64,000 bases of DNA from Paragordius varius (Eukaryota > Animalia > Nematomorpha), in the NCBI GenBank assembly GCA_964247055.1, contig OZ176051.1, forward strand, positions 3,348,001 to 3,412,000, given 5' to 3'. Below the pieces are notes generated by a model that searched no databases, had not been told where the DNA came from, and saw nothing but the letters and a program-made list of their open reading frames with translations. The translations under genes and the position numbers were made by a program. Numbering within the stretch: the stretch's first letter is position 1; every line of letters begins with the position of its first letter. This document shows, piece after piece, positions 1 through 64,000 of this stretch.

Positions 1-756
1 TTTTTCATTATTTCAAAATTCATATTGTTACAGTTATCCTTTAAATATTATAAAAAAAATTTTAAAAATCATTTGTTAATATAAATACCAAACCATTCTT
101 TTTAGATATACAGTCAAAACTTTTTTCTGTGGACTTTTTTTGTGAGTTGACCATTTTTTCAACTTTTTTGAGCAAATGTCACGTATTTTGATTGGTTATA
201 TTTGAGATGAATTGCTGTTTTATTCGTACACAAATTATAGATTTAAATATTAATATATAATTTAATCCTATTTTTAGGATTATTTCTGAGTATCAATAAA
301 TTAAGTTTATAATTTATTTATTGTCCATTCCAAATATATTTGAATCAAAAAAATACATGAAAATCAATTAAAAAATAGAACATTTTTGAAATTGTTAATA
401 ATGTAGAAAGGGGGTTTGAGTGAAATTTTATATGCTTTATGGGCAATTGAAAATGTGCGATACTCAAATATTACCAATTACCTTAGAAAAAATACACAAT
501 CAAAAAATTTTCTGTATACGTGAGCATAAATAGCATAATATGTTAATCAGTCGTTTTTTATCATTTGCGGAAGAATGGCTAAAGTATAGTACTCATGCAT
601 TATTTTCACTGTTTTATTTTATATGGAAAAATTTTTTTGTGCCGATTTTTCTGCATTTCTCCACCGATCAATAAAAATTGACGAAATATATAAAAAATAT
701 GACTTTTTTGTTAATTTGAGATTTGACTGGATTATTTTGCTGAATAACTTTTGTAG

Positions 757-3700
757 GTCGAACTGGAAGTGATATTACCAGGTGAAGGGAAAGATCGCGT
801 GTTTAAAGTGGCTCTCAAATGGACAGCTCAGGTCAGTTTGTATGCGTTGGAGGAATGTTTGGAAGGTCGGACCCGTAATATTCCCCATGATGCTGTCCAA
901 GCTTTAGATGTCGTTATGAGACATTTACCAAGGTCATTTTTTATATATCTCAATTTAACAAACTATCTTTAGTGATGTGAGTAAATATACATTGTTATTT
1001 TTTTATTAATTGTATTGCCAGTAGGCATAAATCAAAAGTCAATCATATTGCTTTTTGCCAAATTAATGAAAAACCAGCAAAATAAAATTACACTCTAAAT
1101 CAAATTTTTCTCTTTACTGTTTGTATTTAATAATTTATTGTGTTGTTTTGTGATTTTTTGCAACCACGAAATATTATTTGGTTACCAATGTTCCCTGATA
1201 TCAATTATTACATTTAACTTTTTTTGGTTCCAATATTGGATTTCATTAACTCTTTTTGTTTAACTTTCCTAATGTTAAGCCTTTTATATAAAAAGCCCCT
1301 TTAAACTAAATAGTTGATGCTAATCATAATGCCGATTTTTATAAGGCTCTAATTTTAAAGTTTTAATCGTTCAAAATTGAGGACAACCCTTATAATGAGC
1401 CATAAATAATATTAAACTTAAACTCAATAATATTGATTTTTATTTCAAATATTTGAAAATATAATGTGGACATATTTGGGGGATGGGTCAAAAACTTTAA
1501 TATTTATACAAATTAATCCTAGTTATAATTAAATTATGTTCACATTCATATATTATTACTTTGTCGATAAATCTTAACTTTTGCCTTTTTGTTTTTATGT
1601 AGTATGACTTACACACCGGTTGGGCGAAGTTTTTTCAGTTCTCCGGCTGATTATTACCATCCTTTGGGGGGAGGCCGTGAGGTTTGGTTTGGTTTCCATC
1701 AAAGTGTCCGTCCCTCACAATGGAAAATGATGCTTAATATTGATGGTTTTTTTATTTTATTAGTATTCTCATAACTTCTGATTAAAGATATTCAAATAAT
1801 ATTATTACCTAATGAATAATACTGATATAACATCATAATTTTTCTAAAAAATAACTTTTACAATATGGTCCCGGTATTTTAATTTTCATCTGGTTTATAA
1901 AAATTATAAAATTAAATTATTATTTTAAAACATTAACATTGTAATAATAAAAATTAGAAATTAGGAGAAAACTATTTTTGTCGCAGCTCGGCTTCTATTA
2001 TATACTTTTTTTTCGTTTGAATCTCTAAACTAGTATCTGCCACGGCTTTCTACAAATCCCAATCGGTTATTGATTTTATGTGCGAAGTTTTGGACGTCAG
2101 AGATATAAATGAACAGAAACGACCTCTCACAGATGTACAACGGGTTAAATTTACCAAAGAAATTAAGGGTATGATGATGCTTACGAAAATTGTTTTTGTT
2201 TAAAAATTTTAATATTTTTTGTGGTCTTACATCTATTCTTAATTAGGTCTTAAAATTGAAATTACTCATTGTGGATCTATGAAGCGCAAATATCGAGTAT
2301 GCAATGTTACCCGTAGGCCTGCACAGTTACAATCGTTAGTTATTTTGCTTATTTATACACTTTAACGATATCATATAATCATATCTATAAACAATGAAAT
2401 AATTACTCATTATTAAGTTCTGACCAGTTATTAATTCATTTATGAAAGCATTTGCTAGTGAAAAACTTTGAACATATCTTTAAAAGATAATTTTTCATAA
2501 AATTAAAATTTAATGTAAAAATCTGAAACAAAATTTAAAAACTAATCTTTGTGGATAGTTATCATTAATAACAATATCAGTGCTGATTTGATGATTGGTT
2601 TTTGTGTTTTGTTATATGGAAATGTTATACACATGCTTCCATTTATTATGTTATTAATGCTGACACTGGTTATGGATTTATTAGGGCGATCAAAGTGTAG
2701 TTTTATTTTCTTTCGGCATTCAGATTCCCCCTGCAATTGGAGAATGGTCAAACTGTGGAATGTACAGTGGCTAAATACTTTCAGGACAAATACAAACGCA
2801 AGCTTTTGTACCCACATTTACCATGTTTACAGGTTGGTCAAGAACAGAAACACACATATTTGCCCCTCGAAGTTTGTAACATTGTAGCTGGTCAACGGTG
2901 TATAAAAAAGTTGACGGATATGCAAACATCCACCATGATTAAGGTTTGTTTACATTTCGAGTCAAAAAAATCTCTGATAGAATGTTATATTATAAGTATA
3001 TTTTGTAACAAATTTACTATAAATAATGCTTATTACAATGTTTGTTTGTTTATTTGTATTTTGTCATTGTATTAGAGTATATGGGTAGTTAAATACGTTT
3101 AATAATATTTAATATTTGCCTTTTTTAGCTTTAAAATCTTTATATGAAGGCTTCAAATTTAAAAGTTATAGGTAATTGCATACCTTGGCATGGATAAATA
3201 TTTTATTTTTATTATAAACAGGCCACAGCCAGATCAGCACCAGATCGCGAAAAAGAAATTAATAACCTGGTATCTTTTTATTTTAATTTATTATCTTACC
3301 ATTTATTTTGCTTAGTATCTTTTAAACTTTTTTTTATCTATATATAGATTGTGAAAGCTGATTTCAACAATGATATTTTTATTCAAGATTTCGGCGTGAG
3401 TGTAGTCAATCAAATGACTGAGGTTAGGGGTCGCGTTTTGCCACCCCCCAAAATTCAGTATGGCGGAAGAGTAAATAATTTTTAACATTTAGATTTCACT
3501 TTTTTAAATGTGTTATTGAGAGATTGTAAAATTTATTAATAAACTTTGTAGTCTTGTTTTACATTAAAATAAATTTGGCTAAGATGAGATAATATTTATA
3601 ATTGAAAAATGTAATCGTATTTATTTTAGCCAAATTAATTATTATAAATATGTGAAATTACGCAAAATTATAATAATATTTCACCTTTAATTATAATTAT

Positions 3701-6700
3701 TTGTAATATGGTAAATTACGAAATTTATCACGTTTCCATATTAATTTTTAAATTTTCTGTGAAATAATGTATATCATTTGCATTTTAAGAGTGTTTTTGA
3801 CTTCAAGTTGGACTTTTGACTTTTTGTATTATCAATCAAATCGTTCTATTTTATCATTTTCCTATTTTCTATATTCAACATAAACTTTATAACAATATCA
3901 ACTTATAATTATTCAGAAACCGTATATCTTTATTAATTTCTTAAAAATTATTAAATATTTATAAGATTTTTGCACCTATAGTATATTTAAGTTTTCTAGG
4001 TTATTTTTAAAAAATTTTTCACTAAAAACATTTATAAATTAATAATCTTGTTACATTGAAAAAATAAGTTTTAAACAAAAAAAGTGTTGTTATTGAATAA
4101 AAAATTTTTATTTTTAAATAAATATATAATAAATTAAAGGCTAAAAAATTCAAAAATTTTAGGTACCAACCTGAACTTTTTAAGAACCAACTTGAAGTAT
4201 TTCAAGGACACACTCGAAGTGCAAATGGTATATTAAACCAAAAATGATATTAAATAAATCAGTTAGTAGTGTTCCTTTGTGACACTATTTCACATGAAAT
4301 TTAACATTTGTATTAATTGAATACACATTGGTATCGAAAATATGTTTGGTTTTTATTCGTATACATTTTATATTTAGACAAAACAACAAGCCATCCCAAA
4401 CCAAGGCGTGTGGGATATGAGAGGCAAACAATTCCACACAGGTATTGAGATTCGAGTTTGGGCCATTGCGTGTTTTGCCCCACAAAAGACTTGTCGTGAA
4501 GACGCTCTTAGAAATTTCACTCAACAACTCCAAAAGATTAGCAATGATGCTGGCATGCCTATCATAGGTTCAACACAAAAATGAATATAACTCCTAGATT
4601 ATAAAATGTTTTTTTTTTCGCTGAAAATGTGCAGTTTTGACACAAAAAAATGATTTTTTACAACCATACATTGTTGATCCATTTTCGCTGGGTTTTAATA
4701 TTCCTTTTAAAATATTAGTAATCATATTAATGGTGTCAAATTTAGCGGATACAGTTTTTTGGACTAGATCTATATCCCACTGCGTAAGGATTAAAATGAA
4801 ATTTGGGACATTATTTTCATCCCTAACAAATTTCCACTGTCAAAATCATTTTATGGGACATATCTTTTGAATCAATATACTTAACGATTAATAATGAAAA
4901 TTTGTTTCGACATAATTAACTAAACTATTACGTAAAAGATATTTTTTTCCTACAAAATAATTTATATTCATATATATTTTAGGACAACCATGTTTTTGCA
5001 AATACGCCACCGGACCGGAACAAGTTGAGCCCATGTTCAGATTTTTGAAAACCACTTTCCAGGGACTTCAATTAGTAGTTGTGGTTTTGCCTGGAAAAAC
5101 TCCTGTTTATGGTATAATGAGAAAATATTTTTAATCCTATTATTTGATGCCAATATATAGTATCTTATGTTGAAATTTAAATTAAAGATTGATTGTATTT
5201 ACCACATAATTTTATCTACTGCAAATTAAAAATTTGCTATGCTAAAACATTAAAAATTTTCGCCTTCTTTGCTCCATACTTTATCCAGTAAATAGATCGG
5301 ATCAAAGCCAAGTTTTTTAAGTTAATTAAATAACTTTTAAACTTTAAAAATAATTTGTAAACACACACAATTATTTTTTGCCTTATAGCTGAGGTAAAAC
5401 GTGTTGGAGACACCTTACTCGGTATGGCAACCCAATGTGTCCAGGCTAAAAATGTCAATAAAACTTCACCACAAACCCTTTCAAATTTGTGTCTCAAAAT
5501 CAATGTAAAGCTTGGAGGCATTAATAACATTCTCGTTCCAACTATTCGACCAAAAGTATTCAATGAACCAATCATCTTTTTGGGAGCTGATGTCACACAT
5601 CCCCCTGCTGGAGATAGCAAAAAACCTTCCATAGCTGCAGTAAAATAACGTTTTAAAATCATTATAAATGTTCCTTGATTTTTCGCCTACAACTTGTATG
5701 ATTAATTATGCAATGAGATAAAAATTTACACCCCTCTTTTTTATTTTAAACCCAAACGTATAAAAATTAGGGTTTAAATAATGGGTTTGCTACTTTTTAT
5801 GTTTTTATATCTATGTAACATTCATTAAATAAGTTTCATACTAAAATTTTCATCCCAAATCCTTATATTGTAACTCTAAACGATAGAGATATAAAATTAA
5901 CGTTTTTTTTCTTTTATATAAGACAAAAATAATCTTTTACTTTTATGTTTTATCCTTACTCTTATAACCATTTATTTTTTAATAATTTTAAAGTTAGTTG
6001 GTAGTATGGATGCCCATCCCTCACGTTATTCTGCAGCGGTTAGAATTCAAACTCACAGACAAGAAATTATCACAGATCTCTCCAAAATGGTCAAAGAATT
6101 GCTTATCCAATTTTATCGATCGACACGTTTTAAGCCTACACGCATCATATTTTACCGGGATGGTGTGAGTGAGGGACAATTTAATCAAGTAATTTTATAT
6201 TTTATTGCATCTTTGAAAATTTCAATTATTACGAGTTAATTTTGGCGGGTTTTTTTATCACACGACAAATTTAAATATTTTAATATCATTATGTTTGTTT
6301 TTTGTCTAAATAAATTATTTTACATTATATCTATATATTAATTGGGTAGTATTTGAAAATTTATGTTTTGTAAAAATTCGATTATTACTGAATTCGATAT
6401 ATAATAATTAAACATCAATTGATGGAACAGCTAAATACAAAATCAATTTTATAAAATATTTAAATTTTGTTTGCTATGTTGAGACCCGAGTTTTTCAAAA
6501 ATATACTTTTAAAAATTATGCGCCTAAGCTTTTAAACTCATAAAAGGCATATTTTTAAAATATATCAGAGCAGTAAATTCTCCCCCCCCCCCCCCCAAAA
6601 AAAAAAAAGTAATGAATTGCTAAAATTCACAGTTTTATAACGAAATAACTTTTTTTTCAGGTTTTGCAACACGAACTTCGAGCACTTCGAGAAGCTTGCA

Positions 6701-8582
6701 TGAAATTGGAAGTCGGATATCAACCAGGCATTACCTTTATCGTTGTTCAAAAACGGCATCACACTCGTTTATTTTGTGCTGATAAAAAGGAACAGGTTTA
6801 CTAATTAAATTTCAAATTTAATTTTTTTATTGAAATTATTTAAGTTTTATATCGGGTTAGTAATGTACAGTTTGGATTTCAGAATGAGATTTTACTATTC
6901 TCCACCTCAAATGGAATCTACATAAAATATTAAAAGAAGTTAAGATTAATCGGCTGCTGTATTTTTAGCATAAAATACATCTTTGGCTTAATATTCCATA
7001 GCTAATTGCAATCATTAATAACATCTATTTATAATCAATATAAGGATTACAATGAAAATATGATATATTTTTACCACATTTTTAATTATAAAATTATTTA
7101 CATTTTGTTTCAAAATATTAATTTAAATTATTATGTTTCCTAATGGTGCAAAGTTTTATCTCCTAAATAAATCTCACAATGAAAATTGTACACCGATTCG
7201 ACTATAAACCAAATTTTCCCAATTTGTATCTAAGTTACAGGCTTACAAATAAATACTGGCATAAATAAATATATGACAAATTCGAAGGCGTTCATTAGTC
7301 TTTAACATTTGCATCACTTCAAATTATATTCAATAAATAAATAGCTAAAATTGGTTAACTTTGTATAAAAAAATAGATGGAACTTAAAGATATTTATTTT
7401 ATTCTCGTTCATTGTTCCCAAATAATTTTTTAACGCCTAAATTATAAAATGATATATTTTATTAGTTTTATTTGGGTTTTATCAATTAAATTAGATTGGA
7501 AAAAGTGGGAACATCCCAGCTGGCACGACTGTGGATGTTGGTATAACACATCCAACCGAATTCGATTTCTATTTATGTAGCCATGCCGGAATTCAAGTTA
7601 ATATTTTTTCAAAAAAAATCAATAATAGTTTTTTGAATGCAATTTTTAATCACCATTATTATATATATTTCGTGGTTTAATAGTTTATTCCAGAAATTTA
7701 AAGCAAATATATTGATATGTATTTATTTATTCCATTGAAAATAGGGAACGAGCAGACCTTCGCACTATCATGTTTTGTGGGACGATAATAATTTTAACAG
7801 CGATGAATTACAACAGTTGACTTATCAATTGTGTCACACATATGTGCGTTGTACACGAAGTGTTTCCATCCCAGCCCCGGCTTATTATGCGCATTTGGTG
7901 GCTTTTAGAGCTCGATACCATCTCATCGATAAGGACCATGAATTGTAAAAAAAATTTTCATAATAATTGATTTAATAAGATCGGTTATGAATGTAAATAC
8001 GAATAAACTTTTTTATAAAAACCAGTTTTAAATAATACATTGGACCCTCACTCATAATGAGCTTTTCAGCCTAACTGAATAGCGCATTTATAGCATCATG
8101 TTTTTTATTAAATTTGAATGGGGACCGATTTGTAGGTTAATGGGCCCTTCAGAAGGAGTTAAAAATATTGAAATAATTAAATTTTAGTGTTTAAGAATTT
8201 TTTCAATTATCTACAAAATATTTTTAATTTATATATAAAAGGGTCATGATCCATGTAAATGACCCATGTATTATTTATCCATGGGAATACTGTATGTCTA
8301 TTAGGTTATTATTCAAAATGATTAAATGTTATTTTTGCCGATTTAATTTAGTTTCTTTGATTAAATACGTTTTTTATGTGTTTAAATTGCATTTTCGTTT
8401 TTCGTATTTGCCCGCAAGACTGCATATAAGCACCATTAGATCCGTTATTAATGTTTTTAAGCGATTAAAACCCAATATATTTTTTATTTAGAGCTGAGGC
8501 ATGCCAACAAGCCTCTGAAATGGGTTTTACCCGAGCGATCGCAGTGCATACTGATACCAACAATGTAATGTATTTCGCCTAG
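757..8582 (+). CDS. AGO1: miRNA-class Argonaute (Ago1/ALG-1/AGO2-like), 5'-truncated by the window edge; 15 exons, 741 aa visible
   Basis: Exons 757-932, 1603-1745, 2034-2168, 2247-2334, 2724-2943, 3222-3269, 3348-3470, 4378-4567, 4983-5111, 5389-5639, 5994-6188, 6661-6795, 7495-7596, 7745-7944, 8492-8582; all GT-AG, phases consistent, total 2226 nt. Hallmark motifs: [92 protein letters not shown]-terminal MYFA*. The DEDH catalytic tetrad is present. Confidence 0.97.
4160..4228. mobile_element. Right end of a TA-flanked TIR element with degenerate 21-bp tandem units (family of 34051 and 56094), in Argonaute intron 7
   Basis: Units like aacttgaagtatttcaaggac end in ...gaagtgcaaatgg|TA, matching the termini and repeat unit at 56560-56708 and 34300-34384. 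Confidence 0.55.
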
Positions 8583-9541
8583 CTTAATTAATACTATCCA
8601 TGACTCAATATTTGATGTATGCTTAAAAATGCAAAATTAAACACAGAACACTCCTTTTTTACATAAAAATAAATTAATTTCTTAACCTACACACAATGAC
8701 TGTCTCTATTTAATTGATTATATGTTAAAATTTGACTCCTTAAAAGTCGCAATGTAGCTATTTTATACAAAAACTAAAAAAGTGTGAATGTTTAAAATTG
8801 TTTAAACATATTTATTTTACAAATGATGTATTTGTCTCGCATATCCTCATAGTATTAACTACAAAAACAACACAACACCAAGCAAGAATTCTTACTAAGA
8901 AATATATTTATTTTATATATATTAAATTTAATCATACATTTTAGCATTTTCTATAATAATCTAATTAGTTTAGGTTCTTTTATTTTTACATAATTTTTGT
9001 TGTAAAAAAATTCATTGTATAATATGCAAAATTCAACCAAATTACACTTCAATACATGTATTTTGCTGTAATCCGTAATCATTTATAGCCGCACACTTTT
9101 ATTTAATACATTTAATTAATAAATATAATGATAATTAATATTATATATTATTATTATTTTACTATAATAAAGGTATTGCAATAGATTTCATTTTTGAAAA
9201 CGCCTTGTTTTATATTGGATTTATATACAATAAAACTTTTTTAATCAACAACACTTTTTGACCAAACTGAGTTTAATCTAAATTTAACATCTAATTTCCT
9301 AAATCAAAAATTAATCTTAATGGTTAAATGTATACGCATCTATTTACTTAATTTTTATAATTTACTTTTCAAAATTTTAGTTAAAATATTATCCAAAATT
9401 GCTTTAAAAGATTATAATTAAAACAAGCTTTTTTGAAGGGAATGCTTATTTTAATATGCTTAAAAATAATTTTTAATAAAGTGTTAGTTAATAAAAAATA
9501 GGTGCGGAGTTTGATTAGAAAACTTTCAAATTTAAATCAAT

Positions 9542-9650
9542 TAGGGCTTCGAACGGGGTCAAAAAAATAAAACTACAACCGGGTTAGTCACTTAAAAAAT
9601 GAACGGTTTTGGAACCGATTCTTTGTATTTTTGACCGGTTTCATTTTGAT
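9542..9650. mobile_element. Truncated, degenerate left end of the TAGGGCTT hAT-type MITE family
   Basis: Starts tagggcttcgaacggg and carries aaccgg/ggaaccg subterminal motifs like the intact copy at 24816. Confidence 0.5.
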
Positions 9651-11419
9651 TCTAGACTTTTCAAACATTTTTATCATAATAATATAAAGCAAAATATCAA
9701 CAATTGATCACATAAGTAAAATTAAAATAAGTAGAAAAGTACGTAATAAGTCTCTTTGTATTAACTATCTAATCTAAGGAAATCTTAATTTAATTTTAAT
9801 GATTGCACTAAGCATTCGGACGTCATACTATTCTCAGAAGCAGAATATGTCTGTACTCCTAAGTGCTTAAGTGGAAATAAATGGTAATTATATTTCAGAG
9901 AAAAAGATATTATCATGTGATCAATTTTTTCGAAAAATTATTTTTCATTTCAATGGAAATCCAGAAAAAATATTATCATACAATCAAACTTAAATAACAA
10001 TTTAAACAAAAAAACGATTCCAACCCAACGAAACTTGATCCTGCTAAAATCTCAAAGTTCGGCATCTATGTGGTTTTGGTTCGAAGCCCTGGGAAAAAAT
10101 TTAGATTTACGTAGTAAGTGTTTCCCTTTTTCTAAAATTACAACTCATAAAGGCCACATTTTTTTACATTTTGTATTCAAATTACTATGTTACAGTAGTA
10201 TTAATATGGTAAACTAACATTTTAATTCTTTTAATGGCAAGATATCCTTTTAACATGAAATTGTAAAAATTTGGTAATATTTATATTTTTTTATTATTAA
10301 TTTTAATATTTAATATATTTATATCTAAAAAAACTACTACTATCCCTCTTTAAAAATCAACCCGCTTTATATATTCTAGTTTCAACGATTATTGCTTATA
10401 AATATTAATTAATTATTGATAAAATAATCACTGTTTAGAATGATATCTCACACCATGCACTTATTATTTGCAACCTTTATTAGTACTCCTAAAATAATTC
10501 CGCCTATGTTCAAATATTACTATGATTAGTAAATGATTATTTTCAATATATTATTTTTTAAATAAGCAATCCCGTACATTCAATTTTAAGAGCAAAAAAT
10601 AGCTTTTTTGTAAAAATTAAGAAATTGCACACAGAATAATGGTATCATTTTAATTTATGAAAATACTAGCAACTTATAAATTTTAAAGGCTCTGATTTTT
10701 TTATTAATGAGAATTAAACAAAATGATGATGCATTCATGATAAGACTGGGAAGGGATTACATAACAAATATCAGCAATTACAAAATACTATGTATTCCTA
10801 TGCACCTGTTTTTGATGAGCAAATTTTGAACATAAAAGTTGAATGTCAAAGCAATTAATGTCATTCTTTTCTCAGTAAGAAATGATACATCAACTGAAAA
10901 ATTGAGCAGGTTTAGAAGATCGGATATATATATAACATGATTAAAAATTTACAGAGTAATACAATTCAATTATATGTGTTTATTATTTAATTTTCGTACT
11001 TATTATGTGGTATGTAACTTGATAAGAAATGGAATGCGATAACAAAATACTTTTTCAGCCAAGTATTTTAACACAAACTAAAGCAATAGTCAATACAACT
11101 TTATTATATTTTTTAACCAAGAAATATGTGTTGGTATTTGTGACGTTTAATAATTAAAAATGTATAATAATCATTTATATATAATGATTGGAACATTGAC
11201 AGAAAAATAACAAGAAGCGATGTACTACAAAATATCGGGTACAAAAAAGTCGATACAATAAATCTTTCGCACATTTTTTTTCTTATGAAACAAGAATACT
11301 ATGATCATTGATTCATATTATATTATTAAAATACATCCCAATTAATATTGTTTGAGTTTTGCAAATGTGATAATTACCGATTCGAAACCATTTTAATATA
11401 AATACCCCCGATCATATAA

Positions 11420-12136
11420 ATGCCCATCCGGCAAAGCGAACTACCCAGACGAAGTGGTGGAATTCGAGATTTGGTTGGACGCATGAATACAGACATTCAG
11501 CAACATGAATTGAAAGAAAAATTAAATCCATTTTCTAGGGCTTTTGATCCTAATTTCGCATCGGCCAATCTACCTTCAAGAACCGATGCCGAAAATTATG
11601 GCAAACCAATTCAAGGCTCTAAAACAGATTTACGTGGGAGAGAAGCTGAAAAGCATGTACAGCGGGAAGTTGGATTCCTCTTGGACATTTTAAATTCAAA
11701 GGGTATGACAGATCCATCAAACAATCTTAAATATATAACATTTGGTGAACTATTCAAAATTTATAGTCGAATATCGGATAAATTAGTGGGAATTTTGCTC
11801 AGAGCACGTAAACATGGTTTGGTAGCCTTCCAGGGCGAAATGTTATATCAAAGACGGGATGAACATGAACCCATATATCTCCTTTTTTACGGAAGCGAAA
11901 ACGATTTGAATGAAATATGCTCAATTAATTCCAGGGAATCCGTGGTAAAGAGCCCATCTACAAGCAAATTGTTAGAAGAAGCTAAAATACATAAATTGGT
12001 GGAAAAGAAAAATTATGAATCTATGCATAGTCAATCAACGGCTGATTTTAAGTTATTGGACGAAGGAAAATCTCCATGTACCTCTAATACCCAATCAACA
12101 ATAACAGATATGCCTAAAAATAAAGATAAGTTATAA
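11420..12136 (+). CDS. ABRA: Actin-binding Rho-activating protein (ABRA/STARS, Costars domain), single exon, 238 aa
   Basis: NPFS...YGKP..GSKT..RG and Costars core ITFGELFKIYSRISDKLVGILLRARKHGLVAFQGEMLYQRRDE match the ABRA family; uninterrupted ORF. Confidence 0.92.
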   Translation: MPIRQSELPRRSGGIRDLVGRMNTDIQQHELKEKLNPFSRAFDPNFASANLPSRTDAENYGKPIQGSKTDLRGREAEKHVQREVGFLLDILNSKGMTDPSNNLKYITFGELFKIYSRISDKLVGILLRARKHGLVAFQGEMLYQRRDEHEPIYLLFYGSENDLNEICSINSRESVVKSPSTSKLLEEAKIHKLVEKKNYESMHSQSTADFKLLDEGKSPCTSNTQSTITDMPKNKDKL

Positions 12137-13503
12137 AATAGCATGATAACACACAAAACATTATATATAACATCTGACCCATCTAATAACCTTAGTTTTG
12201 GGCCATAAAATAATTTAATAAAAAAGGTGTGGAAATTAAACTTGTTTAAAAATACACGATTCCAACCTAGACAGTCAAATTTAAACGAAAAACGAATATA
12301 TTATTTATTAATGACACATGTTAAAATCTCGAAATCATCCGTTTCATTAATTTGCGAACAAGTGTTTTTCTTCCTATTTTGCGTTTTGGCTTCAGCCGTA
12401 CTATCCAACAATTTTTTCAAATGCACTGTGATCATTTTTTCAAATGTAACAATATTATTAACCTAATAAATATATACATGTAATTTTAAATACTTTGAAG
12501 CAATCGAATGCGTGTTGTCGAAAATCTTTATTAGATGAGTATAAAACTACATTTTTTATTGATTCTGCAATCATATTTATGTAAAAATCTGATTTGTCTT
12601 CTTTTAAAATTTCACTTTTACCCATTAAAATTATCGTCTGCCAAATAACTTTAAAACGCTTGACATAGATTTTTAAAAAAATTTTAATTGGCAATTATTA
12701 TTGTAATAAATTATATTCTGCTAAAAATACGAAAGAAACATTTTTATATAATCTTTCTTTTATTACTTTTTTGTATTTTGCACAATCCAAGTTTTGCTTA
12801 CCAAAAGATTGGTAAAATTTAATTAGTTATTTTTTCTAATTTTAAGGTTAAACATATTAATACATATCGTTGTACCGTTTATAAAATTTAAGAGCTATAA
12901 AAAATGCGGATTTACAATTTTTCTTATTCAACATGGCATATAACTTATTTAAAGGGAATAATCCAGTAACATCCGATATCTGTATATGCCCATTTTTGTG
13001 CTGACCAATAAAAGTTTACGAAATAATATCTCATAATAGGAAATCCTAGTCCCATAATCCAAAACAAATTTCTCATAAATTTTATTTTTAACTTAAGAGA
13101 TATTTTAACTAAAAAGCAGTGTTGAAATTTCGGGCCGTATGAAGCTTTTTGTCAATGATGATTAAATTTTTGAAAGTAGCTAAAAAGTTAAAATAACTAG
13201 AGCAACATCGATCTGTCAAGTAGTTTTGGTGAAAATTGATCCAAGGTAGTCATTTCATTCGTATCAATCAAGGTGTAAAAACTATTTTTAATCAAATCCT
13301 TTAATTTATTTGTCATTTGATATAAAAGTTAACTAATGATTGCTGATTCAATAAACAAACTTTAATGCAACTAAAAAACTAAAATGTATGACTAAATAAA
13401 ACATGATCAAGAAACTATTATAATTTTATATAATTAATGCATAAATAACATTTTTCGCCACAATCAATATGTTTAGGGTAAAATTTGTCTTCAAGGTTGT
13501 ATT

Positions 13504-16500
13504 TTATTCTTGATAATGTTTCATAGTTCTATGAGCCTTTTGTAAAAGTACATCCTTATGCTCAACGAATATACCCGACGTCTTCAACAAATGATAATTC
13601 TTGCTATCAAACCAATTATAAAGTCTCAACACAAGTTTGGCTTGGGACTTCGTACTAAAAGTTTTACGGTTATTATATTCTTGCCAAGAAGTTTCAGAAT
13701 GTTTTCCCAACTCTAATGCAACCGTTTGAATATCATGATCTTTATGTTGGACTCTCATATTATCATCTCGGATCAAAGGAATCCTCAAGTACGTGGCCAA
13801 TAAAGATAGAAACTCTGTTAAATTAGTGTCCTTATTTTCAGGATTATTTTGATCCGGTATATTGGCACGAGTAGATACAAGTTCATCCATTAAAAGTAGA
13901 TTTATTTTATGGTATAATCCCTAAAACATACATATAGAGCTTTGTTTTAATAATAATATATAAATATTTAATTAAATGTTACATGATTAAATTATTTTTT
14001 GTCGCATCATAAAATTTTGTATGATAAAATAATTTTAGCGAATAGACCGGCAGTAATCAAATACAGGTTTAATTATATTTTTTAAATACCGCAAACTGAA
14101 TAAATGATATATCCTATAAGCGGGAAAAAAAATTTGATAAAATACGTTTTTACAAAAAATTTCTTATCCTTTCAATTATACGTAGGGTATAATAATATAG
14201 TATACCTATTTAATATGATTGTTCTCATAAATTTATTATGAAAAACAATGGTAACAAAAGTCATTATAACAGGATACAAACATCTGTTAAAATTTTAGTT
14301 TATTATTCATTTATCAAACTTTATTTGAGTATTAATATTATGATAATTATCAGCCTTTAAAAAGGAATTAAACTTGATACAAAATACTTATATATAATGG
14401 TAAATGACGGATTGATTATGTTTTGTAATAACAGTTGTAAAATCCGTAATATAATGATAATCGAAAATTAAATATAAAATTAATAGAAAGATAACCTTAA
14501 AAGTTTGAGGATCAAAACAATCATCATTTACGCAAATTAAATCATTGGACACTGCAGAATTTGATTGAATATTAAACCATTTTAAAGCTTCGTAAGACAA
14601 ATTTATAAGTTTTTCTTTGAACTGGCTTTTTTCGTTGTTCAACATAAAAAATGTATCTTCATACACAGTTATGTTTGTATCGAGGATCAAAGTTAACGCA
14701 CACTAAATTATAAACAAGTAAAAGTTATCATAAAATAATTTTTAAAATATACAGGTTATTAAAAATATTCATATAAAACAATGGTCACAAATTTATGGAT
14801 TGTTTATTAAGAAACTTGGGTTTTAAAAACAATCTCTTGTAATCCTAGATAAATTACAAAGATTTAAATACACAAACATCAAAAAAATTGTAATTTGCTG
14901 ACTAGCAAATAACTTGGGGAAAAACAACAATTTGAAGCTGGTAATTAACTTAATTTAAAATTTTTAAGATACACTTTTGATATTAGCTCATAAAATAGAG
15001 TTAGATCATGGCAAACTACAGCTATTAAAAATGGCCATTTTCGGAATAAAAGCTTCCTTAAAATTGAGTGCATGTGAATTTAGTGCTCTAATATAAAACA
15101 ATATAAAACCTTATAAGCATCAATCTCTTTTTCGAATGATGTGATTTTTAAACCATTATCATACAACAACATGTTTGTTGATAGCAAGTTGCTGATATTA
15201 TCGTGAGATAAATATATTATGTCTAAAATTCCTTCAAGTTTATGAATCAATTCTTCTCCATGCTGAACTTCATTGCAGACATCTAGTTGCTGATTTGCAG
15301 TATCATTTATATAAACCTTAAAATGAAAAGGTATATATATTAATCAAATTTAGGCATTTGTTTAAATGATAATTTTAAGACAGGCCAACACGCTTTATTT
15401 GATACGCAAAAGAGTTAAAAAAATTTAAAAAAAGGGAAAAAATTGGATTTCAATCAAAAATTTACGATATTAAAAGATATATCATCCAAAATTAGGCTCA
15501 ATATAAATAAAAAAAAACCAAAAATTATCAAAGTAACCGCAAATATATTTGTATCGGACACAGCCCTGTTTTAGGATAAAAGCCATCGTATATATAAAGT
15601 ATGGAGAAACAGCCTGTTTTTAACATGTTACTTAGACATTATAAATACATAATTTAAATAATGAAAAATATTGAAGAGTACATATTTGGAAGTTTAGTAT
15701 AAGAAGTGTTACGTATAAATATTAAACTTACTCAATATTTTACATTAAATTAATATTAAAACAAAAGATTTATAATATACTTTTTATTTATAAAAAAATG
15801 AAAATTACCTTAAAATAAAACTTTGCTAATAAGGATTGAAGCATGGCTGTCATCAGCGAGGTACGGCACGTTAACCGATAATGATATAATAATGCGTCAT
15901 GTATGCATATTAGACTTTCATAATTGCATTCTAAGGCAAATTCAATAAATTCATAATTTGATTAGTTTTTATTTTATACTTATTTAAGAATGATTACAAA
16001 ACGGAAAACTAAATCAAGGTTGATTGGAAGATAAAAGTGGCAATAATTGAAAATACAAAGGGAAAAACAGCTTTTAATTAGAATTTGGAGGTAATATTAT
16101 ATAATATTTGGTGAATTGCGCTAAAAATATGGTTTTTAAATAATTGTAACCTTATACTTTAAAACCATAAAAATGGGGTAAATACAAGACGTGAATATAT
16201 TATATTGTATCGTTAAAAAGCAATTGAATATAACCCATTGAATTCATACCTTTTTCAAAAATAATAGCATGACATTATTTAGGTGTAATAAAAAAGGAAC
16301 TTTCATTCCTAAATTACCGAATTCCAACAGGTGGCTAAATATAAGGGCTAAAATCCACCATTTGGTATTAGTATCACGTCCAACTAGGTGCAATAAAGCT
16401 TTTTCCTGTGCCCCAAAAGGTTCTACTTCAACATCGATTAGAGTCGCATTTGTGGTGCAAGGCAGTTCAATATCATTCTTTTGTCCATTTTCCGATTCAA

Positions 16501-19500
16501 TCCAAAACGAGCCTACATCTTTCAACATAGAGTCTGGACTGTAAGGTCCACCCTTCCCACACATATTTCTATATAAGGACAGGCAAAAATTTTGCAAACC
16601 AAATAGATTAATACATAAAAGGAAACTATTTAATCTGATATTCATTCCTTCAGATGATAAACAATAAAAATTTTGTGATATAATATTTCATCATTGTAAT
16701 AATTGATATCCATAGCAAAGATACTAGCAGATATCAACGAGTTTTATTTCATAAATTTTACTATAAATATTCAATAATCTTGTAATAAAAAACTCCTATA
16801 TACTTTGCAGAATTATGATTTGTGGAATTGATATTATTGACTGGGACAAACAATAAATACTTCAACAAATACGGCAAGTTACGTTCAACGTCAAAACAAG
16901 CGGATTGTTTCAATATGTCAATTATTATATCATCTCGTGGTGTGAATATACCCATTTTGCTTTTTAGATGATCCTAATTATATAATAACGAAATAAGTAT
17001 AAATGAAAATGTAAATATATAGGAATAAATCATTTTTAGAACTTTACCTTATATTGATGTTGACCGGTTTCTCCCGTAATGTATTTCAATAATGCTTCAT
17101 TTATGGGGGGAGATAGGTGAATTTCAAACGTACATTTCAAGATTTCAAGTTTTATGCGGCGCGCAAAACAAACAAGCATATCATACGAATCTTCGACCCC
17201 GATCGGCGCAACAAAGTTTCCGTCTTTAAAATCTTTGTACGATTGTTTATCACAAGGTTCTGAAAGTTAAAATTGGTAATGATTAACAGATGTTAAGTTT
17301 AAATTAACGAAATTTGCTCTTTTGATCCATAAGTAATAAAAATTTGTGAAAAAAATACTTTTATGTAGAGGAAAGAATGTTGAAGGTCCCTCAATGTCAT
17401 TCGTATAAATGTGTCTAGCTATCATACTATCTAGCCAAGCATAAGTGGATTTAACATTCGGACAGGAAAGTTCCTTATACTTACCGTAAGCCATATTCAT
17501 GCACCAATCCTAAAAGTAAAACTTTTGTTATTATCACTATTCTTTTGAAATTAAAGGAATAAATTGCTCACCCACAAAATTTATTATAAAATACCTCTAT
17601 AAAATATAGTATGGTTAACTAGATGTATAAAGGATGTTACCAAACACTAGCATACAAAAGATATTCTCAAACACCTTTAAATTAATTTTGAAACGAATCA
17701 AACCTATAAAATTATAATAAGTAATATGATACAAAATGTCACACCATCTATTTTAATATTCATACCAAAAATGTTTTCTTTTTTAGTTTGGAGAGATAGA
17801 CACTATTTGGAAGGGTGTGTTTGAAAATTACGCCTAAACTAAGATAGGCCCGGATAGCTATGAGATTTGAACGAATATGTCTATCATTATCAGTTATTAT
17901 CGCGTTCGTTGATCTCAAAGTTAATTTATTGTAAAGTTTAAGGGTTGTATACAACATCCATACAAATAATTTGCATTTTGTATATAACTTGAGCAATATG
18001 TCATATTTAAAATCTGTGTAAAATTAATTATATGATTTTAAAAATATAAGATAATTTTCAAAAAGATAAATAATTTTATTAACCTATCTTAGATACTGCA
18101 TAGGAATCATAATCCACAAGATAATCGGCCCAATATTGTAATATGGATAATTTGAGAATTTCACAATCCACATCCTCGTTTAAACAGTGACACATAGGAC
18201 TAAATCATTGATAAAAAACATATTATTTTGGTAAAATGAAAAAAATATTTATATTTTTAGAATATATATTAATTAAAAAAATTAGTATAGTTTGGACAAA
18301 ATCATATAAATAATAAGTTAAATGTAAAAAAAGAAATCCAAATAATTAATAAAATATATTGATACTCTCTCCCAAGAAAATTCATATTGTAATAATAAAT
18401 GGTAAAAAGTTTCATGATTCTAAAATATATTGTTAAGTAAACCTATGTTGCACATTGCAATCCTTTCCAATCACATAAGAGTTAGCAGACGAGTTTATAA
18501 GCATAGATGTTTCAAAGTTATTTTGCTCTTTATTGTAGAATTGTTGTGAATAGCCAGTTCCCGATGTTGTCCGCTTTAAACTCGATTTTTTGATCAAACA
18601 ATTTGAAAATGACTGTATAGGTATAACTGTTTTCAGATATTCCGTCAAATAATAGGTAACCCGGTAAATTAATTTGTTAAGGATAGTATGTTTAAAAGCC
18701 TTCCAAAGGATAACACATAATTCGTAGTACGATGCTATACAGATGCAAAATATATTGTTGCTAACTAAATTGTCTCCAAAATAATATTGGAAATCTTCCT
18801 CTTTACAATCATTCATGGCTGTATTCATTCGTCCAAAGAACTGAACACATTCACAATGCATCCGTTTAAATTGATTCTAAAGTTTTTATACAAGTTTATA
18901 GTCATTCACAAATAAAATTATAATTGAGACCATATAAGTAACGCGATATCTTTGAATAAAAGTTATCATAATTCGAATTAAAAAGATTGATGTTACATAT
19001 CAACTAATAAATTTTCTTGCTTTTGTGATACCAGGCTTAAAAACAAAATCGCATCTTTAGTGTTTATATGTATAAATTCCTGACATAATTACAAAATAGC
19101 AATTTACCAATTTTTACGCACCCTGAACCATTTTATTTGACTGTTAAGTAGAGTATCCTTGTTGGTCAAATGTAATACAGTAGCGTATGATATTTAAAAA
19201 GTTTTGTCCATAATTAAATAAATAAATTGAATGTTGTAAAAATTTTCTTTACCATTCATCGTTTTTTACCCATATGCTACTGTATTGTCAATTAATCAAA
19301 ATAAAATGAATTGGCCAACATAAATGTGCATACTGTATTTAAATATGTAACTATCATTATAAAATATTCTTTTAAATTTGTTAATGTGGAAATAAAAATT
19401 TCGGATATAAATTATTCTATACATGATTTGCGAGGAATTGCATACTTTATATAAGTTTAACCTCATCGTTCAGAGTTGAGGTAAATGTCAATATACCAAA

Positions 19501-22500
19501 TTGCAACAACGTAAGCAATAAAACTTAGAAAATAAAGAAAAATAAGTACTTTTCCATCATAAGCACGGCAAATTTGTTTGATACGGCCCAATGTCTCTTT
19601 GTAGTTTGCATAAGCCAAAGTTTTATTATTTATGAAAGTAGAATCGTCAAGCAGTTTATAATTTGATTCGTTGTCGAATCCACTTATTAAATATTTTTGT
19701 TGCGGTTTAAAACCTTTGGGTTTTCTACGAATAGCTTTTACAAAGAGTAAAAAAGCGAGAATAATATCAATCAAAGCCATATAGAATGGCGGAGAGTTAG
19801 CAAAATCTGTCCAATGCATAGTATTGACGCGTGGTGAAGAAAGCTTATTATTTTCGGAGGAAGCTGGATTCAAATTTTGTATTTTTGATTTCACAAAAGA
19901 ATATGGAGAATATGTGGATACTTTCATCCATCCGTTCAATAATCGTCTTGATAAATAAGGAGATTCATTAACATTATTAGTGTAAACTAAATCATTTTTG
20001 TCGAAATTGACGGAGGAATCAACCCGGGTGTTTGAAGAATTTGTAAAAGTACTACTTAAAGGCATTGTTATTACAAATATTAGACTTAAACAACATAGGA
20101 CAAAACGGGAAGGATCCGACAATCCAACGCACACACGCTTCAGATTTTTGAAATTTATACCGTTAAGGGTCAAACTCGTTGATATTTTGGGTAATATGGA
20201 TGTTGGAGTATGCGACTGAGGCACAATAGTATTAAGCTGTATATTTGGTGTTTGTTTAACATGTCCATTCTTCCCTGTCAAATCTTGTATGGTCCAAATT
20301 TTGGTTTTATTTACAATGTTATTATTTTTGCCCATGTCATTTGCTATTGTAGTAGAGTTTGATCCCAAACACAATTGCTCATAAACTCGTTTGTTTGTAA
20401 TAATATTATTCCCCTTTTTAGGATTTTCAGCAACAATACCTTGATTTGGTAAACAAGATCCCGTTTTTTGTGGCAAACCAACCTTTTTATAAGCGCTAGG
20501 CGTAGACAAAATTGAATGAAGATTTTGTGAAAATTTTGTTGGCTGATTTGTTGGTTGCGAGGATTCCACATTCAAATTTTTAAATTGCTGACAATTAATT
20601 CCCGGCAACATATGTAATGTTTCGCTTGAATGATTCAACTGTGTAGCGTTGTTAAAATCCTCAATAACAATTTGATTATTGTACTTTTGATTAACAATAC
20701 CATTATAATCATTGATTGGCAGACCGTTTGCAAGATGACCTCTATTTTCCAAATTTATGGACTTTGAATCAGCTGTGTGAAAAGGCCCATTTACATTGGG
20801 TAATAAATTGAGTGTCCCGCCACTAATTAACTTCAAAAATTGTTCATTTGGTAATGAAAAACTTTCCTGGCTGTTGATACCTGAATTGGAAATCATATTA
20901 TTACTTTTGTTCATGGTATAGGATATATGATTATCAGAAGTGATATAATTTGGGGATGTATTGGATAGAAAACCATTATTGGTTTGATGTTGAACTATCA
21001 TTAATTGAGATCTTAAATCATTAACCTCGGATTTGAGCTGCATATTATTATGCTTAAGCATTTTTATCACATCTATAGCTTTTTGAAGTACGGATGATTT
21101 ATTGAGTTTGGTATTTCCGAAAATCCCGGATTGATTAGCTAATATTACAAAATATATATAGGAAAATTACTAGATTTGAGCCGAACGGATTATAATCATA
21201 TAAAAAAATAAATAAAATGTTCAAAAAAGCTAATTATAATATTAAATTATATTTACACACATAATGTTCTTAATAATATTCTACTTAAATTTTATCTGAT
21301 CAGACAAAAAAACTGATTTCACGAATCCATATATAATAATATTTATAGTCAATATTGGTTCAAAAGCGGTTATATATAATCATCTTTGGTTCTTCGCATT
21401 AGATGCGATTTTAAAAACTTATCTTTTAAATGATCGTTATAAACAAATCTTAAAAAACGGCAAATTCCGGTTTCAGTTCTGATAAGCCACGTTTATCAAT
21501 TGTAATTTCTTAGTCGCTTCTAAAGCTGCTGTTCGGAACCTTGATAGAGGTTTTTTAGCAAATCTAAGTAATATTTCGGTTTAATAGACCCATCATAGAA
21601 TATAGTAATCCATACAATTTAAAAAATAAAAAGATAAGATACCTTTATTATCCAAATCATCTTGGAGAGATGTGTTTACAGATGGATTTAATTTATTAAT
21701 ACTAGTAGTTGCGCAATATAATAGGCTATCGTCCATTATAAGTGCTTTTAGCTCATTAATTTTGCTATTTATACTAATTCGATATTTCTTTTCTATAGCG
21801 TTGTGGGCTAATCGTTTTTCTTTACGATCTGTTGAATTGCCTGAATCGTTTTTCTCATCGGCATTGGATGTTAAAGCATTCATTGAAAAATTACCAGTAG
21901 TGGTAGAGTATGGTTGATATTGGCCATTAGCCGGTGAATGTTGTTGGGAGTCTGAACTCGTGCTAGCAAATTCTTCGATACTTTTATCATGTTGATATCC
22001 ATCATTGGTGTTATAGGGTATGTTTTGAGATAATTTATTGCGCATACTTTGATTTTGGCTGTATACAATATTTTTTATCAAATCAGGGGGAGATTCTGAA
22101 GACCGGATATCGATAAAACTACTAGCATTTTGATATTGAGAAGCATTACTTAAAGTGATATCAAACACATTGTTCGGATTTTTATCATTGTTTTTAACCA
22201 CATATGGTATATTAACTATTAAAGATTTTCCTGTTGTCCGATCTTTTGCAAGGGCAGGCATTAACCCTAAATTTCCCAATGAAGATTGTGATCCATCCTT
22301 TAGATTGTTAACCAGGGTTCCCGAGTATATAAGATTTGAATTTACATTTAATATGGGCCCCGTTTCTTGATGAAGCGAAGGAACATTCTCAAAACTTTGA
22401 TAACAAAGATGTTCTACATTTGCGTAAAGATTTATTGAATCGTTTTGATTAGAAATTGGGTTTGTTAGATTGCTATTTTTTCCGTTTGCCAAAGTTGCAA

Positions 22501-22670
22501 ATTCATTAGCTTCCTTAATTTGAAAAACGGGTTTAATAATGTTATTAACAAAGAAAATTAAATTATACCTGCAAAATAGAATTAGAATCGATTTCGGATT
22601 GCATTCCATCAAACAAAAGCAAGTTTGGATCAATCAGTAAATCTAGCTCGGAGAAATCTGTTTCCTCCAT
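13504..22670 (-). CDS. SREBF1: Sterol regulatory element-binding protein (SREBP), about 14 exons, roughly 1700 aa
   Basis: Exon 1 22670-22569 encodes an acidic activation segment (MEETDFSELDLLID). Exon 2 22513-21643 has the basic region AHNAIEKKYR with the SREBP-diagnostic Tyr. Exon 3 21138-19550 has helix 2/zipper KLNKSSVLQKAID, DPSR-TM1, lumenal RRLL (S1P RxxL) and TM2. Phase-consistent C-terminal exons: 18876-18443, 18199-18084, 18013-17766, 17509-17359, 17259-17048, 16973-16804, about 16600-16250 (acceptor uncertain), 15316-15165, 15087-14975, 14702-14496, 13920-13504. The N-terminal half is secure; C-terminal boundaries are less certain. Confidence 0.9.
19178..19282. mobile_element. Tc1/mariner-pogo-type MITE (105 bp) in SREBP intron 3
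   Basis: TA|CAGTAGCGTATG ... CATATGCTACTG|TA; same termini as 61325-61486. Confidence 0.75.
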
Positions 22671-23181
22671 AATTTAAATTTTTATGTTAATTATTCAATA
22701 TAAATGTATATTTAAACAAAATGGATAATCGACGATTGCAATAAAATAGAATATGTTAAAAATGTCACATGAATTTGTATTATTTTATCCTTAAGTTACA
22801 TCATATGTGGAAACGCTATTATTTATTCAAACATAAAACCATAGACTCTTTTGGCACAAAACATAAATAAACCATATATATATGCTGTGTTCAAAATCCG
22901 AGTGTTTTTAATATATACTGATAAGCATATATATTCTGATAGATAAATGTATCAGGATTCTTATACTGCTTTTGGTTTTAGCCCTTACAAGTAATTTATA
23001 AAAATCCGGATGTTAAACTGCTCTTTCTCACATTTAATTAAATAATTTTTTTGATTATAGCTAATAAAGATTTCATTCCAAATCATTAAAATATATCATA
23101 AACTAATAATCAAAATTTTTTTAAAAAATTAATTATTTTTAGATGTGGGTTTTGATAGCAAAAATTTTTGCTTTATAAACT

Positions 23182-23720
23182 CTTTAAATTCAAAATGGGG
23201 TATCTAAATACCGCAGAGTTAGGATTTTTAAAAAACTACCGAAACGGTCTCAATATAAATTTATGCTTTTATTCTAATAAAAGTTATATAAATATGCCAT
23301 AACTAAATAAAATTTTTGTTTTGAAAAAAAATCCATGTCAAACTACTTCGACGCCATTTTTTTTTATAAAATTTTTGCAAATATCGTCTTCATTTATTTT
23401 TAAGGATGAAATTAAAGCTAATTTTTAATAAATTACATCTAACATTAATAAAAATAGAAAAAGCGGTGTATTTTGTATATTTTTCAATTTTACTAGTGCA
23501 CACATGTCACGTTGACTAAATTTTTACCTTTTGGTTTTAGTATAAAATAATTAATATCAACTATTTTTGAGATTTTTTTTATATATTTCGGTTTATTAAT
23601 GTTATATAAGTGAAAACTTTTACCATGGTTTTAATTTATTCCATATTTAAAATAATTAAATTTAAACAGGCCTGGGGTATTTGACCATCCCAATTTGAAT
23701 CGAATGACTAAAATGAATGT
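23182..23720. repeat. Diverged copy of the roughly 550-bp inverted-repeat element at 49067-49618
   Basis: Collinear similarity with 49067-49600 (caaaatggggtatctaaatacc, ccatgtc..acttcgac.ccatt, catgtcacg.tgactaaattt.taccttt, tggggtat.t.ac.atcc.aatttgaatcgaa); the ends are mutually inverted. Confidence 0.75.
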
Positions 23721-23864
23721 GCTCTTAGTTAAATTAAAAGCCAAATTGCCAAATTTGAGCGATTTAAATATTAAATATATGCTAAATTTTGATATCAACT
23801 AAAAACATTTTAAAAATTATGCATAATTCAAAAATCTAATTTTTTAGCATGATTCAAGCACCCT

Positions 23865-24110
23865 TCATACTACATGATGGAAACGGTATAAAAACGCATT
23901 GAGGTATTTGCTGAACGTATCTAGAACCCCGGATAATAAATTATTTGTTTTTCTACAAATTTATATTAAATATAAATAGTGATTTTACAAAAATCCAACG
24001 ATTATGAAATTTGAAAGCGATAGAAATGTTTAGCGTCATCGAATTATATAAAAAGCGTTTTTATAATACCTTTTTATACCGTTCCCACCATTCATCAGAC
24101 TACAATGAAT
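23865..24110. repeat. Dispersed palindromic repeat family (aaacggtataaaaacg ... cgtttttataccgtt)
   Basis: Inverted motif pair inside the segment; related blocks occur at about 48790-48830, 50030-50130, 50700-50800 and 57650-57920. Confidence 0.55.
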
Positions 24111-24815
24111 TAGGCTACATCAAAATTTCGATAAAAATTAAATTCGAAAACAGTATGAACCTTTAAAAAAAAATTTGCTGATACAAATATTTTCATATGT
24201 TTTAAAATTTTTATCGTGCGATGCGTAAGAGAAGCAGCCCATTTTATAATAGCAAAAAAATGAGACTTTCGCAGCTTATATCTAAAAATTAAAATTTCAA
24301 AATATTCTTATACGTAGTTTATGGGTGGGGGATAAAAAAAATTTTTTCACTAGACTTGCAAGTTTTTTAAGTCATGCCTTGCTTTTATGTAATAAAACAA
24401 ATTTAACATTAGACAACTTAAGTCAAGCAAGAAATGATTCATAGATGATAAAAAAATTATATGATCAAATAAAATTTAAATTTGCAAAAGAGGTGTAGAG
24501 CACACGTGAGAGATTTTAAAATATGGATAAAATTATTTTGGAAATTATTTAGAAATATAATTTAGGTTTTATATAAACCCTTTATTAATGCTATAAACTG
24601 TTTATATAATATTTTTTGGCTAACTAACCTATTGGGTGGATTCAGAAGAGGAAAATTTTTTAAAAAACTCTGCTAGTGTTTAATAACCATGCATATAATA
24701 ATATGCTAAATTTATCAATTCCGTGAACCCGCAAAAAAATTAGATTCAAGAAAATATCTTATAAAAATTAATCTTGTTTAAAATTGTCAATTCGTATTAC
24801 ATATAATATAAATAC

Positions 24816-25678
24816 TAGGGCTTGGAACCGGTGCAAAAAAAGTGGAACCGGGACCGGGTCGGTTCCTGAACAAGTGGAACAGGAACTTGGTTTTTAAGAA
24901 TTTAAAAATAGAACCGGGTGGTTCCTAAACTAATGGAACAGGAACCGCCTTGGTTTCTCAAAAAATTAGAGGTTCCGGAACCGGTTTTTTACATTTAGAA
25001 TCGGTTTCATTTTCGGGTTCTGACTTTTAATTAAATGATTTACAAAATTATTATAATAATACAACCAAAATTAAATCAAACAATTTATTATGAATTGCCA
25101 AAAGCATAATAAATGAAACAAATTATAAAAATATAATAGAAAAATGTATAAGTAAAAGGTATAAAATGAGAGTAAAATTAAGTATGCATCTAAAAAAACC
25201 TTATTTAAATAAAAAATTATTGGACCAAGCAATTCGCTGGTCCAACTGCTTCTCAAGTCTGAAAATAGAAAATTAAGGGTCAAAAATTCCTTTCAAAGGA
25301 GATCTATATATTCGAACATATGTATTATAACAAACTTGAGTTATGACTTAGTTTTTTTAGAAGAGATGATCGTCCATAATTCTGAGAGTATCGCTAATAT
25401 TAGCCGCTTAGTTTTAGGTTTGAAGTATGTTGTAATGTGTAGTGGTACAATCAAATTTAAATAATAAAATAAAATATAATAAAAATCATATGGGAACCAG
25501 TAATTAAGGGAGTGGAACCGGAACCGGGTTGGTTTCTAAAAACTTATAGTAGAACTGGGGTGGTTCCTGAAATTTTGGAATCGGTAACGGGGTGGTTCCC
25601 GGAGAAGTGGAACCGGGACCGCGTCGGTTCCATCCCAATGGAACCGGTTTTTCCATGCGGTTCCGGTTCCAAGCCCTG
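24816..25678. mobile_element. Non-autonomous hAT-type element (863 bp), intact ends
   Basis: TIRs TAGGGCTTGGAACCGG / CCGGTTCCAAGCCCTG, perfect 8-bp TSD ATAAATAC (24808-24815 and 25679-25686), many GGAACCGG subterminal motifs, no ORF. Confidence 0.9.
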
Positions 25679-27783
25679 ATAAATACTAAAGGTTACTTCA
25701 CCTTACCATGTAAAAAATTTTTATCATAAATTTATTTTATATGTAATGTTGATATTCAATTAAAAATAATAATAATATGTTGTTATATTGTATAAACATC
25801 CCATATTTGCAAATGGACTCCTAAAAAATAGGTAGTATGGTAAAATAATCGAAGACTGTTGTAAGGGCAAATGATTCATCAATTAAATTTTAGAGCTCAA
25901 TATAAAATCTGTAATATTAAATAACATATGTGCCATTGAGTTTGAAAAACTTCAATAAATGCATATTGTATTGATTGCTTATCTCTATATGATCAAAATA
26001 ATTCACGTAAAATTAGAATCGGGTGGCAAAAAAAATGTTACATTCATAAGCAAAAGATTTAACTTAAGTGTTTTTTATTGTACATGCTGGCTTAAGTAAA
26101 CTGCACAACTACCACGCTTGACAAGTCAGGACTTTTTATCGCTTCACCTAGATCTCCTTGTTTGAGAATTTTATAATATAATAAATTTTACATTTTTATC
26201 TTGGATTTTTTGAGAAGGGCGCAAGAATTTTTATATTCAACTTGGTGAGACGTAAACAAAAAAAGGTTGAGAACTACTGATTTACACAAATAACATTTTT
26301 AAATCTCATAATCCAGCTTACATTACACAAAATTAAATATCTTGATAAAATATATTTTTTCTGGTGAATAAAATCATGTATTTCTTAGTGCTTTTTGAGC
26401 CACGGTGATTCAAGAAAGATATTTGGAATTTTGGTAATTGTTCCATCTCGAAAAATCTCAAAATTTCACGTAATGCTAAATATAATTGTAAAAGCTAGAT
26501 TCTTTATTCCAATATTAATATAATCGTTAAATATAGAAAAGCAGATCAATAATTTTATAAAATTGTATTTTTTTAATGTAAGCTTTGACAGTCTCAAATT
26601 TTTTGCCAAAAAAGCAAGAATGATTAGTTTACAAGATAATAATATTAAATATATGCTAGATAGTGTCGGCATATTTTTTTTTTAATTTTTACAAATTTTG
26701 TTGAAGCTTGGAAATGGTAAGAAAACATCATATAAACTTTTTAAAAAGACATTGATGTTAAACGTTTGTATCATCTCAGAATTTCAATAACATTGATTCG
26801 CCTTGACTAAGTAGAATTTTGTAAAGAATACATATTATATTGAATTGAAATTAAAGACGGATAAATGTTTTAATCAAAATTCTCAGGCAGAAATGATTAA
26901 AGTTAAAAAATATTTTTATAATATCTTTAAGTGTTTGTGTTCCAAATTGAATCAAAGAAGTATTTAATAAATTTAATATTTTTTAAATATCTATTTTTTT
27001 AATTTTCCAGAAAATAAGTGGTATGCAATAAATTTTTTAACCTAATATTATGGCCATATTTATTCTTTTATAAAAAAGTTTATTTATAAAAATGAAAATC
27101 CTAATTAATGGACCAGGATCTATAAAATTTTAACCTAAATCTTTTTCTGTAAAAACACTGGAACCGCCAGAATAATTGGAAACGCAAAAACGCATCCGGC
27201 TTTCATTCCGGCTTTATTATAAACACAGTTTAATCACCTATTTGGATTGGTGCGGTTCATTTCCAAACGCCCTAAAAGTATGGATCATAAAAATCTAGTT
27301 CTCAAAATAGCGTACTTAAACTATTTTTTGAGATATGGAAGCACTTGAATTCCAAAAATAGTTTTAATGTTTAATTATAAGCGTACATCAGTCGAACTAC
27401 TATTTATTGTAATAAATATGGTTTCAAACAATTAGAACAAGATACATTGGGTGGTAAACGACTTAATGTTAACTCTTTATTTCACAAAATTGATATTATA
27501 TAAGTTTATTAAATGCATGGCGATTAAATAAACTACCTAAAAGACTATAATTTTCTGTACCACAGTTTATTGCAGAAAAAGCATTTAACAATCCGATCCA
27601 CAAATCATCGTTTAGACTAAGTCACAGCGCCCGTTAATTAGTGCAGTTTAGAGTTTAAATAATGCTAACTAAATTTGATTAATAATTTTTATAAATATCA
27701 TAATTACATATAATTTATCATGTAGTGAGTGACATTTAAAATAAATATTATTTAATGTGCGGCTATATAACTAAAATATTTGG

Positions 27784-30700
27784 TTAACAATCATCCACAC
27801 GTTTATATTTGGACCAATCGCTTTCACCAGTTAGTCTCTCTTGATTGGGAGAAGGTTCAACAGTTGTTTCATCATCCAACAATGATATATAGAAATTAGC
27901 ATTGCAACTGCCATAACAATTGTCAGAACGGCAAATTGCATTGGGGTATTTGAAACAAGATCTCACAGCACACGGGTCATAATAGCAAAATGTTGAAGAT
28001 TTATAACTTGATTTATGAGGGCTGCTTCTCACTTCGGACACTATTGGAGAATTATTGAGGGTATCCGTATCTTTGAGGTAACAATCACATGTGTAACCAT
28101 CGGTACAATACGACTCAGATAATTTATCTGTGTAGGCGAGCAAAGTTTTTAGGCACATGTCAAGAGTTATAAAAAATATGATTAACGCTTAAAAACAAAT
28201 TACCTAAAAGAAATTTGAATATAAAGAGTTTGAATAAAAAAGGGCTTGTTTAAAATGGGCTAAGGCTATTTAATATGGATATTTAATTGTTACATGTTCT
28301 CATATATTCAATTTTGTTGTCAGCCCCTCCATATTTGTGTGAATTTAACATTTATTATCCAACATTTCTATTTTAATCATTCCCTTGATACGACGTGTCA
28401 AGATATTTATTTTAGAAAAATATTAACATTTGAGATCAAAATACCAAAAGTTTTTCTCATCTTGAATTCGCCAAAAGGCTCGAAACAATCAACTACATCA
28501 CCCCAAAACCAATATTTGTAGCTACATTCTCCGCATACATTGGGATAACATTCGGCACTTGGATAATTTGGGCATGGACCGCTTCCCCATTCTTGTCCAA
28601 TTTCTGAACAAAACATATGGATAAAATTAAATTTTAGGAACTCTTTTGGATTTTAGCGTCCGATGTTGGTTTAAAATTAATCGATCACGATAAACACAAA
28701 GAATAAAGTCGCGAAAACGATTCTATGGAATTTTGTTATTACCAAACCACGCCAATAGCTGGTTGGGGGTATTGGGTCAGAAATATTCCGCGTAGTAGGA
28801 GCCTTCGGCACGGAAATTAAACCGTAGACTCGGTGTAAAAATATAAATACATTTTTTCATTGATTTTAATTTATTAAATATAATTTTAGTTTTGTTTTAC
28901 TCTCGGTTTCGTTAATTCCATTAATCAATTCTTTTCTACCCAATGTTATAATTTGTTGTAAAAGACGCAGCTTATAATAGTCCCTTTTTTAAAATAAATT
29001 CAAGGTATTAATTATTGGACCATAATGCTGTGTATATTTTTAATTAAAATGTATTTTTATTTTATTGCTAAAATATATAAATACCTTTTTACATTTTTGA
29101 TGTAATTTAATTTGGATCTATTTTCACCATTTGACCGGTTTATTCTTACCATTAAGTGACTATAAAAAATAACTGTAACCAGGTATGTTTGGGTGATTTT
29201 CACGGATTTGCAATTAAATGCATTAAATAAACCGCCCATGAATTCGTTACTATTTGTAATCAATGGTTAAAAATATCTAAATTATAAAAATCCATAGCTC
29301 ACATTGGTTGTGCTTACCGATAGATTTATGAAATTATAAAATTTTATCAATTTTTAAGCTTTTTCAGTGAAATAATTATAGCGAATCCATGTCTTATACC
29401 GAAAAGTAAAAAATATTTATCACCTATGACGACTTTCCTAATTAATATTTATGTCAAATAAATGATGATAAAGTTATATGCTTTAAAAGTTTTTCTACTA
29501 GAAAAAATACCGGGCAAATTTTCGGGATTATCAGATTCTTTTTCCAAATTTTCAGAAGCCGGGGGACAAACATGATCCCAGTCGGGATTAGTTGAGCAGT
29601 CAAGGACGTTTTCCACAGAGAAGCAACCATAAAATAATTTGTAATCTGTTGGTAATATAAATATTTATTAAATGTGTGCTATTTGTAACATAAAATTTAC
29701 ATTTCACGTTGCCTTATTAAAGCGTTTTCCCCTTTCATTTTTACCATATAATCCTAACGGTTTTGCGAAAGGAACTAGTTTTGAACCGGCATGTTTGACC
29801 AATTCATTTACTTCATCTGACTTCTCCCTAGCCCCAGTGTTTTTATCTTCATTATATGCTAATTTTTCATTCACTTCGTAACTATTTGAGGTATCAGTAA
29901 AACAATCCTCAACGAGTAAATTTCCAATCCACCATAAAGGTTTACACTTTTTACAAACATTGGCATAACATTCGGCTTTTGGATTACTGGGACATCCTTT
30001 GCTACGGACCTCTTCGTGACCGCAAGGATCATCATTGCAATAATCTAAATAAGCTGAGAGTGGGATTTTAATGTAACCGTTCGAGTCTCTGTTATTTGCT
30101 TGATAACATCCATAATATAATTTGACATCTATCGCATATATATGTCAAGGAAAATGTACAGACTCAAAACTAATAAAAAAATAATATGGAAAATAAATCA
30201 TTTATTGACATACCTGTTACTGTGTCATGGGGTGTTTGGATTTCACCGTTATCATCAATTCTCTCAACGGAATGCCCATGCTGTACTATTTTTCCCACAG
30301 ACGATTCAGGTTTTGTTCGTTCAACAGGTCTGTTATGGAATATTGGATACTGCTTACCATCTTGACTTACTACTTGTGGCTTAGCCACCAGAAGAGAATT
30401 ATAACTTCTACGATAAGGTACATACAATTTTTCAGAAGGTTCCGAGGAAGATGTGGTCAGTGGTTCGGATTTTTTTTCTCTTTTTCTTTGTAGATAGGAG
30501 GCATAACTGTGCGGTGAATTGAGAGTCTTTGAGTTTGTTGCCTTCAGTAGTGAATCAACATTTAATTTCGCAGCTTTATTCGCATGAATAGAATATTCTC
30601 TATTTTGATTACTCAATAATGAAGGAGAAAAATGGGAAGAAGTGTGTCTTTTCTCCTGAATGGCCGATCGAACATGTACATGGAAAGGAACATAATTTGT

Positions 30701-31255
30701 AGTAGATAGAGATGCATGTTGCCGGACCACATTTTTTTGATATGTCTGAGCCTTTTGATCAGAGCTTGAATAATTGTTTCGGTAATCAATTAATTTTTTC
30801 ATGGATATTTGAGGGTAACACTTGACGGGTACATCTCCTATCCACCAAATACCTAAACACGTCCCACACAAATTCTCAAAACAAACGGCCCGTGGATGAT
30901 TTTCACATCGACTCGATTGACAACCTTTTTTTATACAATACTCATGGGCTGTGGTATCAACGTTGCGGGTATTAATGTCAGAACAACCATAATAAAGTTT
31001 AGAGGTTTGAAGATGAGAATTTGTTCTGATTTGGATTCCGAACACTATGTCATTTACTAAAATATCAATAATTTCTTTTCATTTGACCAAAAGGACCTTT
31101 AACTAATAATGAATCATTAATTAAGTTTTAGGGAAAATAAATCATAGAAAAATGATTAAATGACCACTTGAGAAGACAAAAATCAACAATTAACTAACTA
31201 AAATATATAACTTACTAGTTTCCCAAACAAGTATGCAATAGAATAATTGCTTCAT
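27784..31255 (-). CDS. Secreted Cys-rich protein with four copies of an 8-10 Cys module and a Ser-rich linker (about 657 aa); family not identified
   Basis: Model: 31255-31216 (signal-like MKQLFYCILVWET, GTAAGT donor), 31044-30214, 30128-29745, 29645-29511, 28828-28748, 28603-28445, 28127-27784; all introns phase 1, total 1974 nt. Modules 1-3 each have 8 Cys: KL(Y/F)YGC..C..C..C..P.A.C..N.C..C...W..G...V.C. Internal exon choice at 29745-28603 is inferred. Confidence 0.7.
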
Positions 31256-32331
31256 AAAAGAATTACAAATACTATGGGGTAGATAGATTTTTTGCGAAAG
31301 GATTGAAAAATAATTGCTATTAACACCTATTTTCCCACATCCTTGTTATCAAAATTAAAAGTTTATTAACATTTTTAAAACCAAAATATTTCATAATTAT
31401 TAAAAACGCTTTTTAAGTGTCCAAATCCCACATTTATCAAGGATATTAGCCTTGAGCTAATTACTTGAACTCTATATATTAAATATTTTTATTAAATTTA
31501 TATTACGGAAAAAAATGGATAATTAAATATGATATTTAAAATAAAATATACATAATTTTTATTACCCAGTCATTTGATGATAATAAAAACACCTTAAAAA
31601 CAGCAATAAAATTAAAAAAATATGGCATAATAAATAACAAGTATTGTATTTTAATATATTTAAGCCTAAACAGGTCTTGTTTAAAATTAACTCATTAACA
31701 TTGAAAATAATTCTTTATTGCTTTACAATACTATAAATGTCCATTTTGCTTAAATTAATTGATAATTTTTTTAAAAAAAATATATTCCCAAATATTCTCA
31801 GCAGTTTAAAAAGATTTTAAAACAATCAATGTATTTATATATTTACACTTGAAAGAGCTAAGAATATCAACCTGGGCTTACTCAAAATAATTAATACAGA
31901 ATCAAACAAGGCCAAAATTAAGGGACAATGTAGAATCACATAAATATTTACCAAAAAACAATAAAACTAAAATTGTTCCATAAATAAAAAACTGATTAAA
32001 AGTCAGAAATCGAAGGGAGTAAAATTGTGGTCTTATCAGTTGCAGATTGGATATAAATAGTATAGCCATGTTAGAAAAATAGGATATACTAATATATCTA
32101 ATATGAAACTGAGTAGCCAATGCTCTTATCGATTTCTAACTTATAAGGAATGGTGCCTTCCGTCGAAAAAAATTTTGATTTTCTGATCAAACGTCAATTA
32201 AGAAACAACCTAATAAATGGTCATTTTTACAAAAAGTTTTAAAACATTCATGCGTGTATATCCAAAGTTTCTAATTTATTGGTCCAAAATATATGTTCAT
32301 GTGTAAAAACATCTCTGATTTTAGAATAATA

Positions 32332-32509
32332 TGATGAAATATCAGCAAAATTAATAGTAAATTTATTAATAAATTTTCGTTCGATTCCTCAACCTTCTTC
32401 GGAACTAGATAAAAATAATATAAAAAATAAAGATACAAATTTGTATTGATCCAAAGAAGTTAGAGGAATTCAACTAAAATTCATTATTAATTTTGCTGAT
32501 ATTGCATCA
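32332..32509. repeat. Imperfect hairpin of about 180 bp (MITE-like)
   Basis: The left arm tgatgaaatatcagcaaaattaata...attcctcaaccttcttcgga pairs with the right arm tccaaagaagttagaggaatt...tattaattttgctgatattgcatca. Confidence 0.65.
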
Positions 32510-33260
32510 AAAATAATATTTATATAATAATACCTTAGGGTCCGATTCATTATTACTATTTTTCAAGGGAAGTTTAAGGTGCAAAATATATCAGGATGAC
32601 AGTATATGCCATGCAAAAATCTAGGGAAATCCGTAGACTAGTGTAACGATTTATCATGGAGATTTTCACTTAAAAAGCTTTGTACATAAATGTCCAAATT
32701 AAAAATCCCGGGCTCGTTAAACAATGTTTGATTAGGTATTTTTAAATGTTAGCGCATTTTTTGACATATTTATTAAATAAAAAACTGAAATCTTTTGTGT
32801 AAAAAATTTAGCACATTAACTGGGATTTACAATGTATTTGGTTATAATTAAAACTCTTATGAGCTGATATAGGTTTACCATTTTTGTGAAAAACAACTTT
32901 TTTGATATTTTGCCTGCAACGCCATTTAAGCTGCATAAACGAACTTAATTGATTTTATACTTTTTTTCCTTAAAAATTGAATATGTTTGCATAATTAATT
33001 TTGTATTAAACCATATTTTACACATATTTTATGGGAATATATTTTTGTTCAATTACACCATTTTTTTACATTTTTGTGATGACGAAAGATAGTTAGTGAT
33101 GTTTGTTAATTTAAAATATCATTTGTGAATTTTTGCGGTTCCGTCTGTTTGAAAAAAAGGTTTGACTTCAGAAGAGACCTTATTAATGTGGTTAAAAATT
33201 AGGTATAAAAAAGCTGAATATTTGGTGTCAAAACTCAAATACATCATCTTAATCATCCAC

Positions 33261-33526
33261 GAGGGCTGTCCAACACAAACGGCTTCGCGAATCGCATTTT
33301 GGGCTTGAAAATCTGACGGGCTGGATTCGCTGAATATAAGGGAATTAACAAATATTTTACTAGATGCCAAACATAAGACTGTAAAATCTACCAGTTATTT
33401 TAACAATTTTTGCCATTTCATTGCCGAAATTCGGAAAGACTTTTTATTTGTATTTGAAATTAATGCATGCTGCAATAATATTTTGGAGGGTCGCATGCGG
33501 CAGCGGGCTGCCTTTGAACACATCTG
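33261..33526. mobile_element. Degenerate hAT (Buster/Charlie-like) MITE
   Basis: Left gagggctgtccaacac..ggcttcgcgaatcgcatt and right ggtcgcatgcggcagcgggctgcctttgaacacatctg resemble the 59802 copy and the ends of the 46289 element; no clear TSD. Confidence 0.55.
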
Positions 33527-34050
33527 TTCTAGGCTATCGCTGTGCTGCCAAAATAGATCACAAACACGCTTTAATTGAATATTACCCTATGATAGATTAG
33601 GTGAGCTGTTTGGAGCGAGTTAGTTTAGTGGGCGGCTTTTTTTGTTTGGCCAGGGATATTTCGTATTTTTGTAAATGAAAATTTTTGTCATGTATTAAAA
33701 GATATCTTTTAAAGCAAATTAATATTTTAACATGGAGTTAATTGCCTTTTCTTAAACCGTTATAATTTCATTATATTTAATGGAATAAACTTCCATCAAG
33801 ATTTTGTAAACCTAAAATGATCAGTATTAATGCAGTAACTTCACAAATGTACCATTAAAAGGCGCTATCTTCGATTCTGGTGTTGATTGTCCCATGCATA
33901 AAATTTTTCTACTGATATTTTATTAACTGCTATCAAAATTGACATTTTTTCCTAAAATACGAAATTCTGAAGAATTCAAATTGGCTTAAGTAGTTATTTA
34001 TTTGACCAATAAAAAAAACTGCAATAGATAAATATATATATATATATATA

Positions 34051-34384
34051 CCATTCACAGTTCAAATTCACCCTTGAACAATTCAAATTCACCCTCGAAC
34101 AATTCAAATTCACCCTAAATAACATGTTTTTTAAAATAAAAATTACCTATATTTTAATATATTTTAAAAAATAAAATTTTGTTTTAAATTAAAATAATAA
34201 TGAAAAAATAATAAATTATGCCATAAAGATATATTTTATATTAATAATGAGTTATATTAATAATGAGTTATATTAATTCGAAAACACATAATTTATTTTT
34301 AGGGTAAATTTGAATTGTTCAAGGATGAATTTGAATTGTTCAAGGGTATTTCAATGTTTAAGGGTAAATTCGAACTGTAAATGG
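34051..34384. mobile_element. TA-flanked foldback/MITE (334 bp) with 21-bp subterminal tandem repeats
   Basis: TA|CCATTCACAGTTCAAATTCACCCTT ... AAGGGTAAATTCGAACTGTAAATGG|TA; unit ttcaaattcacccttgaacaa is repeated about 3 times per arm; inserted in a (TA)n tract. Confidence 0.8.
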
Positions 34385-34783
34385 TATTTATATATATTAA
34401 ATCCTCGCATTTTCAAAACATCCCATGAGCCAAAAATGCGGTTAATATTAAAAGAAAATAAATTGATTTAAAAAAACCTTGCAAATGATTTCGTCAGATA
34501 GACGAGACTTTTATAACAACAGTTGATGGTATTTTTATAAAAAAAAATGAATTTATTTTTCGATTATGCGCGCTTTCAACAAAATCCTCCTAATATAATT
34601 TTTTTACAATAAACTAAACTAATTACAGATTATAAAAACATTATTTATTGCAAAATTTAAATTAATGTATAATGTATACACGATGGAATGATATATAGAT
34701 AATATTAAGCTTTTCGTTGACATAATTAATAAATAGAGAGTTTGATATATTTTACATACAGATAATTTAAATATTGTAAAATA

Positions 34784-36744
34784 TTATTTTCCACTGGCAG
34801 CATTTACTGCAGATACAATATCGTTTTCAGGCTTTTTCGCACTCGATTTCAGGGCAGATCCTACATTTTCTTTGTCGAGTTGTTTACCCAAATACTCCCT
34901 TAAATATAACAGGAATAAAATAAAAATATAAACAAAAATTTTATCTTGATATAAATCATATTATTTAATCTCTGATTTTATATACAATCGAGATATATTT
35001 AATAAATTTCTATTCCTTATTCAAAACTTGATACGATAGCTAATAATCTATTATAAAATATGATTTTTTTACAAAAAAATTAATAATCAGTATATTTTTA
35101 TATTTTTTTTCACTATATTAAATATTTTAATAAACAATGTTAGGATATATCAATGTCAATCATCGTGTAATTTAATCGAACATATTATTTTTTCAAATGG
35201 TTATTAATTAAATTATTACCAATTGTGAACCATAATTTTTTGCAAGGCCACTAAGGCCTCATATCGAACTGAGGAGTCTCTGTTTGCTAGAAGTGACATA
35301 ATCAACTGTTTTGCTCCAAGTTTTTCCACAATCCTTTAAGACACATATGAAAAAACAGAATTAATAAAGAGTTAAACCTTAAAATATTTATTGCTTTTTT
35401 TTAATTATTTTATACTACTTTCCTTACCTAACTATAATGCTCAATTTTGATTTTTTTAGCATAAAAATCAGAATGATATTTGCTTATAATTTTAATAATA
35501 GTATATGCGTACTTAGTCTATTTTTTTCGATAAATCGGTGCCTTTCGCAAATCAATAACATATAAATTTTGGTTTTTACTATTAAATATTCCGAATAGTG
35601 CATTTTATTTTAATTATAAATAATAGGTTTTATGTTTATCTTCTAATATTTTATTTTACTTATCAATAATAGGTTTTATGTTTATCTTTGAATGCAATAT
35701 GTATGAAAAAAAATAATACACCAGGGCAATAATTTCGCAATTAACCTTTTTCCTGGAGGATAATATCTCACAAATTCTCCAATGTCATGGCAAGCGACAG
35801 CTAAAACAACATTGCGATCATACACTGCATTGGAAGTGGGTGTGATAGGGTTCGATGTATTTCCTTCACTATAATAATTGATAATTAATAAAAATATTAA
35901 ATTATCAAGCAAAGTAAAAATTATATTATAATAAAGCATGATAAATCTAATTATTTTATTAAACTACACTGTTTCAGGAGCTAATTTTCCATATATCTAC
36001 TATGCATGCTTAGCAATATTATTCAGAAACTTTATCAATCTAATTATAAAATTGTCCTCATGTTTTGCGAATTAAAACTATGTTTAATTTTGGGAAAATA
36101 TTGTTTTAGCAATCATTGTCACATGATAAACGCTTTAATGAATTGGAATATAAATAGTACTAGGCATTGTTGAGGAAAGGATTAGTTTGTTGCTGTGTGT
36201 TACCATTATTAACATTGTTTGTCAATAGATTTTCTTTTTGTCCTTCAGGACCACTAATCCCTTGAGCTTGAATGTTGGAACGTAAGATAGTTACCAATAA
36301 TTTGACCACCTCAAAATTTTTATCGCTAAATTTGTCAATATTTTCCGTCCAAAATTTTTGACTCTTATGCACTGGACTCCATTCCAACACCCCAGATCGA
36401 AGTTCACTCGTATACTCATCGAATGAACTAAAAATTGGGCAAATTAAAAAATGTATAGTTAATTTATAACTTGCTACATTCATATATTGTAAAACTGGTG
36501 AATTGAATAAGTTCCAATTTTAATAATTTTTTTAAACATAATTGTTTTACATAGGCTAAACTCTGAGTAAATTTTGAATTAAATAGAATATCCTACCACT
36601 TTGTAACGTATTCGATTTTATAAACGTTTCAGCATAAGCCCGCTGTAAATATCTTTTTACTGCATTTTAGCAGTTATTGAAAGCAAAATACTGAAACAAT
36701 TTTATATAGAAAGAAATAATCAATTCTTATTCATCACTTATGAG

Positions 36745-36789
<45 letters not shown>

Positions 36790-38292
36790 AAATCATGTAG
36801 GATACCCTGTAAAGTGTCATACAAGTACTGAATATCATCCAACATTTCAGGATCGCCAACAGCTGATTGAGCTCCACCCTTTGTGTTTTGAATGAGTTGA
36901 ATTTGCTTAAACACTTTACAACGGATCATGGAAACGGCATTAGCTTGTCGAATATCGCCACTTTTAGGGTTTTCCAATAAGTGCTAATGTATATTAAATA
37001 TAGATTCGTTATTAACGTAATAAATTGAGAAATAATATACATAATCCTTAATATCTTATGAGCGACAAATAAATTATTTTTTTATAAAATAGTGTTTTAT
37101 TTGACATTATTAGTGAATCTAATATAATTAAAATATGATTTATCATAAATTTAAATAAATTTACGCGCAAAGTTCCAATCGTGATTCGTGAAACTTTTTC
37201 CTTGCCTGAATCGTTGAGAACTGTTGATAAAAGTGGTATAACGTTTTGTCTAAAGAAGATATGTGTGAAAAAATTACATAACCTCTTTGTTTTAACAATT
37301 TTGAACAAATTCATTCAATGTACTTACTGTGATATTTTTTCGGCCAAATCGCTATCAAAACTCATACACCATAAACAATAAACAAGTTGATACTGTATTT
37401 GAAAGTTGATTTTCTTGCTTAATAAAGATACTATCCTGCATAGATAATAAAATGACTTTAAAATAAAAACTTGTAACCGTTATGAATAAATAAGAAAACT
37501 GCTTAAAAACATGAGAAATTACGATTGAACACCATCCAAAGCATAAAAAGGTTTCCTATAATCCGCCACAGTCATTAACATTTGTAAACAACGGGCAACT
37601 GTTTGCATGTATTCATTGAGGGGATTTTTCATTTGATCTTTAAGCCAAGTCAAGTAATAGGTAAGGTCAGGTCCACTCATAAACTGTTTGTTTGACCAGC
37701 ACGCTATTTTTGCGATGATACGACTTGCCTAAAACACAATAAAAAATAATTTTAAACTTGGTTTGCAATGAATCCATCATTACGATTTAGCATATGCAAA
37801 AATGGTCCCCAAACTGTTGTTTGATTTTGATTGGCAAAATCATTAAACATTTCAACTCGTCTTTTATCCTCTTGTAGTATGTCGTCTATAAGAGTTAATA
37901 TATATTGGATTGTTTGTTCTTTCGAGATGTGTTGCATTAAACTAATAAAACATCTTGCAGCCTAAATTATTTTTTACAATTATACCCTTGATGGATCTTG
38001 ATCCAAAATACTATTCCTTTGATTTGCATTTACATGATCTATCGAAGTAATAAATTCCATTTCATCAGCGCTGATCATTTGACTTCTATGACGAATTTTA
38101 AAATAAAATTTACTGCATGTATGATTGCCAATTTATTTTTTGATTTCTCACATCAACTGCCCTTTGTTGTAGCAAACTCGTTCCAGTTAATACATCTATA
38201 TGTATAATAAGTAAGATACCTTTGGCAAATTCCAAATCATCCGGAATGGCTTTTGCCATAGCCAAATTAACCTGAGCTAAATTTTGGGCCAT
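34784..38292 (-). CDS. ATP6V1H: V-type proton ATPase subunit H (about 557 aa)
   Basis: Exons 38292-38220 (the following 24 nt are in frame and may be intron or coding), 38195-38114, 38085-37986, 37961-37758, 37728-37523, 37435-37328, 37249-37165, 36983-36787, 36427-36161, 35868-35746, 35333-35220, 34898-34784. Motifs [107 protein letters not shown]. Confidence 0.97.
36747..36785. repeat. (TA)n microsatellite starting at the 5' splice site of an ATP6V1H intron
   Basis: About 20 TA units directly after AG|GT on the minus strand. Confidence 0.9.
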
Positions 38293-38348
38293 TTCATATG
38301 GTTATCAAGGGTAAAACCATTAATTCATTAAAACATCGGTAATTTCAC
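38293..38348. promoter_or_regulatory. 56-bp spacer between the divergent start codons of ATP6V1H and TFB1M (presumed bidirectional promoter or overlapping 5' UTRs)
   Basis: ATP6V1H ATG at 38292-38290 (-) and TFB1M ATG at 38349 (+). Promoter function is inferred from geometry only. Confidence 0.55.
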
Positions 38349-44346
<5,998 letters not shown>

Positions 44347-44480
44347 TGCTGCTATTATTATTATTATTTTTCAATTGCGTGATTACAATATAATAGTGTA
44401 ATAATAAATGGCGATTTATTCACGTTTAATATTTACCCAACACCCATAAAATTTTCTAAAATTTTGACGCTTGTAGTTTT

Positions 44481-45362
44481 TTAAGCGCAAGATCTGCAAA
44501 CAAAAGAATCTGGCCAGTCGCATACATTAGTAGCCGGGTTAAAATTCAGATTGCTAGGACAAGTTTTCAAATAACCAACACCGTTTGAACAATGGACAAA
44601 TTGTCTATTTACATACACCAAAATAATTTTAAATATTAATAAATATATATTGTTTAATAAACAATATCACCTGCAATTTGGCGGATAGGCATTCAACTGT
44701 TTACCACTTTTACAGATTGTAGTTAAATTACTTTGGCATTGGGTAGGTGTACCTCCTGAAGAACCTGCCATATAGAATACAAATATTTGGTCTTTAATGA
44801 TTTATCAAAAATTCTGAAATATTATAAAAATAATCAAATAGCATAATACATGGTTCACATTTAGCATTAGCAGGGTAATCGCATTGATCAGTCGCCACAT
44901 TGTAATGAAGATCACTTGGGCAATTCATGAGGTATCCAGTAGAACCAGCACATGAAACAAATTTTCTAAACCATAAATTCCCCAAAAAAATTAGTTATCC
45001 TTTTTAAATATAATAAATGCAACATTGGGTTGATATATTATATATAATTTTAAAATCTTTGCCAAAGAAACCTGCAATCTGGTGGATAACGATTATTTTC
45101 ACGTCCGGATTTACAAATGATGCTTAAATTGGATTCGCAACCTATTAATAATAATAATATATGATACAAAAAATATTCGTTTAAATTATCAAGTCCATCT
45201 ATTTTGTGTCCAGTTTATATACGTAATTTCGTAAAAGGTCAAAATATAGATTAAATATTTCATTGTTTAACAATTAAAAAATCGTTTAGATTCACAATTT
45301 ATTATACCCATAGATATATCCACCATTGAAACCAACACGCAACTCAGTAAAAATATTTTCAT
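44481..45362 (-). CDS. Small secreted protein with two chitin-binding type-2 (peritrophin-A) domains (about 155 aa)
   Basis: Exons 45362-45308 (signal MKIFLLSCVLVSMVDISMG), 45141-45072, 44965-44850, 44764-44671, 44604-44481. Each domain has the 6-Cys core C..YPP.CR.FV.C...GYL..CPS.L.(Y/F)N.AT..CD(Y/W)P...C, plus flanking extra Cys. Confidence 0.92.
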
Positions 45363-46288
45363 ATTGGATATACAAGTTAAGTTAAAATAAAAAAATTTAA
45401 ATATTTATATACAATAAATTTTTTCATATAGTTATTGATAAAATTATGTATCAAATTCTTGCGTAACAATATATATGATATTATATCTCAAGGACATTTA
45501 CCATACTTTTTCCTAGGTAAAACGTATTTTTTGGTAAAAATTCAATTTCATTATTATAACCACCTGAGTAAAGACAATTTTTTTCACCTTAATTTAACGA
45601 AAATAATGTATCTTCCCAAATAACCTTAATAAATGATTTTCTCCTTATATATATAAATAGAGGTTATTTATTTTAATCATATAGAATTACTTTTAAATGA
45701 TTAACATATGTGTTTTTTCCCAATTTGATTCGGCGGTAAGCATCGGTATATCTTATACTGGGTCACCATTCTATCATAAAAATGAATAAAGCACATCAAT
45801 CCAAATTTACAGTAAAATTTAAATATACCGACAAAACGTGAAAACTAAAGGACAAATAATATTTTCTAATAGCCAATCATATTTTTTATTGACCTAAACT
45901 TCTTAAATATAACCTATCGTGGTTACAAAATAAGAACTAGAGATGAAAATTAAACATACTTATAACACATTTTACAATCTTAATTATATAGTTTAGGTTA
46001 ATATATCAAGGTTTAAAGTTGTCATATTAAAATTATGTATTTTAATTTTTATAAGTCTATATAATTTCAATTTTTTACAGGACAATACTTCTTTCTATTA
46101 AAGATCTCCGGCTATAAACCAATTGGTTTATGCTGGTTAACATATATTTTTTTGAATTATAATTAAGGCGTTAGTTTTAAAGATTCCACCGTTAAAAGCT
46201 GACTGTACATTCATACAAACTAATCATATTGAGCCATAATAATGAGCCAAAAAAGATTGAATCTTTTTATCAGCTTTATAGTATATAA

Positions 46289-48260
46289 CAGGGGTGGCCA
46301 ACCTTTTTTCCTGTGGGCTACCTTTTTAGGAGAAAATTTCACGGGCACGCCTGAATATTAAGTATTGATCATTTATCACATCAACACAAATGATGAATAT
46401 ATTTCTATTTAAGGATTGGGTTGACTAGCACGGGCTATTTTAAAAGGTATATTACAAAAAATTGAAGTAAAAAATGGATTTGTAGCTCTTGGCAAAGATC
46501 TTTACCAGTTTTTATGGATTACAGCAAGCTTTAAATAATGAACATATGCATGATAGTAAAATCCATAAAATCAAAAACAGAGGAAAAATTAATGTCGCAT
46601 TTGATATTTATTATTTATTCCTCCAAATCTCTTAAATGTCAAGAAAACGGCTAAATTTTTTTGCTATACCTTCCACAACAATATTATCATTAAACGGACA
46701 TGATAAAAAAATGGCAATACAAGTTATTGATGATATCAAAATATTTTTCATAAGTAAAATTTTTGTTTTTGGATTCCCCTGTTAGATTAGGAAAATGTTT
46801 AACATCATGGTTTGTAAATTGATTTATAACATTAGCTTTTCCTGAAGAATTTCAAAATACTCATTTTATCTATAATTTTATTTTTCCCTTGTTATTGCAA
46901 ATTTAATTTGTGCAATTATTCTGTGATATCGCAAACGCGAGATCAAGAAGCCATGTTTGATTTTATAATTGTGGATAGGAAAAATTTTTCTTTTCTAAAG
47001 AAAGAAGTATTTGTGGTAAAAGTTGTCTAAATTTCAATAAGAATGCGGCACGACTTAACCATCCTACATCTGTGTGAGGTTGAAGTTTACCATGATATAT
47101 CACACTCGTTTAACAGAACTCGAAACTGGCGACGAGATAGACTTTTCATTAAATTTACTATTTTTAAGCACACATCCCTTATGTGCTTATATTTAATAAT
47201 TTTGGAACATTAAACTTGAATAGGTATTATGCAATGATAATCCATAAAATAAATATTATGTAATTTGTAAGGAGCCACGAACCCATTATTTACTACAATT
47301 ATCGCTGGAGCTCCGTCGGTTATTATAGATACAAGTTTTATAATCGGTAAATTCGTAACTGTTACATAATTAATAAATGAATTAAATATATCCTACCCTG
47401 GTATGTTCTGGGTGTACGACAGTCAATAAGTCTTCTGTGGCTGACATGTCATGGAGACCAGGCGAATGAAAACGCATAAGTGAGCAATTCCGACGTAATC
47501 GGTGGACTCGTCGATTAGAAATGAATAAACGAAAGTTTAATGTTATCATAAAAAATTTTGATAGATTATCTTCACATTATTGTGTTTCTAGATAGGGATA
47601 AGCTTTTTATTGATTCCATAATATTCTTTTTTCTTGCTATTATCAAACAGCACTCCAGATACTTTTTTCCATATTCCCCGTTCTGGAAAGATTAGTTTTT
47701 CGTTGGGATTTCTGATATTTTGGAAGTCGCAATTATGTTTTTTTGATTTATGCTGTATTTCACAATATAGTTACTGAGTATCAAGTTGCTTTTTCAACAG
47801 CTTGATTTTTGATTTGCTAATATCTGAATTGTATTTTATAGTTCATGTGAAGCGAAGTAAATATTTGGAAATTTGCTTTTTTAGGCAAAGCCTCGGTGAA
47901 ATTGCATATCAATCAAGTACATTTTTCTTTGTTCATTATAAAAAAATAATTATCCTCCCACTCGCTTTTATAACGATATTATGGTTCGAATTTTTAATCA
48001 TACTGTTTTTTGCCAAATTTAAATTATTTTTAAAGGTCACTAATGATATAAAGTTCAATTAAAATACATATGATTAAAAAAATATATTAATTAATTAAGT
48101 TAGTTAATTATAAGTTAACAGGTACAAATAAAGATAAATTAAGGAAAATAAATTATAATTTGCGAAAAAAATCTATACAAAAATATTTTTTACATTTTTA
48201 AAAAATTTCAGGCGGTTGCGGGCACGAAGTCGATCGCGGTTGACCGTTTGGTCACCCCTG
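46289..48260 (-). mobile_element. Decayed autonomous-type hAT transposon (Buster/Charlie, GTF2IRD2/ZBED5-like transposase pseudogene), about 1.97 kb
   Basis: TIRs CAGGGGTGGCCAAC / GTTTGGTCACCCCTG. Minus-strand fragments YSFLIDESTDYVGIAHLCVFIRL (first D, about 47460-47530), ITDGAPAIIVVNNGFVA (second D, about 47270-47330), YHCIIP (CxxH mutated) and HTDVGWLSR are interrupted by stops/frameshifts; TSD is degenerate. Confidence 0.88.
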
Positions 48261-48504
48261 GAATATAATATTGGATTTATTAAATAAAAAATTGAATATC
48301 GAAATTATAAACAAAAAAGTTTCAATGTTATTTTTCAAAAAAGTGTGTGGATATATATAGCCATGCATTTTTTCAAAAATGGGATAATTGTGGAGGGCGT
48401 AAACGTGATAATTTTTTTAGGCATTAAACCAAATAAAGACTGATTGTATCTAAAAAAAAGTTTCATTAATATTTTTAATTTAACAAAAATGAAGAAGAAG
48501 AAGT

Positions 48505-48640
48505 AGGGCTTCGAATAATCGGGTTCCAAGAGAGATTGTAGCAGTAACCAGTTGCGTTGGTTTGGACCAACCCGATTTCAACTTCACTTTCCCAGGAACC
48601 GTTTCGGTTCCACCCGTCCGGGAACCAGCCGAGTTCTATT
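48505..48640. mobile_element. Degenerate left end of the TAGGGCTT hAT MITE family
   Basis: tagggcttcgaa followed by ggttcc/ggaacc motifs as in 24816. Confidence 0.5.
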
Positions 48641-48940
48641 AAAATAAAGGCAAAAAACTCTGATTGCGCGAAAAAAAAATTATTGCTAAATTTTGACATC
48701 AAAAAATGTCTTTTCCGAAAATATGGATATTTTGGTTAAATATTTAATTTATTACAAAATTTTAGTGGCGAGTTTTTTAGTATTTTGATGCATGGAGCAA
48801 ACGGTATAAAAACGTTTAAAATATTAAAAAAACAGTTTTTTATATATAATTTGATAATGCTGATTTCTATCGGTTCCGAATAAAGATTCGTATGGTTTCA
48901 AATTTTTATCAATTTTTGTATAAAATCAATTTATAATGAA

Positions 48941-49618
48941 CACTTGGATACAACACATTTCAATCCTTCAATTTGATTGGGGTAGTTTACCCCAGTGTTT
49001 AAAATTTAATACTCAAAAATATGAAAGGAATCGAGACCATGGCAGTTTGCACTTATATAACATTAACACTTCGATTCAAATTGGGGTATCTAAATACCGA
49101 CTTGATTAAAGTTAGTATTTTTAAAAAAATATTGAAGGAAACAACCCCAATATAAATTTATGCTTCTCTAAAAAAATATATAAATAAGCCAAAAAATAAA
49201 TAAAATTTTATTTTGAAAAAAAGTTCCATGTCCTACTTCGACACCATTATTAATTTACAAAATTTTTGCAAAATATGGTCTTTATGTAATTTTAAAGGTA
49301 AAATTAAAGCTAATTTTATTTAAATTACATTTAACATTCATAGAAATAGAAAAAGTGGTTTTTGTATTATTTTTTAATTTTACCATTGCCGACATGTCAC
49401 GATGACTAAATTTCTACCTTTGAATTTGAGCTTAAAATTATACAGGTATTTTTGAATAAAGCATTTTATATATTTCGGTTTATCAATGTTATATAAGTGC
49501 AAAATTTTGCCATGGTTTCGATTCCTTTATATTTTTTAAAAAAATTATTTTAAACACGCCTGGGGTATCTAACTATCCTAATTTGAATCGAAGGACTAAA
49601 ATGTGTTGTACCCAAGTG
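48941..49618. mobile_element. Non-autonomous TIR element with TTAA-like flanks (piggyBac-like, tentative)
   Basis: tgaa|CACTTGGATACAACACATT ... AATGTGTTGTACCCAAGTG|ttaa; an inner end ttaa|CACTTCGATTCAAATTGGGG at 49067; the body is shared with 23182-23720. Confidence 0.55.
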
Positions 49619-50393
49619 TTAATGAATCAAAATAAAAAAAATCATTCAAAAATAATTTAATTTATTTTAAGGTTAAACCTAAAAGTCGAAATTTAATCAA
49701 CATGACATGTGGTGCATTTGCAAAATTTTAAAATAATATAAAATATTCACTTTTACTGTTTCTATCAATATATTATGTATTTTAAATAAAAAATTAGCTT
49801 TATAAAATTTAAACCCGTTATAATGCAAAATGTTGTAAGATAAAAATGGCGTTGAAGTAATTTGATAGAGAATATTTTTTAAAATAATTTTTTTCGGAAT
49901 ATTTATACAATTTTTATAAAAATAATTAAATTTGTGACCGTTTCTTTTTGTAGTTTGTTTAAAATTTTAAGTTAGATATATTCTCGGGTATTTAGATACT
50001 AATTGAATCGAAATACCTTAAATTATTTTGATAGAAATGTTGAGCATCAAAGAATTATATAGATGAAGTGTTTTTATAAAAACTTAAAGCGTATATACCG
50101 TTTCCATATGCCTCAAAATAGTATCAAGTACGCTGCAAAAATTTAAAAAATTAAATTTTTGAAAAAGGTGTGCTTCTGATATCAAAAATTAGCATATATT
50201 TAGAAATTTTATCGCGCAATCCCGGCATTTTTGCATCAGGAGAACTAGCTCAATTGGCGAAAAATTTGGAACTCTCGGCGACCACGTTATTATTTTTTAA
50301 TAATGTTATTTTGCTTTTCATATGTAGTTTATGATACATTTTAATGATAATTTTGGAAATTTAGTTATCACCAAAAAAATTTATTGAGAAAAA

Positions 50394-51128
50394 TATGTGA
50401 ATTTCACATTTTCTGATATGGAGCAATTACCACAAAGTGTGACTTTTAAAATCCGTAGGGCCAAAACCCAAAGCAACATAATAATTCTGATATATTTTTT
50501 ATAAGTCTTTATATATTTCATCATATTATATACACCCCGATTTCGGACTCAGTGTATATAATTTGATGCTAAGTATTGCTCTCACTTCCGAATTTTGATT
50601 AACGATTTATGTGAAATTTACGTGATTTGTAACACAAAATATAGATAAAATAAACCTGAAAACGAATGATTTTTTTAGTCAATAATCTGAATATAAATGT
50701 TCAGCATCATCGAATTATTTAGAAGTTTTATAATATCTTAAAGCGTTTTTTTATATCGTTTCCGTCATGCCTCACAAGAGTATGAATTATGCTTCAACAA
50801 AATTTCACTAAAATAAAAATGTCTACTTTTTAGAAAATATTGATGCTAAAATATGCATGTATTTAAAATTTTTACTAGGCAATTTCGAATTTTTTGCGGT
50901 AATTGAGACAATATCTAAAAATAATTTAATAAAAAATGGATAGCTTTTATGCGGTGTATAATATATATTAGTGATATATTTTGCAATGAAGCATTTAACT
51001 ATACCAAAATTCATTTAATAAATGTGCGCAATTTCTGATATTGAGCAGTGTTTACATAAATGTAATTTCTTAAATAACTCGTAAGGGGCAAAACCAAAAT
51101 CACCATAATAATCCTGATATTTTTCTAT
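50394..51128. repeat. Two direct copies (about 50394-50500 and 51021-51128) of a roughly 110-bp repeat; an inverted copy lies at about 57225-57350
   Basis: Shared ttctgatat.gagca ... gt.gggg/ccaaaacc.aaa.ca.cataataat.ctgatat core. Confidence 0.65.
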
Positions 51129-51192
51129 CAGAGTATATATACTTTATAAAGATTTGCGAGTTTATATGGTTTTTAGTAATGCACAATATCAT

Positions 51193-51923
51193 ATGATTTT
51201 ACTACTGATACTGTCCTTTTTCAAGTTTACAAGTAATATTTTTTATATATACAAGATTCTGATATATGTGGAAATTATGTTTTTAAGGAAAAACGCGCAC
51301 TTGCTACAAATGCTTCCATAACATACATATATGCAAGATATGTGGAGCCGTATACCTGTCCCAATATCTCAATTTACCCCTTAAACCATACAAGTTGTTG
51401 CCCAAATATAACGCTTGAACAATGCTGTCAATATAATTATGCATTTTTTAATGAAATTCCGAAAAACAAATTTTTTGTTAAAATGAGCAAGTAAATTTAC
51501 AATAAACTTTAAGTACATCTTTTTTTCTCTTTATATCTCTTTGCTCCATCATTATGATTGGGTTATTTACTTTGATCGTTTGTTGCATGTGGTCTCAATG
51601 CCCAATGTACAAAAGGTTTCGTATTCGAAAACAATACAACGGACATGTCATATCATATTACATGGATTCAGGTAATTTTTTGTTTTTGAATATATCGTTC
51701 TTATATATTTGTCATCATAACTCTTTTGTTCTCACAAAAATTTATCAAGCTATTGTTAATTTTTTTAGCATTTTTACTATCATACAATATTTTTTTACCT
51801 TTTTTATTGTTTACCTTTGTGAATTGCCATGCACATATAAATACATTGATAATATTAGATAAACCAGATGCAAAGATTCAATTTAAAACATTGGTGGATC
51901 AGAATGGCCATGTATATGCCTAA
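51193..51923 (+). CDS. Shisa/WBP1/VOPP1-like single-pass membrane protein (165 aa)
   Basis: Exons 51193-51232, 51256-51490, 51514-51671, 51859-51923 (introns 23, 23, 187 nt). Signal MILLLILSFFKFT; ectodomain C.NY...YTCP......SCC......CC; TM FFLFISLCSIIMIGLFTLIV; juxtamembrane CCMWSQCPMYKR. This architecture is typical of the Shisa-like family. Confidence 0.72.
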
Positions 51924-52138
51924 TTTTATATTGCAAAATTATTTCTCCCTTCCCTGCAAAAATTATGCATTTTTATTAAATTCTTATTTATTGCATGCAA
52001 AAAATGTGATGATTTTATATGTATATATATATATATATTATTTAAGCTGTAATATAAATTAAATAAATGACCTAATTGGTTAACTCTTATTTACATGTCC
52101 ATATATTGTTGCAATCTGCTAGCAGACGATTTGATAAA

Positions 52139-52641
52139 ATGTTTTCTTCCAATACGACAGTCATGGAGAATAGTCAAGAAAGCAAAAAATTTAAATTTGA
52201 TGTAAGAAACAACAAAATTACGTTTAGGATTCTATTAACAATGTTGATTTGATTAAATCTACCTCACCGTTCCATGATGACTCCAAGCATTTTAATAAAA
52301 CATTTAGTCCAAACGGACCACAAATTTTCGGAAATTTTGAAACAAGTATATTTTTATATACGTATCAGTTCAAGAAGAAAAAAATGATGAATCGATACTT
52401 GAGAAATTAAAAAGTAGTGAAAAAGAATTTTTAAAAATGATTAAGAAGAAATCAAATATTATGAAGTTGTCATGATTATAATTCTTTTAGTGAAATCGAA
52501 ATGTCAGAAAATCAAAGTTTAAAACAAATTGATGAAATTTTGAAAAATGCGATGAAATTGGAAGAAAGTTTGCGGAAAAAAAGAGATAAATTTCGGGAAA
52601 AGGCCAAAGTTTTGGGAAAACATTTTAAACACTCAAATTAA
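52139..52641 (+). CDS. TEX12: TEX12-like synaptonemal complex central-element protein (142 aa)
   Basis: Exons 52139-52201, 52228-52345, 52369-52465, 52491-52641 (introns 26, 23, 25 nt). The C-terminal about 72 aa DESILEKLKSSEKEFLKMIKKKSNIMNEIEMSENQSLKQIDEILKNAMKLEESLRKKRDKFREKAKVLGKHF aligns without gaps to my recollection of human TEX12 (DEALEKDL..SKEINLML..LLSER....[36 protein letters not shown]), about 18 identities by hand count. Confidence 0.68.
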
Positions 52642-52982
52642 TTTATTATCCAAATAATATTTCTAATAAAATTACAATTACATTCAAAAAGATTAATGGT
52701 ACTAAAACATAAAATAAATTGGTACTTGTTAGGACCATTTGAGTGGATTTTATTAATTCAATTATTTGATTTTTTGATCCGACTGATTCTCCAAAGCTTT
52801 GCGCGTTCATTCCTATATTATATATCTAAAAAAACTTTTAAGTATAACTCTTTTTTCATCAATGACACATATGGCATTAACAAATAATAAAGTAGATTCA
52901 AGGATGCATTTCAACGACAGCATGTAGTGTGGCAGCTGACAAAAAACGTTAAAGGGTTAAAATGTGTTAAATTATATTATGG

Positions 52983-55900
52983 ATGATTTATCTTGTCATA
53001 TGCCTCTTTCTTGTAGTATTGTCCGAATCCTTTGGTTTAATTCATTTTCGTGAGGATTTCAATAATATTGAGGATAGTTACTTGAGGTATTTAATATCTA
53101 AATATAGATGGAAATCCGATTTAACTAGTTATAATTTCGTAAAGCTTTCTACCAATCAGACTTTTCATGTTGAGGTTTAGTGGTTGATCATTTTTAGAAT
53201 AAAAACGTTTATTTGATAGCGGCTTTATTTAATCCGATAGTTTTTCAACATCAATCCGCAATATATATCCAGTATAATTTTGATTTATGTAGGTTTGAGA
53301 CATTAGTTAATGATTATGAATTTAAATCTGTTATCGTTAAGTTAGATAACCGATTTAACGATTTTGGGCTTGAAATTAAGCTTGACTTTCAGGAATGTAT
53401 AAAAGTTTGATATTTAATATAGTGTAGCTTATTCTTTCTATCGGTTTTTCGATCAATAATCAATCTCAAATAATTTTGTCCAAGAATATCAAAATATGTG
53501 ATTATCAACTAAATAACTGGCACTTAATAACCATAAAACTTTTTAGAAATAAATTATATTCGATTGGAATCAATGAAAATATTATTATACACAACAATGT
53601 GATATCCGATTTTAAGTCATTTCAGTTTATTATATTTTAGACCCATTAGTCCAAATTTGAATAAAAAATGTGTGAACAAGTTTTTATAACTTTTTTTAAC
53701 TTCTTTTAGAATAAAAGTTATTGTCAATTTTTGTAGTTATATAAATCCATACCGCTTTATTAGTCTTGGTAAATGCGACGAAATAGATGAATGTCTTAAT
53801 CAACTGCACAGTTATAATGTAATATTGGCTTTAATTTTAGGATATATTTCAAACTTTCTATCGCGCATTTAACATTTTCAAATTTATTCAAGACTCGGTA
53901 ATATTTAATCCTTAAATTGAATTTTATTATATTGTTTAAAAATGAACTTTATTTCACCAAATTTATTAATGGTATTTTAGAAATTTGGATTTTGTGTTTA
54001 GTTTCATTTAAGCCAAATTAGATATCGCACAGTATAAAGCACAACTTTAGTTATTTACTAATAAAATAGTACGGAGGTTTATAACACTCAAATTAACTGC
54101 CCATTTAAATAAATATATTATACTAAATTTATGTTAACCCCATCATTTTTTGTGTATCTGGATGATTTAAATTCCCAAACTCTTATTTTTGAAAGTTTAA
54201 TACGGGTGAAAGCGTTTTAGAGAGCTATACTTCTCACCCTTTTAGGATTTTCGTTGAATCGGTTGGTCCATATTTGAAGCGTTTTATCCTTATATTAACT
54301 AAAAAATAAATTGATAAAATAATTTAGTCAACTAAAATATTAAAATTTCAACCATAAATATATCACCACCAAACTTGGACCGTTAAATTAAACTACTATC
54401 AAATTTTAATTTTTATATACTATAATATTATGGATTTTAATTATTTTATATTCTGGAGATAATTTTAAATGTATAATTGCTGGGAATGATTGAGTCAATG
54501 TTCAATAATTTTACTAAAAAGTTTTACTTTATCTCTATCATAATTCTTATCCAGGGAGTATTAATAAACACTTTTTTAAATTTATTTAGAATTCCATAAG
54601 CTTACAAATAAATGCATTGCATACTCAGATGTTTGTGGATAATATCATTGTGACTTCAGACAAACGCGCTCTTGAAAAATGGACAACCCAAACTTATTAT
54701 CCGAAGCTTAGAAAAAATGCCTCTGAAGTTGTAAGTAGAATATTTGTATTATTAAAAGTTCTTTATTACCCAGTTTGTTTGCTACAATGTTCATACGATT
54801 AGACAGGTAATGTTTGATATAAATTATTTGAACCGCATTTAACTCAAGCAAAAATAATCTGATCAAAACCAAAATTTGGTATTTTTTGTTATACATCACC
54901 AAGTTAATGACCTACTGATTGCCAGGCACTAGGTTGCTGAGATTAATGAAAATAGACATAAAAATCACATAATCTGTGCTTACATACTCTTTTTGTTTAT
55001 TTAAATTCGTTGTTAAATTTATTTAGACAATCTTATTTTTGAATAAAATCATAAAAACAGAACAAAAAATAAAAATTTTCAAATTTCAAGGAATCTATTC
55101 TATTTTTGCGTAGCAAAATTAGAATAAAATTGTAGGCTCTAAAGAAAAAAATCAAGTTTAAGTAATATATTTTTTATTATTTTGATAAATAATACTTTTT
55201 TACTTTCACGTCTTTCGTATCTTAATTTATACTGTTCCAATTATTTAGATTCGTTGGTACGAAAAACTAGCGAAACAAGCACAGAATAAACCCTTTCTTT
55301 GGATTTTATATGTTTGTATCATAAGCTTGCCCTTAACTTATATCCTCATAACGATATCAACTCCCAATTCATATAAAGGTACCTCTAAAATCTAATCCAT
55401 TAAAAACTCTTTTTATATCTTTAAAACTTTATTTTCAACATGTCAAAAAGTATTGTTAAAAAGGAAATTACGATTCGATTTGCGGCAAAAAACAATTTAT
55501 TTCAATTAGATTGAAATATTTGCAATTTTATTTAATAATGACATTAGGAAAGTTATTTCACCAGGCCTTGTATTGGCTTACCATTTGATCTTTATTCAAG
55601 CGATACAAGCTTAATAATTTTTCGTTATAAAATATTTTGCATCGTCTATTATCCGTTTTTTGATTTCCGACATTAGATTTTTTAATATATATATGTCCAA
55701 ATTTTGAATCTAATATCAGTTTTGTAAGTATGCAATAACCTCGGATAATATAAAGGGATTTAGAGATTTATATATGTGTTGGTTTGGGATTTTACCTATA
55801 CTTATTATTTGTGCAGAAATATAATAAATTGTTTTTATTTTAAAAAAATGTGGAAGGATTAAATATATCTACTTTCTCTTTTCTTAATTAATTATTCCAA

Positions 55901-56926
55901 TGTTATGACTTAAATTATAGTTATAGAAGGCTAAAATTATTTCTATTATTAAATTTTTAATGCAAATTATTTATTATGCTTTCGACCCTATGTTACTTGA
56001 CTTCTCTAGGTCTAATTTGAATTAAATATTGTAAATAAGAAATTGCAAAATAATGTTTAATTATTAAACTTTTATTATCTTGATGATTATATACCATTTA
56101 CACTTTGAGAGTATCCTTGAACATTTCCAGTTGGTGATTAAAAACCTGAATTTGGTCTTTTAAATTTATCTTTTGTAACTTTTATCTATCAAACCGTGTA
56201 TCATTCATCCTTTTCCTCACTTTTAACCTATTCTCATTATTTAATACAAACTTTTAAATAAATATCATTTATCAATCCGAAACCGTATTTTTTATTAGTT
56301 TCGTAAAATATATTTTAATATTAATAAGATTATAAAAGTTAATTGAAAAATATAAAAGTTTTCTGGGTTATTAATTACAATTTGTTAATACATTTATAAG
56401 TTAATAATAATGTTAAATTGAAAAAAAATATTTAGCAAAAAAAGTGGGTTGTGAATGAAGAATATTAGTAAATGACAAATATATAACAAACCAAGAAAAT
56501 TGGGTTAAAAAAGGATGAAATAAATTTATACATGCAAAATTTATGGTTAATTTCAAACTTGAAAAGTCTAAGGACCAGCTTGAAGTAGTAAAGGACCAAC
56601 TTGAAGTGTTCAGGGCCAACTTGAAATGTTCAAGGACAAACATAGAGTGTTCAAGGATCAATTTAAAATGTTTAAGGACCTTGTGTTCCACTCTTGAAGT
56701 TCAAACGGTATATATTTTTTCATTTTATTTTATTAGACGCAAAAATTTAGACTTATTTGTCGCATGAATAGTTAAAATAAAAAATCAATTTAATACACTT
56801 ATTCTAATATTCCCTGCTTAATTATTTTGATTTATTGTTTTTATTTTATATTTAGAGACTACTGATGAAAGCATTTTATTTGATGATGAAGTCAATGAGG
56901 AAATGGAAGATAATACTATCGATTGA
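52983..56926 (+). CDS. Highly divergent calnexin/calmegin-like ER membrane protein lacking the P-domain (about 377 aa)
   Basis: Exons 52983-53174, 53198-53404, 53428-53615, 53641-53679, 53710-53818, 53841-53897, 54590-54730, 55249-55378, 56856-56926 (1134 nt, phases consistent). Signal peptide; FREDF..RW; YLIAALFNP..IYIQY; NWHLITIKL..NKLYSIGIN..SDFKPISP; MFVDNIIVTSD..EKW; calnexin-type TM NKPFLWILYVCIISLP; acidic cytosolic tail. Confidence 0.78.
56094..56708. mobile_element. TA-flanked TIR element (615 bp) with 21-bp tandem repeats in the last intron of the calnexin-like gene
   Basis: TA|CCATTTACACTTTGAGAG ... CTCTTGAAGTTCAAACGG|TA; about 6 units of aacttgaagtgttcaaggacc at 56556-56680. Confidence 0.72.
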
Positions 56927-59801
56927 TACTTTATATCACCTATTACATTTTTAGATGAAATTTAAATTAATAAATGGATTATGTTAAAGATTTTTTTGAG
57001 TAATATATTTTTGATGTATTTTCTTTACATGTTTCCTACAATTTTATATTTTGCATCCAAATGGTTTAATAACGCTGACTAATCGAGTGATATATATTAT
57101 CAAAAATAATAAATATGAACAAAAATTGTTAAATCCTTTTTAAAAAATTGCACACATTGTTTATTAATTAGATTATACGACAATTATAATATAGGCAGCT
57201 TCCACAAAAAATATCCTCATAAAATATGTATAATCTGATAGGAAAAGGTATCCGGATTATCATTGTGCTTTTGGTTTTGGCCCTTCCAGGTAATTAAAAG
57301 AGTTATTTATACTTTGTTAACTGCTCCATATCAGAAAATGGCAAAATTTGAGTATTTTGTTATAACTTTTTTGGTGAAAGCTTAAGGCTTCATTTTAAAA
57401 AATATCACTACTACATTTAACAAGCAAAACAATATTTTTTAAATGGATGTCGACTCTAAAAGTCTCAAATTTTGAATACATTCAGAATGGGCAAGTTTTC
57501 CTAAGATAAAGGCGAAAGGGCTCAGATTGGGCGATAAAAATTATAAATATATGCTGAATTTTGACATCATATAATTTTTGGAAAAAATGAATTTTTCAAA
57601 AATTTAATTTATAGCAATTTTGAGTGAAGCGAGTTTGATGGTATTATAAAGCATGATAACGGTATAAAATATTTTTCGATGTTATAAAAACACGTTTTAC
57701 ATATAATTCGATTATGTTGAACATTTCTATCATCTCCTAATTTCAATTTAAATTTCGTTTGCTTTTGAATTTGGTGATTTACTCAAAAACATTTTATATT
57801 TAACATAAATGTAAAGACGTATGGATATTTTAATCAGAATTCTGAGATGATAGAAAGGCTCTGCATCATCAAATATATAAAAAAAGTGTTTTTATAATAC
57901 ATAAAATTTATACCGTTTCTGCTTTAAAATTTGGCTATAAATTAAATTTTTTTAGCAAAACACCCATTTCAAAAATATCTTTATTGCCATTATCTAACAT
58001 AAATTGAATATCGTGAAATCTCGGCATTTGCATAATTAAAAACCATCCCATTTTTTAGGGGAGGGGGGGGTAAAATTTTTGGACTTTAAAAGCCTACATC
58101 TAAAAATCAAAGTATTATAAAAATATCGTTTTAATATTGATTTATAGTTTATTATTTATATATCAAATTTTTGGAATAAAGCAGGTTTTTACCAAGGAAA
58201 CTTATTTAACATATGTGCTAATTTTGCTATTTTCGATATCGAGTTATTACCACAAAAGTGTTAATAACTTTCTTACATCATTCGTAAGCCATAAAACTAA
58301 TGCTATGAGAATCTTGATACATTAATCTATCACAGTGGATAGATCAAATATCATCAGGATATTTATTTATATTCCCCACTTTTCGACGCAGTGTATATCA
58401 TTCGAAAACTGTTAAAATCTTTATAATATTCATAAATATAACTGATATTCGAGATATGCAGTAAGAATTTAGAGAAACGAAGGTTTTCTGAATATATTTA
58501 TAAAATTAGCTAAAACATTGTACATTAACAAATAAATGTTCATTAATCAAAAGGTTTTTTGTTTAAAACGATTATTTACTTAATATCGATGGTAATCAAT
58601 TTTTTATATCTCTTATCAAAACTCCGAGAAAAATTATAGTTTTAGAATTGATTAATATAACCGATGTTATAATGAATTTGAGGTTATAACTGTGTATTTT
58701 AGCATTTTCTAGGGAATATATTTTAGGTAAAATATTATATACAATAAAAAATAAAATGATTAACGACTTTTTAATTATATATAAATAATAATATAATTTT
58801 AAAAATATCCAGCTTAGGAAAATCATTGAATCGTTAATAGGTTGCAAAAATTGACCCTATAAAATCAAATATATTTTAAATTAAATTAATCTAGATTATT
58901 ATTACCATTCAAGAATTTCAGTTTTTTGCGCTCTTTTGTATGATGTTAAATACTTTACTATATATTAATGCTTTTCATTTTTAAAAATTTTAGTTCAATG
59001 AATCAGGTCAAAAAATTTTGTTAAACTTTAATTAAAAATTTTTTGATATCTGGACCATTTTTTAATATGATCTATCATTTGCCTACTCAGATAAAATGAC
59101 TTTGGAATTTTTTGAAATAGCCTTCGAAAAAAGTCAACCGGTGAACTGGTAAGATAAATATAAAATTATGAATGGGTATAGGTGAGAAATGCATATTTTA
59201 TATGTGCATTTCACAAGTTGTGTGAAATTACTGCGTTAAATAGTGATTTCGATTAAAAGTTTAACGAAAGATATGAGCAAAAAATCCAATATTTAATATT
59301 AACAGTAATTAACATATTATCAATGTTACCGCATTTATACATGCTAAAACTAAAACAATTGTTTGGAAGTAAATTTGTTTTGAAAAGCTAAAATTTGGTT
59401 TATCTCCTAAAATAATTTCTTTCAAAAGAATTAGGAATGCAAATTTTATGCAAATCTTGTTTTTTACATAAATTATTTTGAATATTTTTCACAAAACTCT
59501 TAATAAAGGTGAAAATTACACAATAATTAAATATGCATGAGTTGTTTTCTTCATCTATCTTGATTTTTTAGCCCTCGATGAAAATATATGGATATTTTCA
59601 ATTTTACTAATTAAAAATTTCCAAAATACTCGCAAACAATAGATTGATAATAGTTTAGGCAACTAATTTGGGTTTGATGAAACTGGTCATGAATACAATG
59701 AAATGACCACCGATTTCAATATTAATCATCTAAAAGATTATAAAATATATATTTTTAAAATAGTATATATATATATAAATTTACAATATTATACCTTTAT
59801 A

Positions 59802-60134
59802 CAGAGGTATTCCACATAAATGGCTTCGCGGGCCGCATTTAAAATAATATATAGAAACAATGAACGGATAGCACTCTATAAAATACAATTTAAATATCTA
59901 ATGGCCTTAAAAAATAATTTAACCATTCATCGAACTATCAATGGTGTTGGATTTGATGCAATAGATATACTTTTTATAAGTTTATTAAGATATGATTTAA
60001 AAAATATTTTTATAGCATTTAATTATATCAAAATTTTGTAAATAATATTTAGCAATTGAATTATATTTTATTTTGTATATAAATCAGTCTGGTAGCATAG
60101 AATTTAGCCGAGTGTCGCATGTTGGACACCCCTA
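59802..60134. mobile_element. hAT (Buster/Charlie-like) MITE, about 333 bp
   Basis: CAGAGGTATTCCACAT..GGCTTCGCGGGCCGCA ... GCATGTTGGACACCCCTA; flanks cctttata / ctttaata look like a decayed 8-bp TSD. Confidence 0.65.
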
Positions 60135-61324
60135 CTTTAATATAGCGATAAGCTATATACGTAATCATATATAAAATCAAAGGCAAGTAATTTTATCATC
60201 TTTTTAAAAATTTATTGAATATTTTTGTCATTTTTTAAGAAATTTATTGAATAACAGTTTTTAAAATTGGATGCAACTAGGGTTGGATTTTGAATGCACT
60301 CACAAACTTTGATGATTCTGACCATTTAAACAACCAGGCAAAAAATAAAAATATTTTTATCACTCGCTATATAAATACATGGAGTTATACGAAATTTTTA
60401 AGATTCTATTTTCCCAAATATGAATCAATTTTGGTTATAAATCTTTGTGAAAATATAATTTATGTATTCCACTCCATGACAGTATTCGGGTCGAAAAGGA
60501 TTTTGAAATTTAAATTTTTACCCTTTAATGTTAAAAAATTCCCTATAAGTGCCTGTATATTATTTGCTCTCAAGATTAAATCTATTTTTGAATAGGGTCA
60601 ATATCCCTAGTAAATTAAAAACTTCATTTATTCACACTTTAATATATATGCTACTTTTATATTAAACATTAAAGTTTATATTGTCCGTATCACCCTAAGT
60701 ATATTATTAAATTTGAAATTATCCGCCAATAAGTGGTGACCTAACAATTCAAAACACAGAGCGATAATAAATACATTTTCAATCATATTTGTCTAAATAA
60801 TAAAAAAAATAGTAGGAATATAAGTTTCAAACGTTTTCCATATTATAAATAATTGATTTAGTCTATTTTTCCGCAATTATATATGTTAAAAAAATGTTAC
60901 AATTTTTATTTGGAAGTATTTTATGTTTCTCGGTGACCCTAAAATATCGAGTTTCAAGACCTTAATTTATTTAACAAATTAATTTATAACATTAGCACAT
61001 AGCGTTGATAAAAATATATTATCTGTGTATTATTATATTATAAATAATATCAAATTACAGTCGCACTAGGCAGCATTTGTTAAATGAATCGCTCTATTTT
61101 TTTTAATATTCTGTTTGAGTTTAATATAGTAATGAAAAAATTATAAAATAATATTTTTTTGGAAATAAAATATTTTTTTAATATTTTCAATTGCAATGAA
61201 AAATAATTTTTAAACTTAAAGAACAATTTTATGATATATACTTATAATAATGTATATATAATTGGTAAAAGTCAATAGACGCCACTTAAGTATTTGTTCT
61301 GTCAATTATAAATTGAATATCTTA

Positions 61325-61486
61325 CAGTAGCGTATGGCATATACAATATTAATCCATAAAAGAATAAAAAAATGTTTTCCTTAAAACAAGGGGATATTAT
61401 GGATATAGGTATATACAACTGGCTTGTTTTTTTTTTAAAAAAATATTTTTTTATGGACTAATGATGTTTTATGCCATACGCTACTG
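61325..61486. mobile_element. Tc1/mariner-pogo-type MITE (162 bp)
   Basis: TA|CAGTAGCGTATGGCATA ... TATGCCATACGCTACTG|TA: perfect 17-bp TIR with further imperfect internal pairing. Confidence 0.85.
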
Positions 61487-63377
61487 TAATACACCATATT
61501 GATATGTTATAAACTATATGAAGTTTTTATTAACAAATACTAAACAAGGGTAATCTCTAATCAGTGACGGAAAAAACAAATTTTACATGAGAGACAATCT
61601 ATATGTATATAAGTAAGTTCCTGTTAAAATTTGATTGAATTTTCTCAATCATAAAAAATTGATTTATAGTATAAACTAATATAATTTTAGCAATATTGGT
61701 TTGACACTTCCCATACTTTTTTTTACATAAATATTTAATAACTTATCCATATTAAAATAAATTTATAATTAATTAATATTTAAGAAATTAAGCATTAGTA
61801 TGTGCTTATAATATTTTTTATCCAAAGTAATCCTATAATGAACGTAACTAAAATTGTTGTAATTAGTACTCTTAATTTTTTCTCGTTTAACCGTGTAGTG
61901 AATTTCTATGTTAAATGATCAAACATAATCATATATATGCATATATAATATATTTAAACTTACTTTTTTTGATATTTTTAAAAAATTGACTATATTTAAT
62001 AAAAATAATTGTTCATTTGATGATGCTTGAAAGGTTATATATATATGATATCCAATTACTCACACATGCTTACTGAAAGAAACAGTTTAAAAATCAAATC
62101 AAATATGTATAAGTGTTCTTTAACTAAATAAATTGAATCAATATGATATTGACGGGAAATAACTGCAAAACTTTTAAGTTATTTTATTTTAAATTATGTT
62201 AAATAAATTATAACATGAAACATTAATATTTTTTTATTTATATTCAATTGATAAATAAACAGTTTATATAAATATATTTTTTGTAATTTAATATGGCGCA
62301 ATTGAGATAGCTTTAGTTTAAGAGGTTAAAATTTATCCATAATACATTTATTTATTTAATCATTACAGAAATTAATTTATATAAACATTTAGAAAATCCA
62401 CCAAATACAAATAAATGAATATTTTTGGAAACCTGATATTATTTAAGTCGCATATGTATATAGAAAAAAAGGACAAAAAATGTAAGATATAGTTTAAAAC
62501 AGTAGTGTATTCTTCCCTCGATAGAATTAACACTTTGGAAATGCAAAAATAAAAATATGCCAATATTATTAAATATCAGTTATTCATTTGTTTGTGGCTT
62601 CATATTGTAATTTGATGCCCTGCTTATTGGTTCTCTCTTGATTGAGTTATAATGAACTCATATTCATTAAATAAAAACAATACAAAATGGACAATTTAAA
62701 GCCTATTAATTGTTTTTGCTTTTTTTGCTTGTAAGGATACCCGACGTCGACTTTCTGCATTAATATGTTGGTTTTGTCATTTGATCTTTAATTTCTCAAA
62801 TATGTATACCTTATTCTTTTACCATTCAACGGATTAAAAATCAGTATTAATAATAATTCATAAATTGTGATAATCTTTTCTTATTGTTTCGTCCTTTACA
62901 TCTAATAATGTACTTTACTAATTACTTTAAAACAATAATTAATGTTTGACACTTCAGAACAATTGACTCCTAAAAATATTTGCAAATCATAATTTGATAT
63001 CTATACATAAATATCAATGTGACTTGCAGTCTCCCTATCAGATTAAATTATTAGTAAAATCCGATATCAATAAATATATCATTGTAAAGGAAATAAAGTA
63101 TAAAAACTGGTTGGTAATTTAAAACTTTTCTCCCACACAACTATCATATATATAAATATAAATATATGAGAAATATATTTATATTTAATAAATATATAGA
63201 TAATATTTAAAAAATCATTTATTAACTTTTAAATCAAAAATTTATCAACACTTTATTTCTTAGATTTTATTTCGAATTTCGTTAACTAATTTTTTAATTT
63301 CTCACCTGTGCCGTATAACAGCTCTTTATATGTACGATAATATACCAATTTTTAATATTACTGAAAACTGTTTTACC

Positions 63378-64000
63378 ATGGAACCATTAAATAATATTTC
63401 CAATAAAATACCCAATATCATTAGTCCTCATGTAAAATTTGTTCAGAGTATTGATCACAGCGTAGATGATATAAATCACTGTCCATCGTCTGCGTTAAAA
63501 AATTTGAATGATTTAGAAACTATTTATCCTGGAATCTACGGACCTGCTCACAATTTTATTTCATACCCACCATTTTCTCCATTTTTGCCTCCCAGCCATA
63601 GCTACGGGAGTGAAAATATATTTTTGGGTAAATCTATATTTGATTTCCCTAACACTTTCCAACAGGAATCGTATTCTTCCAGCCCCTTTCTAAACTCTAA
63701 TATACATCCTCCAGAAGCAAAGGCATTAAGTTTCCTGGATAATTCCACGCCATCATCGAATATCGTATTAGACCCTATAAATTATTCTAATTTAGAAGGT
63801 ATGACTATCCCAGCAAAGCGAGAAATGATCGTGCTGGCGCAAGAAAACTCTCAACTACCTCAAAGCAATATTCCGGCCACTTTAGTTAGAAATGCCCCTC
63901 CACAAAAGGCAAAAAGTATTGACCCCGAAATAACAAACAATAACAACTGTCCCAATACAATATCATTGGAGATTTCTCAAATAAATCCCCAAATACAGTC
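63378..64000 (+). CDS. 5' part of an unidentified gene; Pro/Ser/Asn-rich low-complexity N-terminus, open to the window edge
   Basis: accATGG start and 207 stop-free codons (MEPLNNISNKIPNIISPHV...NPQIQ) with higher GC than the flanks. It is absent from the ORF track because no stop codon lies inside the window. No recognisable domain. Confidence 0.65.
   Translation, partial: MEPLNNISNKIPNIISPHVKFVQSIDHSVDDINHCPSSALKNLNDLETIYPGIYGPAHNFISYPPFSPFLPPSHSYGSENIFLGKSIFDFPNTFQQESYSSSPFLNSNIHPPEAKALSFLDNSTPSSNIVLDPINYSNLEGMTIPAKREMIVLAQENSQLPQSNIPATLVRNAPPQKAKSIDPEITNNNNCPNTISLEISQINPQIQ

Follow-up and report, generated by a model that had tools for sequence, protein, structure and literature searches.

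The DNA analysed here, referred to as the window, is a stretch of 64,000 nucleotides from the AT-rich genome of the hairworm Paragordius varius. A nine-exon gene model encoding approximately 377 aa lies on its plus strand at 52983-56926, and five micro-introns of 22-30 nt are followed in it by three long introns. The features of the locus are as follows.

52983..53174, plus strand: exon 1, with the ATG at 52983; the first 16 aa are the signal peptide (hydropathy 2.56), after which the luminal domain begins.
53175..53197, plus strand: micro-intron 1, 23 nt, GT-AG.
53198..53404, plus strand: exon 2, 69 aa; the expected seat of CGGxYxK and of the start of MFGPDxCG, neither of which is present.
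53405..53427, plus strand: micro-intron 2, 23 nt, GT-AG.
53428..53615, plus strand: exon 3, 62 aa; lectin-domain strands, WHLITIKLFRNKLYSIGINE versus THLYTLILkPDNTYEVkIDn.
53616..53640, plus strand: micro-intron 3, 25 nt, GT-AG; alternatively 53625-53649, with the same length and phase.
53641-53679, 53710-53818 and 53841-53897, plus strand: exons 4-6; the micro-introns between them are 30 and 22 nt.
53898..54589, plus strand: long intron 6, 692 nt.
54590..54730, plus strand: exon 7, 47 aa; last lectin-domain strands, ...MFVDNIIVTSDKRALEKW.
55249..55378, plus strand: exon 8, 43 aa; juxtamembrane segment and transmembrane (TM) helix, KPFLWILYVCIISLPLTYILI; hydropathy 2.37.
56031..56818, no strand assigned: high-copy repeat in long intron 8, with a depth approximately 100x that of its flanks in all four DNA runs.
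56856..56926, plus strand: exon 9 (tentative), an acidic 23-aa cytosolic tail, ETTDESILFDDEVNEEMEDNTID, then the stop.

The gene model was based on ORF length, phase and homology, and not on intron-aware ORF chaining alone, which, when applied naively, creates false micro-introns in the calreticulin gene of the same genome. Micro-intron 1 is comparable in size to the 24-28-nt introns by which the conserved coding sequence of that calreticulin gene is broken. The two placements of micro-intron 3 are equally good, and their products differ by 3 aa. Exons 4-6 supply approximately 70 aa that separate the two halves of the lectin domain, and the final 19 aa of this segment probably form a strand returning into the domain. 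Long introns 7 and 8 are 518 nt and 1477 nt, respectively, and the repeat in the latter includes a 21-nt tandem array at 56556-56680 (TRF). The initial annotation had recognised the locus, but its exons were drawn too short, since not all of the micro-introns were used.

Exon 9 is a candidate whose AG acceptor, at 56854-55, is in the correct phase and whose stop is followed after approximately 45 nt by an AATAAA; it starts at 56856, and not at 56858 as had been modelled initially. No homology was found in its support. The candidate ends in ...EDNTID, which is acidic and lacks a basic RKPRRE-type retention motif. The exon that would encode the acidic tail described earlier is only tentative. 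When exon 9 is left out, the frame runs on through 14 nt of the intron to a stop codon at 55393-55395 (...SYKGTSKI).

Across the nine exons with their GT-AG sites, 377 codons are open, for which the chance probability is 2e-15 at a stop frequency of 0.086 per codon. This open frame argues against a pseudogene, a possibility raised in the initial annotation. GT-AG and phase are preserved in all eight introns. In the variants read from the four DNA runs, an in-frame 3-nt deletion polymorphism at 53757 was the sole exonic indel among those listed; the intronic indel polymorphisms were 1 and 8 nt long, neither a multiple of three, and the polymorphism of long intron 6 was denser than that of the exons. 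The pN/pS ratio, calculated on 12 exonic variants among those listed, was approximately 0.33 and was not significant (binomial p=0.06).

The sole PDB match of exon 8 was human calnexin (8rjc_9 475-501, E=0.051), in which RPWLWVVY..ALP lies opposite KPFLWILY..SLP. The top PDB matches of exon 7 were calnexins as well (1jhn_A 378-412 and 8rjc_9 422-456, E=0.46). The matches of exons 7 and 8 stand in the correct order and are separated by 18 aa, compared with 19 aa in human calnexin. When all 2,818 six-frame ORF pieces of the window were scored with a calreticulin-family HMM, exons 1, 7 and 3 took ranks 1, 2 and 3 and were colinear, the best piece being exon 1 (hmm 4-44). The shuffle tests gave p=0.0005 for exon 7 (hhalign P=6e-4) and p=0.0035 and 0.001 for exon 3 (hhalign template 173-193), and the summed colinear score was matched in 0/2,000 shuffles. 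Moreover, all four exons were colinear in their best local alignments, compared with just 3-6% of shuffles. Lectin-domain homology flanks the P-domain insertion point (exon 3 before it and exon 7 after it), as expected of a family member, and exon 8 provides the C-terminal TM anchor preceded by (R/K)P(W/F)LW that is expected of the calnexin subfamily. At the sequence level, calnexin ancestry is demonstrated for exons 3, 7 and 8; these matches agree with the initial annotation, which had described the product as calnexin-like, and the signal peptide, lectin-domain strands and calnexin-type TM segment support a derivation from calnexin.

The similarity of exons 1 and 2 to calnexin is suggestive and is one of position only. 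Without the signal peptide, exon 1 was marginal (shuffle p=0.02-0.13); directly after the signal peptide, its HFREDF resembles the yFeEeF of the family (hhalign P=0.047, template 21-31). Exon 2 gave no significant match to any family profile and has two competing registers, on which hhalign and hmmsearch disagree. Spacing favours the register that pairs 'VYLIAALF...IYIQY' with 'FYAISAKF...LVVQY', and the distance between the anchors in exons 2 and 3 is 72 positions versus 75 in the family profile. In an exon-by-exon search with Pfam PF00262, no exon matched even at E<=10, and an HMM built from fungal calnexins only was too distant and detected exon 7 alone. The PDB sequence search of exons 1, 2, 3 and 5 returned chance-level matches (DsbA, ribosomal L22 and an EGF module), and look-alikes of exon 2 in the ESM Atlas yielded nothing usable. 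A homologous-protein search with exon 2 gave no candidate, the exon itself included, under a length window that would hide full-length relatives.

P-domain repeats, CGGxY and FGPD were absent from all six frames over 52900-57000, and none of the six-frame ORF pieces of the window matched the P-domain positions of the calreticulin HMM. The motifs KPxDW, DW[DE] and GxWxxPxIxNP were not found in exons 4-6, which had no Pfam, PDB or family-HMM match either; the position of the P-arm is filled by approximately 50 unrelated aa with four Cys. The motif and profile scans agree with the initial annotation, in which the P-domain was described as replaced by such a segment, and CGGxYxK and MFGPDxCG as not recognisable. 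Hidden P-domain exons in long intron 6 (53898-54589) were considered and rejected, since no P-domain-like ORF or motif was found there in any frame.

The lectin-site residues of calreticulin include the Cys105-Cys137 disulfide, Tyr109, Lys111, Met131 and Asp317, the last of which is needed for glycan binding (PMC7687155). The columns of the lectin-site residues are invariant in family alignment A1, the Asp317 column excepted. Asp135 (calreticulin numbering) is a lectin-site residue as well. Neither candidate register of exon 2 preserves the lectin-site residue set. In the significant alignment of exon 7, Asp317 of calreticulin is replaced by Gln and Trp319 by Asn, and the Asp of FDN, which belongs to the Ca2+ site (Asp328 of calreticulin), is kept. 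The P-domain recruits ERp57 and CypB, and the lectin site binds Glc1Man9. Because the P-arm and recognisable lectin motifs are missing, Glc1Man9 binding and P-domain recruitment of ERp57/CypB are unlikely, in line with the independence of glycans and ERp57 that had been proposed initially. The YxxT client-binding motif of the calnexin TM helix has been reported to be strictly conserved in calnexins (PMC9753464). In the TM helix of exon 8, Y-V-C-I lies opposite Y-V-L-T, so that Tyr is kept and Thr is changed to Ile. Since YxxT is only half kept (YVCI), retained intramembrane client binding is less likely.

No canonical calnexin was seen in the 110-Mb assembly by six-frame searches with a first-look filter, for which PF00262, the genome's own calreticulin exon and a fungal calnexin were used as queries. 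All three genome-wide searches readily recovered the calreticulin locus, and the PF00262 search reported that locus only. The genome has one canonical calreticulin (G000 C3:10827390-10828409, minus strand), which contains CGGGYLKF, IMFGPDICG, the P-domain repeats and a C-terminal HDEL, and whose lectin-site exon shares 50-59% identity with distant relatives. Among named calreticulins, the nearest come from Trichuris and Trichinella. UGGT and ALG6/ALG8 are present in the genome, and the gene at 52983-56926 is single copy. Since no canonical calnexin was seen, this gene is probably the calnexin orthologue itself and not an extra paralogue. Of the two proteins that the initial annotation had proposed to look for elsewhere in the genome, calreticulin was found, but a canonical calnexin was not seen. 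The apparent lack of a canonical calnexin, the single canonical HDEL calreticulin and the presence of UGGT and ALG6/8 are observations that go beyond that annotation.

The best explanation, to which we assign a probability of about 0.68, is that this is the only calnexin-lineage gene and that it encodes an approximately 377-aa type I ER membrane protein, which has lost the P-arm and the sugar site and is selected for a glycan-independent, membrane-tethered job. The protein is predicted to keep the signal peptide, a much-diverged jelly-roll lectin scaffold in which the Ca2+-site Asp of FDN persists, the calnexin-type juxtamembrane/TM segment and, probably, a short acidic tail. It would have lost the whole P-arm, with the four-Cys segment of approximately 50 aa in its place, together with the residues that define the glucose/mannose site. 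Such a protein would no longer read Glc1Man9 glycans, nor would it bring ERp57, CypB and ERp29 to clients via the P-domain tip, and the glycan-dependent folding cycle (ALG6/8, UGGT) would be left to the canonical soluble calreticulin. We infer the ER location, the loss of lectin and co-chaperone binding, and a present function for which selection may keep the protein. Most likely, it would hold or retain membrane or secretory clients on the basis of their polypeptide, or act at the ER membrane as a scaffold or in a Ca2+-related capacity. The wider claim, that an animal lineage no longer uses calnexin as a lectin chaperone at all and that its sole orthologue survives under selection without glycan site or P-arm, is put forward tentatively, as the odds are somewhat against it.

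Alternatively, the gene may be a decaying calnexin relic under relaxed or no constraint, which does nothing important and is on course to disappear, as many conserved genes are said to have done in this lineage. The divergence of the gene is extreme, whereas the genome's calreticulin has remained 50-59% identical to distant relatives over its lectin-site exon; all functional motifs tested are lost, the exon polymorphism is fairly high, and no RNA run was found to carry the locus, the four runs examined being DNA contigs that showed no splice joints. However, neutral decay would have closed the frame at such divergence, and a frame of 377 open codons is expected by chance with a probability of only 2e-15. 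The preserved GT-AG sites and phase of the eight introns, the in-frame exonic indel and the pN/pS of approximately 0.33 (p=0.06; 12 exonic variants among those listed) also speak against decay, and we consider a relic unlikely.

It is also improbable that the gene is a chimera, in which only exons 7-8, and perhaps exon 3, come from calnexin, and the luminal exons at the N-terminus, of unrelated or novel sequence, form no calreticulin-type lectin fold. Such an origin would agree with the lack of significant similarity of exon 2 (69 aa) and mature exon 1 to any family profile, and with the register of exon 2 differing between hhalign and hmmsearch. Nevertheless, the similarity of exon 3, which precedes the P-arm position, is significant, the best alignments of all four exons are colinear versus 3-6% of shuffles, the block spacing fits the family profile, and HFREDF immediately follows the signal peptide, the place that yFeEeF takes in the family. 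In the version given by the initial annotation, a canonical calnexin would exist but have been missed by the searches or the assembly, and the gene would be an additional tissue-specific (e.g. germline) paralogue that serves as a client-specific chaperone in the manner of calmegin or calsperin. CALR3 (calsperin) is a family member without lectin activity that is still a chaperone for particular clients, and the vertebrate example shows that lectin loss combined with service to particular clients is possible. The link to testis was drawn solely from the neighbouring TEX12-like gene upstream; however, adjacency is no evidence of expression pattern and does not indicate the tissue of expression. 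Moreover, the P-domain is kept in both calmegin and CALR3, and calreticulin was easily recovered by each of three different whole-genome searches, none of which gave a canonical calnexin or any second canonical family member. An extra paralogue is therefore hardly to be expected, and we retain the view that the gene is the calnexin orthologue itself.

With calnexin (CANX; canine 1JHN, human 8RJC), the hairworm gene has in common a type I topology and a signal peptide, the last lectin-domain strands (xFxDNxIVxxDxRxxxxW), the juxtamembrane/TM segment, (K/R)P(F/W)LW..Y....(S/A)LP, the spacing between blocks and, tentatively, an acidic cytosolic tail. However, calnexin has a P-domain with four copies of each of two repeat motifs, as well as CGGAY.K and MFGPDKCG, whereas the hairworm gene has none of these. 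The lectin-site acidic residue and Trp of calnexin 'GLELW' are Gln and Asn in the hairworm gene, YxxT of the TM helix is YxxI, and the RKPRRE retention motif is absent from the predicted tail. The length is approximately 590 aa in calnexin versus approximately 377 aa here, and the hairworm gene falls below the Pfam threshold. With the calreticulin of the same genome, the gene shares homologous lectin strands (z=5.6 for exon 7 and z=3.0 for exon 3 in pairwise shuffles) and the micro-intron gene style, whereas that calreticulin is soluble and fully canonical, with P-domain repeats and HDEL.

By analogy, CALR3 provides a precedent for a lectin-inactive family member acting as a chaperone. Nevertheless, CALR3 and calmegin, both testis-specific, keep the P-domain, match the Pfam family and exist as extra paralogues in addition to canonical calnexin and calreticulin, whereas no canonical calnexin was seen here. 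CRT3 is named as a family member (PMC7687155). In domain make-up, the gene is similar to the engineered lectin-deficient or P-domain-deleted mutants of calnexin and calreticulin that were used to show glycan-independent client binding; the hairworm case differs in that it is natural, both features are missing together, and the TM client motif is half conserved. TM-based client recognition by calnexin has been described (PMC9753464).

Up to now, it is mostly engineered lectin-dead or P-domain-deleted mutants that have been used to study the glycan-independent activities of calnexin, among them polypeptide binding, intramembrane client recognition and links to Ca2+ and the translocon. If the hairworm gene is the calnexin orthologue as proposed, a natural orthologue without both modules would show which part evolution keeps once calreticulin takes the lectin cycle. 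It would be a natural experiment that isolates a core function of calnexin, conserved and independent of glycans and ERp57, with calreticulin alone running the UGGT cycle, and metazoan ER glycoprotein quality control would be possible without a membrane-bound lectin chaperone. The locus also carries a warning for annotation, since the gene is invisible to Pfam and its 22-30-nt introns conceal it from ORF-based calling.

The calnexin-like gene predicted in the window probably encodes a retained, membrane-tethered ER protein that descended from calnexin and is independent of glycans and of a P-domain. We give this reading a probability of roughly two in three; the present function is what we infer. 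In the assembly holding the window (110.6 Mb, 44 contigs, approximately 27% G+C), the gene model is one open chain that starts with the ATG at 52983 and was built by permitting GT-AG introns 20-40 nt long. The predicted layout has micro-introns at the 5' end and long introns 3'.

52983-53174, 53198-53404, 53428-53615, 53641-53679, 53710-53818, 53841-53897, + strand: predicted exons 1-6, one open chain
23, 23, 25, 30, and 22 nt, + strand: predicted micro-introns 1-5, GT-AG
692, 518, and 1477 nt, first donor at 53898, + strand: predicted long introns 6-8
54590-54730, 55249-55378, 56856-56926, + strand: predicted exons 7-9, after the long introns
56031-56818: high-copy repeat in long intron 8, approximately 100-fold the flank depth in four DNA runs
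56556-56680: 21-nt tandem array inside the 56031-56818 repeat
57213-57400: high-copy repeat, approximately 100-fold the flank depth in four DNA runs

Micro-introns of the same size class (approximately 24-28 nt by the intron-aware chaining program) split the conserved calreticulin gene of the same genome, which makes that gene a suitable positive control for the splicing of micro-introns; the program also produced one false micro-intron in that gene. The intron after exon 3 can be placed at 53616-53640 or equally at 53625-53649. Both are 25-nt GT-AG introns that overlap, share the phase, and differ by 3 aa; they could represent alternative donor and acceptor sites, or no more than an ambiguous placement. 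The tentative exon 9 was placed by phase, acidity, and a downstream AATAAA alone. The predicted product of approximately 377 aa begins with a signal peptide and has a single hydrophobic helix close to the C-terminus. An out-of-frame ATG, placed 4 nt before that of the signal peptide, opens a 24-codon ORF (52979-53052) that overlaps the gene start. The coiled-coil-like open frame over 56556-56680 was dismissed as a product of the 21-nt repeat.

The P-domain motifs are the most readily detected part of the calreticulin family. A profile was built from 21 full-length calreticulins, collected with the genome's own calreticulin exon, and all stop-to-stop pieces of at least 15 aa in the six frames of the 64-kb window (2,818 pieces) were scanned; zero matches to P-domain positions were obtained. 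Moreover, KPxDW, PxDWD, DW[DE], and GxWxxPxIxNP were absent from every frame of 52900-57000, introns included, which upholds the P-domain loss claimed in the initial annotation. Approximately 70 residues separate the exon-3 and exon-7 anchors; calreticulins have approximately 113 profile positions there, and calnexins have a longer stretch. Some 50 of the 70 residues, with four Cys, had no relatives in Pfam, PDB, or the family profiles. A 3-nt in-frame deletion polymorphism at 53757, found in all contigs spanning the site in two of four sequencing runs (X1 and X3), falls within this segment replacing the P-arm. A limited text search of the literature found no description of a natural calnexin without a P-domain.

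The CGGxY and FGPD motifs were also absent from any frame of 52900-57000; in the calreticulin-family alignment, the columns of Cys105, Tyr109, Lys111, Met131, Asp135, and Cys137 are invariant. Asp317 of calreticulin is required for mannose contacts (PMC7687155). In the significant exon-7 alignment, Asp317 is replaced by Gln and the following Trp by Asn, and the Ca2+-site Asp of FDN is retained. Two registers are possible for the exon-2 alignment, and the lectin site is preserved in neither. The canonical lectin motifs are unrecognisable, as had been noticed before. The YxxT motif, with which calnexin binds clients within the membrane, is reported to be strictly conserved (PMC9753464); its position in the exon-8 TM helix reads YVCI in the PDB alignment with human calnexin.

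The gene's homology searches took one exon at a time. Pfam PF00262 had no match in the locus, either exon by exon or in a six-frame genome search. When exon 7 was compared with all PDB sequences, the two best matches were calnexin (1jhn_A 378-412, E=0.46; 8rjc_9 422-456, E=0.72), and the sole match of exon 8 was human calnexin 475-501 (E=0.051). At the level of sequence, this agreement cannot be chance, because two exons independently find the same single protein among 177,635 PDB sequences, in order, and with a gap of 18 aa here versus 19 aa in human calnexin. In the profile scan, this locus supplied the three highest-scoring of the 2,818 pieces, in colinear arrangement: exon 1 at profile positions 4-44, exon 7 at 314-354, and exon 3 at 154-201. 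In composition-preserving shuffles, p was 0.0005 for exon 7 and 0.0035 for exon 3, the latter reaching 0.001 with a 204-sequence N-domain profile. Among pairs with the genome's own calreticulin exons, the colinear E7/C5 (z=5.6) and E3/C4 (z=3.0) scored highest. Exons 3, 7, and 8 are, by these comparisons, demonstrably of calnexin descent.

The N-terminus could instead be non-homologous to calnexin, making the gene a chimera, which we consider improbable. Exon 2 was not significant in the shuffle test against the family profiles, exon 1 without the signal peptide gave p=0.02-0.13, and E2/C3 (z=1.8) scored lower than the off-diagonal E3/C5 (2.0). The summed score of exons 1, 2, 3, and 7 was equalled in 0 of 2,000 shuffles, and colinearity occurred in just 3-6% of them. 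With hhalign against a 24-sequence calreticulin and calnexin alignment, P was 6e-4 for exon 7 and approximately 0.05 for each of exons 1, 2, and 3. Anchor spacing was 38 residues versus 44 in the family profile between exons 1 and 2, and 72 versus 75 between exons 2 and 3. The remaining luminal domain is most likely also of calnexin descent. That the gene is a decaying relic of calnexin is similarly unlikely. With stops expected at 0.086 per codon for the given base composition, a frame of 377 codons would stay open by chance with a probability of 2e-15. Because 377 codons are open in a sequence too diverged for Pfam to recognise, selection must long have maintained the predicted frame. All predicted splice sites are intact. 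The search for sequencing runs covering the locus gave none of RNA, and the four runs examined there consist of DNA contigs that show no splice joints, so these arguments for function are indirect. The indel polymorphisms among the variants listed are a single exonic one, that of 3 nt, and intronic ones of 1, 1, and 8 nt. Of at least 12 exonic variants, the 12 listed comprise 5 synonymous and 7 nonsynonymous ones (pN/pS approximately 0.33, binomial p=0.06).

The initial annotation had suggested a client-specific chaperone, perhaps convergent with testis members of the family. A tissue-specific paralogue of this kind has, we think, little chance of being correct; the evidence for the testis link is the neighbouring gene alone. 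Each of three queries (PF00262, the lectin-site exon of the genome's own calreticulin, and a fungal calnexin) recovered one canonical calreticulin in the genome and nothing else.

C3:10827390-10828409, - strand: canonical calreticulin, in region L001 (contig C3:10826604-10829909), with CGGGYLKF, IMFGPDICG, three P-repeats, and HDEL
C2:5946874-5947143; C3:11790377-11792792; C3:7885227-7887696: UGGT and two ALG6/ALG8-family genes, present

Since the exons of the window's gene are unique in the genome and no second canonical family member was recovered, this gene probably represents the orthologue of calnexin, not an additional paralogue. The closest named relatives of the calreticulin are Trichuris and Trichinella proteins. 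Because it keeps 50-59% identity with distant relatives over the region corresponding to the lectin-site exon, the strong divergence is, judged from these identities, confined to the window's gene. With UGGT and two ALG6/ALG8-family genes in the genome, the glucosylated N-glycan pathway seems intact; together with the one canonical calreticulin, these genes suggest that there is a monoglucosyl cycle and that calreticulin serves it.

Other haplotypes or strains are present in the public DNA runs over 51500-57400 of the window (X4/X5 versus X1): their divergence from the assembly is approximately 1-3% across exonic stretches and 6-7% within intron 6. A DNA run whose label assigns it to a second organism is nevertheless near-identical over 51500-57400.
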